Shown here: positions 1-64,000 of the stretch, one piece after another
Position numbering within the stretch: position 1 is the stretch's first letter
Layout: each line of letters starts with the position of its first letter
NCBI GenBank assembly: GCA_000146045.2
Contig: BK006938.2
Location: forward strand, 832,001 to 896,000
DNA from: TPA_inf: Saccharomyces
Lineage: Eukaryota
DNA: 64,000 nt
Direction: 5' to 3'
Program-made: the position numbers and the translations under genes
Notes under the pieces: generated by a model
The model's database searches: none
Seen by the model: the letters and a program-made list of their open reading frames with translations, nothing else
What the model was told of the DNA's origin: nothing

Positions 1-473
1 TTCACCGCGTTATCACTAAAACGTTTAACGCCCCAGTTTTCTACTTTCTCACTAAAGGTTTTGGTCGGAACACCAGACAGAAACTTTGCATCCTGCTTGA
101 AAAGAGTCACATTCGATGGATTTTTCGGATGAGGAACATAACGTACGGTTTCGTAACACTTCAAAATATGCGGGAAGGTCATATTGCAACTCCTCATAGT
201 TAAAGATCTGTCCCTTCGATCAACGGTGGAGACCTCTCGCACGTATGCTAAATTAGTGTTCCCCACTAAAATGGACATCCAGTGAGGGGTGTTCTGACGT
301 ATGGTTATCAGCCGTTCTGTAAGAAGTACATCGCCATGTTCTTTGAGCTCTCGGCGGAGCACATCGACTGCAATAACGTGTGTGGAGATCTTGTTTGGAT
401 ATTTCATCCAGTTCGCCGTGGTGACTTTCTCCCATGGGTAATCGAATTCATAAGATTTTTGAAATGATTTCAT
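1..473 (-). CDS. UPS3: UPS3 (YDR185C), PRELI/MSF1-family mitochondrial intermembrane-space lipid-transfer protein. Only the 5' part is present; the 3' end runs off the window start.
   Basis: I translated the minus strand by hand from the ATG at 471-473: [71 protein letters not shown]... The reading frame stays open to position 1. It is absent from the ORF track because no stop codon lies inside the window. Confidence 0.85.
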
Positions 474-858
474 TATTAATATATAAGCTCGAGAGATATA
501 TGACTAATAGAAATATTTACTTGAACTTGTCGATTAGAGAAAAGAAAATGCGTTGCTTGGACCGCAGATCCCACTTATTGTTTTCTTGCCAAATGTAACA
601 AGATCTATAGGTTTATGAACTTTCTTCGAAAATCTCATTACTTTTTTTGATAAATAAACGGGCCCCTTGCGGACAAAGCCCTGAAAATTGAAGATTTACG
701 CAGTATCACGTAAACCCAAAAAAAAAAATACAATATCGGTTAAAGTGCTGTTTTAATTTAGAATATATGTTTTACTAATCTATTTATAATCAAGTATATG
801 TGTAATTTGGCTTTTTCCCTTGCCTTGTGCTTAACCTAGTTTTTTTCAGGTGATTATT

Positions 859-3492
859 TTACCGGGCATTACCTCCTAATACCCATCCTCCCATGTTATC
901 CATATCATCTTCGCCGTATAAATCCAGGGTGACGGCTTTTTTATAAACGGGTTTGGTGACTGTAGAATTCGAGTTTGAGTATTTCACTCCTTCAGTTGTT
1001 ACATCTGTAAAGCCTGCACTATCATTGTCATCATAGAGATTTAGATTGAAATTATTGGAATTTATACCAGTATTATTGTCGTTATCATTATCATTATAGT
1101 TATCATTGTCTGGGTGATTCGGTACTATTGTGCTATTAGTCGAATCGTTATCGTCCTCGCGTTCTTTGGGGAGAGATCCAGACATGATTTGGTCTTCTTC
1201 CTCGAGATTTAGTAACCTATGACTGGAATTGTTACTATTTTTAATGCTATTCGCCATCAACGCATCTGTAGGCGTTCTGGACTTGAAGTTTAGTGCCAAA
1301 CCATTCTTTTCCATGTTACCATTCATCAAGGTGCTAAAAAGGTTAACTGATGGTTGTCTTCTCAGTTCTTCAAATGACTTGTTGATCAAATTCTTCTCAA
1401 ATAGCAAGTTACTGTTTGAATTATTTCTCATTAGTAATGGAGATGCCTGTTGTGTATGTTGTGGAATTGGTGAATTCAAGAATTTTTGCTTCTTACTTGT
1501 GTCATTTAATAATTTGGAAAATGCGTTTGATACTGTAGACATGTCATTCAACGAGGAGTTTGAACTACTTGCGCTTGTAGAGGGCGTAGATATTCGGGAA
1601 ATAAATTCCGGAGGTATCAATCCATTACTAATAGAAGGAGCCAAGTTTCTGTTCATCAAAGATTTCCTTTTAATAAGCGTTGCAGACGATAGATTCTTTT
1701 TGTTGTTGATAGTGTCTGTCCCGTCAAAATCACCATCGTGCACGTAGACGTTAGTAAAATGGTTTGAAGAGGTCGATCTTTTAGGTGATGAAGCCCCTGC
1801 AGAATCGGGTTGTTGGCTGTTTGGAAATTTCTGGTTGAACGGCTTTTGCAGAGCAGGGTCCATTAAACTCAAGGACCTAAACCTACCCCTTGTTTCCTTC
1901 GAATTTTTTGCCATAGAATCTATTCCGGAGGATAACACGTCTGTGCTCGAACCAGAGCGGGACAAAATGCTTGGAGCGTAAAAGCTCAAACCTTCATCGT
2001 CACTCTCATCGTCATCGTCATCATCGTCATCATCGTCTTCATCATCATCATAGTTGTCTTCATTTCCACCTTCTTCATCATCGTAATTAAAGCCATATTC
2101 ATCTGCGTATGAGGTTCTATCCTGCTCTTGTTCCCCTCGTTCTTTTGTATAATCGTCATAATTATTATTGTTGTACAGGACAATTTCCTCATTCTTAGCA
2201 CGGTCTTGCACTTCGTTGATTTGGTTGTTTAACTCGTCATATACTAGTTCGTCGTTTGATGGTGTCTTTCCGTAGGGGAAGGGAGAAGGCGATCTGGACA
2301 TATTAGAACTAGAATAGGATTGTGAACGGGAATGTGGATGCAGATGCGATTGTAAATGCAGTGCAGTTCCCGAAGGCTGCTTGCGTAGGTTGGATTCCTG
2401 ACCAATAAGATTGTTGATTGACGTTGATGGGATAGTTGTGATGGATTCGTTCGTTTTGAACATATGTGCCCTGTTGGATTTTCTGTTGATAGACAACGAC
2501 CTAATTCTGACGGACTTGTCTTTATTGGAGGTTAAAACCGAGTTTTGAAAATTCAACAACGACGAAGAGTTTCTTTTCAAACTTGTGTTGCTCTGGTCGT
2601 CGCCCTTATCTTCGTTAACAGCATCTGAATATTCATGTAGCGCTTTTATTGATTCCTGGGAGATAAGGCTGGTGAGAGGGTGGTCTGACAACAAAGTCAG
2701 CAGTGCTTTTACCCCCGTGCTATTCGTGACAATAACTATGGAATCCAAGACAGTCTGGTCTTGCATGCTACCATTGCTCTGGTTTGAGCCGGTGAATTTC
2801 TCGTTCAACTTGGTGTAGTACTCTTTGAACGGGAGTGACTTGGAGTTCTGGATTGTCTTAGTGAAAGAACCAATATTCTGCCAATTAATGATTTTTAAAT
2901 TAAGCAGTTCTGCGTTCAGGAAAGTAGAAAACCACTTGAGAGAGGTGGGAGAAACGTTGATCTGGAAACATAGGTTTAGTTTCTTTTGAACATACAAGTC
3001 TTTGAAAGAATTAAACAATTTTTCAACCAAAAATCTTATGGTCTCCACGTAACGTAAAGACCCCGAAGACGACACCAGTACATTCAGATCAAACTTGTTT
3101 TCCGGTGTGCTGCGAGAGCTGATCAGACTTTTCAACTCCTCCCAAAACTTATCGTTATCTTCCGCAGTAGATGTGTTGGAAAAACTTTGCGCGATCGAAT
3201 TTCTAAGCCGATGCAGCTTAAACCGTTTATTCAGTCTGGAAAGCTTGTTATGAGTCATCTCATCGTTGTAGTAGTCGATCGTAGGGATATCTATGTAAAG
3301 TAGGATGTTAAGCTTCTTTAGCGAAGGGTACCGGTCCGCCAAAGACGCTTGTACCACTGTCTGCTGCATGTTGGAGTAAGTGATCAGAAACAGCGAGTCC
3401 TGTGACTTCACACTAACTTTTGGTGAAGTGGACTGGGCAAAGCGACGCTCATTAATGCTCGCGGCTGCTGCGTCCGTACCGACAGTGTCCAT
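859..3492 (-). CDS. SND1: SND1 (YDR186C), 877 aa, a low-complexity Ser/Asn/Asp-rich protein of the SRP-independent ER-targeting (SND) pathway.
   Basis: An 877-aa ORF with ATG at 3490-3492. Its length and position, between UPS3 and CCT6, match YDR186C. It contains a long acidic tract, DDDEDDDDDDDDDDESDDEG. Confidence 0.85.
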   Translation of the reverse strand: MDTVGTDAAAASINERRFAQSTSPKVSVKSQDSLFLITYSNMQQTVVQASLADRYPSLKKLNILLYIDIPTIDYYNDEMTHNKLSRLNKRFKLHRLRNSIAQSFSNTSTAEDNDKFWEELKSLISSRSTPENKFDLNVLVSSSGSLRYVETIRFLVEKLFNSFKDLYVQKKLNLCFQINVSPTSLKWFSTFLNAELLNLKIINWQNIGSFTKTIQNSKSLPFKEYYTKLNEKFTGSNQSNGSMQDQTVLDSIVIVTNSTGVKALLTLLSDHPLTSLISQESIKALHEYSDAVNEDKGDDQSNTSLKRNSSSLLNFQNSVLTSNKDKSVRIRSLSINRKSNRAHMFKTNESITTIPSTSINNLIGQESNLRKQPSGTALHLQSHLHPHSRSQSYSSSNMSRSPSPFPYGKTPSNDELVYDELNNQINEVQDRAKNEEIVLYNNNNYDDYTKERGEQEQDRTSYADEYGFNYDDEEGGNEDNYDDDEDDDDDDDDDDESDDEGLSFYAPSILSRSGSSTDVLSSGIDSMAKNSKETRGRFRSLSLMDPALQKPFNQKFPNSQQPDSAGASSPKRSTSSNHFTNVYVHDGDFDGTDTINNKKNLSSATLIKRKSLMNRNLAPSISNGLIPPEFISRISTPSTSASSSNSSLNDMSTVSNAFSKLLNDTSKKQKFLNSPIPQHTQQASPLLMRNNSNSNLLFEKNLINKSFEELRRQPSVNLFSTLMNGNMEKNGLALNFKSRTPTDALMANSIKNSNNSSHRLLNLEEEDQIMSGSLPKEREDDNDSTNSTIVPNHPDNDNYNDNDNDNNTGINSNNFNLNLYDDNDSAGFTDVTTEGVKYSNSNSTVTKPVYKKAVTLDLYGEDDMDNMGGWVLGGNAR
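1986..2060 (-). repeat. Imperfect GAT/GAC/GAA triplet repeat encoding the poly-Asp/Glu tract of SND1.
   Basis: The plus strand reads tcatcgtcactctcatcgtcatcgtcatcatcgtcatcatcgtcttcatcatcatca, which encodes DDDEDDDDDDDDDDESDDE on the minus strand. Confidence 0.85.
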
Positions 3493-4420
3493 CGTAGTGT
3501 AGGCTTCCCAAAATTTAGGATGTGATTAGTAATAGTGGTTGATTGCGAGCTCCGGGATGCGAGGGAGAGCGTGTATGTGTACTTCAAGTTCGCCAACTTC
3601 TCTCTTAAATAGAAAAAGAAAAGAAGAAAAAGGAAACGAAAAAAAAAAAAAGTAGGGAAAAGCTGAGTGATGAAGATCCGGGCTGCCAAGATTGGGTTTG
3701 AAACGTGTAGTCAGCTACAAACCAAAAATTAAAAGAACAATAGCAAAGAACCTTAGTAGGAAAACAATAAAATAATAGACACGACACCCGTAGAAAGATA
3801 GAACGGGACGAGGGGCCGGTTCAACAACTATCATACTTTCTTGTTCAACAACGCGATTAACCCAAATAATAAAAAAGCTACGAGACAAGAACAGACGAGG
3901 CAATACGAGCAACGAGCGCAACGAGAACGGTAAGCATGGCAACGGCGCGCACACCCACGCCCCGCAACCGCACACCTCAGCTCAAAGTAACCCACTTTAA
4001 CGTGACTGGACCTGAGCTGTCTGACTCGGTCGTTTGCAAATAGGTTAACGCCGTCGCTTCTCCCTTTCGTGTACCGTATATCTTTCTTTAATTGCATTCC
4101 CTTGTTGTGATTATCGTTTCCCATTGCAGTGAGCTTTCATTTTGGGGACCCTGGGAGTAGGCTGTTTTTCGATAGAGTGAGAGGTGTGGGTTCTGCGGCA
4201 GAATGGATACGGGCCGTGGATCACTGTTTACGGGAGTTTTGCTTTGGTGGCAAAATTTTCGCTCGGTGATGTGTTAGTAGTTGTTATTCTGGTAAGAAAC
4301 GAACGAAAGACGGAAAGGATTATGTATAACAGTGTATGTGTGCAGTGTGTGGAAAAGGTAAAGGTTAAGGGTGTGGAAGCAGTGAGAAGCAGAAGATTAT
4401 AATATAAGTAGAGTAGAAGC

Positions 4421-6061
4421 ATGTCATTGCAATTGTTGAATCCGAAGGCTGAATCGTTGAGAAGGGATGCGGCTTTGAAGGTTAACGTCACATCTGCTGA
4501 GGGCTTACAATCCGTCCTAGAGACCAACTTGGGCCCTAAGGGCACGCTAAAGATGCTTGTGGATGGTGCTGGTAACATCAAGCTGACCAAGGACGGTAAA
4601 GTGTTGCTGACCGAGATGCAGATCCAGTCGCCTACAGCGGTACTGATTGCTAGGGCAGCTGCCGCGCAGGATGAAATCACGGGCGATGGGACCACGACGG
4701 TTGTGTGTCTTGTGGGTGAATTGCTTAGACAAGCGCACCGTTTCATTCAAGAGGGCGTGCATCCGCGGATCATCACTGATGGGTTTGAGATTGCGCGGAA
4801 GGAGTCCATGAAATTTTTGGACGAATTCAAGATCAGTAAGACGAACCTTTCCAATGATAGAGAGTTCCTTCTGCAAGTGGCCCGGTCGTCGCTGCTAACC
4901 AAGGTGGACGCTGACTTGACGGAGGTCTTGACGCCCATTGTAACGGATGCGGTGCTAAGCGTGTACGACGCGCAGGCTGACAATTTGGATTTACACATGG
5001 TTGAGATCATGCAGATGCAGCACTTGTCTCCTAAAGATACCACTTTTATTAAGGGTTTGGTATTGGACCACGGTGGTAGGCATCCTGACATGCCCACCCG
5101 TGTGAAGAACGCGTATGTTTTGATTTTGAACGTATCTTTGGAATACGAGAAGACTGAAGTTAACTCTGGGTTCTTTTACAGTTCTGCGGACCAAAGGGAC
5201 AAGTTGGCCGCTAGTGAGAGGAAGTTTGTGGATGCCAAGTTGAAGAAGATCATCGACTTGAAAAACGAAGTTTGTGGCATGGATCCAGACAAGGGTTTTG
5301 TTATCATTAACCAAAAAGGCATTGACCCCATGTCTTTAGACGTGTTTGCCAAACACAACATCTTGGCTTTGAGAAGGGCCAAGAGACGTAACATGGAAAG
5401 ATTGCAATTGGTCACTGGCGGTGAAGCTCAGAACTCTGTGGAAGACTTGTCGCCTCAGATTCTTGGGTTTTCTGGCTTGGTCTACCAAGAAACCATAGGC
5501 GAGGAAAAATTCACATACGTTACAGAGAACACTGACCCCAAGTCTTGCACCATCTTAATCAAGGGCTCCACTCATTATGCCCTCGCTCAAACAAAGGATG
5601 CGGTGAGAGATGGTCTCAGAGCTGTGGCAAACGTTCTCAAGGACAAAAACATCATTCCAGGCGCTGGTGCGTTCTACATCGCCCTTTCGAGATACCTAAG
5701 ATCTGCCAACATGAACAAGTTGGGTGCCAAGGGTAAAACAAAGACAGGTATTGAGGCGTTCGCAGAAGCATTGCTGGTAATTCCAAAGACTTTGGTGAAG
5801 AACTCAGGATTCGACCCATTGGACGTGCTCGCAATGGTGGAGGACGAGTTGGATGACGCTCAGGATTCTGACGAAACGAGATATGTTGGTGTGGACTTGA
5901 ACATAGGTGATTCTTGCGACCCTACCATCGAGGGTATTTGGGATTCCTACCGCGTACTAAGAAATGCTATTACCGGTGCTACAGGTATTGCCAGCAACTT
6001 GTTATTATGCGATGAATTGTTAAGGGCAGGTAGATCCACTTTGAAAGAAACACCACAGTAA
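4421..6061 (+). CDS. CCT6: CCT6 (YDR188W), zeta subunit of the cytosolic chaperonin CCT/TRiC, 546 aa.
   Basis: The [45 protein letters not shown]... shows a group II chaperonin signature (GDGTTT). ATG at 4421. Confidence 0.95.
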
Positions 6062-6391
6062 TAAAAAATAATAATAATAATAATAATAACAAGAACACGA
6101 ATACTAGTAGTAATAGTAGTCAGATACAAAAATTCTATGTAACATATTTTTTCCAGTCACTATCATCATCATCATATTTTGTATATATACATTTATTATA
6201 TAAAATATCATACCAATTTTTGCCAAAGAACACCGTTTCCCTCTTCGCGTTGACCACAGTAATTGCAGAAACGACAAAAAAAAAACAAAAAAAAGAAGCA
6301 CCATTCTAACTCAGCCTTTAATAACCTGACATGATAACTTATAATAGTCATTGCCAGTTGCTAAGTATCTTTGACCAAAAATCACAACATC

Positions 6392-8392
6392 ATGGCTGTG
6401 GAGGAAATTGCGTCCCGCAAGGACATTAGTTTAAGAGATATGCAAATCTCTGCCATATTAAAAATGCTGTTTTTAAATAAGGATTTGAACAACAACGACA
6501 ACATCACCACCATCACAGACGATATTTTTAACCAGCAGGAGATCATCTGGAAGGTGTTGATACTGGACATCAAGAGCACTGCTACCATATCTTCTGTTCT
6601 CAGAGTCAATGACCTGCTGAAAGCTGGTATCACCGTTCATTCCTTGATTAAACAAGACAGATCTCCCTTGCCAGATGTCCCTGCCATATATTTCGTCTCC
6701 CCCACAAAGGAAAACATTGACATTATAGTCAATGACTTGAAAAGCGACAAGTATTCTGAATTTTACATCAACTTTACCTCATCTCTGCCCAGAAACCTCC
6801 TGGAAGATTTGGCTCAACAAGTCTCCATCACGGGTAAATCTGATAAAATCAAACAAGTTTACGACCAATACCTGGACTTCATTGTAACTGAACCGGAACT
6901 GTTCTCACTAGAAATTTCAAACGCATACTTGACATTGAATGACCCGAAAACCACAGAAGAGGAAATCACGGGCTTATGCGCCAACATCGCGGACGGTTTA
7001 TTCAACACTGTCTTAACGATCAATTCTATCCCCATTATAAGAGCAGCTAAGGGTGGGCCTGCTGAGATCATCGCTGAGAAACTGGGTACAAAATTACGTG
7101 ATTTCGTCATCAATACCAATTCCTCCTCCACTTCCACTTTGCAGGGAAATGATTCTCTGGAAAGAGGAGTGTTGATTATTTTGGATAGAAACATAGATTT
7201 TGCCTCCATGTTTTCACATTCGTGGATTTATCAGTGCATGGTCTTTGATATTTTCAAATTATCAAGAAACACCGTTACTATTCCACTTGAAAGTAAGGAA
7301 AACGGAACTGACAATACCACCGCAAAACCATTAGCCACGAAAAAATATGATATAGAGCCAAACGATTTTTTTTGGATGGAAAACTCTCATTTGCCATTCC
7401 CAGAAGCTGCAGAGAACGTTGAAGCGGCATTGAATACGTACAAGGAGGAAGCCGCAGAAATTACTAGGAAAACTGGTGTTACCAACATATCAGATTTGGA
7501 CCCAAACTCGAATAATGATACGGTTCAAATTCAGGAAGTCGTAAAGAAACTGCCAGAGTTAACAGCTAAGAAAAATACTATTGATACACATATGAATATT
7601 TTTGCTGCATTGTTGTCACAATTGGAAAGTAAAAGTCTTGATACTTTCTTTGAAGTTGAACAAGACCCTGGAAGCACCAAAACAAGATCTAGGTTTTTGG
7701 ATATACTAAAAGATGGTAAGACAAACAATCTTGAGGACAAACTGAGATCGTTTATTGTTCTTTACTTGACATCAACGACAGGCTTACCAAAGGATTTTGT
7801 CCAAAATGTGGAAAACTATTTCAAGGAAAACGATTACGATATCAATGCTTTAAAATATGTTTATAAGCTAAGAGAGTTCATGCAATTATCAAATATGTCG
7901 TTACAAAATAAATCTTTGGAAGATGGATCCGATTCCGCTTTCAAACCAAGCAACTTAACATTATCCGGTATCTATGGCTTAACTGAAGGCAAATTACAAG
8001 GAGGTGTAGGAAGTTTAATATCAGGTATTAAGAAGTTACTGCCTGAAAAGAAAACCATCCCGATAACAAATGTTGTTGATGCGATAATGGACCCTTTAAA
8101 CAGCTCTCAAAAAAATTTGGAGACTACTGACAGTTACCTATACATCGACCCAAAAATTACAAGGGGTTCCCATACCAGAAAGCCAAAAAGACAATCTTAT
8201 AATAAGTCACTAGTGTTTGTAGTTGGTGGCGGTAACTACCTAGAATATCAAAACCTCCAAGAATGGGCACATTCCCAGTTGCATAATCCCAAAAAAGTCA
8301 TGTATGGTAGCACAGCCATTACCACACCAGCTGAATTCTTAAATGAGATTTCTCGCCTTGGCGCAAGTAATAGCAGCAACAACGATGCATAA
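6392..8392 (+). CDS. SLY1: SLY1 (YDR189W), Sec1/Munc18-family SNARE-binding protein for ER-Golgi transport, 666 aa.
   Basis: The ORF track starts at a TTG at 6371. The first in-frame ATG is at 6392 (MAVEEIASRKDISLRDMQISAILKMLF...) and gives the known 666-aa product. Confidence 0.93.
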   Translation: MAVEEIASRKDISLRDMQISAILKMLFLNKDLNNNDNITTITDDIFNQQEIIWKVLILDIKSTATISSVLRVNDLLKAGITVHSLIKQDRSPLPDVPAIYFVSPTKENIDIIVNDLKSDKYSEFYINFTSSLPRNLLEDLAQQVSITGKSDKIKQVYDQYLDFIVTEPELFSLEISNAYLTLNDPKTTEEEITGLCANIADGLFNTVLTINSIPIIRAAKGGPAEIIAEKLGTKLRDFVINTNSSSTSTLQGNDSLERGVLIILDRNIDFASMFSHSWIYQCMVFDIFKLSRNTVTIPLESKENGTDNTTAKPLATKKYDIEPNDFFWMENSHLPFPEAAENVEAALNTYKEEAAEITRKTGVTNISDLDPNSNNDTVQIQEVVKKLPELTAKKNTIDTHMNIFAALLSQLESKSLDTFFEVEQDPGSTKTRSRFLDILKDGKTNNLEDKLRSFIVLYLTSTTGLPKDFVQNVENYFKENDYDINALKYVYKLREFMQLSNMSLQNKSLEDGSDSAFKPSNLTLSGIYGLTEGKLQGGVGSLISGIKKLLPEKKTIPITNVVDAIMDPLNSSQKNLETTDSYLYIDPKITRGSHTRKPKRQSYNKSLVFVVGGGNYLEYQNLQEWAHSQLHNPKKVMYGSTAITTPAEFLNEISRLGASNSSNNDA

Positions 8393-8422
8393 TTGGCATC
8401 TAGCCCCAATGACGATACACTA

Positions 8423-8452
8423 ATATATATATATATATATATATCTATATAT
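8423..8452. repeat. (TA)n dinucleotide microsatellite, about 11 units with interruptions, in the SLY1 3' flank.
   Basis: atatatatatatatatatatatctatatatc. Confidence 0.9.
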
Positions 8453-8603
8453 CTGCAAGAAATAAGCGTGTGTAGTAAGTAAAAGGAAAAATAGAAATTT
8501 TTGCTCAAAAATAACGGTCCCATTTTGATACAATGTTTTTGGTTTAGTGATTTGCGTAATATTTATTTTTATTTATGAAATGTGCTTTAGGCTTTCTTCA
8601 CTG

Positions 8604-10001
<1,398 letters not shown>

Positions 10002-10336
10002 TCAATTATTTTAACGTTCAAAATATTCAGGCCCAGAACTTAACAGCCTTCAATACGTACTCTTAAATGAATCCATCTCTTCTTCATCACCACGATGTAT
10101 CTTTTGTTTTGCCATATTCTTCCTTGAACAAAATTGAAAAATTTTAAAAAACCTCTCCATTACCCGCAGAGCACGTGAGCAAAAAATCAATTACGTTTCC
10201 TAAAAGGGGAAAACAGCAACTTTAGTGACATGTTAGAATATTTAGCAAGCAAGGTTGTGGAAAAGCTTAGGAATTACATACTTTAGAGCAACAACTGTAT
10301 TTTAAAACTGTAAATAATACTAAGCAGAACCACAAA

Positions 10337-11449
10337 ATGAAGCAAAAATTTGTACTACCGATCACCCCACCAAGTACGGCGGAAAAGAAGCCTCAAACAG
10401 AAAACCGTTGCAATGAGAATTTGAAGCCTAGAAGATTGCTACCGCAATTGAAAAAAAGTGTCCGTAACAGGAAACCTAGACTGTCATATAGGCCTGAGTT
10501 AAACTCTGTGTTTGATCTGGATGCGTACGTGGATTCGACACACTTGTCCAAATCCCAACGCCATCATATGGACCGCGACGCCGGTTTTATTAGCTATGCT
10601 CTGAATTATAGCAAAAGAATGGTTGTAGTCAGCGGGGCAGGTATATCTGTTGCCGCTGGTATACCGGATTTTAGATCCAGTGAAGGGATTTTCTCTACTG
10701 TGAACGGCGGCTCTGGGAAAGATTTGTTTGACTACAATCGTGTGTATGGCGACGAATCAATGAGTTTGAAATTTAATCAGTTAATGGTGTCATTGTTCAG
10801 ATTATCCAAGAATTGCCAACCTACAAAATTTCATGAAATGCTCAATGAGTTTGCTAGGGATGGCAGGCTATTGAGACTGTACACGCAGAATATTGACGGT
10901 TTAGATACACAATTACCTCATTTATCAACTAATGTGCCTCTGGCGAAGCCAATACCCAGTACAGTACAATTACACGGAAGCATAAAACACATGGAATGCA
11001 ATAAATGTCTGAATATCAAACCTTTTGACCCTGAACTGTTCAAATGCGACGACAAATTTGATTCTCGGACTGAAATCATACCGTCATGTCCACAATGTGA
11101 AGAATATGAAACAGTTAGAAAAATGGCAGGCTTAAGATCTACTGGTGTGGGCAAGTTGCGTCCAAGAGTAATTTTATACAATGAGGTCCACCCTGAAGGT
11201 GATTTTATCGGTGAAATTGCCAATAATGACTTAAAGAAAAGAATTGATTGTTTGATTATTGTTGGAACGAGTTTGAAGATTCCCGGAGTGAAAAATATTT
11301 GCAGGCAGTTTGCGGCCAAAGTCCATGCAAACAGGGGTATTGTGTTATATTTAAACACCAGTATGCCGCCTAAGAATGTGCTAGACTCTTTGAAATTTGT
11401 AGACCTAGTTGTACTGGGAGATTGTCAGCATGTTACCTCATTATTATAG
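10337..11449 (+). CDS. HST4: HST4 (YDR191W), sirtuin-family NAD-dependent histone H3K56 deacetylase, 370 aa.
   Basis: The 370-aa ORF has sirtuin core motifs (GAGISVAAGIPDFRS, QNIDGLD, CxxC...CxxC zinc ribbon). ATG at 10337. Confidence 0.93.
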   Translation: MKQKFVLPITPPSTAEKKPQTENRCNENLKPRRLLPQLKKSVRNRKPRLSYRPELNSVFDLDAYVDSTHLSKSQRHHMDRDAGFISYALNYSKRMVVVSGAGISVAAGIPDFRSSEGIFSTVNGGSGKDLFDYNRVYGDESMSLKFNQLMVSLFRLSKNCQPTKFHEMLNEFARDGRLLRLYTQNIDGLDTQLPHLSTNVPLAKPIPSTVQLHGSIKHMECNKCLNIKPFDPELFKCDDKFDSRTEIIPSCPQCEEYETVRKMAGLRSTGVGKLRPRVILYNEVHPEGDFIGEIANNDLKKRIDCLIIVGTSLKIPGVKNICRQFAAKVHANRGIVLYLNTSMPPKNVLDSLKFVDLVVLGDCQHVTSLL

Positions 11450-11568
11450 AAAGTATTTGTCCTACCAAAAAAGGTTGGAGATAAAATTAATGCATTTTTC
11501 ATTAGATATATATATATATTCATATATATTGTTTAAGTTACCATTTTGTATGTTTTTCTTTGACCTTA

Positions 11569-12861
11569 CTATGCAACCAATGCAGGTGGTGGAGGTATAT
11601 CAGGGACAAGGCCTAGTTCAAACTTGTTTGCTCTGAATATTTTCAGTGTTTCCTCTGCGAGATCGGCCAATTCTAGAATACCGTCCTTTTCAGAAGATAA
11701 CCCTTGAACAAATCTAATTTTTCCGGTGGCCGTATTAGCGTTGACATTAGTAGCATTCATCTGTTGTTGTCCAAATCCAAAAGAGGTTGCGTTACCATTG
11801 CTCTTCAAACTTATGTTCGGATCTGTGTTTGGCATTGTTTGCCCAAATGAAGGGTTCGATTGCGAGACTTTGTTGGCATCGTTTTGTGGTGTAATTCCGA
11901 ATGAAAACCCTTTATTACCAAAAGAAGATTGAAAGTTGCCATTGGTATTTTTATTGAGGTTAGAAGCAGAACCAAAGGTGCCCCCAGAACCTCCGCTAAA
12001 AGGAGATTGATTATTCGTCGTTCCGAATGCGCTACTGCCCACGTTATTGTTGTTGTTAGCTTTGGAGGTTGTAGTACCAAACGGCGAAGAACCAGCGCCT
12101 GCTCCGCTCTGTAGATTACTAAAAGGTGATTTGTTATTACTATTAGTTCCAAATGTGCCAAATGGGGATACTCCTGTCCCACTGCTTGTACTTGTATTTT
12201 GAATAGTACCAAATGGCGACTGGGTATTAGTAGCTGCGCCGAAAGTCGGTTTGCCAAACGCTGACGATGTAGATGATGCATTTTGTGATGCGTTTTGTTG
12301 CAGTGAACCAAAAGGAGAAGTTGTGGTCAAGGGCGTGTTTGACGCAGCACCAAATGCGGAGTTATTACTATTACTAACCGAACTAGAAGGGATAGCAGTT
12401 TTGTTCGCTCCAAAAGCTGGTTGACCAAATGCAGAGCCCATTGAGCCAGGACTTTTACCAAAAGGATTACTTGTCGCCGCCATAGCACCAAAACCTGTTG
12501 ATCCAAATGACGGTGCTCCAAATGCTGACGTAGTAGAAGGCGGATTAACATTGATGGGGGCGCTAGAACCAAATGCTGGTGCTCCAAATGCTGACGGTTT
12601 AGCCGCATTACTGGTGTTCCCAAAAGCGCTAATTGACGTATTGCCAGTATTGCCTGTATTGGTACCAAACTGGGGCATTCCAAATGCTGAAGTGGTGGTT
12701 CCTCCTGTCATTGTGTTTGCTGTTCCAAAACTAGGTCTTCCAAATGCACTTCCTCCCATGTTATTGGTACTAGCAGCATTATTTGTGAAAGGGTTGATAC
12801 CACTTGTATTAGAAAGATTAGGCTTAGCACCCGACGTGAATGGGTTACCGAAAGCTGACAT
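11569..12861 (-). CDS. NUP42: NUP42 (YDR192C, also RIP1), FG-repeat nucleoporin, 430 aa.
   Basis: The 430-aa ORF is almost entirely S/N/T/G-rich with repeated SAFG, PSFG and FG motifs. ATG at 12859-12861. Confidence 0.93.
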   Translation of the reverse strand: MSAFGNPFTSGAKPNLSNTSGINPFTNNAASTNNMGGSAFGRPSFGTANTMTGGTTTSAFGMPQFGTNTGNTGNTSISAFGNTSNAAKPSAFGAPAFGSSAPINVNPPSTTSAFGAPSFGSTGFGAMAATSNPFGKSPGSMGSAFGQPAFGANKTAIPSSSVSNSNNSAFGAASNTPLTTTSPFGSLQQNASQNASSTSSAFGKPTFGAATNTQSPFGTIQNTSTSSGTGVSPFGTFGTNSNNKSPFSNLQSGAGAGSSPFGTTTSKANNNNNVGSSAFGTTNNQSPFSGGSGGTFGSASNLNKNTNGNFQSSFGNKGFSFGITPQNDANKVSQSNPSFGQTMPNTDPNISLKSNGNATSFGFGQQQMNATNVNANTATGKIRFVQGLSSEKDGILELADLAEETLKIFRANKFELGLVPDIPPPPALVA

Positions 12862-13951
12862 TACAGTTGAGTCGTTGCTCGGGTCGAAATTTAATGATAG
12901 CTTGATGAGCTTTTGCGTTAAAGTACAACAGTTCAGTGTTATAGTACTTTAAACATTGTGCGCTCATCTATTGATTCACTATTTTTTTTCAAATACCTTG
13001 CACCCTCAGTCGGCGTGTTTCTTGATATGCAGAATTAATATATTTCTAGATGTCAGTATATTAAGGTTAGCCCTTTGAAACGTATTATGATGTCGTTACC
13101 TTCAGCGTCGTGGTTTAGGTTTCATGTCTTGTCCTCTCGCGAATACTTTTATTTCGAAGCTAATTTACTATATAAAGAAGGTTGAAATCGCATGATAAGC
13201 TAAACAGCGTAAATAGAATTGCCGGAGCAAAATTCGTATAAGACATAATTTCCCTCCAGGCCGTAGCCAGATTAATGCTCAGTACACTGTAAAGAATTTT
13301 TTGTTTATTTTTAAGATAAGACAAGATGTCATTGATATTATTGCTAGATCACTAACAAATGGTATTTATTGATTTTTCTTTCGCAGAGCGGCACTTTAAC
13401 TAGGATTTAATCATAAAAAAAAAAGTGATTGACACTGTTATTCAGTTCTGGACTATCGTATAGACTATTTTCATTGTTAATAGGCTCAGCTGTTCATAAA
13501 ATATGTGAAAATTTTTCAACGATTACCAAGCCCACGATTGTCTCGTTGGCAATATTCAGAATGAAGTTTTCGTAATATGGCTATGTCCGTGATCAATCGC
13601 CTAAGACACCCTGACTTTTCAAGTAAATTCTCAAAAGCTTTCTTCCATCCGTTTAAATAAGAATTACAATGTTAGAATTACTTTTCCTTTGAGAGGAGGA
13701 AGAGCGAAAGTAAGAATGGAGGTACCGGTCGTAAATAAGCATTGACGAATAAATATACCAGTAGGATCTTCGTATAGTTATCATTTTAAGAGAATAGGAG
13801 AAGAAAAAAAATTTTTGTTTAATATTTATATACTAGGTATTTACACGTGAAAGTATTGAATCAAGATGGGGTCTAAAATACAGGCGTCTTAATAGAGGAA
13901 TTGTTATTTAAAATACAACCCACATCTCTTGGTCCTCCTTTTTTATCTTTT

Positions 13952-15946
13952 CTAATATATGTTGCTGTTTCTACTGGAGTAATTATTTTTATCATTACTA
14001 CGGGAGAATGAGCGTCTATTGTTGTTGCTGCGTCTAAACGGTTCGTCATCGTAATCTCTATTTTGGCTCCTATTATTATAGTTTTTGTTGCCTCTGAAAG
14101 AAATTTCTGAATCATCATCATAATCGTAGGACTTGTTATTTCCATCTCTACTACTATAGTCTCTAATTTCAAACATTGCCTTACCAATTGGACTACGGCT
14201 CAAACCTAATTTATCTAAAAACCTTCTGGATACTGGAATCTTTAATTGAGGATCATTTAACAGTACACCATAAGTGGAAGCAATTTCAGGAAGTATGCGC
14301 CTTTCAGAAAACCTGTATTCCTTGATACAGGATCTGTAGGATGAGATTAAACTTATTACAATATCTGATATGTCTTCCGGTTCTTCGGTCACTGCCTCTA
14401 GGACCTCAGATTTTATTTCTTCACTGGGCTCATATTTTTCTTGTTTGGCAATGACTATATTTTTTGCATCTTCCAACTCTCTAACAAATGGCAATTCATC
14501 TTTACAAATGAATAGCACAGAAGATCCTTCTTTCCCACTTCTGGCTGTTCTACCAATTCTATGAATATAATTAGCCAACTCAGATGGAACACCAATTTGC
14601 AAAACTTCGTGGACGTTTGGGAAATCCATACCACGGGCTCCCACATCCGTACAAACCAAAATACCGGATTCATCTTTTTTGAATCTTTTAACTAAACTTG
14701 TTCTTTTATTTTGAGTAATTTTACCATGAAATTCCAAAATTGGTAAATCTTTCTTAAATTCATTCTTTAAAATACTGCACAAAAAGGATGTGAATTTAAC
14801 AGTTGGTGCAAAAATAATGGCTTTGTAATTAGAATCTCTTTCCTTTATTTGTTTCTTTATATGCTCCACAGCAGCAAATATACTATTGGCAAACTTTTCT
14901 GAAATGACGACAGACTGATCAATTCTTTCATGTGCTTCAGGTTCATTCTTATCTACTGTGTCTAAAAAGAGACATTCTTTTTTATTCATGATATTGTTTG
15001 CCAACTTTTGTACTTTGTCGTCCAGAGTAGCAGAGAACAACAAAGTCTTGATATTATCGGCTGATTTGGAGTTCTTTTCATTTAAAATACCAGAAATAGT
15101 TTCTAAATCATCCCTGAATCCAATTTCTAGCAATCTGTCAGCTTCATCTAGCACTTTGTAATCTACGAACCTAAAAAATTTGTTGGAGTATTTTTCCAAA
15201 ACATCAATCAATCTCCCTGGAGTGGCAATTACAATGTTTGGTCTCAACTTATTCATTTTATTCATAGCTGCCCTGAAGTCAGTACCACCAACTAAAGAGA
15301 CACAAGCGTACTTTTTCAAGCCATAATTCATATCGTGGATTTTTTTCACCTCTGCTTCGATTTGCAAGGCCAAATCTCTTGTTGGTGCGACAATAACAGC
15401 TTTTACCATATATTGAGAATCGAACTTCGTATTTATCAAATGCTGGAAAATTGGAATCAAGAAGGCAAATGTCTTACCTGTACCGGTTTTAGCTCTTGCG
15501 ATAACATCATGGTCTTCACTGGATAATATTGGTTTGATAGTCTTTTGCTGTACAGGAGTTAAACCGGGAAATTCCATCCTGGTAATGGCTTTATGTATTT
15601 CTTTATCAAGGACTCCTTCCTCCAGTAAAGAGTCCAGCGTTACTTCTTTACTATTATCTTCTTTTGGGACGTGAATTAGTTTGGAAAAAGTGGTCTTATC
15701 AAAGTGCACTTCATCATCGTCTTCTCTAGACCTTGTCCTTGGGCGAGAATTGAAACGGGAGTTTCTATACCTGTTACTGTTGTTGTTTCTCTGATTCCTA
15801 CCAAAATTTCTTTGATCTCTGTTTCCATCATTGTATAATCTTCTTGAAACAGCCCAAGTAATATGGTTGCAATTCGAGAGAGCTGCTAATAAATTTCTGC
15901 TTGCAAGAACAGGTGTGCGACCTTTTATCAATATAGAGGTCAACAT
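13952..15946 (-). CDS. MSS116: MSS116 (YDR194C), mitochondrial DEAD-box RNA helicase and splicing chaperone for group I/II introns, 664 aa.
   Basis: DEAD-box motifs are present: AKTGTGKT (I), PTRDLA, DEAD, SAT, HRIGRTAR. There is an N-terminal mitochondrial presequence-like region and an R/N-rich C-terminal tail. Confidence 0.95.
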   Translation of the reverse strand: MLTSILIKGRTPVLASRNLLAALSNCNHITWAVSRRLYNDGNRDQRNFGRNQRNNNSNRYRNSRFNSRPRTRSREDDDEVHFDKTTFSKLIHVPKEDNSKEVTLDSLLEEGVLDKEIHKAITRMEFPGLTPVQQKTIKPILSSEDHDVIARAKTGTGKTFAFLIPIFQHLINTKFDSQYMVKAVIVAPTRDLALQIEAEVKKIHDMNYGLKKYACVSLVGGTDFRAAMNKMNKLRPNIVIATPGRLIDVLEKYSNKFFRFVDYKVLDEADRLLEIGFRDDLETISGILNEKNSKSADNIKTLLFSATLDDKVQKLANNIMNKKECLFLDTVDKNEPEAHERIDQSVVISEKFANSIFAAVEHIKKQIKERDSNYKAIIFAPTVKFTSFLCSILKNEFKKDLPILEFHGKITQNKRTSLVKRFKKDESGILVCTDVGARGMDFPNVHEVLQIGVPSELANYIHRIGRTARSGKEGSSVLFICKDELPFVRELEDAKNIVIAKQEKYEPSEEIKSEVLEAVTEEPEDISDIVISLISSYRSCIKEYRFSERRILPEIASTYGVLLNDPQLKIPVSRRFLDKLGLSRSPIGKAMFEIRDYSSRDGNNKSYDYDDDSEISFRGNKNYNNRSQNRDYDDEPFRRSNNNRRSFSRSNDKNNYSSRNSNIY

Positions 15947-16598
15947 TTATCAGCCTAACGTGCAACTCTGGTATTTTCTTGCCACTCTGAGACACCATAG
16001 TGGCCATCAATACTTCCCTTCTTTTTATAGGAAAATTTTATTCTTTCTATAATATCACTACAGACGGAGAATGAAACAGATGATGATTGAAGCATCCATA
16101 AGTAAAGACACTTTGAGGTTGCTAATTTGCTTTTTTGAAATAAAACAGTGCCATATATCACTCCAGCCTACTTGTTATTATCAGAATTGGGTACGGTATT
16201 CATCTATATATTACCAGTTGTAAATCACGATATATCACGATACACGACTCTCCGGCGCCAGCGTTTTTCGTCAGTTTTTCTCAAGGCGGTATAAAAAATC
16301 GATGATATTCGATTGAGGCACTTGTTAACAAGCATACACTGTTGGAGGCAGAACAAAACAAGCATAACTCTTTTGTACTGTATTGTACTCTACCGCTCTG
16401 TATCACGTCGGCACACCAACGGTTTCTTTTGGCGGGTCTATTATATATATTATATATACTTTTATCAAGACATCGTGTGAGTAAGTGAGGTTAAAGCTCA
16501 AAAACCTACAAGCAAAGGCACAAGGAAATCGAAAGGACCAAGAAAGGAAAAGAAAAGAAACGATACGATAAGTAAAGACACTGTGGAAGAATTGAACA

Positions 16599-18200
16599 AT
16601 GTCAGCACCTGTTCCTCAATTAGTAAATATTTCTCATGCCTTGCAAGCTTCCACTATCCAGCAAATTCGTTTGGATATGGTAGATTTTAATAAAGATTGC
16701 AAATTATCTTCCATTCAACTGGCAAGAATTGACAAGTATATCGATTCTTTGCAAGCGGCTTTGAATCAGTTTACCAAAGATAACTTGCACATAGAACGGA
16801 AGGAAAAGAACGTGACTGAAGCAGATATACAGCTGTATTCTGGCTTAAAATCAATGTATCTAGATTATTTGAACCAGCTAATTAAACTAAAGCATGAGAA
16901 ACAACACCACTCTACACCGCCCATCGCTAATGATGTCTCCCTGGACTTCTTCGTTAACCAATTGCCTAAGTTTTCTCCCGAGGAAAGGAAAAATTACATT
17001 GACAATTTAATCCTGAATAAAAATAGCCATAATCGATTATCTAAAATGGATGGTCTGGTAGATGCAGTCATCAATTTATGCGTCTTGGATACTTCCGTTG
17101 CTGAAAATGTACGATCCTATATGAAATTATTAGATACATTGGGTTTCCAAAAGGGTTCGAATAGTACTGGTACAAAGGCCAACCTCAAAAAGAAATTGGC
17201 TAGTTCGAAAGCAAAGATAAAGGATTCAGAAAAAGAAAAGGAGAAGGAGAAGGATAAATCAAAAGTCAAGATGAAAACTAAATTAAAACCTTCTCCTTTG
17301 CTCAATAACGATGACAAAAATTCTTCTCCATCGCCTACTGCATCTACCTCTTCAATGAAGAAATTGAAGTCGGGTTTATTCAATAAAAATGAAGCTAAGT
17401 CTACAGAATCTCTACCTACTTCTTCCAAGAAAAAACTATCATTTTCTAAATATCTGAACAAGGATGACGCAGATATGACCAAGCTTGGGACTAAACGGTC
17501 AATAGATGTGGATTTCAAAGTCAACCCCGAAGCATCCACGGTGGCTTCTAATATCATATCTTCGTCAACGTCAGGATCGTCAACCACAACGGTAGCGACT
17601 CCTGCTTCTTCAGAAGAGCCCTTAAAAAAAAAAACCAAAATATCCGTGCAAGACTCTAATGTACAATCGATTTTGAGAAATGGTAAACCGAAAAAAGCAC
17701 GCATAAGTAGCATCAAATTTTTGGATGATTCCCAACTAATAAAAGTTTACGGTGACGATCTACCGAACCAAGGGCTACAAGTTTCTCCTACTCAATTGAA
17801 AAAAATTCTGAAACCATTCAAGGAGGGGGAACCGAAGGAAATTATATTGTTCGAGGATATGTCAATCAAATTAAAACCTCTTGATTTGATGTTTCTGAAG
17901 AACACAAACAGTGATGACTATATGGATATATCCGAGACTAAAGGTGGCCCAATACATTGTGAAACAAGGACCCCGTTGATCTATAGAAAAAATTTCAATC
18001 ATTTCAACCCGGACTTGAATAAAAGGCCGCCAAGAGAACCCATAGAATTCGACTTAAATGGAAATACGAACTCAACCCCGACTATAGCAAAGGCTTTCGG
18101 TAAAAATAGTTTATTACTAAGGAAGGACAGAGGTGGTTTGCCATACAAGCATGTCCCCATAGTAAAAAGAAATAAATATCCTCCAAGACCAGTACACTAA
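16599..18200 (+). CDS. REF2: REF2 (YDR195W), mRNA 3'-end processing factor of the APT/CPF complex that binds Glc7, 533 aa.
   Basis: The 533-aa ORF MSAPVPQLVNISHALQASTIQQIRLDMVDFNKDCK... has a Lys/Glu-rich central tract (KEKEKEKDKSK). ATG at 16599. Confidence 0.9.
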   Translation: MSAPVPQLVNISHALQASTIQQIRLDMVDFNKDCKLSSIQLARIDKYIDSLQAALNQFTKDNLHIERKEKNVTEADIQLYSGLKSMYLDYLNQLIKLKHEKQHHSTPPIANDVSLDFFVNQLPKFSPEERKNYIDNLILNKNSHNRLSKMDGLVDAVINLCVLDTSVAENVRSYMKLLDTLGFQKGSNSTGTKANLKKKLASSKAKIKDSEKEKEKEKDKSKVKMKTKLKPSPLLNNDDKNSSPSPTASTSSMKKLKSGLFNKNEAKSTESLPTSSKKKLSFSKYLNKDDADMTKLGTKRSIDVDFKVNPEASTVASNIISSSTSGSSTTTVATPASSEEPLKKKTKISVQDSNVQSILRNGKPKKARISSIKFLDDSQLIKVYGDDLPNQGLQVSPTQLKKILKPFKEGEPKEIILFEDMSIKLKPLDLMFLKNTNSDDYMDISETKGGPIHCETRTPLIYRKNFNHFNPDLNKRPPREPIEFDLNGNTNSTPTIAKAFGKNSLLLRKDRGGLPYKHVPIVKRNKYPPRPVH

Positions 18201-18273
18201 GCTATGACATGCTGATACATAAACATGTAGTATATATACTCATTTTATATAATGTAATTATAAGATATCAACC

Positions 18274-18999
18274 TTATACCGCTGAAGACTTTTTATTTTG
18301 AAGTTTTTTCATCAGTAATCTGGACATGACGATGCTACTGGCACTTACGGCCCCAAAAGGTGGGAAATACTCCAAAACAGTTCTTAATTTACTAGGTTGG
18401 ATTTTTTTTACAACACTTTCAATCTGTTCGTATAAGTCAACCAATGTGCTGTTATTTTGTAGGATATAGTCAGATCTTGCCATCCTTTCTTCAGTGCTCA
18501 TTTGACTATTTAGCCTGTTTTTTGCATCTTCTTCACTAAGTTCAGGATTTCTTGTCATTAATCTTTCTAGTTGCAATTCTTGCGTACAAATTACGCTTAC
18601 AGTCACTCCGCATATTGAATCCAGATTTCCTTCAAATAAGAGTGGCACATCCAATACACACATTCTATATCCCTTCAAGTAATAGTAGCCAATTTCTTTG
18701 AACATTGCATACCTGATTGCAGGATGTGTTATCCCATTCAAGGCTTGCAAATCTTCTTTATGACTAAAAACCCATTTCCCTAGGGCTTCACGATTTAAAT
18801 GCCCATCCTCCAATAATAAATTCGGTATTTTGTCCTTGAAGTATAACACAATTTGATCATAAGCATTCTGTCCTGGTTCGACCACTTGTCTAGCAATCTT
18901 GTCCGCATCAACAATGGGTAGTTTGTATTTGTCTCTGAGTCTTCTCGACACTGTGCTCTTACCACAAGCGATCCCACCTGTCAATCCCACTACCAGCAT
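18274..18999 (-). CDS. CAB5: CAB5 (YDR196C), dephospho-CoA kinase, the last step of CoA biosynthesis, 241 aa.
   Basis: MLVVGLTGGIACGKSTVS has a P-loop and fits the CoaE family. ATG at 18997-18999. Confidence 0.93.
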   Translation of the reverse strand: MLVVGLTGGIACGKSTVSRRLRDKYKLPIVDADKIARQVVEPGQNAYDQIVLYFKDKIPNLLLEDGHLNREALGKWVFSHKEDLQALNGITHPAIRYAMFKEIGYYYLKGYRMCVLDVPLLFEGNLDSICGVTVSVICTQELQLERLMTRNPELSEEDAKNRLNSQMSTEERMARSDYILQNNSTLVDLYEQIESVVKKIQPSKLRTVLEYFPPFGAVSASSIVMSRLLMKKLQNKKSSAV

Positions 19000-19227
19000 A
19001 TTTTAATTGTGGCTATCTGACAACTTTCACTGAGCTTTTAATTTGGACCGTTATTATTGTGCCATGTATTCTCCCCATCCCCATTCTAGGTAAAACAAGG
19101 GTAAGAACAAAAATTTAAAAAAAAAAAAATAGAAAAAACCTTTGCATATATTTGGGTCTGCCTAATTCATCTAAAGCATATTTCAATTACAACCACGCAA
19201 AGGATTAAAAAAATCCAGAATACGATA

Positions 19228-20397
19228 ATGTCAAGCTCAATACCTAGAGTTTACTCTCTAGGGAACTCAGCCATGACGTACTTACTAGCATTGAGAATTG
19301 CACAACTCCCGAGTCAACCAAAGGTTCCATCAGTTGTTCTTCTTTTAAACGACCAGAAGAAACTGAATAGATTCCTCAATAATGACTCTAAAATTATTGT
19401 TAAATCGAGTAACAACAATAAAGAAACTTATCATAGACAGTTTATGGCATCTTGTGTCCCGCCCATTCTAAGCAATGGTGAAATTGCACCAATTGAAAAT
19501 TTAATTGTCTCAGATCCCTCTTCGAAATTTATCACTGCCCAACTTTCTAAATACAATAAATCTTTGAGACCCGAAACCAACATTCTGTTTTTGAATCCAA
19601 GCTTAAATCTATTGGAACATTTGCATAGATATCGATGGCGCTTTGATGAGGCAAGACCAAACTTGTTCATGGGCTTTACAACACCAGTTGACGTTGGGAC
19701 CATACATCAAGAATTTCAACTGTCTCTCAAAGTGAAAGGAAGGATACAATTTCATATTGCAAAGATTGATGGTTTTCCTCGAATGAGTAGTACTGGTAAA
19801 AGTGCGAGTCTTTCTCTAAGAGGTGACAGGCAGAAAAATGAAAAAGAAAATAATGCGTTTTATAAGTTGTTTAGAGAAATTTCCAGGCTACGATCTGGAA
19901 TAGGTTCCGATCTAGTTAGTTTTGATCTGCATGTTCATGGTTTCCAGGATTTGTTCTTCACTGAACTGGAGAAATTGATATTGGAGAGTTGTACCGAGCC
20001 ATTATTGGCAGTATATGATTGCGTATATAAAAAGGAACTTTTGAAAATCCCCGGAGCACAAGATATAATAAAAAAGTTGATTAGTGAGCAGCTGTCAATT
20101 ATCGATCGATCCTACCCGTCACTAAACACCAACCCAAACTATTCTGTAATCTTTGACAAGGAGAGAATATTTAGCTTGGTGATGAGAGATCTAGAAGTTA
20201 ATGGGCACAAGCGCGCTAAGTTGGCCCAATCTTTAAATCAATTGAATCAAACGAACATTAATGAACTTAACGGATTTTTTGTTTCTCTTGGTAAGTACAA
20301 AAAATGTAACTGCAAGTGGAATGATATACTTCTGACTTTAATAAAAGGGAAACAGTTTATTACTAAGCAAAAAGCACTAGATTATCATTACCTGTGA
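19228..20397 (+). CDS. CBS2: CBS2 (YDR197W), mitochondrial translational activator of COB mRNA, 389 aa.
   Basis: A 389-aa ORF sits at the expected position and orientation between CAB5 and RKM2. ATG at 19228. Confidence 0.85.
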   Translation: MSSSIPRVYSLGNSAMTYLLALRIAQLPSQPKVPSVVLLLNDQKKLNRFLNNDSKIIVKSSNNNKETYHRQFMASCVPPILSNGEIAPIENLIVSDPSSKFITAQLSKYNKSLRPETNILFLNPSLNLLEHLHRYRWRFDEARPNLFMGFTTPVDVGTIHQEFQLSLKVKGRIQFHIAKIDGFPRMSSTGKSASLSLRGDRQKNEKENNAFYKLFREISRLRSGIGSDLVSFDLHVHGFQDLFFTELEKLILESCTEPLLAVYDCVYKKELLKIPGAQDIIKKLISEQLSIIDRSYPSLNTNPNYSVIFDKERIFSLVMRDLEVNGHKRAKLAQSLNQLNQTNINELNGFFVSLGKYKKCNCKWNDILLTLIKGKQFITKQKALDYHYL

Positions 20398-20532
20398 AGA
20401 AATTTCATGTATATACAATAGATATTCCTAAATTTTCATATATGAATGGCTGCTGCGCACATGTACTTGCGAAGAGAAGCATGGGCACTGGCACTTCCGA
20501 ATTTAAAGTTATTTCTTGGACTTTACAAATAC

Positions 20533-21972
20533 CTATGATTGCAGGTCTTGTAAGTGTTGTGTAAGTATTTTTATATACCCTTTGTATATGGTAATTAAGT
20601 TTTGTAAGCAGAGGTTATTCTCAAGATTAGATACTTTTTCTGTCAACTCGCTAAGCGTCTTTGTATATTTTGCAGTTAAGGAGACCAATAATTCTTTTAA
20701 AACTGAAGAGATTTTTGGCTTGAAGTAATCTTCTGATATGTAACCTTCAATGAATTTTCGAACCCTCCTTTCATCCCTCGTCACATAATAGTTCAATGCT
20801 ACGAATATCCTATAACTGATATCAGTCTCATTGATAGTGTAATCTCCCCAATAATCATGTTCCAATAGAAACGTTTTTACCTCCTTTTTGTCGTCGTCTA
20901 TTAGTTCAATAATTTCGTCAGATATGTCTAAGTAGTTCCATTTGTTTCCGTCTACCACAAATCCATACTCGTTCAGTAAAAAATCATTTGAGTGTGCACC
21001 ATAATTCAAAAAGAGCTCCTCGTTAATGTTGTCATAGAGGTGATCGCCGCATCTAATGGTAAATTGTCCAATTCCAATGATGTTTTCTCCTTCTGACCTC
21101 AACTGAGGACTTAACTGAGGATAGCAGTGCAAATCCGACTCACAAATGTGGTTCATGAAATCGACATACGGCACTAAAGTGAAATTGCTTGGGGAGTCCT
21201 CTATTTTCAACGGAATCTTCGCATAAAGACATCTTGAGTTTATAATAAAATAAACATGTACAAAAAGGGAGAATAACTCATCACTAGTAAATTTATCAGA
21301 ATTTTTCGTACAGCTTAAGGAGCCGTAAATTTCATTCCATTTCAAAACCACCTCTGAAATGGTTTCCCAATCTTCTCTGACAAGGCCACTAATTCTTGCC
21401 ATATGCTTTCGTGAGGCAGCAGGGAGATATTCAATCAGTGAATGGTAACGTGAATTGGGATCACAGTTCCAAATGGCTGGGATTGATCGCAGCTCCTCCA
21501 TTGAGGGCCATACATCAAAGAATGGTTTCCAATCTGAGTAGATTTCATTGTGAGTCCATTTTGGCAATAGAAAATTTTCAACCAATATATAAAATGATAC
21601 CAATTGAAATGATGATAAACTTAACAAAAACTCTTTCGATAATTCGGAATATAATCCATATCTAGGATCGGCCCAGGCTTTATTTTCCGCTTCAATAATA
21701 TTGTCCTCATAATTGATTGGCTTTCTATCGATTGTGATACCAGGAATATTCAGCTCTTTATTAAACTTTGAAATATGATAGAGGATAGTGTGAAAATTTA
21801 GTTGCTTCGAGCTCGGTACTGATACAATGATATCGTTTTTTCTTATCGAACCGTGACTGAGGACGATCCCTCTGCCAGTTTCTGGCGATTCACAGATGCT
21901 GATGTTTGGTGCTATATAAAACTTATCTGATTTTTTCAGCCATGTTAGCAAGACATCAACCTTTCCTTCCAT
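20533..21972 (-). CDS. RKM2: RKM2 (YDR198C), SET-domain ribosomal protein lysine methyltransferase, 479 aa.
   Basis: The ORF track begins at a TTG at 21976-21978. The in-frame ATG at 21970-21972 (MEGKVDVLLTWLKK...) gives 479 aa. Confidence 0.88.
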   Translation of the reverse strand: MEGKVDVLLTWLKKSDKFYIAPNISICESPETGRGIVLSHGSIRKNDIIVSVPSSKQLNFHTILYHISKFNKELNIPGITIDRKPINYEDNIIEAENKAWADPRYGLYSELSKEFLLSLSSFQLVSFYILVENFLLPKWTHNEIYSDWKPFFDVWPSMEELRSIPAIWNCDPNSRYHSLIEYLPAASRKHMARISGLVREDWETISEVVLKWNEIYGSLSCTKNSDKFTSDELFSLFVHVYFIINSRCLYAKIPLKIEDSPSNFTLVPYVDFMNHICESDLHCYPQLSPQLRSEGENIIGIGQFTIRCGDHLYDNINEELFLNYGAHSNDFLLNEYGFVVDGNKWNYLDISDEIIELIDDDKKEVKTFLLEHDYWGDYTINETDISYRIFVALNYYVTRDERRVRKFIEGYISEDYFKPKISSVLKELLVSLTAKYTKTLSELTEKVSNLENNLCLQNLITIYKGYIKILTQHLQDLQS

Positions 21973-22278
21973 TCGCAATTTACTATGTAACTTTTTTGTA
22001 GATATTTATTCAAAATCTGTATCTTCGACAATCTTGAGACTATAGGTGATGAGTAGACGCATCCAGTTTTAGCTTGAGTTCCCGAATTTTTTTTTAATTT
22101 TACTTAATCAAGAAATCTTGAAAAAATGAAAAAAAAGAGTGTGGATCAGAATTGCAAAACAATATTCAAAGTATATGGAATATGTGCTTATTTATAATAT
22201 ATGGTTTTTCTCATTTCTACAGGACAAGCCCTGTTTTTGCTTTGTAGATTATGCTTGTAGTATTTTTCTTCTTTCGAG

Positions 22279-24093
22279 TTATTGTGGCAATTGCTTAACG
22301 GCCGTCGCAACTAAACCGAATGAAATGGCAACTACTCCAAAGAGCATTCCCTTACTAACTCTTGTTCTCTTGCCTTCGACGACTCCTAGTTCTTCAGTGC
22401 TTATTAATGTATCTTCGGTATCCTTTTTTTCTTCTCTTGAATCATTTTGTTTTACTTTAGCGTTATTGTCATTGTTAATACCACCATTAAAATTGCTTTG
22501 TGTTAAAACTAAATTTTTTCCCCTCTCTTCTTCTATTTGAAGGTTCAGCTCTCTTAATTCACTTTCGAGCTCCTGTAGCTTTTCATGGTTTTGTTTTTCC
22601 TTCAAGCTACATGCAGATTTTACTTTATTATTTTGTTGTTTGATTTCTTTTAATTGATCTTCCGATTCTTTGAGTAGCGCATCATTATTTTCTGATAGAG
22701 TTTTTTGTAAAGCCGTGCTCAGTTTCAGTAAATGCTTTTCATTCATATCAATCATGTGCTTATTGATGAAATCAAGGTTTATCGTATAGTTTTGCATAAA
22801 GTTTTGCATGGAATGTAATTTTTCCAGCTCTTGTTTTTCTAAGGACAGCTCAGTAGTCAAAGTTTTTATCATATTTATCAAATTTATGCTTGTACCTGCT
22901 GAATTGTTGATAAAAATTCCACTGAGAACCTCAGTTTCTGGACCTAAAATATCATCATCTAATTCTGAGTTATTAATATCTCCAAACATAGCTGCCTCAA
23001 AGGCTGCCCTTTGAGCCGTTGTTGCAGATGTTACACCAGCTTCGGTATAATTTTCCTTTAAATGAGATCGTATTGGAATGTGTTGATTATGATGACCTCT
23101 GTCTATCTTTATTCCGTTTATATTAGTGGAGTTCCCATTATTCTTATTAGTATGATCTTGTTTTTTCATCACCAAATTTGTGGGATCAGATACAGTGTTC
23201 ATTAAGGGAATTACTGAAATCTCTTCCACATACGCACTGATTTTTCTATGTTCAAACTTTGAGTCAATATCAGTTCCCAAATCCACAGTATCACCAACTT
23301 TTAATTCTACATCATTTTGGCGTATTTTAACCCCATTAACAAATGTCCCATTGCTGGACTTTAGATCGCGAATATATATCTTTCCTGATGTAGGATCACA
23401 ACTGAGACAAGCGTGATTTCTGGAAAGAACTCTTGAGTCAAAATTTCCGTTATCTGGTCTAACTTGTTGCGAAAATAAATCTCTTTTCGATCCTGAATTA
23501 TTCTTGTTTACGCTATTGGTAACTGGTCGACCTAATTTAAGTCCGTCAGGTTTAAATGGTACAACAAGAAACTTGGTCTCAAAAGTTGCATTTAAGGATT
23601 TGAGTATAATAATATGTGTATGCTTCTTACGGGGTGATCCAGTTCTAAATAATGTCTCAGTTGAACCATTTTGGAATTTCGATAATTCGTCCAGTGCCGG
23701 TGGAGATACGGCTTCTACAGGAATTGTTACTTGTCCAGCCGGTGTTGGGTCTATTGAATTGTCATTTTGATCCTGACTTTGATTTTCAAATGGAGAACGG
23801 ATTTTGTTGGCTAATATTGGGGATAATTGTTGCTGTTGTGAAACTTGATGGACGGAAGGTGGAGATGAAGCGGTAGGCAACAAATCTAAGCCTGGTGGTA
23901 TGGTATACTGATCTATATCGACATTTGAACGGGATCCACTGCTTCTCGAGTTTGATCTAGCTCTTCCCATGGGCCTCTTAGGCGGTGACGTTTCTGGCGT
24001 CTTTGTCATTCCCTGCGAATTCGATTGATCCCTAACATAGGGAGAATGTTGCAGTTGCGGAGGGGGCCGTCTTCTTTTTTCCAGTTCTACCAT
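22279..24093 (-). CDS. VPS64: VPS64 (YDR200C, also FAR9), FHA-domain protein with a C-terminal transmembrane anchor, 604 aa.
   Basis: The 604-aa ORF has an FHA-like core (GR...NHACLS...IRDLKSSNGTFVNG), coiled-coil-forming regions and a hydrophobic C-terminus (MLFGVVAISFGLVATAV). ATG at 24091-24093. Confidence 0.9.
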   Translation of the reverse strand: MVELEKRRRPPPQLQHSPYVRDQSNSQGMTKTPETSPPKRPMGRARSNSRSSGSRSNVDIDQYTIPPGLDLLPTASSPPSVHQVSQQQQLSPILANKIRSPFENQSQDQNDNSIDPTPAGQVTIPVEAVSPPALDELSKFQNGSTETLFRTGSPRKKHTHIIILKSLNATFETKFLVVPFKPDGLKLGRPVTNSVNKNNSGSKRDLFSQQVRPDNGNFDSRVLSRNHACLSCDPTSGKIYIRDLKSSNGTFVNGVKIRQNDVELKVGDTVDLGTDIDSKFEHRKISAYVEEISVIPLMNTVSDPTNLVMKKQDHTNKNNGNSTNINGIKIDRGHHNQHIPIRSHLKENYTEAGVTSATTAQRAAFEAAMFGDINNSELDDDILGPETEVLSGIFINNSAGTSINLINMIKTLTTELSLEKQELEKLHSMQNFMQNYTINLDFINKHMIDMNEKHLLKLSTALQKTLSENNDALLKESEDQLKEIKQQNNKVKSACSLKEKQNHEKLQELESELRELNLQIEEERGKNLVLTQSNFNGGINNDNNAKVKQNDSREEKKDTEDTLISTEELGVVEGKRTRVSKGMLFGVVAISFGLVATAVKQLPQ

Positions 24094-24316
24094 GCCAAGA
24101 ATTTACAGTTGTCTTCCTTCCTTCTAATTTCCAGTTGGTGAGACTGGTGACTATCCGTGGGGTCCGGATTGCGATTTACTTTCATTATGTATTTATTATT
24201 GGCGATTATAAAGTTTGTTTTCACAGGGCGTAGTAGTTAGCAACAATGAAAATGAATAATAAACAGATCACAGACGCATATATCTGTGTACGAATTGAAG
24301 GATAGGCAAAATAACC

Positions 24317-24814
24317 ATGACAGATGCTTTGGAACAGAGCGTCCTTGCGTTGGAGGGAACAGTTTCAGTATTGAAGGATTCTGTGGAGTCTTTAAAATGT
24401 GCAAATGAGCCAAGCACGAACCTTGCATCGACAATGTTGCAAACCAAAAGGGTTTTCCGTTTAGTTCCCGAATATGATGTTGAAAGATCAAAATTAGATT
24501 TGATTGAAGAGGTAGAACCGCTGGTTAGGACTCTGGGCGATAAGTTACGTAAATCTATGGGTAGAATGCAAAGGGAACTCGATACTTTGCAGCAAACTTA
24601 TGAATTAAACGATTTAAGGCTAAAGAAGAACATTAGTATGGATGACGATGATGCTCTGAATAGTCCAGACATGGGTCAAGAATACGAAGGCAGAGACGCG
24701 GACGACGTGGTTATGATGGCATCTTCTACTAATGAGGAATTGGAAGAATTGAAGAAACTAAAGGAAAAGAAGAAGCAACTGGAGAATAAGTTGGAAATAC
24801 TCAAACAGAAATAG
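24317..24814 (+). CDS. SPC19: SPC19 (YDR201W), subunit of the DASH/Dam1 kinetochore complex, 165 aa.
   Basis: 165-aa ORF, MTDALEQSVLALEGTVSVLKDSVESLK... ATG at 24317. Confidence 0.9.
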   Translation: MTDALEQSVLALEGTVSVLKDSVESLKCANEPSTNLASTMLQTKRVFRLVPEYDVERSKLDLIEEVEPLVRTLGDKLRKSMGRMQRELDTLQQTYELNDLRLKKNISMDDDDALNSPDMGQEYEGRDADDVVMMASSTNEELEELKKLKEKKKQLENKLEILKQK

Positions 24815-24897
24815 TTAGAAGTTTATTTTTTAAAGCATCCATTTATCTCTTTATCCAGTTTGTATTATAAATTATTGTTAATGTTATCGCTAGTAGA

Positions 24898-25953
24898 TTA
24901 CTTATATGTACTTAACTGTTTGCTAGCTACCAAATTTGCTTGATGGTTCGCCATCGAAGCTTTGAGACTGTTCAATTTGGCGCTTATACTGATCAAAGTT
25001 GGATCACTTGTAGATACTATTAACTTTTCACATTCCATGACTACCCTATTATCGAAAGTAACGCCCCTTCTTAATAATTCCTGAGCTTCTGGAAGTGTTA
25101 TAGCTTCACTTTGAAAAGAAGAAATTATGTGGTTAAGTAATGTGGAATCCTGGACTTGTACACCGTTTTCTGAGAGGATCTTAGATAAAGTTTTGTTTCT
25201 TTCATTTGTCACTTGATTTCTTATTTGGTCGCAAAATGACCTGCCAGTTTTACTATCAATCTCGCACCAAGGTTTTTTAGTCACCTTAATTAGATTTCGT
25301 AGTTCTATGCAAAGCTCATTCCTACAAAGCGTAAGTTCCAGTCCTAGGATGTGAGCTGTGGATTCGCAGACTGAGTAACAATCCTGGAACATTTCCTTCA
25401 TAGCAAAGTTGTTATCTTCTGGGAATACCAGGTCTCTAGGAGGATTTTGTAAAAGTATTAGAGAATGGTTCAAAAGTTCCATGGCCACGCCAAATTTGGA
25501 TACGAATTCGCTGACATCTGTAGCTACTTGAAGTTGATTCAGTATTTCCAAAATATTTTTCAAGTGCGTCATTATCTTACTGAATTGAATAAGTAAGAAA
25601 TTCAGTCCCGTATTCATTCGGAACATAACTTGTTTACCCCTTTGAAATTGTGGGAATCTGACAACAATGTGAAAGTCAACAATGTATTGGCCTTGTCTTG
25701 TGATAACACCCTTTACCGTCGGAGAGTCGTTTTGTTTGTTACTTTCGTTGGGAATACCATTAGATACAGGCATTTTGAATATTTGGTCACTCTCTAGCAT
25801 CTCTAGGCATTTAGAAAAGTTGTCAATAATGTTGGGTAATTGCGGTTTGACGATTTCTTCGATGAGCCAGGAGCATTCTTTTACGGCATCCTTAAAGTTG
25901 TCGTATTTATCTTCTGCACCAAATCTATCATTTGGAAACAAATCAACACTCAT
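24898..25953 (-). CDS. RAV2: RAV2 (YDR202C), subunit of the RAVE complex that regulates V-ATPase assembly, 351 aa.
   Basis: A 351-aa ORF at the expected position. ATG at 25951-25953. Confidence 0.88.
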   Translation of the reverse strand: MSVDLFPNDRFGAEDKYDNFKDAVKECSWLIEEIVKPQLPNIIDNFSKCLEMLESDQIFKMPVSNGIPNESNKQNDSPTVKGVITRQGQYIVDFHIVVRFPQFQRGKQVMFRMNTGLNFLLIQFSKIMTHLKNILEILNQLQVATDVSEFVSKFGVAMELLNHSLILLQNPPRDLVFPEDNNFAMKEMFQDCYSVCESTAHILGLELTLCRNELCIELRNLIKVTKKPWCEIDSKTGRSFCDQIRNQVTNERNKTLSKILSENGVQVQDSTLLNHIISSFQSEAITLPEAQELLRRGVTFDNRVVMECEKLIVSTSDPTLISISAKLNSLKASMANHQANLVASKQLSTYK

Positions 25954-26136
25954 ATTGCTTTTCGAGCACTTCCACTGTGTGCTTGATCAGATACTATAAT
26001 TTTGTAATTCACTCAACCCCGAATTGCTCCATTCAGTATATATACTTCATATAACTTTTGAGAGAAAAATAGTTGCGGTTTGTGGAAAAGAAGGGGAGGA
26101 AAGCAATTAGCTACAAAAAAGGACAAGTAAAAGAGT

Positions 26137-27144
26137 ATGTTGAGGTTATCTTTACTGAGATCAACAGCTACTTTGCCAGTGAAATGCCAACGTCGTGGGC
26201 TAATATTACCTGCGGCGGCAATGTACACCTTAGGCTCATTAATATTTGGTAAGGAAGCAAGGTTGGCGGATGCCATGGAACGTGGTGAGTTACATAACAA
26301 GAACGTTGATTATGCGAAAGAAGCTGAAGAGCGTACCGAGTTACGTATTAGGGCCCTGGCTAATACTCGGCCAATGGAACCTCGGTACAACGGCCATGTT
26401 CCCCTTCATCGGTACGAGAAATTGCTGCTGTTTGCAATTTCCGGTTGGAATTCATTTTTCCATCCTGAAGATGGTTATAATATTGTACAATTGGGTGAGG
26501 CAACTGCATTGCCGGTCTTCTTGGAGAATTTGAAGCAAACAATGTTAAGTGATTCCTCTGGGAGGCGCATTTTGAAGGAACAACCCAATATCACAACAGA
26601 GATTTTGCATATGGACAAACTAGCTAAATTGCCACATAACACGTTTGGGTATGTATATTACCAATGGTTGAAAAGAGAAAACGTTTCTCCGGACACTAGA
26701 GCACCTGTCAAATTTATCGACGATCCTATGCATGCATATATCTTTAAGAGGTATAGACAATGCCACGATTTCTATCACGCTATAACCAACATGCCTATTA
26801 TCATTGAGGGGGAGATCACCATAAAGGCTCTTGAAGGTGCCAACCTGGGCGTCCCAATGGCCATTCTCGGTGGTATCCTTGCACCTTTACGTTTGAAAAA
26901 GGTGCAAAGAAAAAGATTATATAATATATATCTCCCTTGGGCTGTCAGAACAGGTTTAAGCTGCAAGCCATTGATCAACGTGTATTGGGAGGAAATGCTG
27001 GAGAAGGATGTTACTGCTTTGAGGAAAGAGCTAAAGATAACACTCCCTCCGGATCTAAGGACAATGAGGAAGGAGCGTGCAGCCCTTAGGAAGGAGATTG
27101 ACGCAAAATACAACTCACAGAAACGAGCCACGACTCCAGCATGA
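26137..27144 (+). CDS. COQ4: COQ4 (YDR204W), ubiquinone biosynthesis protein, 335 aa.
   Basis: The 335-aa ORF has an N-terminal mitochondrial presequence (MLRLSLLRSTATLPVKCQRRG) and the Coq4-family HDxxH...E zinc motif (HDFYHAIT). Confidence 0.93.
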   Translation: MLRLSLLRSTATLPVKCQRRGLILPAAAMYTLGSLIFGKEARLADAMERGELHNKNVDYAKEAEERTELRIRALANTRPMEPRYNGHVPLHRYEKLLLFAISGWNSFFHPEDGYNIVQLGEATALPVFLENLKQTMLSDSSGRRILKEQPNITTEILHMDKLAKLPHNTFGYVYYQWLKRENVSPDTRAPVKFIDDPMHAYIFKRYRQCHDFYHAITNMPIIIEGEITIKALEGANLGVPMAILGGILAPLRLKKVQRKRLYNIYLPWAVRTGLSCKPLINVYWEEMLEKDVTALRKELKITLPPDLRTMRKERAALRKEIDAKYNSQKRATTPA

Positions 27145-27345
27145 ATCAGCAGAACAACTTTTATCTCTCGCCCATGAAGTTAGATATTATTATTTAGTCA
27201 GCTATAATATACTATATAGGATGGTCGTCCAAGGCGATCTTGCGATCTCTCATCTTTAAGAAAAGTAAGGTCGTTGATATTATTGACATTAAAGGTTATG
27301 GATAGAGGCAGGTGGTGTTTCCTCGTGTCCGTATCAAGCAGAATA

Positions 27346-29520
27346 ATGAATCTGCAAGAACTATTAGCGAAAGTACCGCTGTTGTTATCGTATCCGACCA
27401 TTATTCTATCCAGTAATCTGATCGTACCTTCCCATAATGATCTCATATCACGAGCAGCCTCTACATCAGCAGCAGAGTATGCTGACGAAAAGCTAATATT
27501 TTTCAGTACAGATCATGCCATCAGACTGATTTTTCTGCCAACCTTCGTAGCTTCTTCCTTTAACCTATTTGCGCACTATTTTAACTTCATCAATTACTCT
27601 AGCCGAAGGAAGTATTATGTTTTATTTACTGCAATTTATTTCCTATCCATATTGACTGCGATTTTCCATCCAATTCAGTCAACATGCATCACTCTATTGA
27701 TTATCAAGCTCCTGACTACCGCTGATGAGTCTTCGCCAAAAATTGCCCTCAATTTCAAGACCATTTTGAAAACATTTGTTCCCTTTATTACTTTAACATT
27801 AGTTATATTGCGTTGGGATCCTTCTTTTGATGCCAGCTCAGGAGATGTGAACAAAATTTCTACGTCTTTGGCCGCATATGCTCTCTTAATATTAACGCTA
27901 AGATATGCATCACCGCTGATATTATCGACGTTATCAAGTAGCATAGGTGTTGTTTCCAAAGACACCAGCGTCGCACAGCATTCGATAAGTAGAAATAAGA
28001 GATTTCCGCTAATTCTCGTGTTACCGATTTTTTCCTTTGTTCTTTTGTATCTAATGACTATAGTTAACAAGACTTACAATATCCAGTTATTAATGGTATT
28101 TGTGTTTTTTGGATGTCTGTCCATTTTCTTTTTATCGTTAAAAGATTTGTTCACAGAGGATGGAAATCAAAAGAAGGGAGGCCAGGAGGATGAATATTGT
28201 CGTATGTTTGACATAAAGTACATGATTTCCTATTTATGGCTGACAAGGTTCACCATTTTATTGACAGGCATAATGGCTATTGTAGTACATTTTTTATCGT
28301 TTAATGAAATTACTTCTTCCATCAAAACTGATTTGTTAAGTTTACTTTTCGTCGTAGTGGCAGAATATGTTTCCAGTTTCTCTAACAAACAACCTGATTC
28401 GCACTCCCATAATCATGCACATCACCATTCCCATCTAACCGATTCATTGCCTCTCGAAAATGAAAGTATGTTCAAACAAATGGCATTGAATAAGGACACC
28501 AGGTCCATTTTTTCGTTTTTATTGTTGAATACCGCTTTCATGTTTGTACAACTTTTATATTCCTTTCGTTCCAAATCATTGGGCTTATTATCTGATTCGT
28601 TGCATATGGCCTTAGATTGCACATCTTTGCTCTTAGGTCTAATTGCTGGTGTATTGACCAAGAAACCAGCAAGTGATAAATTCCCTTTCGGTCTAAATTA
28701 TCTTGGTACCTTGGCAGGTTTCACCAATGGTGTTCTGTTACTCGGCATAGTGTGCGGTATCTTTGTGGAGGCAATTGAGAGAATTTTCAACCCCATTCAT
28801 CTTCATGCAACAAATGAGTTGTTGGTTGTTGCTACGTTAGGCTTATTAGTGAACCTTGTAGGTTTGTTTGCCTTCGACCATGGTGCACATGATCATGGTG
28901 GTACTGATAATGAAAACATGAAGGGGATTTTTTTACATATATTGGCAGATACATTAGGTTCTGTTGGCGTTGTTATTTCGACGTTATTAATCAAGTTAAC
29001 ACACTGGCCAATTTTTGATCCGATCGCCTCTTTATTAATTGGTTCCTTGATTTTACTTAGCGCTCTGCCCCTGCTAAAATCTACTTCCGCAAATATTTTA
29101 CTAAGACTGGATGACAAGAAGCATAATCTAGTAAAGAGTGCGCTAAACCAGATTTCAACGACGCCAGGAATCACAGGTTATACAACTCCTAGATTTTGGC
29201 CGACAGAGTCAGGCAGTTCCGGGCATTCACATGCACACACGCATTCTCATGCAGAGAATCATAGCCATGAGCATCATCATGATCAGAAAAACGGTTCACA
29301 AGAACACCCGAGCTTGGTGGGCTATATTCATGTACAGTATGTAGACGGCGAGAATTCGACAATTATCAAGAAAAGAGTTGAAAAAATATTCGAAAATGTG
29401 TCGATTAAAGCGTGGGTACAAGTTGAGCCTCAAAATTCCACTTGTTGGTGCCGGGCTACTTCTATGAACACAATTTCAGCTAACCCGAATTCTTTACCGC
29501 TACAGCCTATAGCAAATTGA
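27346..29520 (+). CDS. MSC2: MSC2 (YDR205W), ER/nuclear-membrane zinc transporter of the cation diffusion facilitator family, 724 aa.
   Basis: The ORF track extends upstream to a TTG at 27274. The ATG at 27346 (MNLQELLAKVPLLLSY...) gives the known 724 aa. It has multiple TM helices and His-rich loops (HSHNHAHHHSH and GHSHAHTHSHAENHSHEHHHD), as expected for a CDF zinc transporter. Confidence 0.9.
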   Translation: MNLQELLAKVPLLLSYPTIILSSNLIVPSHNDLISRAASTSAAEYADEKLIFFSTDHAIRLIFLPTFVASSFNLFAHYFNFINYSSRRKYYVLFTAIYFLSILTAIFHPIQSTCITLLIIKLLTTADESSPKIALNFKTILKTFVPFITLTLVILRWDPSFDASSGDVNKISTSLAAYALLILTLRYASPLILSTLSSSIGVVSKDTSVAQHSISRNKRFPLILVLPIFSFVLLYLMTIVNKTYNIQLLMVFVFFGCLSIFFLSLKDLFTEDGNQKKGGQEDEYCRMFDIKYMISYLWLTRFTILLTGIMAIVVHFLSFNEITSSIKTDLLSLLFVVVAEYVSSFSNKQPDSHSHNHAHHHSHLTDSLPLENESMFKQMALNKDTRSIFSFLLLNTAFMFVQLLYSFRSKSLGLLSDSLHMALDCTSLLLGLIAGVLTKKPASDKFPFGLNYLGTLAGFTNGVLLLGIVCGIFVEAIERIFNPIHLHATNELLVVATLGLLVNLVGLFAFDHGAHDHGGTDNENMKGIFLHILADTLGSVGVVISTLLIKLTHWPIFDPIASLLIGSLILLSALPLLKSTSANILLRLDDKKHNLVKSALNQISTTPGITGYTTPRFWPTESGSSGHSHAHTHSHAENHSHEHHHDQKNGSQEHPSLVGYIHVQYVDGENSTIIKKRVEKIFENVSIKAWVQVEPQNSTCWCRATSMNTISANPNSLPLQPIAN

Positions 29521-30053
29521 CAATTCTTTGTCCTGCATACCTTTTATATTAATTTTTTAAACAAGATTTCATATACATAACGGTACCTATCGTAATTATT
29601 GGCGGCTGCTTGTGTTGATCACGTCTTACGGGAAATATCACAATGGAAGAAAAAAAATACTTCTAACGAAGGAAAAGATGTCATCCAGCATTGACCTCAA
29701 ATTACCGAAGAGGTTGATAAAGCAATTAGCATCCAATCGGTATCATAATTCGGAAATTAAGGGGGAATCCTCTACATTTGGTGTTTCTTCTTTCCATATA
29801 TTTTGAATGTTTTTTTCCTATGAAAAGTGTCTTCAGGAATCATATATGTAAAGAGATCATTCAATTAAATACATCATCGAACTAAGATTATAAACAAGAA
29901 TTTAACAAAGTCACTTAATATATCAAAAAGAAGGCTTTTAGGAACTCAAAAATCCGCATCATTTGCAATTTAAAACGTACGTCATCAGGCGTATATATTC
30001 AAAGAAAATATCTCAGTTTCATTGCACTGGCTTACAGTTGATATTTCAATTAA

Positions 30054-32708
30054 ATGGAACCATCGAATACCCAAAAAGAAGATCTTCCTACCGCTTTTAA
30101 TGGTATAAAAAGTCAATTAAACAGCATATTAAAATCGAATCAATTATTTCAAGATTATGCGCTATTAAATGGGTTCTTGGCATTTGTTCATTCCAAATTG
30201 AATGCCGCAATCCTTACATCTATAGAATCACAATGTGGGAAATCCTTTGCGGCTGATCTTGATTCTTTTGATCAGAGCAGTATCTCTTCGATTTTAGATT
30301 TTTCTTGGGAAAGCGTTCACTATCCAATATTCAAATGGTTTCAGATGTGGAGGAATTATATTCTTTTTGAGAAGGAGAATAAAAAACAGCAGACCAAATT
30401 TATCGACTTTAGAAAGATGAATTCGAAGATGTTAAAATTCTTCAAAACGGTGCAAAACTTCTATGTCAACGTTATCAACACGGTTTATAAGAAATATGAT
30501 ATATCTGTACTTTTGCCGAAAAGGATTATCCAAGACTTAAAGTTAAGTGACATCGAAAATACCACTAATGTTGGAGACATTCTTGCGGTGAAGACATTTA
30601 ATAGTAGTAGCCCACTCGCACATCTCATCCCAACGCTTTTCCATCGCTGTCTCTTATTCTTAGGAACAGCGTATCGTTATAAAACTCTCCTCGAAGAAAT
30701 TTCCAATAAATACAGCATATCCAATTTTAAAAAATCTCTGGACTTCTTTCGTTTAGCTTCGTTGGTGTTACCAAGTGCTGGTGAGACGTATTCGCAAGCA
30801 GGAGCGATATTCCTTCAAACAGGAAATTTGGGGATTGCAGTATTCAATTTTGTTAAAGGTATGATGACGAAGATGCCAAGCCCTGTTTCAATCAAAAATT
30901 TTGGGGCATTAATGGTGGACAATAAAAGTTCATTAAATCGTAGCTTGCATACTACTATCATGAACACTTACTTACAAGAATCTAAAGGACCCAGGACACC
31001 TGCTAAAGAGATACTAGAATTTTATTTCCTGGGCCTTTTTGGGTCTGTTTGGTCACCTACCAGTTGGAGAGATGATACAAAACCTAACCAATTAAATAAC
31101 GGTATCAAGTTAAGGCATTTGGAAAATGCACTCTACGAGACGATGTCAGCAAGATACCTGAATAATATTAAGACCATCTTTCACAATTTGATCATTACAA
31201 TTGGTGGGTTCCATCTATTATTAAAAAGGCGTTCCGATGTAAGTGCAAAAACCTTGAAGGATTTACGTAGCAATGAATTGGATTACCTAAATTTTGCATT
31301 CAAGTATATTGCTCACATTTTAAATGATATCGTTAAGGAATCATGGAGCGAAAATCCTGAGGTTTCAGAAATTCTAGGTATGGTAAGAATTATCAATTGT
31401 TGGATAAAAGCAAATCCCATGGTTCTTCAATATTCACAAAGTAATCTAGAGTTTGTTAATGCCTTGGCATACTTGATAAATGATATTGTGAAAAAAAAAC
31501 CAAGTCCTTCTTTTAGTATAACAGAACATATTCCTAAAAGGACATACTGGTTCGAAGAAGACTTAATGGTGAAGGGTTTATCATTCGTTAACTTTCAACT
31601 ATCTGATTTTGACGATTATGAAAAAATTCTTGAAATGGATCATAGTCTCGATAGATTAATTGGTAATCCGCCATTATGCGACAAGTTATCGGCATCATCT
31701 GAAATGCTGTTAAGGTTGCAGGCTGTTGTGAATATAAGTTCGCAATTATTGCAGAACAACAACTGCGGAGTAGAATGGTCAGATAATAAATCACGTTATA
31801 TCTTTAATAAGAAAATTGGATTTAAGGAGACCGTTAAAAATAGTATGAAGACATCGAAGCAATCCAATGAAAAGGCCAAGTTACAAAGAAAAAACAAACC
31901 TTCGACCACTAATGGCTCAATATCCATGGCGGATTTGGAGAGACAAATGAGAAGTAGCTCTTTGGATTCTTTTTCTCCAACTATGGGTTATAGTGGTTCG
32001 TCTGTACCTATGGCCCCAGATACGTTCAATGTTAAGCCCAGCGGTACAATAACGGGGAACAAAGTAAATGTAGAACTGTTAAAAATCGAACTAAGCGGTC
32101 AAAACGCCGATGGCGCTATTACGAATATATCTCCTGGTTACAGTAACGCAGCGATCTCTTCTTCAAATTCGACAGATGAATCATCCTTCGATTTGAACAA
32201 CATCCTATCTTCAATGCAACAAAAGCACGCGGAAAAATCATTTGCCAAATCCATGCAAGGGGTGAATGAACAAATTCCAGCGAATGACGTCTGCCATCAA
32301 GCCCAGAGGCCAATGCAAGGTGGTCTGTATTCATCACAGCAACCTTCATCGATGTCTTCATTAAACTCCGCGTATCAGAATGCCTCGATGCCTCCATCTG
32401 CCTCCATGGTATCCTATCCCTATCCTTTTTTGAACCAGCAGGGGCAAGGGGTCTTTCCGCCTTATAATGCACAAAATTTACAATGGCAGAGCGAAGCTTA
32501 CTCATTAAAGTCAATGAATTTTGCAAATCCAACGTGGCTAGGTGACCAGTACCAGACATCTGCGCCGTCGTCAGCATATGCGCAAGCGCAACGGCAAATG
32601 TTTCAACAACCTATGCAGCAAGATGTGGGGAAGTACATGCAATTTCCTTTTGACGCCCAAAGCAACACGGACAGCATGAGGGGAAACAGTCGGAATAATA
32701 TGTTTTAA
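30054..32708 (+). CDS. EBS1: EBS1 (YDR206W), Est1-like (Smg5/6/7-family) protein implicated in translation inhibition and NMD, 884 aa.
   Basis: An 884-aa ORF with ATG at 30054 and a Q/S/N-rich C-terminal third. Confidence 0.88.
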   Translation: MEPSNTQKEDLPTAFNGIKSQLNSILKSNQLFQDYALLNGFLAFVHSKLNAAILTSIESQCGKSFAADLDSFDQSSISSILDFSWESVHYPIFKWFQMWRNYILFEKENKKQQTKFIDFRKMNSKMLKFFKTVQNFYVNVINTVYKKYDISVLLPKRIIQDLKLSDIENTTNVGDILAVKTFNSSSPLAHLIPTLFHRCLLFLGTAYRYKTLLEEISNKYSISNFKKSLDFFRLASLVLPSAGETYSQAGAIFLQTGNLGIAVFNFVKGMMTKMPSPVSIKNFGALMVDNKSSLNRSLHTTIMNTYLQESKGPRTPAKEILEFYFLGLFGSVWSPTSWRDDTKPNQLNNGIKLRHLENALYETMSARYLNNIKTIFHNLIITIGGFHLLLKRRSDVSAKTLKDLRSNELDYLNFAFKYIAHILNDIVKESWSENPEVSEILGMVRIINCWIKANPMVLQYSQSNLEFVNALAYLINDIVKKKPSPSFSITEHIPKRTYWFEEDLMVKGLSFVNFQLSDFDDYEKILEMDHSLDRLIGNPPLCDKLSASSEMLLRLQAVVNISSQLLQNNNCGVEWSDNKSRYIFNKKIGFKETVKNSMKTSKQSNEKAKLQRKNKPSTTNGSISMADLERQMRSSSLDSFSPTMGYSGSSVPMAPDTFNVKPSGTITGNKVNVELLKIELSGQNADGAITNISPGYSNAAISSSNSTDESSFDLNNILSSMQQKHAEKSFAKSMQGVNEQIPANDVCHQAQRPMQGGLYSSQQPSSMSSLNSAYQNASMPPSASMVSYPYPFLNQQGQGVFPPYNAQNLQWQSEAYSLKSMNFANPTWLGDQYQTSAPSSAYAQAQRQMFQQPMQQDVGKYMQFPFDAQSNTDSMRGNSRNNMF

Positions 32709-32866
32709 TATTGTTCGTTTTTTATCATAGTTTTTCAAATCTTCATATGAATACTAGGTAGAAATTTGGCTTATCAGTACGAATGAATTACAGTTTGACT
32801 GATTTGTACACGAGAATTGACGTATAACTTCTTTTGAAAGTCTTTGAAATTACATGGTAGTACATA

Positions 32867-32889
32867 CATATATATATATATATATATAT
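32867..32889. repeat. (TA)n dinucleotide microsatellite, about 11 units, in the EBS1/UME6 convergent intergenic region.
   Basis: atatatatatatatatatatatg. Confidence 0.9.
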
Positions 32890-33011
32890 GTTATATTATT
32901 GTTAATTAAATATTATTATGCGTATTTTCCTTTTCTTTATTAGTATAGTATTAATGACAGTAATAATAATAATAATAGTAACAATATCTCTTTTTTTTTT
33001 TCAGTGAGCTT

Positions 33012-35522
33012 TTATTTTTTTTTCATTGCTCTTCTTTTGGCCTCTTTTGTTTTTTTCTTGATTTCCTCCAGTTTCATCTGTTTTTTCTTTGGATCAGATA
33101 CAAAATCTGGTTTGAACGCGTCATAGTGACAGTCCAATTTCAACCTTTCACAGTTGAAACAGTGCGGTCTTTCCTCGGTACACTTCTTTTTCCTTAATCT
33201 ACAAATCCAGCAACCAGTACGGGACCTTGTACCTTGAGACGTTGAGGAAGTAGCATTATTCGATTCTTGAGAATTGTTTGCTTTTGATTTCGAAGTAGTA
33301 TTATTTGGTCTTTTCTTTGATGACTGTTTCGCCTTTGATTTTGCCTTAGGCTTGACATTTTTTCCTTTAGATTTAGCGAAATCCGGCGAAGTAGCGTTAG
33401 GATAATCAGCGGTATATGCCAAGCCAGAAGAAGCCTTCAAAGATGGAGACGATGGAGCTGACGAAGTTGAGGATTCGCCAAGAGAATTATAATCGCTATT
33501 GGTTTGGCTTGCTACTCTTGCGTTTCCAACTGACCTTCTCGATTTTTTCAATGGTGGAACTTCCAGTTGCTGTTGTTGTTCTGGAGCAGAAAGGCGTCTG
33601 TCTATTCGCTTACCATTCTTATTCCAAGTAACTTGCCTTGTCCTTGACTCAAAAGTGGGATCTAAAACCTTTTTAGAGTTTAGATTTAAATGGTAAGGAG
33701 ACAAGTCTTGATTTTGGTCCTGGTCTTCATCAAAAACAGCTGTAGAATTGTTGCTTTCGAAAATGGGTTGTTGTTCGGAATTATGGATACGTAACAGAAT
33801 TGGTCTTAAGACACCCTTTGATGGAAAAGATGACGAATGAGGCCTACTAGCCGGCACACCGAGCGCATTTGTGTTATTCATGTCATTGACATTGGAAATG
33901 GGTTTATCATGAGTTCTATATGGGGATGATCTCATGTTTGATAGCACTGCTGCTGCTGTACCCAAGTCGTCGTCTAGTTTGGTAGATGAAGATGCAGAAT
34001 TCGGACCGAGCAATAATCTTGATCTCAATCCATCCAATTTAGAATTGATGTATTTCGGTGGAGGTGGTGGGATGTATTGTTCATTTGTATGGAAGGGACT
34101 ATTTCTATTGTTACGATTCGGCAAATCGCCGTAAAAAAACCCAGTAGAAGGTCTTGACGAAGTGGCAAACGGGTCTTCACCGCGATTGATATTGTTCCGT
34201 TGAGGGTTGTTGTTGTTTGTGCTTGTAAACGAAGATGCGGAAGTTGGAGGTTGAGAAGGTATTTGGTTGAACCTAAAATGCTGGAAATTGTTTCTGCTGG
34301 TAATGGAAGAGCTGGTGTTCGCATGTCGAGAGTTTGTAGGCGTATCCGTGTTTGAACTAGCATTGTTGGAGGATGATTCATTCAAAGAATAAGCCTCATC
34401 TCTGTATTTCGAATTTAGCCAGAACGATATGTTGATTTTTGATTCGTTCTCGTCCAGTTTTACATTTGGGTCTGTTATCTCTCTATCCTTGTTGAAATAG
34501 AAGTTCCTGGGCGCCACGCCCACGGCACATTGGTCATCATGCACATTATGCTGGACCTGAGAGTCGTTAGATGGACTGCCGCCGCGCTTAGTTCCGCCGC
34601 GCAAATACCCGCCAATCTCATTGTTATTAGAGGATTCTCTCGAATCTGAGCTTTGTATCGAATTATTGTCGTTGTTGTTGGTACTGTTGTTTCTGCTCAG
34701 TATCGACATAGGCGAATTGGTAGTCTTACCGTTGTTCTTGTTGGCGCTGGTAATGATGAGCGGCAAATCCGATCCTGTGCGGGAACGGATGCCCGAGCCC
34801 GTGCCCGCGCCCGAGCCTGCTGCGGTGGTACCGGGGGAAGAAACCGCTGGAGCTTGTGGTGGCGGCAAATGTATTTTTTTTTTGGCGCCGGCGACGATAG
34901 TAGTAGTGGCAGTGTTACTATTAGTGGAGGTGGAGGAGTAAGGGAAAACATCCTCGTTGGTTGCAGTATACTGCGGCTGAATAGCACCGGAAATTTGTGG
35001 GTCTGTAGCCTGTGCGACATGGCCATTGCACAATGACTTAGGATCCGAAGGTGTATTGGAAGGCGCGAGTGGGCTGGCGGCAGCATGCACAGCGTTATCG
35101 CTGTCACGGCGATCTTGAAGTGTAGTATTGGTCGTAGTAGTAGTATCGTTTTCCTTAGGATCGTCTTTGATATCTCCGCCACTTTGGACTTTCAAACTCG
35201 GCGAACCAGACGGAGTATGCACGGGAGTGTTGTTGGGCGCACATGTCGATTTCATAATAGAAAGCAAAGGGTTTTCATCGTAGGTTGTCTTGAGAGATTC
35301 GATGCTAGCACTGGAAATTGTAGGATGGCGGGAGTTAGCTCCATCACTAACTTCATCTTCTGCATGTTTTTTGCCGTCTTGGCTGCTATTCATCAGCGTG
35401 GCACGAGATGTTTTATTGTGCAAATAGTGATGATTGTTGGCGGTTGTTTCCATCGAAAGCAGAGAGGCAGCCGCATTAGATTCGTCCATGTGTTTGCTTT
35501 GAGAGCGCGCCTTGTCTAGCAT
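33012..35522 (-). CDS. UME6: UME6 (YDR207C), Zn2Cys6 transcriptional regulator that binds URS1 and recruits Rpd3/Sin3 and Isw2, 836 aa.
   Basis: The 836-aa ORF MLDKARSQSKHMDESNAAAS... has a C-terminal Zn2Cys6 cluster, CWICRLRKKKCTEERPHCFNCERLKLDC, encoded at about 33100-33190. Confidence 0.95.
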   Translation of the reverse strand: MLDKARSQSKHMDESNAAASLLSMETTANNHHYLHNKTSRATLMNSSQDGKKHAEDEVSDGANSRHPTISSASIESLKTTYDENPLLSIMKSTCAPNNTPVHTPSGSPSLKVQSGGDIKDDPKENDTTTTTNTTLQDRRDSDNAVHAAASPLAPSNTPSDPKSLCNGHVAQATDPQISGAIQPQYTATNEDVFPYSSTSTNSNTATTTIVAGAKKKIHLPPPQAPAVSSPGTTAAGSGAGTGSGIRSRTGSDLPLIITSANKNNGKTTNSPMSILSRNNSTNNNDNNSIQSSDSRESSNNNEIGGYLRGGTKRGGSPSNDSQVQHNVHDDQCAVGVAPRNFYFNKDREITDPNVKLDENESKINISFWLNSKYRDEAYSLNESSSNNASSNTDTPTNSRHANTSSSITSRNNFQHFRFNQIPSQPPTSASSFTSTNNNNPQRNNINRGEDPFATSSRPSTGFFYGDLPNRNNRNSPFHTNEQYIPPPPPKYINSKLDGLRSRLLLGPNSASSSTKLDDDLGTAAAVLSNMRSSPYRTHDKPISNVNDMNNTNALGVPASRPHSSSFPSKGVLRPILLRIHNSEQQPIFESNNSTAVFDEDQDQNQDLSPYHLNLNSKKVLDPTFESRTRQVTWNKNGKRIDRRLSAPEQQQQLEVPPLKKSRRSVGNARVASQTNSDYNSLGESSTSSAPSSPSLKASSGLAYTADYPNATSPDFAKSKGKNVKPKAKSKAKQSSKKRPNNTTSKSKANNSQESNNATSSTSQGTRSRTGCWICRLRKKKCTEERPHCFNCERLKLDCHYDAFKPDFVSDPKKKQMKLEEIKKKTKEAKRRAMKKK

Positions 35523-36223
35523 CGTGAGTTAAGGTCCATGCAAATGGTTTGAGTGCGGTAGTGTCCTAGTTCCTGTGCGCTGTGCGAAGGTGGGCGCTTC
35601 TTACGATCACTGGTCTCTTGTCCTTGTCCTCTATGTTCTTTTCATTTTTCTTTTTGACGGCGGCAGTTTCCGCCTGGCATTGGTGAAAAGGCGCCTTGAA
35701 GCACGGCGGACGTGTCACCCGGACCGAAACAGAAGAGAAGTAGCGCAGTCTTGGCAATTATAGGATGCCCGAAATCCAACGTGCATTCTATTCTCGTGAT
35801 TATTCTCGTGATTTCGTGTGCAACCAATGGACTTTAAAAACTGCGCTCTACTACTTGTAGCAATGCATGTTTTGGGCAAGTGGGGTTGAGTGGAGTGTCA
35901 CCTCAGACGACGTGTCGCTTTTGTATATCCGTTTTTACGGACATAAGAACGTGCCGCCCATTCTGGGAAAACAAAACACAGGTTAAAAAAAAAAAGAAAG
36001 GAATGGATGGGGAATGGGACAGAGAGGAAAGATAGAGGTGGAAATAACAAAAGCGTGACAACAAAGAAGCAAATACGGAGGGACAAGCAAAGAAAAAACA
36101 AGGACAGAAACAAAAAATAGGAACAAGAAGTAGCACATTCATAAGCAAGAGAGTACGAAACCTGTTTACACCCCCCGAGACAGTTGCCCTATATCGCTTT
36201 TCCCTATCAATAGTTTCTAACTC

Positions 36224-38563
36224 ATGTCAGTCTTGCGATCACAACCTCCTTCAGTTGTACCGCTACATCTGACAACATCCACCAGTCGCAAAACAGAACA
36301 GGAACCATCGCTATTGCACTCTGCAATAATTGAGCGACATCAAGACCGTTCGGTGCCGAATTCGAATTCGAATCCGGATTCGAACCATCGAATAAAAAAG
36401 GATCGCAATAATCACACTAGCTACCATTCTTCATCGAATTCGGAGTCAAACATGGAAAGTCCTCGCTTGTCAGATGGTGAGTCTTCCACTCCGACCTCTA
36501 TTGAAGAGTTAAACCCAACAATAAATAATTCGAGGCTGGTGAAGAGAAACTACTCAATATCAATTGATCCTTTGCATGACAACAGCAATAATAATACGGA
36601 TGATGATCATCCAAACACCATAACTTCTCCCCGACCAAATAGCACTAGTAACAAGGAAATGCAGAAATATAGTTTTCCCGAAGGTAAGGAGTCGAAGAAA
36701 ATAACAACACCCTCGTTAAACTCGAATAATTGTTTGGATTTGGACAATTCCAGTCTTGTTCACACAGATTCGTATATACAAGACTTAAATGACGATCATA
36801 TTTTACTAAACAAGCGCGTTTCGAGGCGATCTTCCAGAATATCGGCAGTAACAGCAACTTCCACGACAATTAAGCAAAGAAGAAATACTCAGGATTCAAA
36901 CCTGCCCAATATTCCCTTTCACGCTTCCAAGCATTCTCAAATTCTACCTATGGATGATTCAGATGTAATAAAATTGGCCAATGGAGATACCAGCATGAAA
37001 CCAAATTCTGCTACTAAAATTAGTCACTCAATGACTTCTTTGCCTCTTCACCCACTTCCACAACCTTCTCAAAAGTCAAAGCAATATCATATGATATCCA
37101 AATCAACCACTTCTTTGCCGCCAGAGAATGACCACTACTATCAACACAGTCGTGGCACCAACCATAATCACGCTGCTAATGCTGCTGCTGTTAATAATAA
37201 TACTACTACTACTACCGCTGCTACGGGTCTGAAAAGATCAGAGTCTGCAACGGCAGAAATTAAGAAGATGAGACAATCTTTGCTGCATAAAAGAGAAATG
37301 AAAAGGAAAAGAAAAACATTTTTGGTGGATGACGATCGTGTTTTGATCGGTAATAAAGTCAGTGAAGGCCATGTCAACTTTATTATAGCTTATAACATGC
37401 TAACTGGTATTCGTGTCGCAGTGTCACGTTGTTCTGGCATAATGAAACCTTTAACTCCGGCAGACTTTAGATTTACGAAGAAGCTTGCCTTTGATTATCA
37501 CGGAAATGAATTGACCCCTTCTTCTCAGTATGCATTTAAGTTTAAGGACTACTGTCCCGAAGTCTTTAGGGAACTTCGTGCATTATTCGGCTTAGACCCT
37601 GCTGATTATTTGGTTTCGTTAACTTCCAAGTACATTTTGAGTGAGTTGAACTCGCCAGGTAAAAGTGGTTCATTTTTTTATTATTCGAGAGATTACAAAT
37701 ATATTATCAAGACCATACATCATTCTGAGCATATTCATCTGAGAAAGCACATACAAGAATACTATAACCATGTAAGAGACAATCCAAACACTTTGATTTG
37801 TCAATTTTATGGTTTGCATAGAGTGAAAATGCCTATATCGTTTCAAAATAAAATTAAGCATCGGAAAATTTACTTCCTAGTCATGAATAACTTATTTCCA
37901 CCACACTTAGACATTCACATTACTTATGATTTAAAAGGTTCCACATGGGGCCGTTTTACCAATTTGGATAAAGAAAGGTTGGCGAAAGATAGATCATATA
38001 GGCCTGTGATGAAAGATTTAAATTGGCTTGAAGAAGGTCAGAAAATTAAATTCGGTCCATTGAAGAAGAAGACTTTTTTGACACAGCTGAAAAAAGATGT
38101 GGAATTGCTTGCTAAATTGAATACAATGGACTATTCCTTGTTAATTGGCATTCATGACATCAATAAAGCTAAAGAAGACGACTTACAATTGGCGGATACG
38201 GCATCTATTGAGGAGCAACCACAGACTCAAGGACCCATAAGAACCGGTACCGGAACGGTAGTACGACATTTTTTTAGAGAGTTTGAAGGTGGAATTCGAG
38301 CATCTGATCAATTCAACAATGATGTGGATTTGATTTATTACGTGGGGATAATCGATTTCTTGACTAATTACTCAGTTATGAAGAAATTAGAAACGTTTTG
38401 GAGAAGTCTACGCCATGATACCAAGTTGGTGAGTGCCATACCTCCAAGAGACTACGCCAATAGGTTTTACGAATTCATAGAAGATTCTGTAGATCCTCTG
38501 CCCCAGAAAAAAACTCAATCGTCGTATAGAGACGACCCTAACCAGAAAAATTATAAAGACTGA
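36224..38563 (+). CDS. MSS4: MSS4 (YDR208W), phosphatidylinositol-4-phosphate 5-kinase, 779 aa.
   Basis: A 779-aa ORF with a C-terminal PIPK catalytic domain (…[20 protein letters not shown]…[11 protein letters not shown]…) and a Ser/Asn-rich N-terminus. Confidence 0.95.
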
Positions 38564-39073
38564 GTAGGGCACAGGTAAATAACCTATCGTCTATGTACTC
38601 AGTCTAATCTACTTTGATTTAATTTAATTCAAGTTATATAAATCTATTCTTTTCCCTTTAATTTTAATATTTTAATTTCAATCCTTTTCTTATTTTCTAT
38701 TTTTGCTTTTTTTTTTTCTTTTTTCCATATTCTCAGGCCACGTCAGGCTTGCATAAGCCACGCTAGCTAATAATTCAGCGAGACCCTATTCCAAACCTAA
38801 TTGTTCGGAACCATGCCATATCTCTTCCGCAGTGTGTGGCTAAGCGGCTTTAAGAGGATACGAAATGTCAAAAAACGAGAAAATTCGATTATATCTGTAC
38901 GAACTTTTCTTTGCGCTTACTGCCTGTTTACTTTGCTTTGCCTTCTACTGTTTTTTTTTGCTCGAGGCCGATGGTGAACTGCAACGTTATATAAACTAAA
39001 GTGCCAGAATAAAAATAAAGAAAGGCAAAGGGAGACTATCCGTCTTCGAAACAAGTCAAAAGAGCGAAAACTA

Positions 39074-39301
39074 ATGAGCCAACAACAAGGTTACTACCAA
39101 CAAGGACCCCCACAGCAAGGTTATTATCAACAAGGTCCACCACAACAAGGTTATTATCAACAAGGTCCACCGCAACAGGGTTATCCTCAGCAGCAACCAG
39201 TCTATGTCCAACAAGGTCAACCAAAGGAGGAAAGCTGCTTGGACAGTTGTTTAAAATGTTTGTGTTGTTGTTTCTTATTAGAATTGGTATGCGATAACTG
39301 A
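39074..39301 (+). CDS. YDR210W: YDR210W, a small CYSTM-family protein of 75 aa with three [10 protein letters not shown] repeats and a Cys-rich C-terminal tail-anchor.
   Basis: [76 protein letters not shown] 30-bp unit is tandemly repeated three times at about 39086-39175. Confidence 0.8.
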
Positions 39302-39450
39302 TTCGTTTGTTCAAGAAGTGGTCAATATAAAAAACGAAATCACATAGCCTTTCATCTATGCTGCGAAAGACTGTATAATTACTTTTAAGCAAAAATGTAT
39401 ATAATATGATGGGATCGTTACGTTGGAACAAGAATTGACCATCGTTCATC

Positions 39451-39748
39451 TGTTGTTGAAATAAAATTTGAAGTTATTCGTCGTACTAGTATCCTATCAC
39501 ATGCGGTGTAAGAAATCACATTGTATGAGAAGCAATTATCTAATTTAATGGACGCTGAAGTTCAAGAATTGGTAATGTGACAGGATAATTAATTAACAGC
39601 ATATAAAATAAAAGAATAATATTTTTATTATATAAAAATATCGATCACTCTTGTGGATTTCTAAATCCTCGAAGAGAACTTTTAATGCATTCTATATGCC
39701 TAATAATAAAGTCGCTATCGAAAATATAATATCTATGCTTATCTATAT
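39451..39748 (+). repeat. A divergent, degenerate solo Ty LTR (delta-like), about 300 bp, in plus orientation.
   Basis: It starts with tgttgttgaaataaaa (compare the canonical delta start TGTTGGAATAGAAATCAAC). It has internal blocks alignable to delta (…taatttaatggacgctgaagttcaagaattggtaatgtgacaggataa… and ggatttctaaatcctcgaagagaactt) but carries many substitutions and indels. Confidence 0.55.
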
Positions 39749-39820
39749 TGAGAAATGGATGAAATTTGAGATAATTGTTGGGATTCCATTGTTGACAAAG
39801 GCTATGATATTAGGTGTAAA
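39749..39820 (-). repeat. Left, 3'-terminal fragment of an older solo delta LTR in minus orientation, which the Ty2 insertion split.
   Basis: Read on the plus strand it is tgagaaatggatgaaatttgagataattgttgggattccattgttgacaaaggctatgatattagg..., the reverse complement of the canonical delta 3' end (…CCTAATATTATAGCCTTTATCAACAATGGAATCCCAACAATTATCTCA…TTCTCA). It is flanked on the left by tatat (39744-39748), and the same pentamer recurs at 46045-46049. Confidence 0.75.
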
Positions 39821-40152
39821 TGTTGGAATAAAAATCAACTATCATCTACTAACTAGTATTTACGTTACTAGTATATTATCATATACGGTGTTAGAAGATG
39901 ACGCAAATGATGAGAAATAGTCATCTAAATTAGTGGAAGCTGAAACGCAAGGATTGATAATGTAATAGGATCAATGAATATTAACATATAAAACGATGAT
40001 AATAATATTTATAGAATTGTGTAGAATTGCAGATTCCCTTTTATGGATTCCTAAATCCTTGAGGAGAACTTCTAGTATATCTACATACCTAATATTATAG
40101 CCTTAATCACAATGGAATCCCAACAATTACATCAAAATCCACATTCCCAACA
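39821..40152 (+). repeat. Ty2 5' LTR (delta), 332 bp.
   Basis: It begins tgttggaataaaaatcaactatcatctactaactag. The gag ATG at 40112 lies inside the LTR, 41 nt before its end. The LTR is followed by the PBS tggtagcgcc. Confidence 0.88.
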
Positions 40153-41428
40153 TGGTAGCGCCTATGCTTCGGTTACTTCTAAGGAAGTCCCATCAAATCA
40201 AGATCCGTTAGCCGTTTCAGCTTCCAATTTACCGGAATTTGATAGAGATTCCACTAAGGTTAATTCTCAAGAAGAGACAACACCTGGGACATCAGCTGTT
40301 CCAGAGAACCATCATCATGTCTCTCCTCAACCTGCTTCAGTACCACCTCCACAGAATGGACAGTACCAACAGCACGGCATGATGACCCCAAACAAAGCTA
40401 TGGCCTCTAACTGGGCACATTACCAACAACCATCTATGATGACGTGTTCACATTATCAAACGTCACCTGCGTATTATCAACCGGACCCACACTATCCGCT
40501 GCCACAGTATATCCCACCGCTGAGTACTTCCTCACCTGATCCAATCGATTCACAGGATCAACACTCTGAAGTACCTCAAGCTAAGACAAAGGTGAGAAAT
40601 AATGTCTTACCACCACACACTTTAACATCAGAAGAAAACTTTTCTACATGGGTTAAATTTTACATCAGATTTTTGAAGAACTCTAATCTCGGTGACATTA
40701 TTCCAAATGACCAGGGTGAAATCAAAAGACAAATGACTTATGAAGAACATGCGTATATATACAATACCTTCCAAGCATTTGCCCCATTTCATTTATTGCC
40801 AACATGGGTAAAACAAATTTTAGAAATTAATTATTCTGACATCCTTACAGTCCTTTGTAAAAGTGTGTCCAAAATGCAAACTAACAATCAAGAATTAAAA
40901 GATTGGATAGCTCTTGCCAACCTTGAGTACAACGGAAGTACATCTGCTGATACATTTGAAATTACAGTCAGCACGATCATTCAAAGGCTAAAAGAAAACA
41001 ATATCAATGTTAGCGACAGATTGGCCTGTCAACTAATACTTAAAGGTCTATCCGGTGATTTCAAATACCTACGTAATCAATATCGTACCAAAACGAACAT
41101 GAAACTTTCCCAATTATTCGCTGAAATTCAATTAATATATGACGAAAATAAAATCATGAATCTAAATAAACCGTCCCAATACAAACAACACAGCGAATAC
41201 AAAAATGTTTCTCGCACATCTCCAAACACGACTAACACGAAGGTTACAACTCGTAATTATCATAGAACAAATAGTTCAAAACCAAGAGCAGCAAAAGCTC
41301 ACAATATTGCTACATCCAGTAAATTCTCAAGGGTGAACAGTGATCACATTAATGAATCAACCGTTTCATCACAATACTTAAGCGATGACAACGAACTTAG
41401 TCTTAGGCCAGCAACAGAAAGAATCTAA
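40112..41428 (+). CDS. Ty2 TYA (Gag), 438 aa (recalled as YDR210W-A).
   Basis: This ORF is in the track, and it ends with [15 protein letters not shown]. Confidence 0.9.
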
Positions 41429-44400
41429 GCCAACACGCACAATAGACTCGAATGACGAACTACCTGATCACCTTCTTATTGATTCAGGAGCTTCGCAAAC
41501 GCTTGTCAGATCAGCCCATTATTTACACCATGCAACACCCAATTCTGAAATAAACATAGTCGATGCTCAAAAACAAGACATTCCTATAAATGCCATTGGT
41601 AATCTTCACTTCAACTTTCAGAACGGCACCAAAACATCAATAAAAGCACTACACACACCAAACATAGCCTATGATCTATTAAGTTTGAGTGAGCTGGCTA
41701 ACCAAAATATTACTGCCTGCTTTACCAGAAACACTTTAGAAAGATCGGATGGTACAGTACTAGCTCCCATAGTCAAACATGGAGACTTTTACTGGTTATC
41801 TAAAAAATACCTAATTCCTTCGCACATTTCAAAGCTAACAATAAACAACGTCAACAAAAGCAAAAGCGTAAATAAATATCCATATCCGTTAATACATCGA
41901 ATGCTTGGACATGCTAACTTCCGAAGTATTCAGAAGTCTCTTAAGAAGAATGCAGTTACATATTTGAAAGAATCGGATATTGAATGGTCTAACGCTAGCA
42001 CATATCAATGTCCTGACTGTCTAATCGGCAAAAGCACGAAACATAGGCATGTCAAAGGATCACGACTAAAGTACCAAGAATCATATGAGCCTTTTCAGTA
42101 CTTGCATACCGATATATTTGGTCCTGTACATCACTTACCGAAAAGTGCACCTTCTTACTTTATATCGTTTACAGATGAGAAAACCAGATTCCAATGGGTG
42201 TACCCATTACACGACCGTCGTGAAGAATCTATCCTCAATGTTTTTACATCGATATTAGCATTTATTAAGAACCAATTCAATGCTCGCGTTCTAGTTATCC
42301 AGATGGATCGTGGCTCCGAGTACACTAACAAAACTCTTCATAAGTTCTTTACGAACAGAGGTATTACTGCATGCTATACAACCACGGCAGATTCTAGAGC
42401 ACACGGTGTCGCTGAACGATTAAATCGTACTTTATTAAACGATTGTCGCACACTGCTTCATTGCAGTGGTCTACCAAATCATCTATGGTTCTCAGCAGTC
42501 GAATTTTCTACTATAATCAGAAATTCATTAGTCTCACCAAAAAACGATAAATCTGCCAGACAACATGCAGGTTTAGCTGGACTGGACATTACTACTATAC
42601 TACCTTTCGGTCAACCGGTTATAGTTAACAACCATAATCCCGACTCGAAAATACATCCTCGTGGCATTCCAGGTTACGCCTTACATCCGTCACGAAACTC
42701 TTATGGCTATATTATCTATCTTCCATCCTTAAAAAAGACAGTAGATACTACCAATTACGTTATATTACAAAACAATCAAACGAAATTGGACCAGTTCGAC
42801 TACGATACACTCACTTTTGATGATGATCTCAATCGTTTAACAGCCCATAACCAATCTTTTATTGAACAAAATGAAACGGAGCAGTCATATGATCAAAATA
42901 CAGAATCTGATCATGACTATCAATCGGAGATTGAAATAAACTCTGATCCTCTAGTGAACGATTTCTCGTCCCAATCATTGAACCCTTTACAATTAGACAA
43001 GGAACCAGTCCAAAAGGTACGTGCACCAAAAGAAGTTGATGCCGACATATCTGAATACAATATTCTTCCATCTACTATACGATCTCGTACACCCCATATC
43101 ATTAATAAAGAGAGTACCGAAATGGGTGGTACCATTGAATCAGATACTACTTCACCTAGACACTCGTCTACCTTCACTGCACGAAACCAAAAGCGACCTG
43201 GTAGTCCCAATGATATGATTGATTTGACCTCACAGGATAGAGTTAATTATGGACTTGAAAACATCAAAACTACACGTTTGGGTGGTACGGAGGAACCATA
43301 TATTCAACGAAATAGTGATACAAATATCAAATACAGGACTACAAATAGTACGCCCTCAATAGATGACCGTTCGTCCAACAGTGAATCCACTACTCCCATC
43401 ATCTCCATAGAAACAAAGGCTGTATGTGATAATACACCCTCCATTGATACGGATCCGCCAGAATATCGATCTTCTGACCATGCGACTCCTAATATAATGC
43501 CTGACAAATCCTCAAAAAATGTTACGGCTGATTCTATTCTTGACGACCTCCCACTTCCTGACTTAACCCATAAATCTCCTACGGACACTTCTGATGTTGC
43601 AAAAGATATTCCACACATACACTCTCGTCAGACTAATTCCAGTTTGGGTGGTATGGATGATTCTAATGTTCTGACTACTACCAAAAGTAAGAAAAGATCA
43701 TTAGAAGATAATGAAACTGAAATTGAGGTATCCCGAGACACATGGAATAATAAGAATATGAGAAGTCTGGAACCACCAAGATCGAAGAAACGCATAAATT
43801 TAATTGCAGCAATAAAAGGAGTGAAATCGATCAAACCAGTTCGAACGACCTTAAGATATGATGAAGCAATTACATATAATAAAGACAACAAAGAAAAAGA
43901 CAGATATGTTGAAGCTTATCATAAAGAAATTAGCCAACTATTGAAAATGAACACTTGGGATACAAACAAATATTATGATAGAAATGACATAGATCCTAAA
44001 AAAGTAATAAACTCAATGTTTATATTTAACAAGAAACGTGATGGTACACACAAAGCTAGATTTGTTGCAAGAGGCGACATTCAACACCCCGATACATATG
44101 ATTCTGATATGCAATCCAATACCGTACATCACTATGCACTGATGACGTCATTGTCAATCGCATTAGACAATGACTATTATATCACACAGCTGGACATATC
44201 CTCTGCTTACTTATATGCTGATATCAAAGAAGAATTATACATAAGACCTCCACCACATTTAGGTTTGAATGATAAGTTACTACGTTTGAGAAAATCACTC
44301 TATGGTTTGAAACAAAGTGGTGCAAACTGGTATGAAACCATTAAATCATATTTAATAAATTGTTGCGACATGCAAGAAGTTCGCGGATGGTCATGCGTAT

Positions 44401-45425
44401 TTAAGAATAGTCAAGTAACAATTTGCTTATTCGTTGACGACATGATTTTATTTAGCAAAGACTTAAATGCAAATAAGAAAATCATAACAACACTCAAGAA
44501 ACAATACGATACAAAGATAATAAATCTGGGTGAAGGTGATAACGAAATTCAGTACGACATACTTGGATTAGAGATCAAATATCAAAGAAGCAAGTACATG
44601 AAATTAGGTATGGAAAAATCCTTGACAGAAAAATTACCCAAACTAAACGTACCTTTGAACCCAAAAGGAAAGAAACTTAGAGCTCCAGGTCAACCAGGTC
44701 ATTATATAGACCAGGATGAACTAGAAATAGATGAAGATGAATACAAAGAGAAAGTGCATGAAATGCAAAAGTTGATTGGTCTAGCTTCATATGTTGGATA
44801 TAAATTTAGATTTGACTTACTATACTACATCAACACACTTGCTCAACATATACTATTCCCCTCTAGGCAAGTTTTAGACATGACATATGAGTTAATACAA
44901 TTCATGTGGGACACTAGAGATAAACAATTAATATGGCACAAAAACAAACCTACCAAGCCAGATAATAAACTAGTCGCAATAAGCGATGCTTCATATGGTA
45001 ACCAACCATATTACAAGTCACAAATTGGTAACATTTTCCTACTCAACGGAAAAGTGATTGGAGGAAAGTCGACAAAGGCTTCGTTAACATGCACTTCAAC
45101 TACAGAAGCAGAAATACACGCAGTCAGTGAAGCTATACCGCTATTGAATAACCTCAGTCACCTTGTGCAAGAACTTAACAAGAAACCAATTATTAAAGGC
45201 TTACTTACTGATAGTAGATCAACGATCAGTATAATTAAGTCTACAAATGAAGAGAAATTTAGAAACAGATTTTTTGGCACAAAGGCAATGAGACTTAGAG
45301 ATGAAGTATCAGGTAATAATTTATACGTATACTACATCGAGACCAAGAAGAACATTGCTGATGTGATGACAAAACCTCTTCCGATAAAAACATTTAAACT
45401 ATTAACTAACAAATGGATTCATTAG
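40112..45425 (+). CDS. Ty2 TYA-TYB (Gag-Pol) polyprotein made by a programmed +1 ribosomal frameshift, 1770 aa (recalled as YDR210W-B), with protease, integrase, reverse transcriptase and RNase H domains.
   Basis: The frameshift heptamer CTTAGGC lies at 41402-41408, 18 nt upstream of the gag stop. The +1 frame stays open to the TAG at 45423-45425. The pol product contains DSGAS (protease), an integrase HHCC plus D,D35E region, and the RT motif FVDDM. Confidence 0.88.
41402..41408 (+). other. Ty +1 programmed frameshift site, CUU-AGG-C.
   Basis: An exact match to the canonical Ty1/Ty2 slippery heptamer lies in the gag/pol overlap. Confidence 0.85.
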
Positions 45426-45447
45426 ATCTATTACATTATGGGTGGTA

Positions 45448-45779
45448 TGTTGGAATAAAAATCAACTATCATCTACTAACTAGTATTTACGTTACTAGTA
45501 TATTATCATATACGGTGTTAGAAGATGACGCAAATGATGAGAAATAGTCATCTAAATTAGTGGAAGCTGAAACGCAAGGATTGATAATGTAATAGGATCA
45601 ATGAATATTAACATATAAAACGATGATAATAATATTTATAGAATTGTGTAGAATTGCAGATTCCCTTTTATGGATTCCTAAATCCTTGAGGAGAACTTCT
45701 AGTATATCTACATACCTAATATTATAGCCTTAATCACAATGGAATCCCAACAATTACATCAAAATCCACATTCTCTACA
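45448..45779 (+). repeat. Ty2 3' LTR (delta).
   Basis: tgttggaataaaaatcaactatc…atccacattctctaca. It is preceded by the PPT gggtggta. Confidence 0.88.
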
Positions 45780-46044
45780 GTAAAGAATATACTGGAAGTT
45801 CTCCTCGATGATATAGGAATCCTCGAAATGGAATCTATATTTCTACATACTAATATTACGATTGTTCCTCATTCCGTTTTTATATGTTTCATTATCCTAT
45901 TACATTATCAATCCTTGCACTTCAGCTTCCTCTAACTTCGATGACAGCTTCTCATAACTTATGTCATCATCTAACACCGTATATGATAATATATTGATAC
46001 TATAACTATTAGTTGATAGACGATAGTGGATTTTTATTCCAACA
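45780..46044 (-). repeat. Right, 5' fragment of the same older solo delta (minus orientation) that the Ty2 insertion split.
   Basis: gtaaa|gaatatactggaagttctcctcgatgatataggaatcctcgaaatggaatctatatttctacatactaatattacg…ttattccaaca is the reverse complement of the delta 5' two-thirds. It ends in ccaaca at 46039-46044 and is followed by tatat. Joined with 39749-39820 it reconstitutes one delta of about 330 bp with a TATAT target-site duplication. Confidence 0.75.
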
Positions 46045-46100
46045 TATATTCACTCGTTTCTCCGAATGAAAATAAATAACATCTATTGACTATTCCTTTT

Positions 46101-46302
46101 TGTTGATATATCATCATATGTGGTGAAAGAAGATGACAAAAAAATTGAGAACAAGAAATGCCAAGGTGGATAAAATAATATGATAATAAGCAACAATATA
46201 TAAAATGAAAGAGGAAATAATATCATCATTACTTAGAAAATACGACTCATCTCTGTGTCCCCTAGGAAAAGTTCAAGTATATCCTAAACCTGATACTATG
46301 GC
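46101..46302 (+). repeat. Left fragment of a second divergent solo LTR (plus orientation), which the Ty1 insertion split. Its right fragment is at 52221-52276.
   Basis: It starts tgttgatatatcatcatatgtggtgaaagaagatgac…, with delta-like blocks. The segment after the Ty1 (atggcctctttaacactaatatcccgacaattttcccaaaattcaaagaattctca) aligns to the canonical delta 3' end (ATAGCCTTTATCAACAATGGAATCCCAACAATTATCTCAACATTCACCCATTTCTCA). Confidence 0.55.
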
Positions 46303-46636
46303 TGAGAAATATGTGGGTAATTAGATAATTGTTGGGATTCCATTGTTGATAAAGGCTATAATATTAGGTATACAGAATATACTAGAAGTTCTCCTCGAGG
46401 ATTTAGGAATCCATAAAAGGGAATCTGCAATTCTACACAATTCTATAAATATTATTATCATCGTTTTATATGTTAATATTCATTGATCCTATTACATTAT
46501 CAATCCTTGCGTTTCAGCTTCCACTAATTTAGATGACTATTTCTCATCATTTGCGTCATCTTCTAACACCGTATATGATAATATACTAGTAACGTAAATA
46601 CTAGTTAGTAGATGATAGTTGATTTTTATTCCAACA
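46303..46636 (-). repeat. Ty1 3' LTR (delta), on the minus strand.
   Basis: The sequence is highly similar to the Ty2 LTRs in reverse orientation. Confidence 0.88.
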
Positions 46637-46658
46637 TACCACCCATAATGTAATAGAT

Positions 46659-49600
46659 CTAATGAATCCATTTGTTTGTTAATAGTTTAAATGTTTTTAT
46701 CGGAAGAGGTTTTGTCATCACATCAGCAATGTTCTTCTTGGTCTCGATGTAGTATACGTATAAATTATTACCTGATACTTCATCTCTAAGTCTCATTGCC
46801 TTTGTGCCAAAAAATCTGTTTCTAAATTTCTCTTCATTTGTAGACTTAATTATACTGATCGTTGATCTACTATCAGTAAGTAAGCCTTTAATAATTGGTT
46901 TCTTGTTAAGTTCTTGCACAAGGTGACTGAGGTTATTCAATAGCGGAATAGCTTCACTGACTGCGTGTATTTCTGCTTCTGTAGTTGAAGTGCATGTTAA
47001 CGAAGCCTTTGTCGACTTTCCTCCAATCACTTTTCCGTTGAGTAGGAAAATGTTACCAATTTGTGACTTGTAATATGGTTGGTTACCATATGAAGCATCA
47101 CTTATTGCGACTAGTTTATTATCTGGCTTGGTAGGTTTGTTTTTGTGCCATATTAATTGTTTATCTCTAGTGTCCCACATGAATTGTATTAACTCATATG
47201 TCATGTCTAAAACTTGCCTAGAGGGGAATAGTATATGTTGAGCAAGTGTGTTGATGTAGTATAGTAAGTCAAATCTAAATTTATATCCAACATATGAAGC
47301 TAGACCAATCAACTTTTGCATTTCATGCACTTTCTCTTTGTATTCATCTTCATCTATTTCTAGTTCATCCTGGTCTATATAATGACCTGGTTGACCTGGA
47401 GCTCTAAGTTTCTTTCCTTTTGGGTTCAAAGGTACGTTTAGTTTGGGTAATTTTTCTGTCAAGGATTTTTCCATACCTAATTTCATGTATTTACCTCTTT
47501 GATATTTGATTTCTAAGCCAAGTATGTCGTACTGAATTTCGTTATCACTTTCACCCAGATTTATTATCTTTGTATCGTATTGTTTCTTGAGTGTTGTTAT
47601 GATTTTCTTATTTGCATTTAAGTCTTTGCTGAACAATATCATATCATCAACGAATAAGCAAATTGTTACTTGACTATTCTTAAATACGCATGACCATCCA
47701 CGAACTTCTTCCATACCACACTGTTTTATCAGGTATGATTTGATAGTTTCGTACCAGTTCGCTCCACTTTGTTTCAATCCATAAAGTGATTTCTTCAAAC
47801 GTATCAACTTATCATTCATTCCTAAATGTGGTGGAGGTCTTATGTATAATTCTTCTTTGATGTCTGCATACAAATATGCCGAAGATATGTCTAATTGTGT
47901 AATATAGTAGTTATTGTCTAATGCAAGTGACAGGGATGTCATCAACGCATAATGATGTACAGTGTTGGATTGCATACCTGTATCGTACGTATCAGGATGC
48001 TGAATGTCACCTCTTGCAACAAATCTAGCTTTATGAGTTCCGTCACGTTTCTTGTTGAAGATAAACATTGAGTTTATTACTCTTTTAGGGTCTATTTCTT
48101 TTCTGTCATAATATTTGTCAGTGTCCCAAGTATTCATTTTCAATAGTTGGTTGACTTCTTTGTGGTATGCTTCGATATATTTTTCCTTTTCTTTAATATC
48201 TTTATTATAGGTGATTGCCTCATCGTATCTTAAAGTTGTCCGTATTGGTTTGATTGATTTTACTGCTTTTACAGCTGCAATCAGGTGAATTCGTTTCTTC
48301 GATCTCGGAGGTTCTAAACTACGCATATTCTTAGTATTCCATGTGTCTCGTGATACCTTAATTTCAGTTTCATTATCTTCTAATGATCTTTTCTTACTGT
48401 TGATAGTAGTATAGGCATTAGAGTCACCAATACCACCCAAACTGGAATTAGTTTGATGAGAATTTATCGGTGGGAGTTCTTTAAATGGGTCAGGGAATTC
48501 GGTAGGAGATTCTGGAGGTAGATCAGGGAGTGGGAGATCAGCGATGATAGATTCCTCGGTATTCTGTTCAGAAACAGTAGTTGGCGTTTTGATAGGAACA
48601 ATATTGTGCGATGAATTATTTTCCGGTGGAGAAGCATCGATTGAAGGTGAACGGTGTATAATCCTTTTCTCAGTCTCTTGGTCACTTATCTGCGGAACAG
48701 TTTTGTTGTTGGTACCACCCGTACTGGATATTGGTACGTTTGTATGATTAGTCTCATTTTCACTGTACGAGTCTGAGTGTCTGAAATCTTTAGATTTACT
48801 GGCGTACGACGACTCATGTGTGTTAGATTGGGACATGGGAGCAAGTAAAGGAACATCTAATCTATGCATACCACCCGAATCGGTACTCTCGATATCGGAA
48901 ATTTGGGGGGTGCTAGATCTCTTCTTAGATGGAAGAATATTAGATTCAGATATGTTGGGGTCAACTTCTCTGGGTGCGCGAATATTGGTTTTAGAAACAC
49001 GTTTCGAATCTTCAGTATGAGTTGACGGGGGTGTGGAATCGGTTGGACTCACAGCTTTTGAAAGGACATTTCTCGGTTGCTCAGGATATAGTTCAATATC
49101 AGATTGAAAGTCATGGTCTGATTCTATGTTAAGATCATTGGATTGTTGGATCTCATTTGACGCAATGAACGATTGATATGAAGCAGTTAAACGGTTTAAG
49201 TCTTCATCGAAAGTGAGTGCGTCGTAATTGAATTGATCTAATCTGGAGTCCTTGCCCTGAAGAATAACATAGTTAGTTGTATCTACTGTCTTCTTTAAGG
49301 ATGGAAGATAGATGATATATCCATAAGAGTTTCGAGACGGATGTAGAGCGTAGCCTGGGATGCCACGAGGATGTATTTTGGAGTTAGGGTTGTGATCATT
49401 GACGATAACAGGTTGACCGAAAGGTAACAAAGTACTGATATCAAGTCCTGCCAAGCCAGCATGTTGTCTTGCAGATTTTTTGCTTTTAGGTGAAGCTAGT
49501 GAATTTCTCACAATAGTAGAAAATTCGATTGCAGAGAACCATAAATGGTTCGGTAAACCACTACATTGCAGTTGAGTACGGCAGTCATCTAATAAGGTAC

Positions 49601-51927
49601 GGTTTAGCCGTTCAGCGACTCCATGTGCTCGGGAATCCGCTGTGGTTGTATAGCATGGAGTTATACCATTTTTTTCAAGGAATTTATGGAGAGTTCTGTT
49701 AGTATACTCAGAACCACGGTCCATTTGTATAACCAAGACACTGGCCTGAAACTGGTTTTTAATAAAAGCTAGTATCGTAGTAAAAACATCGAGGATAGAG
49801 TCCTCGCGACGGTCGTGTAATGGATAAACCCAACGGAATTTTGTTGTCTCATCAGTAAATGAGATGAAATAGGATGGTGCACTATTTGGTAGGTTGTGAA
49901 CTGGACCAAATATGTCAGTATGTAGGTATTGAAAGGGTTCGTATGAATTTTGGTATTTTAGTCGTGAACCTTTGATATGTCTGTGTTTGGTGCTTTTGCC
50001 GATTAAACAATCAGGACATTGATAGTCAATAGCACTAGACCAGTCGACATCTGATTCGTTAAAATACGTGATGGTGTTATTTTTAAGTGAGTATCGAATT
50101 GTCTGTGCATTGGCATGCGCAAGCATTCGATGAATGAAAGGATAAGGATATTTGCGTGTACTTTCACTTGTATGGACATTATTGATGGTGGGTACGGAGA
50201 TATTTGATGGAAGCAAGTACTTTTTAGATACCCAGTAAAAGTCTCCATATTTTACGATAGGTGCAAGTACAGTGCCGTCAGATCGTTCTAAGACGTTTTT
50301 GGTAAAGCATGCTGTGATATCTACTGCAGCCAATTCATTCAAACTGAGTAAGTCATAGGCTATGTTAGGAGTGTGCAATACCTTTATTGATGTTTTGGTG
50401 TTGTCCTGGAAGTGAAATTGTAGGTCACCAATAGCGTTAATTGGTATATTTCTTTTTTGAGCATCAACTACGTTTATGTCAGGATTAGATGATGCTGAGT
50501 GTATGTGATGAGCAGATCTTATAAGGGTTCGTGATGCTCCTGAATCGAGAAGGAGGTGTCCAGGGAGTTCATCATCAGAATGATTAGTATGATTTACTGT
50601 AGATTCAGTAAGTTTCTGGCCTAAGATGAAGGTCGTGCTTATTGTTCAATTGAATCGGTTCAGTAGTTGATTTACTGATGGAATCGTTGTCCGTGCTGGG
50701 AGAGTTAATAGATGTGGATACATTGTGAGCCCTGGCTGTTTTCGATTTCGAATTATTTGTTTTTTGAGGATTCCGAGCTATAACTTTGGGTTTGGTTGTA
50801 TTCGTATAGCTGCGAGAATCATTCTTCTCATCACTCCGATTTCTCCTGTAATTAGGTTTGCTGTTTCTCGATCCCTGTTGTTCTTCATAAATAGCATGGA
50901 TATCTAAGAACAGTTCAGCGACTGTCATATTTAGATGTCGATGACGTGTGTAGCGTAAAAATTTATATTCGCCAGATAGACCTCTCATAATTAATTGGCA
51001 TGCGACCTTGTTATTGATATGAATGCCATTATTGTTCAGTCTGTCGATAATGTTTGTGACTTTTGTTTCAAATGCATCTGCAGGTGTACTGCCATTATAT
51101 TGCAAATTTGCCAGGGTCACAATGTCGTTTGCCTCTTGGGTATCAGATTGCATTTTTTCAATACTTTTGGAAAGAATTTTCATGATATCCGTATAATCAA
51201 CGGATAGGATGTCTTTGACCCAGGTAGGTAGGAATTGAGAGGGAGCAAATATTTGAAAAGTGTTATACAAGAAGGTGAGTTCATCATCAGTGATCTGACG
51301 TACGGGTTTTCCGTTTACTGTCGGAATAATACCACCGAGATTCGAGTTTTGTAAAAATTTGATGTATGTTTTAACCCAATTTGGAAAGTCATTAGGTGAG
51401 GTTAACATTGGTGGTGGTCTGACATATTTTTTAGTGGATGTCATATCAGAGTCCGCTGAGGATGAATCAGTAAATGTATTACCTGACTCAGGTGATGGAG
51501 TGCTCAGAGGCGTTCCAACTGATGATGGATACTGCGGAAACTGTGATTGTGGCCCAGGTGGAAAGTACATAGGCGACATTTGATAAGGTGTATACGGAAT
51601 CATAGATGGGTGTCCGTAAAATGACCAACCAGATGGATTGGCTTGGTTTTGGGTCATCATGCACTGCTGTGGGTACGGCCCATTCTGTGGAGGTGGTACT
51701 GAAGCAGGTTGAGGAGAGGCATGATGGGGGTTCTCTGGAACAGCTGATGAAGCAGGTGTTGTTGTCTGTTGAGAGTTAGCCTTAGTGGAAGCCTTATCAT
51801 ATTCTTGAATTTTGGAAGCTGAAACGTCTAACGGATCTTGATTTGTGTGGACTTCCTTAGAAGTAACCGAAGCACAGGCGCTACCATGAGATATATGTGG
51901 GTAATTAGATAATTGTTGGGATTCCAT
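46659..51927 (-). CDS. Ty1 TYA-TYB (Gag-Pol) polyprotein made by a +1 frameshift, 1755 aa, on the minus strand.
   Basis: The reverse complement of the frameshift heptamer, gcctaag, lies at 50619-50625. The pol frame stays open to the stop at 46659-46661. The protein ends …[12 protein letters not shown], identical to the Ty2 copy. Confidence 0.88.
50605..51927 (-). CDS. Ty1 TYA (Gag), 440 aa.
   Basis: This ORF is in the track, and it ends with …[13 protein letters not shown]. Confidence 0.9.
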
Positions 51928-52220
51928 TGTTGATAAAGGCTATAATATTAGGTATACAGAATATACTAGAAGTTCTCCTCGAGGATTTAGGAATCCATAA
52001 AAGGGAATCTGCAATTCTACACAATTCTATAAATATTATTATCATCGTTTTATATGTTAATATTCATTGATCCTATTACATTATCAATCCTTGCGTTTCA
52101 GCTTCCACTAATTTAGATGACTATTTCTCATCATTTGCGTCATCTTCTAACACCGTATATGATAATATACTAGTAACGTAAATACTAGTTAGTAGATGAT
52201 AGTTGATTTTTATTCCAACA
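51887..52220 (-). repeat. Ty1 5' LTR (delta), on the minus strand.
   Basis: The gag ATG at 51927 lies inside the LTR. The LTR ends, in its own orientation, next to the PBS. Confidence 0.88.
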
Positions 52221-52276
52221 ATGGCCTCTTTAACACTAATATCCCGACAATTTTCCCAAAATTCAAAGAATTCTCA
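52221..52276 (+). repeat. Right, 3' fragment of the divergent solo LTR that the Ty1 insertion split. It ends ttctca, 85 bp upstream of the tRNA gene.
   Basis: See the entry for 46101-46302. Confidence 0.55.
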
Positions 52277-52360
52277 GAAAGAGCTATTTTTTTTTTTAAT
52301 AAAATTATTAGTACTAATTCCAGTATAAATAACAATGTTATTTACGTCTCTTTCGAAAAT

Positions 52361-52493
52361 GCTCGTGTAGCTCAGTGGTTAGAGCTTCGTGCTTATAGCA
52401 ACATTCGGTTTCCGAAGTTTCTGTGCCAAAGACCTTTCAAACAGGCCTTTAAAAGCAACGCGACCGTCGTGGGTTCAAACCCCACCTCGAGCA
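52361..52493 (+). tRNA. tRNA-Ile (anticodon UAU) gene with a 60-nt intron (recalled as tI(UAU)D).
   Basis: The 5' exon gctcgtgtagctcagtggttagagcttcgtgcttata is at 52361-52397, the intron at 52398-52457, and the 3' exon acgcgaccgtcgtgggttcaaaccccacctcgagca at 52458-52493. The spliced product folds as a 73-nt cloverleaf with anticodon loop cTTATAa. It has an A box (TAGCTCAGTGGTTAGAG) and a B box (GGTTCAAACCC). The only yeast tRNA with a 60-nt intron is Ile-UAU. Confidence 0.93.
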
Positions 52494-52500
52494 CTTTCTC

Positions 52501-52509
52501 TTTTTTTTT
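52501..52509 (+). terminator. RNA polymerase III terminator, a T9 run.
   Basis: Nine consecutive T residues begin 8 nt downstream of the tRNA 3' end. Confidence 0.85.
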
Positions 52510-52572
52510 CACACGCGTTTGCAACATGCCCGTATTACATGAGCTTATTTGACTTTAGATGGTTTTCAGTTC

Positions 52573-52594
52573 TTTTTTTTTTTTTTTTTTTTTT
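52573..52594. repeat. Poly(dT) tract of about 22 nt between the tRNA-Ile gene and GCD6.
   Basis: Uninterrupted T run, 133 bp upstream of the GCD6 ATG. Confidence 0.95.
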
Positions 52595-52726
52595 CAGTAG
52601 ATTAATGCGAAGAGTTAAATCACCAATTCAAAGATGGCAGATGGACCACCTTGTGGGATAAGTATAAAAATAACTAAAAGTGGTCTTGTGTTAAAAATAG
52701 AATAGAAACCACTCATAAGGCAAAAG

Positions 52727-54865
52727 ATGGCTGGAAAAAAGGGACAAAAGAAAAGTGGACTAGGCAACCATGGAAAGAACTCTGATATGGATGTTGAAGA
52801 TCGTCTCCAGGCCGTTGTCTTGACAGACTCTTATGAAACTAGGTTTATGCCACTGACAGCTGTCAAGCCAAGGTGTTTGCTGCCACTGGCTAACGTACCT
52901 CTCATTGAATACACCTTAGAATTTTTGGCTAAGGCTGGCGTACATGAAGTTTTCTTAATTTGCTCTTCTCATGCCAACCAAATTAATGACTATATTGAGA
53001 ATTCTAAGTGGAACTTGCCTTGGTCTCCATTTAAAATTACCACCATTATGTCTCCAGAAGCTAGATGTACGGGTGATGTTATGAGAGATCTAGATAATAG
53101 AGGTATCATTACTGGAGATTTTATTTTAGTCAGTGGTGATGTATTGACTAACATCGATTTCAGCAAAATGCTAGAATTTCACAAAAAAATGCATTTGCAA
53201 GATAAAGATCACATCTCGACAATGTGTTTGAGCAAAGCGAGTACCTATCCAAAAACAAGAACTATTGAGCCTGCCGCATTTGTCTTAGACAAATCCACCA
53301 GTAGGTGTATTTATTACCAAGATTTACCATTACCAAGCTCTAGAGAGAAGACTTCCATTCAGATTGACCCAGAATTGTTGGATAATGTCGATGAATTTGT
53401 CATAAGGAATGACCTCATCGATTGTAGAATTGACATTTGTACATCTCATGTACCTTTGATATTTCAAGAAAATTTTGACTACCAATCATTAAGGACAGAC
53501 TTTGTTAAAGGTGTCATTTCAAGCGATATATTGGGAAAGCATATATATGCCTATTTGACGGACGAATATGCTGTAAGAGTTGAAAGTTGGCAAACTTACG
53601 ACACCATTTCTCAAGACTTTTTAGGTAGATGGTGTTATCCCTTGGTCTTAGACTCTAACATACAGGACGATCAAACGTATTCTTATGAATCAAGACATAT
53701 ATACAAGGAAAAAGACGTTGTTTTGGCCCAATCCTGTAAAATTGGTAAGTGCACTGCAATTGGATCAGGAACAAAAATCGGAGAGGGTACGAAAATTGAG
53801 AATTCCGTGATTGGAAGGAACTGCCAAATCGGTGAAAATATTAGAATCAAGAACAGTTTCATTTGGGATGACTGTATCATCGGAAATAACAGTATAATTG
53901 ACCATTCATTAATTGCCTCTAATGCCACGTTAGGGAGTAATGTACGCCTAAATGATGGCTGTATAATTGGTTTCAACGTTAAAATTGATGATAATATGGA
54001 TTTAGATAGAAACACAAAAATATCTGCCAGTCCATTAAAAAATGCCGGCTCAAGAATGTATGATAATGAAAGCAATGAGCAGTTTGACCAAGACCTTGAT
54101 GATCAGACACTAGCCGTTTCTATTGTTGGAGATAAGGGTGTTGGTTATATTTACGAAAGCGAGGTGTCTGACGATGAAGATAGTTCTACAGAAGCCTGCA
54201 AAGAAATAAACACTTTGAGTAACCAATTAGATGAGTTATACTTAAGTGACGATTCAATTTCTTCCGCCACTAAAAAGACAAAGAAAAGAAGAACGATGTC
54301 TGTCAATAGTATATACACGGATAGAGAAGAAATTGATTCTGAATTTGAGGACGAAGATTTTGAGAAAGAAGGTATTGCCACCGTGGAGCGTGCTATGGAA
54401 AACAATCATGATCTTGACACAGCATTATTAGAATTGAACACCTTGAGAATGAGTATGAACGTGACATATCATGAGGTGAGAATAGCAACAATAACTGCAT
54501 TATTGAGAAGAGTTTACCACTTTATTGCAACTCAAACATTAGGTCCCAAGGACGCTGTGGTGAAGGTTTTTAATCAGTGGGGACTGTTGTTCAAGAGACA
54601 AGCCTTTGATGAAGAAGAGTATATTGATTTGATGAACATCATAATGGAAAAAATTGTAGAACAGAGTTTTGACAAACCGGATTTGATTCTATTTAGTGCA
54701 TTGGTTTCTCTATACGATAATGACATAATTGAGGAGGATGTCATTTATAAATGGTGGGATAATGTTTCTACTGACCCTCGCTATGATGAAGTCAAGAAAT
54801 TAACTGTAAAGTGGGTTGAGTGGTTACAGAATGCTGACGAAGAATCTTCCTCAGAAGAGGAATAA
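52727..54865 (+). CDS. GCD6: GCD6 (YDR211W), catalytic epsilon subunit of the eIF2B guanine-nucleotide exchange factor, 712 aa.
   Basis: The 712-aa ORF has an N-terminal nucleotidyl-transferase-like domain, hexapeptide (left-handed beta-helix) repeats in the middle (…IGRNCQIGENIRIKNSFIWDDCIIGNNSII…) and a C-terminal W2 domain with acidic/aromatic boxes (…WVEWLQNADEESSSEEE). Confidence 0.95.
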   Translation: MAGKKGQKKSGLGNHGKNSDMDVEDRLQAVVLTDSYETRFMPLTAVKPRCLLPLANVPLIEYTLEFLAKAGVHEVFLICSSHANQINDYIENSKWNLPWSPFKITTIMSPEARCTGDVMRDLDNRGIITGDFILVSGDVLTNIDFSKMLEFHKKMHLQDKDHISTMCLSKASTYPKTRTIEPAAFVLDKSTSRCIYYQDLPLPSSREKTSIQIDPELLDNVDEFVIRNDLIDCRIDICTSHVPLIFQENFDYQSLRTDFVKGVISSDILGKHIYAYLTDEYAVRVESWQTYDTISQDFLGRWCYPLVLDSNIQDDQTYSYESRHIYKEKDVVLAQSCKIGKCTAIGSGTKIGEGTKIENSVIGRNCQIGENIRIKNSFIWDDCIIGNNSIIDHSLIASNATLGSNVRLNDGCIIGFNVKIDDNMDLDRNTKISASPLKNAGSRMYDNESNEQFDQDLDDQTLAVSIVGDKGVGYIYESEVSDDEDSSTEACKEINTLSNQLDELYLSDDSISSATKKTKKRRTMSVNSIYTDREEIDSEFEDEDFEKEGIATVERAMENNHDLDTALLELNTLRMSMNVTYHEVRIATITALLRRVYHFIATQTLGPKDAVVKVFNQWGLLFKRQAFDEEEYIDLMNIIMEKIVEQSFDKPDLILFSALVSLYDNDIIEEDVIYKWWDNVSTDPRYDEVKKLTVKWVEWLQNADEESSSEEE

Positions 54866-55231
54866 AAGTCCACGCAGTACCCTGCATAATCATGTATTAC
54901 CATAAAAAGGCTTTAATATGAGAAAAAGGTGAGCGCTATATAGATTTAGTAATTTACATGTTACAGAAGCAAAAAGCAAATATATATATATTTTTTATCA
55001 TATTAGTTTTTATCCTCAGTAGTACTACTGAAATAATAATCTCAGATTTTTTTTTTTCACTTGCCGAGGGACCTTGTCCTAAGTGGCAAAGAACTGAAAA
55101 AAAAAAAAATTGAAATGCGGTGGTATCACATGAAGAGTAAATAACTTAAGCAAAAGAGAGGCCACTGAGAGAGTACAAGAAAGGGACAATAACAATAGAC
55201 AGAAGACTTTTATATTTGTAATAACTTAGCG

Positions 55232-56911
55232 ATGTCCCAATTATTCAATAACTCGCGCTCAGATACCCTTTTCCTAGGAGGTGAAAAAATAAGTGGTGAT
55301 GATATTCGTAATCAGAATGTTTTGGCTACTATGGCTGTGGCTAACGTCGTCAAGTCATCTTTAGGCCCCGTTGGACTGGACAAAATGCTTGTTGATGACA
55401 TTGGTGATTTTACCGTCACCAACGATGGTGCCACTATTTTGTCTTTGTTAGATGTTCAACATCCAGCTGGAAAAATTTTAGTAGAATTGGCTCAACAACA
55501 GGACAGAGAAATTGGTGACGGTACTACTAGTGTTGTTATTATTGCTTCTGAGTTGTTGAAAAGAGCTAATGAATTAGTCAAAAATAAGATTCATCCAACT
55601 ACCATCATAACTGGTTTCAGGGTTGCATTAAGAGAGGCTATTCGTTTTATAAATGAAGTTCTTTCCACAAGTGTTGACACTTTAGGGAAAGAGACGTTAA
55701 TTAATATAGCCAAGACTAGTATGTCCTCTAAGATCATTGGTGCTGACTCTGATTTTTTCAGCAATATGGTTGTAGATGCTCTTTTGGCTGTTAAGACGCA
55801 AAATTCCAAAGGAGAAATCAAGTATCCCGTAAAGGCTGTCAATGTGTTGAAAGCTCATGGTAAATCTGCCACTGAATCACTGTTGGTGCCAGGTTATGCT
55901 TTGAATTGTACAGTTGCTTCTCAAGCAATGCCTAAACGTATCGCCGGTGGCAATGTGAAAATCGCATGTTTGGATTTGAACTTGCAGAAAGCTCGTATGG
56001 CAATGGGTGTTCAAATCAACATTGATGATCCGGAACAATTGGAGCAAATCCGTAAACGTGAAGCTGGTATTGTTTTGGAAAGAGTGAAGAAGATCATTGA
56101 TGCTGGTGCTCAAGTTGTGTTAACCACCAAAGGTATTGATGATTTATGCTTAAAGGAGTTCGTTGAAGCTAAGATAATGGGTGTAAGACGCTGTAAGAAG
56201 GAAGATTTGAGAAGAATTGCACGCGCTACAGGCGCCACTTTGGTTAGTTCTATGTCTAACTTAGAAGGTGAGGAAACTTTCGAAAGCAGTTATTTAGGTC
56301 TTTGTGATGAAGTAGTTCAAGCCAAATTTTCTGATGATGAGTGTATCTTAATTAAGGGTACTTCTAAACATTCATCTTCTTCGATCATTTTAAGAGGTGC
56401 CAACGATTATTCTTTAGATGAGATGGAACGTTCTTTGCACGATTCTCTTTCTGTTGTCAAAAGAACGCTTGAAAGTGGAAATGTTGTCCCCGGTGGAGGT
56501 TGCGTTGAAGCCGCATTGAATATCTATTTGGACAATTTTGCCACCACAGTTGGTTCTCGTGAACAGTTAGCTATTGCTGAGTTTGCAGCTGCATTATTAA
56601 TCATTCCAAAAACTTTAGCTGTTAACGCTGCCAAGGATTCTAGTGAATTAGTTGCAAAATTAAGGTCCTACCATGCCGCTAGTCAAATGGCCAAGCCAGA
56701 GGACGTTAAGAGGAGAAGCTACAGAAATTACGGCCTAGATTTGATTAGAGGTAAAATTGTGGACGAGATTCACGCTGGTGTTCTTGAGCCAACCATAAGC
56801 AAAGTCAAATCCTTGAAATCAGCATTGGAGGCTTGTGTAGCAATTCTAAGAATTGATACAATGATTACAGTGGATCCAGAACCACCCAAAGAAGATCCGC
56901 ACGATCATTGA
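55232..56911 (+). CDS. TCP1: TCP1 (YDR212W, also CCT1), alpha subunit of chaperonin CCT/TRiC, 559 aa.
   Basis: [52 protein letters not shown]… carries the GDGTTS signature of group II chaperonins. Confidence 0.95.
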
Positions 56912-57750
56912 TTCTTTGCGTAATCCGAACGAGATTCTGTATCTGCATGTAAACTAATAAACCTATATAAAATTTAATTATATTTTTTTCAGCTAGTTCT
57001 ATTTTTGAATTTGATCGCTAACTCTGGGCAGTTGATAAGCGCTTCCCAGCTTTTCACGTGCGAGGTGGACTAATACGTAATAACGCGTACCTATTAGGAC
57101 TTCGTTGAGTTGTTTTTCTTGTCCAAATGCAGAAGCGGGTCCCTACAAACTATTGTGTTTGTTCGTAAACGAGCAGGAACCCTGTTAAAGGAAAAAAGCT
57201 TAACGCTAGCGTTACATTTTAGTAAGGCGGCAATAAAAAAGAATGCGGAGTGTATTCCATGAATTCAATTGCGCTTACTGCTAAGCCTGTTTCTAAACAT
57301 GATCCCCAGGGTGAATATCTCCCATAGTGGCTGTGTTATTCTGTCTAAATGTGGCAGCTAAATAAGGTTTTTTCCAAGCTATTTTTTTCTCTAAACGAGC
57401 GCACCTTAGCGGGATCGCGTCAAATTTTCGCCCAACGAATATTATTCTATTGTCTTCAGTGAATGTGCTTGTCGAAATCTATATATGCGCCGCCCTGGCA
57501 GGATCAGCAAATACAAGTTACTTGGAAAGTCGCGGCATAGAAAGTAGACACTTCTTTTGTCAAAGATTGATATTGCTTTCAGGGTGCGATAGTGCTGACT
57601 GTTCCTCTAAACAGCGATTTTTTACATACATTAACTTTTTGAAGTTGTAGGAACTATCTTTTCTCATTTATCCAACACTAAAACAAAATTGAGCTTTCCA
57701 GAAATAGTGAATCAAAAAAAGTTAAGTACAAATATTTACAGTTCAGCAGT

Positions 57751-60492
57751 ATGAGCGAAGTCGGTATACAGAATCACAAGAAAGCGGTGACAAAACCCAG
57801 AAGAAGAGAAAAAGTCATCGAGCTAATTGAAGTGGACGGCAAAAAGGTGAGTACGACTTCAACCGGTAAACGTAAATTCCATAACAAATCAAAGAATGGG
57901 TGCGATAACTGTAAAAGAAGAAGAGTTAAGTGTGATGAAGGGAAGCCAGCCTGTAGGAAGTGCACAAATATGAAGTTGGAATGTCAGTATACACCAATCC
58001 ATTTAAGGAAAGGTAGAGGAGCAACAGTAGTGAAGTATGTCACGAGAAAGGCAGACGGTAGCGTGGAGTCTGATTCATCGGTAGATTTACCTCCTACGAT
58101 CAAGAAGGAGCAGACACCGTTCAATGATATCCAATCAGCGGTAAAAGCTTCAGGCTCATCCAATGATTCCTTTCCATCAAGCGCCTCTACAACTAAGAGT
58201 GAGAGCGAGGAAAAGTCATCGGCCCCTATAGAGGACAAAAACAATATGACTCCTCTAAGTATGGGCCTCCAGGGTACCATCAATAAGAAAGATATGATGA
58301 ATAACTTTTTCTCTCAAAATGGCACTATTGGTTTTGGTTCTCCTGAAAGATTGAATTCAGGTATCGATGGCTTACTATTACCGCCATTGCCTTCTGGAAA
58401 TATGGGTGCGTTCCAACTTCAGCAACAGCAGCAAGTGCAGCAGCAATCTCAACCACAGACCCAAGCGCAGCAAGCAAGTGGAACTCCAAACGAGAGATAT
58501 GGTTCATTCGATCTTGCGGGTAGTCCTGCATTGCAATCCACGGGAATGAGCTTATCAAATAGTCTAAGCGGGATGTTACTATGTAACAGGATTCCTTCCG
58601 GCCAAAACTACACTCAACAACAATTACAATATCAATTACACCAGCAGCTGCAATTGCAACAGCATCAGCAAGTTCAGCTGCAGCAGTATCAACAATTACG
58701 TCAGGAACAACACCAACAAGTTCAGCAACAACAACAGGAACAACTCCAGCAATACCAACAACATTTTTTGCAACAGCAGCAACAAGTACTGCTTCAGCAA
58801 GAGCAACAACCTAACGATGAGGAAGGTGGCGTTCAGGAAGAAAACAGCAAAAAGGTAAAGGAAGGGCCTTTACAATCACAAACAAGCGAAACTACTTTAA
58901 ACAGCGATGCTGCTACATTACAAGCTGATGCATTATCTCAGTTAAGTAAGATGGGGCTAAGCCTAAAGTCGTTAAGTACCTTTCCAACAGCTGGTATTGG
59001 TGGTGTTTCCTATGACTTTCAGGAACTGTTAGGTATTAAGTTTCCAATAAATAACGGCAATTCAAGAGCTACTAAGGCCAGCAACGCAGAGGAAGCTTTG
59101 GCCAATATGCAAGAGCATCATGAACGTGCAGCTGCTTCTGTAAAGGAGAATGATGGTCAGCTCTCTGATACGAAGAGTCCAGCGCCATCGAATAACGCCC
59201 AAGGGGGAAGTGCTAGTATTATGGAACCTCAGGCGGCTGATGCGGTTTCGACAATGGCGCCTATATCAATGATTGAAAGAAACATGAACAGAAACAGCAA
59301 CATTTCTCCATCAACGCCCTCTGCAGTGTTGAATGATAGGCAAGAGATGCAAGATTCTATAAGTTCTCTAGGAAATCTGACAAAAGCAGCCTTGGAGAAC
59401 AACGAACCAACGATAAGTTTACAAACATCACAGACAGAGAATGAAGACGATGCATCGCGGCAAGACATGACCTCAAAAATTAATAACGAAGCTGACCGAA
59501 GTTCTGTTTCTGCTGGTACCAGTAACATCGCTAAGCTTTTAGATCTTTCTACCAAAGGCAATCTGAACCTGATAGACATGAAACTGTTTCATCATTATTG
59601 CACAAAGGTCTGGCCTACGATTACAGCGGCCAAAGTTTCTGGGCCTGAAATATGGAGGGACTACATACCGGAGTTAGCATTTGACTATCCATTTTTAATG
59701 CACGCTTTGTTGGCATTCAGTGCCACCCATCTTTCGAGGACTGAAACTGGACTGGAGCAATACGTTTCATCTCACCGCCTAGACGCTCTGAGATTATTAA
59801 GAGAAGCTGTTTTAGAAATATCTGAGAATAACACCGATGCGCTAGTTGCCAGCGCCCTGATACTAATCATGGACTCGTTAGCAAATGCTAGTGGTAACGG
59901 CACTGTAGGAAACCAAAGTTTGAATAGCATGTCACCAAGCGCTTGGATCTTTCATGTCAAAGGTGCTGCAACAATTTTAACCGCTGTGTGGCCTTTGAGT
60001 GAAAGATCTAAATTTCATAACATTATATCTGTTGATCTTAGCGATTTAGGCGATGTCATTAACCCTGATGTTGGAACAATTACTGAATTGGTATGTTTTG
60101 ATGAAAGTATTGCCGATTTGTATCCTGTCGGCTTAGATTCGCCATATTTGATAACACTAGCTTATTTAGATAAATTGCACCGTGAAAAAAACCAGGGTGA
60201 TTTTATTCTGCGGGTATTTACATTTCCAGCATTGCTAGACAAGACATTCCTGGCATTACTGATGACAGGTGATTTAGGTGCAATGAGAATTATGAGATCA
60301 TATTATAAACTACTTCGAGGATTTGCCACAGAGGTCAAGGATAAAGTCTGGTTTCTCGAAGGAGTCACGCAGGTGCTGCCTCAAGATGTTGACGAATACA
60401 GTGGAGGTGGTGGTATGCATATGATGCTAGATTTCCTCGGTGGCGGATTACCATCGATGACAACAACAAATTTCTCTGATTTTTCGTTATGA
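57751..60492 (+). CDS. UPC2: UPC2 (YDR213W), Zn2Cys6 sterol-regulatory transcription factor with a C-terminal ergosterol-binding domain, 913 aa.
   Basis: The Zn2Cys6 cluster CDNCKRRRVKCDEGKPACRKCTNMKLECQY is encoded at about 57901-57990. A Gln-rich middle region lies at about 58415-58810. The conserved C-terminal domain ends …DEYSGGGGMHMMLDFLGGGLPSMTTTNFSDFSL. Confidence 0.95.
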   Translation: MSEVGIQNHKKAVTKPRRREKVIELIEVDGKKVSTTSTGKRKFHNKSKNGCDNCKRRRVKCDEGKPACRKCTNMKLECQYTPIHLRKGRGATVVKYVTRKADGSVESDSSVDLPPTIKKEQTPFNDIQSAVKASGSSNDSFPSSASTTKSESEEKSSAPIEDKNNMTPLSMGLQGTINKKDMMNNFFSQNGTIGFGSPERLNSGIDGLLLPPLPSGNMGAFQLQQQQQVQQQSQPQTQAQQASGTPNERYGSFDLAGSPALQSTGMSLSNSLSGMLLCNRIPSGQNYTQQQLQYQLHQQLQLQQHQQVQLQQYQQLRQEQHQQVQQQQQEQLQQYQQHFLQQQQQVLLQQEQQPNDEEGGVQEENSKKVKEGPLQSQTSETTLNSDAATLQADALSQLSKMGLSLKSLSTFPTAGIGGVSYDFQELLGIKFPINNGNSRATKASNAEEALANMQEHHERAAASVKENDGQLSDTKSPAPSNNAQGGSASIMEPQAADAVSTMAPISMIERNMNRNSNISPSTPSAVLNDRQEMQDSISSLGNLTKAALENNEPTISLQTSQTENEDDASRQDMTSKINNEADRSSVSAGTSNIAKLLDLSTKGNLNLIDMKLFHHYCTKVWPTITAAKVSGPEIWRDYIPELAFDYPFLMHALLAFSATHLSRTETGLEQYVSSHRLDALRLLREAVLEISENNTDALVASALILIMDSLANASGNGTVGNQSLNSMSPSAWIFHVKGAATILTAVWPLSERSKFHNIISVDLSDLGDVINPDVGTITELVCFDESIADLYPVGLDSPYLITLAYLDKLHREKNQGDFILRVFTFPALLDKTFLALLMTGDLGAMRIMRSYYKLLRGFATEVKDKVWFLEGVTQVLPQDVDEYSGGGGMHMMLDFLGGGLPSMTTTNFSDFSL

Positions 60493-60696
60493 TAGAAAAT
60501 TTAAAAGTGCAGAATATTCGAAATAGATTCCCAAAAAAAAAAAAAGGGATATTGTGTTACCCAGTTCACAATGGAATTTTCTAGAAGAAAAAACAAAGAA
60601 GCCTCGCAACAAACCAAGATGGATTCAAAATGCCTACTTACCGCATTGTATGTGGGAGAATGAACATATCTGTAATTGTATTATATAAAAGTAGTT

Positions 60697-60698
<2 letters not shown>

Positions 60699-60731
<33 letters not shown>
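60699..60731. repeat. Poly(dT) homopolymer of about 33 nt (poly(dA) on the other strand) in the UPC2-AHA1 intergenic region.
   Basis: Uninterrupted T run visible at 60699-60731, 144 bp upstream of the AHA1 ATG. Confidence 0.95.
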
Positions 60732-60735
<4 letters not shown>

Positions 60736-60874
60736 GTAATGCAAATACAAAAAGAACTGCAGGCATTTTGAAAGTTCACTCGTATAGGAAACTTTGATAG
60801 AGAGGCAATTCCTTACTTTCGTTATTCCTTTCAGTCTTATTCTTAATCGTTTATAGTAGCAACAATATATCAAT

Positions 60875-61927
60875 ATGGTCGTGAATAACCCAAATAACTG
60901 GCACTGGGTCGATAAGAACTGCATCGGATGGGCCAAGGAGTATTTCAAACAGAAACTGGTTGGAGTGGAGGCCGGTTCGGTGAAGGATAAAAAGTATGCC
61001 AAAATCAAGTCTGTTTCGTCCATTGAAGGTGATTGTGAAGTTAATCAGCGTAAGGGGAAGGTTATATCTTTGTTTGATTTGAAAATCACGGTGTTAATAG
61101 AGGGACACGTGGACTCTAAGGACGGATCGGCATTGCCATTCGAGGGTAGCATTAACGTTCCTGAAGTTGCCTTCGATAGCGAGGCCTCAAGCTATCAATT
61201 TGACATATCTATATTTAAGGAGACTAGCGAATTGAGTGAAGCCAAGCCACTAATTAGATCCGAGTTATTGCCCAAGTTGAGACAAATTTTCCAACAATTT
61301 GGCAAGGATTTGCTGGCCACCCATGGTAATGACATTCAGGTGCCCGAATCTCAGGTGAAATCTAACTACACAAGAGGTAACCAAAAAAGTAGCTTTACCG
61401 AAATCAAGGACTCCGCTTCAAAGCCAAAAAAGAATGCACTTCCCTCTTCTACTTCAACTTCAGCACCAGTCTCCAGCACCAACAAAGTCCCCCAAAACGG
61501 AAGCGGCAATAGTACATCTATTTATTTAGAACCAACTTTTAATGTGCCTTCCTCCGAGCTCTACGAAACGTTCCTTGATAAGCAACGCATATTGGCCTGG
61601 ACCAGATCAGCACAATTTTTCAACAGCGGACCGAAGCTGGAGACCAAAGAAAAATTCGAGCTCTTTGGCGGCAACGTGATCAGCGAGTTGGTTTCATGCG
61701 AAAAGGACAAGAAACTTGTTTTCCACTGGAAACTCAAGGATTGGTCTGCCCCTTTCAACTCTACTATCGAAATGACTTTCCATGAGTCGCAAGAATTCCA
61801 TGAAACCAAATTACAGGTGAAGTGGACTGGCATACCCGTTGGCGAGGAAGATCGCGTGCGCGCTAATTTTGAAGAATACTACGTGCGTTCTATTAAATTG
61901 ACATTCGGCTTTGGTGCCGTATTATAA
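60875..61927 (+). CDS. AHA1: AHA1 (YDR214W), activator of Hsp90 ATPase, 350 aa.
   Basis: MVVNNPNNWHWVDKNCIGWAKEYFKQKL… is the Aha1 N-terminal domain, and a C-terminal AHSA1 domain is present. 350 aa. Confidence 0.93.
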   Translation: MVVNNPNNWHWVDKNCIGWAKEYFKQKLVGVEAGSVKDKKYAKIKSVSSIEGDCEVNQRKGKVISLFDLKITVLIEGHVDSKDGSALPFEGSINVPEVAFDSEASSYQFDISIFKETSELSEAKPLIRSELLPKLRQIFQQFGKDLLATHGNDIQVPESQVKSNYTRGNQKSSFTEIKDSASKPKKNALPSSTSTSAPVSSTNKVPQNGSGNSTSIYLEPTFNVPSSELYETFLDKQRILAWTRSAQFFNSGPKLETKEKFELFGGNVISELVSCEKDKKLVFHWKLKDWSAPFNSTIEMTFHESQEFHETKLQVKWTGIPVGEEDRVRANFEEYYVRSIKLTFGFGAVL

Positions 61928-63033
61928 GATATATTGTTCTCATGTTTCAATAAAAGTATGCGTAAATATTTACATACCACTATTGGCATAGATAGAATGC
62001 AATACATCATGTAGTTCTGTACGGCATCCGCGCGGCTCCGATCGCCCGTCCTACTTTTGCGGCCCGGCGCCGACGGCCTCCCCGGAATTTACCAACGAAG
62101 AGGAAAATAAACTGGAGTTATAACGCCATTGGCGGGAAACTCCGAAACCATAGCGCCGTGGTCTTTCCCCGGTTTTTTGGCGCCGGGTGTGCTTGCGTTG
62201 TGTGAACGGCGCCCTGGCAGCTGAGGGGGAAGGGAAACGCCGGAGGCGACGGCAAGGATGACCATGGCGTCAAGGAACATGCGGAACATGCTAGAATGAT
62301 TGCCGAAAGGGCGGGCCCTAGTCAATGGCATCATGCGGGAACGTGCAGTAAAGCTCAATGTAACTTGATGCCTATCGGCGTTGTTCGAGCTAAGGACGAT
62401 GTGATAGACTGAGGAAGGGTGAACGTCGATAGTTAGCCGTTGTGAACTAAATAAAAGTGATATTTTTTCGTTGTTCTTTTCTTGGTTTGGCGGTGTTTTC
62501 ATTTGTTTTCATGTTTTACTTCGCCACAGGTTTTCAAAGAACAACGCCTTAAAAATAGGAAAACGTTTTCGCTACAGGTGTTGTTATTATTGTTGTTGTG
62601 CTGTTGTTTATTGTGCTATACTTGTGGTATTTATTCTGGACTTCCGATCGGAAATTTTCTTCCCTTGAAGACCTTTTGAAGACAACAGTTATATATCATT
62701 GATCTGAATTTCTCAGGCTATTTTCAAAATTCCATACCTCCTTATTCCAACATTTGCTCGACTACTATAGAAAAGCCTTATTCTTTTATCTTTGAAAGAA
62801 AGAAAAGGTGTCATAGCAAAAGTTTATTGTTACTCTGTTTTGATATACTCCCTCTTATTCGTTGGAAGTATAAGATTGATTTGCATAAATTAACCAATCA
62901 TTTTGCTACTTTCCCGGTTCTCCCTTTATTATAAACACTTCAGAAAAATATTCTGCTACTATTCCTTACTTTACTATAAGAATTTTGTTTTCCAAAAAAA
63001 AAAAATATAAAAAAAATAATCATACTCTATTAC

Positions 63034-64000
63034 TATGGCTAACGTAGAAAAACCAAACGATTGTTCAGGCTTTCCCGTTGTTGACTTGAATTCGTGCTTT
63101 TCTAACGGCTTCAATAATGAGAAACAAGAAATAGAAATGGAAACGGATGATTCACCGATTTTATTAATGTCATCATCAGCTTCCAGAGAAAACTCAAACA
63201 CTTTCTCTGTGATACAGAGGACGCCAGATGGAAAGATCATTACCACAAATAATAATATGAACTCCAAGATTAACAAGCAACTGGACAAGTTGCCCGAAAA
63301 TTTAAGGCTTAATGGTAGAACCCCCAGTGGGAAACTAAGGTCATTTGTTTGCGAGGTTTGTACGAGAGCGTTCGCAAGACAAGAGCACTTGAAAAGACAT
63401 TACAGATCGCATACAAATGAAAAACCTTATCCCTGTGGCCTCTGCAACAGATGCTTTACTAGGAGGGACTTACTGATCAGGCATGCTCAAAAAATCCATA
63501 GTGGTAATTTAGGGGAAACGATTTCCCATACCAAGAAAGTGTCGAGAACTATAACTAAAGCTCGGAAAAATTCTGCATCCTCAGTCAAGTTTCAAACTCC
63601 AACCTATGGTACTCCAGATAATGGTAATTTTTTGAATCGCACTACTGCCAATACAAGAAGAAAAGCAAGCCCTGAAGCTAATGTTAAACGTAAGTACTTG
63701 AAAAAACTGACGCGCAGGGCTTCATTTAGCGCACAATCAGCATCCAGCTATGCTTTGCCCGACCAATCTTCGCTAGAACAACATCCAAAGGATCGTGTTA
63801 AATTTTCTACGCCTGAATTAGTTCCACTTGACTTGAAGAATCCTGAACTTGACTCTTCGTTTGACCTGAATATGAATCTAGATTTAAACCTAAATCTAGA
63901 TTCCAATTTCAATATAGCATTAAACCGTTCTGATTCTTCTGGATCAACAATGAATTTGGATTATAAATTGCCCGAATCAGCAAATAACTACACATATTCT
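63034..64000 (+). CDS. ADR1: ADR1 (YDR216W), C2H2 zinc-finger transcription factor for glucose-repressed genes. Only the 5' 322 codons are present, and the gene continues past the window end.
   Basis: ATG at 63034 ([20 protein letters not shown]…). Two C2H2 fingers, [23 protein letters not shown] and [24 protein letters not shown], are encoded at about 63340-63500. It is not in the ORF track because it has no stop codon inside the window. Confidence 0.9.

Follow-up and report, generated by a model that had tools for sequence, protein, structure and literature searches.

Upstream of Pol III genes, subunits of Pol III tether the Ty1 integrase to nucleosomal DNA, where 5-bp staggered cuts are made. 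Ty1 insertion, which depends on the interaction between integrase and Pol III, shows a periodicity of ~80 bp that is tied to nucleosome positions. The integration window of Ty1 and Ty2 upstream of Pol III genes covers ~1 kb (PMC5911963). The closest described case is the locus itself: both its solo LTRs and the nesting of its Ty2 were annotated by Carr, Bensasson and Bergman (2012), with the nested pieces carrying the REannotate labels '1-nested' and '2-nested', and 18 Ty1/2 recombinants were found to form a genome-wide clade with common breakpoints (PMC3511429). In addition, a mitotic recombination hotspot, HS3, was linked to an inverted Ty pair (St Charles and Petes 2013, PMC3616911).

The window analyzed, a stretch of 64,000 nucleotides, contains a Ty/LTR cluster on chromosome IV of S. 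cerevisiae S288C that adjoins GCD6 and lies upstream of tI(UAU)D. The ORF at 52727-54865 gave a full-length match to yeast eIF2B-epsilon (PDB 6i3m_G, 1617 bits), and the window coordinate + 832000 - 2 gives the sacCer2 positions of YDRWTy2-2 and YDRCTy1-2 in Carr et al. The cluster has already been annotated and studied, and the locus is an ordinary one. Very probably it represents a hotspot for Ty integration targeted to Pol III genes, with five separate Ty1/Ty2-family integrations in ~650 bp of original target DNA. The core of the first-pass annotation, layered Ty insertions upstream of tRNA-Ile(UAU), was essentially right, with TSDs, rejoined LTRs and natural empty alleles all in agreement.

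The integration target is the Pol III gene for tRNA-Ile(UAU), located at 52361-52493 on the plus strand (Rfam RF00005, 49.3 bits) with a 60-nt intron. With the intron set at 37/38, its canonical place, the anticodon TAT falls at 34-36, and the spliced 73-nt RNA folds as a cloverleaf. The ARAGORN call of 'Ala(tgc)' was rejected, since it put the intron at 34/35 and the G3:U70 pair is missing from the sequence. The gap to the tRNA is 140 bp for the Ty1, as had been reported, and 84 bp for the innermost LTR, for which 85 bp had been given. Once later insertions are removed, the distances between the tRNA and the target sites upstream of it are 84, 135, 374 (or 84), 388 and 653 bp, all inside the ~1-kb window (PMC5911963), in agreement with the earlier claim of a match to the Pol III-upstream window; four or five sites are too small a sample for any statement on the ~80-bp periodicity.

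The full-length Ty2 (YDRWTy2-2), 5959 bp in length, occupies 39821-45779 on the plus strand, with LTRs at 39821-40152 and 45448-45779 that are 332 bp each, have the termini TGTTGG...CA and are identical at 330/332 positions (99.4%). Its gag (438 aa) lies at 40112-41428 and its open pol frame at 41382-45422, both on the plus strand, with CTTAGGC at element nt 1582, inside the gag/pol overlap. Identity to the TY2-I reference is 99.3% for the head and 99.8% for the tail, which assigns the element to Ty2. It is flanked by the duplication GTAAA at 39816-39820 and 45780-45784, the left copy being the last 5 nt of 39749-39820, and both the ends and the TSD fall exactly where a Ty2 splitting a minus-strand delta had been placed. 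In published alignments, the strains lacking this Ty2 read GATATTAGGT joined directly to GTAAAGAATATACTGG, while the element was recorded as full and active in 2/26 strains (Carr et al., PMC3511429). The split delta consists of a 72-bp left piece (39749-39820, minus strand, LTR positions 332-261; chrIV_st45- of Carr et al., '1-nested' in REannotate, PMC3511429) and, from the LTR alignment, a 260-bp right piece (45785-46044, minus strand, LTR positions 260-1). Once the Ty2 is excised, the two join into a contiguous 332-bp LTR, TGTTGG...TTTCTCA, which aligns end-to-end with the canonical Ty1 LTR at 93.4% identity, unbroken across the junction and covering reference positions 1-338. This LTR is fixed (28/28 strains; Carr et al., PMC3511429) and is flanked by TATAT at 39744-39748 and 46045-46049, the positions originally proposed, with the left copy inside a degenerate LTR.

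The second full-length element, YDRCTy1-2, measures 5918 bp and lies on the minus strand at 46303-52220, with its 3' LTR at 46303-46636 and its 5' LTR at 51887-52220, each 334 bp with termini TGTTGG...CA and identical at 333/334 positions (99.7%). Its gag (50605-51927, minus strand, 440 aa) matches the Ty1 Gag structure PDB 7nlh, and its pol frame is open at 46662-50645 on the minus strand, with CTTAGGC at element nt 1596, inside the gag/pol overlap. The duplication ATGGC is found at 46298-46302 and 52221-52225, with the left copy forming the last 5 nt of 46064-46302; Ty1-less strains carry CTGATACTATGG joined directly to CCTCTTTAACAC in published strain alignments, and the full, active element was found in 4/30 strains (Carr et al., PMC3511429). 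Though position, strand and duplication agree with the first-pass annotation, the element is not a plain Ty1: its 5' internal sequence has 96.7% identity to TY1-I while its 3' internal 500 nt have 99.6% identity to TY2-I, and LTR positions 1-259 are Ty2-type with R/U5 of Ty1-type, the same pattern appearing in both LTRs. Judged from these identities, it is a Ty1/2 hybrid, of Ty2 type in its U3 and 3' pol and of Ty1 type in its R/U5, its gag and the greater part of pol, so that its LTRs closely resemble those of Ty2. It agrees in its U3, R/U5, gag and pol types with the Ty1/2 hybrids of Jordan and McDonald as these are described in Carr et al. (2012), with no difference among these types.

Both elements have the LTRs, TSD, PBS, PPT, frames and domain order of Ty1/copia-type LTR retrotransposons. 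In Ty2 and Ty1 alike, the PBS TGGTAGCGCC, complementary to initiator tRNA-Met, directly follows the 5' LTR, the PPT GGGTGGTA directly precedes the 3' LTR, and pol is in the +1 frame relative to gag (TYA), with the CTTAGGC heptamer in the overlap. Pfam matches to PF01021 (TYA), rve (residues 236-336) and RVT_2 (~854-1047) place integrase ahead of reverse transcriptase in pol, and the fused Gag-Pol lengths from the coordinates are 1770 aa (Ty2) and 1755 aa (Ty1). The intact gag and pol, heptamers, PBS and PPT noted at first reading were thus all recovered; both elements look intact, and these features suggest that they might be competent for transposition.

The two oldest LTRs are deltas on the plus strand. 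The left piece of the degenerate one (328 bp, 39421-39748, chrIV_st43+ of Carr et al.) has 74% identity to the canonical Ty1 LTR in a local alignment over positions 2-318 (z = 31), and was listed at sacCer2 871420-871742 (= window 39422-39744) as fixed in 28/28 strains (Carr et al., PMC3511429). A degenerate LTR had been reported at 39451-39748; its existence and end stand, but it starts at 39421, the TGTTG at 39451 being internal. A probable 14-nt 3' tail, TCACTCGTTTCTCC, lies at 46050-46063 on the plus strand, immediately past the TATAT duplication, with its first 13 nt corresponding to LTR positions 325-337 in the expected register and matching at 10/13 of them; taken alone the match is weak (z = 1.5, equalled by 13% of shuffles). 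The degenerate LTR was probably split by the minus delta and continues in this tail, which extends its reference coverage to 2-337. With this tail the left nest becomes three deep and the events number five in all, where three generations had been counted at first, the second split in this nest being probable. The divergent delta comprises a left piece of 239 bp (46064-46302, plus strand, LTR positions 6-286, z = 15.8; chrIV_st44+ of Carr et al.) and a right piece of 51 bp ending in TTCTCA (52226-52276, plus strand, LTR positions 287-338, z = 8.7), which join after excision of the Ty1 to cover reference positions 6-338. Aligned alone, the right piece has a score that 0/1000 shuffles reach, and its register continues exactly from that of the left piece, which ends at 286. 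The divergent delta was listed, by its left piece, at 878062-878300, fixed in 30/30 strains (Carr et al., PMC3511429). Its split by the Ty1, the ATGGC and the end at 52276 were correctly read at first, while its start is at 46064 and not at 46101, where the TGTTG is internal.

All five LTR types match the delta family only: comparison with TY1/TY2 gave z = 22-102 and comparison with the LTRs of TY3, TY3p, TY4 and TY5 gave z < 3.5, so no sigma, tau or omega match was obtained. Across the S. cerevisiae strains, the Ty2 (2/26) and the Ty1 (4/30) are polymorphic and the three solo LTRs are fixed. The order on the left is degenerate LTR, minus delta, Ty2, and on the right divergent LTR, Ty1; the two nests are not orderable against each other from duplications and nesting. 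The claim that the whole history can be reconstructed from TSDs alone is therefore reduced to a partial order, with the two oldest LTRs having no recognizable TSD and the nests mutually unordered. No 5-bp duplication is recognizable in the flanks of these two LTRs (CGTTA / GAATG and TCTCC / GAAAG); decay of the duplications is expected at ~26% divergence.

The flanking LTR pieces might instead be independent truncated relics whose 5-bp matches arose by chance, with no true nesting. In favour of this, TATAT is of low complexity and lies in DNA of 68% A+T, and the 14-nt tail lacks significance by itself, but the registers are exact, with the minus delta running 332-261 then 260-1 and the divergent LTR 6-286 then 287-338, and a 5/5 flank match has a chance of ~0.0013-0.0018 per site, or ~6e-9 for three out of three. 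Moreover, strains without the Ty1 or the Ty2 carry the precisely rejoined sequence with one duplication copy, natural empty sites identical to the products of computational excision, which refutes chance relics for the Ty2 and Ty1 insertions and leaves this explanation scarcely credible overall. As for the two oldest LTRs, they abut head to tail without a spacer (46063/46064), the downstream one is short only of its first 5 nt (TGTTG), and neither has a duplication of its own, all of which might indicate one unusual event, either the 5' and 3' LTRs of an ancient element whose whole interior was deleted, or a junction of tandem or 2-LTR type. Their K2P distance of 0.65, about twice what a common near-consensus ancestor would give each (0.41-0.42 against the Ty1 LTR), would also fit equal age. 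However, the outer flanks CGTTA and GAAAG differ, though a 5-bp TSD would rarely survive such divergence; a deletion with one end precisely at the PBS and the other 5 nt within the 3' LTR would be an unlikely coincidence, and at tRNA genes separate insertions into one nucleosomal hotspot often occur. A single event is therefore improbable; if true, the genome would preserve, as a fixed fossil, the product of a non-canonical Ty integration or rearrangement.

A further question concerns the inverted Ty2/Ty1 pair, a by-product of these insertions. The pair spans 12.4 kb, its two elements are separated by 523 bp that consist wholly of LTR debris, and it shares ~1.1 kb of near-identical inverted sequence in arms 711 bp apart. 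The likeness of LTR and 3' pol might have come from local gene conversion between the inverted neighbours after insertion, with no pre-formed hybrid, in view of only 3 differences over ~1.09 kb (99.7%) and of the pair being a known recombination hotspot (PMC3616911). Against this, both Ty1 LTRs have the same Ty2-type U3 and Ty1-type R/U5, which fits reverse transcription of a hybrid RNA and not a single conversion tract; the 18 recombinants form a genome-wide clade with common breakpoints (PMC3511429); and the tail of the Ty1 is as near to generic TY2-I (99.6%) as that of the neighbouring Ty2 (99.8%). Conversion in place is accordingly an unlikely source, and insertion of an already hybrid element is the reading that we prefer.

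Under five separate insertions, two very old elements (now ~74% identical to the Ty1 LTR) would have been reduced to plus-strand, head-to-tail solo deltas by LTR-LTR recombination. A canonical Ty1, oppositely oriented, would then have landed in the left old LTR, 14 bp short of its 3' end, duplicating TATAT, and likewise collapsed to a solo LTR. More recently, a Ty2 would have entered this minus delta with duplication of GTAAA, and a Ty1/2 hybrid the old LTR on the right, at a distance of 135-140 bp from the tRNA, with duplication of ATGGC. By analogy with described Ty1 integration, targeting might have proceeded through integrase-Pol III tethering and 5-bp staggered cuts.

Compared with the re-annotation of the same locus by Carr et al. 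(2012), our results agree in coordinates, orientations and families, and in having the Ty2 nested within the minus delta (PMC3511429). Their table enters YDRCTy1-2 as un-nested ('u7'), whereas it is nested in the divergent delta here, and does not hold the pieces at 52226-52276 (51 bp) and 46050-46063 (14 nt) (PMC3511429); these two extra LTR pieces are small annotation refinements and not new biology. HS3 corresponds to this closely spaced, inverted Ty2/Ty1 pair, which is present in S288C and W303 and missing from YJM789, with a spacer given as ~100 bp in that paper against 523 bp in the sequence here (PMC3616911). Kindred inverted Ty pairs are the hotspot HS4 on chromosome IV (PMC3616911) and the fragile site FS2 on chromosome III.

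Repeat finding recovered two mutually inverted elements of 6 kb, each with long terminal direct repeats. The Ty2 element YDRWTy2-2 (39821-45779, plus strand) is 5959 bp in length, with 332-bp LTRs matching at 330/332 positions and GTAAA flanks, and the Ty1 element YDRCTy1-2 (46303-52220, minus strand) is 5918 bp in length, with 334-bp LTRs matching at 333/334 positions and ATGGC flanks. The ends of both elements and all three target-site duplications, the third being the TATAT (39744-48 and 46045-49) of a minus-strand solo delta (an LTR of the Ty1/Ty2 family), were correctly placed in the first-pass annotation, as direct reading of the boundaries showed. The plus-strand element has ORFs of 438 and 1346 aa, and the minus-strand element has ORFs of 440 and 1239 aa. 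Both elements retain the features that had been described as intact, namely the PBS TGGTAGCGCC, the PPT GGGTGGTA, the heptamer CTTAGGC within the gag/pol overlap and a pol open in the +1 frame, and Pfam identified in both, in copia order, TYA, the protease-region beta-barrel (Pol_BBD), the integrase core and RVT_2. The fused Gag-Pol lengths deduced from the frame and heptamer coordinates, 1770 aa (Ty2) and 1755 aa (Ty1), are the standard ones. The plus-strand element shares 99.3-99.8% identity with the TY2-I reference, and its own LTR pair differs at two positions only, both in the final 7 nt of U5. At this U5 end (40143-40152 versus 45770-45779), the 5′ LTR reads ...ATTCCCAACA and the 3′ LTR ...ATTCTCTACA, and the generic Ty2 LTR reads ...ATTCTCTTCA.

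The element at 46303-52220 is full-length, as proposed, but comparison with the references revealed a Ty1/2 hybrid rather than a pure Ty1. Internally, it shares 96.7% identity with TY1-I at the 5′ end and 99.6% with TY2-I over the final 500 nt; approximately the last 1.1 kb of pol is Ty2-type, with gag, most of pol and R/U5 being Ty1-type, and the LTR is Ty2-type at positions 1-259 and Ty1-type in the remainder. The four LTRs of the two elements are near-identical over ~260 nt because of this hybrid structure, and dating by LTR divergence from the local elements would accordingly mislead. Compared with the LTRs of the window only, the minus-strand delta seemed ~78% diverged, a misleading figure given the Ty2-type U3 of both local elements.

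Reference LTRs of Ty1-Ty5 and Ty3p were taken from File S1 of Carr et al. 2012 (PMC3511429). In this comparison every LTR at the locus matched delta only (z = 22-102), and an assignment of the divergent or the degenerate plus-strand LTR to sigma, tau, omega or Ty3p was ruled out (z < 3.5). Computational excision rejoined the fragments as predicted. After removal of Ty2 and one GTAAA copy, 39749-39820 and 45785-46044 form a 332-bp minus-strand delta (TGTTGGAATA...TTTCTCA) with 93.4% identity to the canonical Ty1 LTR and an unbroken alignment across the junction. Likewise, the left piece of the divergent LTR stops at reference position 286 and the right piece (52226-52276, 51 bp) covers 287-338; aligned alone, the latter gave z = 8.7, a score reached in 0/1000 shuffles, and control 51-mers from the neighbouring DNA gave only background scores. 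None of the three duplications is part of the LTR termini; the chance of a 5/5 flank match is ~0.0013-0.0018, and ~6e-9 for three out of three.

Natural empty alleles were sought in the strain alignments supplementing Carr et al. 2012 (PMC3511429), in which rows are gapped, so each side of a site was searched separately. Ty1-less strains read ...CTGATACTATGG and CCTCTTTAACAC... on the two sides of the gap, and Ty2-less strains ...GATATTAGGT and GTAAAGAATATACTGG...; both are the exact predicted excision products, with one copy of the duplication.

Two LTR boundaries had to be revised. The degenerate LTR is present, but it starts at 39421 (CGTTGGAAC...) and not at 39451, where the TGTTG is internal; it aligns to positions 2-337 of the Ty1 LTR from 39422, and the alignment continues past the TATAT site into 46050-46062. 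This LTR, too, is thus probably interrupted, here by the minus-strand delta, 14 nt from its own 3′ end. The 14-nt tail is weak when scored alone (z = 1.5), but 10/13 positions match in the expected register, and independent REannotate labels describe the minus-strand delta as "1-nested" and Ty2 as "2-nested" (Carr et al. 2012, PMC3511429). If the nest is indeed three deep, an allele without the minus-strand delta would read ...GCTTATCTATATTCACTCGTTTCTCC... The divergent LTR is split by Ty1, as proposed, but its start was misplaced at 46101, another internal TGTTG; it aligns to positions 6-338 from 46064, where Carr et al. 2012 (PMC3511429) likewise place its start.

The two oldest plus-strand LTRs, degenerate and divergent, adjoin head to tail at 46063/46064 with no spacer, and the downstream one is without its first five bases. 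This arrangement might represent two independent old insertions, one element whose interior was lost, or a tandem-type junction. No recognisable duplications were found around the two LTRs at the several candidate boundaries tried, and the K2P divergence between them (0.65) fits equal age and does not discriminate among these three possible origins.

Overall, the locus appears, from its sequence, to record five integrations, with a left nest probably three deep, given the 14-nt tail (degenerate LTR, then minus-strand delta, then Ty2), and a right nest two deep (divergent LTR, then Ty1). Separating the two Ty elements are 523 bp of wholly LTR-derived DNA (5 + 260 + 5 + 14 + 239). The claim that the history can be reconstructed from the duplications alone held for the order within each chain, which the nesting gives, but not for the interleaving of the two chains. 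Divergence and population data provide a coarse timescale. The plus-strand LTRs share ~74% identity with the Ty1 LTR locally and 68-69% globally (K2P about 0.42), and the LTR pairs within Ty2 and Ty1 are 99.4-99.7% identical. In S. cerevisiae the three solo LTRs have reached fixation (28/28, 28/28 and 30/30 strains), with Ty2 found in 2/26 strains and Ty1 in 4/30 (Carr et al. 2012, PMC3511429); in agreement, other papers describe YJM789 as without the inverted pair and Y55 and YPS128 as without Ty1.

Rfam detected one tRNA, at 52361-52493. Removal of a 60-nt intron from the canonical 37/38 position leaves a spliced 73-nt RNA with a cloverleaf fold and the anticodon TAT, identifying tRNA-Ile(UAU). 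ARAGORN in its default (bacterial) mode reported no tRNA, missing the intron-containing gene; with introns allowed it gave "tRNA-Ala(tgc)" with an intron at 34/35, which was rejected in favour of the canonical intron and anticodon TAT, the alternative placement arising because a GCAAC repeat occurs at both intron ends. As first noted, 140 bp separate the outer end of Ty1 from the tRNA gene; the end of the divergent LTR is closer, at 84 bp. Once later insertions are subtracted, all five target sites map 84-653 bp upstream of the gene (including 84, 135, 388 and 653 bp), inside the proposed Pol III-upstream window, which spans ~1 kb for Ty1/Ty2 and is ascribed to Pol III subunits that tether integrase on nucleosomal DNA (PMC5911963).

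Downstream lies yeast eIF2B-epsilon (GCD6), an ORF with a full-length match to PDB 6i3m_G; the DNA from the tRNA gene to the GCD6 start includes a T run of ~30 nt (52563-52596). Upstream, a 75-aa ORF (39074-39301), presumably YDR210W, a CYSTM-type protein, contains three tandem 30-nt coding repeats, its protein having QQGYY repeats and a Cys-rich C-terminus; 120 bp separate the end of this ORF from the oldest LTR, and its 3′ flank is therefore LTR-derived.

The inverted arms of Ty2 and Ty1 (44595-45686 and 46398-47489) extend over ~1.09 kb with three differences (99.7%) and lie 711 bp apart; in total, 2.1 kb are homologous in inverted orientation, at 93%. Together, the Ty2 3′ LTR and the right piece of the minus-strand delta make up a quasi-palindrome (45448-46044) with arms up to ~260 bp at 76-84% identity, the closest being 79 nt apart, because an LTR element inserted into an LTR of opposite orientation. 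The mitotic recombination hotspot HS3 was mapped to this inverted pair (St Charles and Petes 2013, PMC3616911); the inverted arms are its structural basis, and the pair thus has real consequences for genome stability. A spacer of ~100 bp is given in the HS3 paper, against 523 bp between the element ends in this sequence.

Conversion to sacCer2 coordinates (window coordinate + 832000 - 2) reproduced the positions in Carr et al. 2012 (PMC3511429) for YDRWTy2-2 (871819-877777), YDRCTy1-2 (878301-884218) and the solo LTRs st43+, st45- and st44+. The initial observation is thus confirmed and its interpretation supported with minor corrections, yet, given these coordinates and the HS3 mapping, the locus is already known as an annotated and functionally studied site of the reference genome. 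The relative chronology recorded by its nesting and target-site duplications is likewise already covered by published work and the reference annotation. Neither the 51-bp LTR piece nor the oldest LTR's probable 14-nt tail was found in the table of Carr et al. 2012 (PMC3511429), which labels Ty1 "u7", whereas the 51-bp piece shows Ty1 nested in an old delta. Our additions are small annotation refinements only: the Ty1 nesting, two short unlisted LTR pieces and two corrected LTR boundaries. The locus stands as a clean textbook case of tRNA genes as Ty landing pads.

Follow-up and report, generated by a model that had tools for sequence, protein, structure and literature searches.

The window analysed here, a stretch of 64,000 nucleotides, carries two full-length Ty retrotransposons in tail-to-tail orientation, a Ty2 followed by a Ty1 on the opposite strand (Table 1). 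No Ty or delta sequence was found elsewhere in the window, outside 39.7–52.3 kb. The flanks encode eIF2B-epsilon and TCP1, both recognised by full-length matches to yeast PDB chains, and a PIP5K domain was found in an upstream 779-aa ORF. The Ty1 inserted at a distance of 140 bp from an intron-containing tRNA gene, which is detected by Rfam at 52361–52493; the ARAGORN result of no tRNA in the window was rejected as a false negative. Since the flanking genes and the published coordinates agree, the locus was assigned to the YDRWTy2-2/YDRCTy1-2 pair on chromosome IV of Saccharomyces cerevisiae (ca. 872–884 kb), which has been published as hotspot HS3. The Ty2 is listed by Carr et al. 2012 (File S2) at 871819–877777, in agreement with the present sequence in length, strand and spacing, and the Ty1 at 878301–884218; the lengths of element, gap and element (5959/523/5918) likewise agree with this reference annotation. 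YDRCTy1-2 is also cited in PMC2996329, solely for its unannotated LTRs.

Both copies are full-length LTR retrotransposons of the Ty1/copia type. In each, the PBS TGGTAGCGCC adjoins the 5′ LTR, a polypurine tract precedes the 3′ LTR, and a CTTAGGC +1 frameshift site occurs at the gag/pol overlap, all at the expected positions. Pfam identified TYA (E = 1e-204 and 1e-234), RVT_2 and rve in the two elements, with rve (residues 147–335) preceding RVT_2 (765–1046) in Pol, that is, in the copia order. In the Ty2, gag spans 40112–41428 and pol stays open to 45425 (open frames of 450 and 1347 aa); in the Ty1, gag spans 50605–51927 and pol is open down to 46659 (444 and 1328 aa).

Table 1. Features of the inverted Ty2/Ty1 locus (positions are those of the window).
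Feature	Position	Strand	Details and basis
Full-length Ty2, YDRWTy2-2 (5959 bp)	39821–45779	+	LTR pair, TG...CA ends, PBS, PPT, frameshift site, open frames, Pfam
Ty2 LTRs	39821–40152 and 45448–45779	+	327/327 nt identical; 2 differences in the last 6 nt
Ty2 target-site duplication, GTAAA	39816–39820 and 45780–45784	.	Sequence; 5-bp overlap of alignment blocks in the empty allele
Full-length Ty1, YDRCTy1-2, Ty1/2 hybrid type (5918 bp)	46303–52220	-	LTRs, PBS, PPT, frameshift site, open frames, Pfam
Ty1 LTRs	46303–46636 (3′) and 51887–52220 (5′)	-	99.7% identical
Ty1 target-site duplication, ATGGC	46298–46302 and 52221–52225	.	Sequence; overlapping alignment blocks in the empty allele
Left arm: Ty2 pol 3′ part and most of 3′ LTR	43623–45756	+	blastn against the reverse complement
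Right arm: Ty1 3′ LTR and pol 3′ part	46326–48461	-	Same blastn alignment as left arm
Near-perfect core, left arm	44595–45706	+	4 mismatches in 1112 nt (99.6%); partner 46378–47489
Near-perfect core, right arm	46378–47489	-	Partner of 44595–45706
Spacer (523 bp), ancestral DNA with two degenerate head-to-head solo deltas	45780–46302	.	Empty allele L013, delta alignments, Carr File S2
Old solo delta, larger piece	45785–46044	-	U5 end at 39769–39820, severed by the Ty2 insertion
Second, more degenerate solo delta	46064–46302	+	74% identical to LTR positions 6–282; z = 13.7 against shuffles
Intron-containing tRNA gene	52361–52493	+	Rfam RF00005, 49.3 bits, E = 1.6e-07

Inverted repeat and its hybrid core

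The original prediction described a large inverted repeat formed by the 3′ halves of the two elements, and self-alignment against the reverse complement (blastn) recovered it as 2137 columns with 93.2% identity, 4 gap openings and E = 0 (ungapped estimate: 2106 nt at 93%). The repeat is genuine and far beyond chance. The distance between the elements is exactly the 523 bp that had been proposed for the spacer at 45780–46302. The arms are uneven, with ca. 80%–90% identity over 43.6–44.38 kb and 98.9% over 44385–45706 (15 mismatches in 1322 nt); within the core, up to 389 nt match without interruption, and the U5 ends of the LTRs (last ca. 70 nt) have diverged between the arms. The description of the repeat as near-perfect is valid for the inner 1.1–1.3 kb and not for the whole 2.1 kb; the predicted arms (44.3–45.8 and 46.3–47.7 kb) coincide with this inner part. 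At the protein level, the pol regions up to LTNKWIH differ at 2 positions over 348 aa, so that the claimed near-identity over > 350 aa was essentially correct. The loop measures 569 nt between the aligned arms and ca. 670 nt between the near-perfect cores. As a single strand, the segment 45300–46790 is predicted to fold into one long hairpin with a dG of −564.5 kcal/mol.

This pattern of similarity had been regarded as the one expected for Ty2 versus Ty1, an explanation that does not hold for the inner 1.1 kb. With the neighbouring copy as the sole Ty2 reference, the last ca. 830 nt of Ty1 pol plus U3 were ca. 99.6% identical to Ty2, and the first 260 nt of both Ty1 LTRs matched the adjacent Ty2 LTR at 100%, whereas the rest of the element (the 5′ two-thirds) showed only 43%–88% identity per 100 nt. 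A different Ty1 present at the same site in another assembly (L003) is 86%–93% identical to Ty2 over the hybrid stretch. Judged from these alignments, YDRCTy1-2 is a Ty1/2 hybrid whose terminal ca. 830 nt of pol and LTR U3 derive from Ty2. The near-perfect core of the inverted repeat therefore exists because YDRCTy1-2 is a hybrid, and not through a general likeness of Ty1 and Ty2; with a Ty1 3′ end of Ty2 origin, the inverted repeat between the two elements extends over 2.1 kb, of which 1.1 kb are near-perfect. The hybrid class, as the definition of Jordan and McDonald (1998) is relayed in PMC4022208, combines a Ty2-type 3′ TYB and ca. 240 nt of LTR U3 with an otherwise Ty1-type element. Compared with the accounts of this class in PMC4022208 and PMC3511429, YDRCTy1-2 shares the Ty2-derived TYB end and ca. 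240–260 nt of U3, and it is likewise of Ty1 type in R-U5, gag and the greater part of pol; no difference from these accounts was found. YDRCTy1-2 corresponds to the ‘long’ hybrid type, and a literature search found no published list naming it as a hybrid.

Independent insertions into old solo deltas

A natural empty allele was found in the assembly L013 (GCA_029990725.1), which carries neither element and in which the spacer and both flanks are contiguous, the spacer being 100% identical. Because the Ty2 and the Ty1 are each bounded by a separate 5-bp target-site duplication, and because the empty allele keeps the spacer, they are independent insertions. The symmetry of the locus is the only point that would favour an inverted segmental duplication (palindrome formation) or an assembly artefact instead. 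The empty allele refutes this reading, as do the two distinct target-site duplications, and it also conflicts with the strong divergence of the elements over their 5′ two-thirds, with their differing population frequencies (2/26 and 4/30 strains; Carr et al. 2012) and with the presence of the same structure in other chromosome-scale assemblies (100% identical in L011, 99.99% in L001 and ca. 99.8% in L004 and L014); its probability is negligible. All alleles had the spacer in the orientation of the window, and none with an inverted spacer was found among the few assemblies examined, some of which are probably closely related to the reference strain.

Other assemblies were set aside. L002 and L012 were rejected as natural empty alleles; a loxPsym site exactly replaces 39821–52493, and three more loxPsym sites occur within 22 kb. 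From this loxPsym design, we take them to represent an engineered chromosome of the Sc2.0 type, and for this reason they were excluded as evidence of natural polymorphism. An apparent translocation in L005, in which the GCD6 promoter is joined to unrelated genes, was also rejected and treated as an assembly chimera because the junction falls in a T22 run that also terminates five further short-read contigs. L003 is uninformative on the Ty2 because 3561 N lie upstream of its Ty1.

Ty1 and Ty2 normally target DNA upstream of tRNA genes. In the history that we propose, the Ty2 landed ca. 660 bp and the Ty1 140 bp from the tRNA gene, in opposite orientations and each inside an old solo delta. The spacer left between them (GC content 30%) contains two deltas, annotated as st45- and st44+ by Carr et al. 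2012 (File S2), which are ca. 19 bp apart and each split near the U5 end by an oppositely oriented Ty. When the Ty2 and one copy of its duplication were removed, the first delta aligned in one piece to LTR positions 1–314, over 320 columns with 82% identity. For the second delta, the local score rose from 46.5 to 61 when the pre-insertion sequence was joined, and the match then reached LTR position 334, suggesting that this delta probably continues at 52227–52276 beyond the Ty1. The spacer, itself a degenerate inverted delta pair, folds end to end (z = −2.8), and such a predicted fold might shorten the effective loop.

The pair as hotspot HS3

The pair was named spontaneous mitotic recombination hotspot HS3 by St Charles and Petes 2013 (PMC3616911), and a review from the same laboratory (PMC6267110) agrees with this assignment. 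Its element types, orientation, lengths, 523-bp gap and flanking genes agree with those of the published locus, with no biological difference. The recombinogenic nature proposed for the repeat was thus correct and already published, and the observation brings no new biology. Taken together, the described anatomy, the separate origin of the two elements and the assignment of the locus to HS3 are very likely to be right. In the original study, an excess of crossovers and conversions was genetically mapped to the pair, and the events were G1-initiated and limited to the homolog carrying it (PMC3616911). The authors' wording for HS3 was ‘we assume’ (PMC3616911), and the statistical support covered a 200-kb bin containing HS3 and HS4 together rather than HS3 singly. 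The pair is relevant to the stability of the yeast genome: it is reported to recombine with Ty copies elsewhere, which produces large deletions and duplications. Together with a similar pair at 981 kb, it forms the recurrent breakpoints of ca. 100-kb deletions and duplications, as anticipated for a rearrangement substrate, and copy-number changes of this size with a breakpoint at HS3 arise in evolution and genome-rearrangement experiments. The present analysis adds precise limits and identity values for the arms, traces the near-perfect core to the hybrid nature of the Ty1, and shows that the spacer derives from deltas and is partly palindromic. The spacer is given as ‘about 100 bp’ in the publication (PMC3616911) versus 523 bp here, a discrepancy that bears on any hairpin model of HS3.

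The closest known system is HS4 (YDRWTy2-3/YDRCTy1-3, chromosome IV, 981–993 kb), which also consists of a tail-to-tail pair with the Ty2 on the Watson and the Ty1 on the Crick strand and at which, as at HS3, events start spontaneously in G1 and are confined to the homolog carrying the pair. HS4 differs in being the stronger hotspot, in its spacer of 25–66 bp (28 bp by annotation) and in having been analysed, alone of the two, through deletions, an expanded spacer and exo1 and mlh1 tests. Its activity needs both elements and a short spacer and is Exo1-dependent (PMC5531827). By analogy, a nick at HS3 would be widened into a single-stranded gap (the Exo1-dependent step at HS4), the exposed strand would fold back through the Ty arms, and a nuclease would cut the folded structure, with the break being repaired from the homolog. 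For the hairpin step at HS3 itself, we put the chances at roughly even. With 2.1 kb at 93.2% identity and a 1.1-kb core at 99.6%, the arms are long and of high identity, as in a hotspot of the HS4 type.

An inverted Ty pair with a comparable layout is FS2 on chromosome III (Lemoine et al. 2005, as presented in PMC3778018), a natural pair of ca. 6-kb elements separated by a few hundred bp, for which a hairpin model was proposed and at which a widened spacer stabilises the site. FS2 is, according to the same account, a Ty1/Ty1 pair with a spacer of ca. 280 bp, whereas HS3 is a Ty2/Ty1 pair with 523 bp. By analogy with FS2, the original prediction named the present pair a candidate fragile site; it would then break mainly when replication is slowed, through a hairpin on a long single-stranded lagging-strand template. 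The shared architecture and the thermodynamically strongly favourable predicted fold are in line with this view. However, low Pol alpha or delta strongly induces events at FS2, which are of the S/G2 type, whereas the chromosome IV pairs are not induced, as far as the assays reported in PMC6267110 extend: sectoring assays on chromosome IV with low Pol alpha or low Pol delta (GAL-POL1, GAL-POL3) showed neither HS3 nor HS4 as a hotspot, a contrast with FS2 that the review calls ‘puzzling’. The conversion patterns of HS3 and HS4 also point to G1 rather than S-phase lesions (PMC6267110, PMC3616911), and the loop of at least 569 nt is about twice that of FS2. An FS2-type fragile site is thus disfavoured, and we consider it very unlikely. 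Less remote, yet still unlikely, is an origin of the HS3 signal outside the inverted repeat, in other properties of the 12.4-kb hemizygous Ty/tRNA cluster, such as Ty transcription, tRNA-gene pausing, Ty cDNA or ectopic Ty–Ty interactions, or a bias in scoring conversion tracts across a large heterology. The restriction of the deletion tests to HS4, the general enrichment of conversion tracts for Ty elements, LTRs and tRNA genes (PMC3616911) and the length of the spacer, which is long for an inverted-repeat effect, would all fit this explanation. Against it, HS4 loses its activity when one element is removed or the spacer is widened, and not when one promoter LTR is removed; HS3 has the same G1 and homolog specificity as HS4 (PMC3616911), and the tRNA positions are equal in both homologs.

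As to the hairpin modelled on HS4, the loop of 569–670 nt is far longer than the spacer of HS4 (25–66 bp) or FS2 (ca. 280 bp), an observation that speaks against such a structure at HS3. Enlargement of the HS4 and FS2 spacers to ca. 2 kb abolished activity; the 523-bp spacer of HS3 and its loop fall between the active value of HS4 and this inactive one. The spacer itself may play a part, as pairing could be seeded by a nested and imperfect palindrome with its centre near 46054 and would then extend into the Ty arms. In such a case, pairing could begin either in the small loop at the centre or, across a loop of ca. 79 nt, between the Ty2 3′ LTR and the inverted delta next to it. We regard this seeding as a speculative and rather improbable refinement. 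If true, it would explain the activity of HS3 despite a nominal loop of > 500 nt, and it might also account for the spacer of ‘about 100 bp’ in the literature.

Identity of the locus and structure of the inverted pair

The open reading frames downstream of the Ty2/Ty1 pair gave full-length matches to yeast eIF2B-epsilon (GCD6) and TCP1, and the upstream 779-aa frame carried a PIP5K domain and is taken here to be MSS4. The lengths of the two elements and of the gap between them (5959, 5918 and 523 bp) are those of YDRWTy2-2 (chrIV 871819–877777) and YDRCTy1-2 (878301–884218) in Carr et al. 2012 (File S2). Because lengths and gap coincide, the sacCer2 chrIV coordinate equals the window coordinate plus 831,998. 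The tail-to-tail pair is thereby one already known as HS3.

Features of the HS3 locus, in window coordinates
Feature	Position	Strand	Length	Remarks
Old delta, U5-side piece beyond Ty2	39769–39820			Delta split near its U5 end by Ty2
Ty2, left element	39821–45779	+	5959 bp	
Ty1, right element	46303–52220	-	5918 bp	
tRNA gene with intron	52361–52493	+	133 nt	Rfam tRNA, 49.3 bits; missed by ARAGORN

Each element had TG...CA LTRs, a polypurine tract and a tRNA-Met primer binding site (TGGTAGCGCC). In both, gag and pol were open and overlapped at a CTTAGGC +1 frameshift site, and the TYA, integrase and RVT_2 domains followed one another in copia order. The Ty2 LTRs were identical over 327 nt and then differed at two of the final six positions (40147–40152 vs 45774–45779; CCCAACA vs CTCTACA), an unusual mismatch for LTRs copied from one template.

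Self-comparison of 39–53 kb yielded a single dominant inverted match (43623–45756 vs 48461–46326; 2137 columns, 93.2% identity, four gap openings, E = 0), and an ungapped repeat finder delimited arms of 2106 nt at 93%. The inverted repeat foreseen in the original prediction is thus real, although its description as near-perfect holds for the inner 1.1–1.3 kb and not for the remaining arm. In a global alignment of Ty2 with Ty1, identity varied along the arms, being ca. 80%–90% in the outer part (43.6 to 44.38 kb) and rising sharply to 98.9% over 44385–45706. The core (44595–45706/47489–46378) contained only four mismatches in 1112 nt, with a longest perfect run of 389 nt, whereas the last ca. 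70 nt at the LTR ends were diverged, with small indels. The near-identity claimed for C-terminal Pol was borne out, with two differences in 348 aa.

Both Ty1 LTRs agreed with the Ty2 LTR at every position of the first 260 nt (100% identity) and diverged thereafter, and the last ca. 830 nt of Ty1 pol were ca. 99.6% identical to Ty2, compared with 80%–90% immediately upstream. This matches the published Ty1/2 hybrid pattern in the TYB end and U3, in which the terminal TYB segment and ca. 240 nt of U3 are Ty2-derived, presumably through template switching when both RNAs were packaged together in one particle; such hybrids account for 18 of the 32 Ty1 copies in S288c (PMC4022208; PMC3511429). The similarity had been regarded as expected for Ty2 versus Ty1, which is not quite so, since a Ty1 at the same site in another yeast assembly (L003) was only 86%–93% identical to Ty2 over the hybrid stretch. 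Given this lower identity and the hybrid pattern, the high arm identity is a property of the hybrid copy.

Spacer and origin of the pair

The elements lie exactly 523 bp apart (45780–46302), in agreement with the predicted spacer; the loop measures 569 nt between the aligned arms and ca. 670 nt between the near-perfect cores. When Ty2 and one duplication copy were removed in silico, the pieces of an old, minus-oriented solo delta joined into one (LTR positions 1–314, 82% identity). The remainder of the spacer (46064–46302) matched a plus-oriented delta that is more degenerate (74% identity, z = 13.7); rejoining the pre-insertion sequence raised its score from 46.5 to 61 and extended the match to LTR position 334, and it appears to continue beyond Ty1 at 52227–52276. 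Judged by these matches, the spacer is an ancient, degenerate pair of solo deltas, head-to-head and ca. 19 bp apart; two delta fragments are likewise annotated there (Carr et al. 2012, File S2). A Ty in the opposite orientation interrupts each delta close to the U5 end, giving the locus a nested palindromic layout. The isolated spacer was predicted to form an imperfect hairpin from end to end (z = -2.8, with an equally good fold in 2 of 100 shuffles). The HS3 spacer has been published as "about 100 bp" (St Charles and Petes 2013, PMC3616911), which conflicts with the 523 bp found alike in the window, the reference annotation and three assemblies. No distance at the locus equals that value, the nearest being the ca. 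79 nt from the Ty2 3' LTR to the inverted old delta (45446–45707 vs 46046–45787, 79% identity). One more short delta fragment (39645–39705, +; LTR positions 215–275, 82% identity) lies upstream of the interrupted old delta, a hint that ancient elements inserted repeatedly close to this tRNA gene.

Two other origins of the pair, inverted duplication and an artefact of assembly, were ruled out by a natural allele lacking both elements (L013, GCA_029990725.1), recovered among other yeast assemblies through the flanking proteins. Its left flank runs to 39820, followed by 45780–46302 (100% identity) and then 52218 onward, and its alignment blocks overlap at both duplicated pentamers. Together with this overlap, the empty allele proves that the two elements entered ancestral DNA independently, as simple insertions; a separate 5-bp target-site duplication flanks each of them (GTAAA for Ty2, ATGGC for Ty1). 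The Ty1 insertion point lies 140 bp upstream of the tRNA gene, whose anticodon, read from the sequence, is apparently TAT (tRNA-Ile UAU type), and the Ty2 insertion point lies ca. 660 bp from it in the empty allele. Both fall within the zone upstream of Pol III genes that Ty1 and Ty2 usually target. Other assemblies shared the structure and orientation of the window (identity 100% in L011, 99.99% in L001 and ca. 99.8% in L004/L014). The elements are separately polymorphic: population data (Carr et al. 2012, File S2) place Ty2 in 2 of 26 strains and Ty1 in 4 of 30; Y55 has neither, YPS128 has Ty2 only (PMC3684551), and YJM789 lacks the pair (St Charles and Petes 2013).

Recombination at HS3 and comparison with FS2

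Among 139 spontaneous crossovers mapped on the right arm of chrIV, the peak over the Ty2/Ty1 pair was named HS3, and HS4 designates the peak over a comparable pair at 981 kb; the two hotspots were initiated in G1 and were specific to the W303a homolog carrying the pairs (St Charles and Petes 2013, PMC3616911). The quoted statistical test concerns a 200-kb bin containing both. The published dissection is that of HS4, where activity was lost on Ty2 deletion or on widening of the spacer by ca. 2 kb and was kept after deletion of one promoter LTR; a secondary-structure mechanism at HS3 was "assumed" by analogy (PMC3616911). Exo1 was required at HS4, where mlh1 and UV had no effect (PMC5531827). 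Recombination between the HS3 and HS4 pairs produced a ca. 100 kb deletion in one sector (PMC3616911), a tel1 rearrangement isolate carried a duplication between them (PMC3974649), and 64 evolved mutants shared identical ChrIV-1n breakpoints there (bioRxiv 2021.07.07.451547). HS3 also formed one end of a UV-induced deletion (PMC4349867).

The original prediction took FS2 on chrIII as the closest analogy. FS2, a Ty1/Ty1 pair with a spacer of ca. 280 bp, is induced when Pol alpha is low (PMC3778018); unlike FS2, neither HS3 nor HS4 was a hotspot when levels of Pol alpha or Pol delta were low, a contrast that the authors found "puzzling" (PMC6267110). These data contradict the analogy and do not support FS2-type fragility under replication stress, whereas the recombinogenic nature of the repeat is upheld by the published HS3 peak. 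The pair is therefore a known recombinogenic inverted repeat and not a demonstrated replication-stress fragile site. A single strand over the locus centre was predicted to fold as one long hairpin (dG -564.5 kcal/mol), a value describing thermodynamics only; the hairpin needs at least 0.6–0.7 kb of exposed single strand plus the stem. In short quasi-palindromes, fragility drops steeply as the spacer lengthens (PMC8053094). A G1 gap widened by Exo1, as proposed for HS4, could expose enough single strand at HS3.

Variant alleles and flanking observations

The L003 assembly (GCA_030035895.1) carried a different Ty1 at 3562–9509, sharing the insertion site, ATGGC and right flank; the DNA upstream of it is a run of N. 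This Ty1 was 88%–93% identical to the window Ty1 in its 3' third, and its 3' LTR differed from its own 5' LTR, a sign that gene conversion or replacement may have occurred there. In L002 (GCA_031758555.1), loxPsym (9734–9767) stood exactly in place of window 39821–52493, that is, both Tys, the spacer and the tRNA gene. Further loxPsym sites occurred at 2887, 17771 and 19240, within 22 kb, and flank identity to the window was ca. 98%. The assembly has the look of an engineered, synthetic chromosome IV of the Sc2.0 type from which the unstable locus was removed on purpose. In L005 (Logan DRR531726), the GCD6 promoter was joined at ca. 9844 to unrelated genes (arrestin, zinc-finger, MFS and Spt4 domains). 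This junction falls in a run of 22 T (window 52548–52570) at which five other short-read contigs end, and it probably represents a chimera created during assembly and not a translocation.

Just upstream of Ty2, a 75-aa frame (39074–39301, +) rich in Q, G and Y contained tandem 10-aa units, encoded by a 30-nt direct repeat (39079–39184, 88% identity). An antisense 137-aa frame (39036–39449, -) overlaps it, and gene calls in other assemblies include the two frames.
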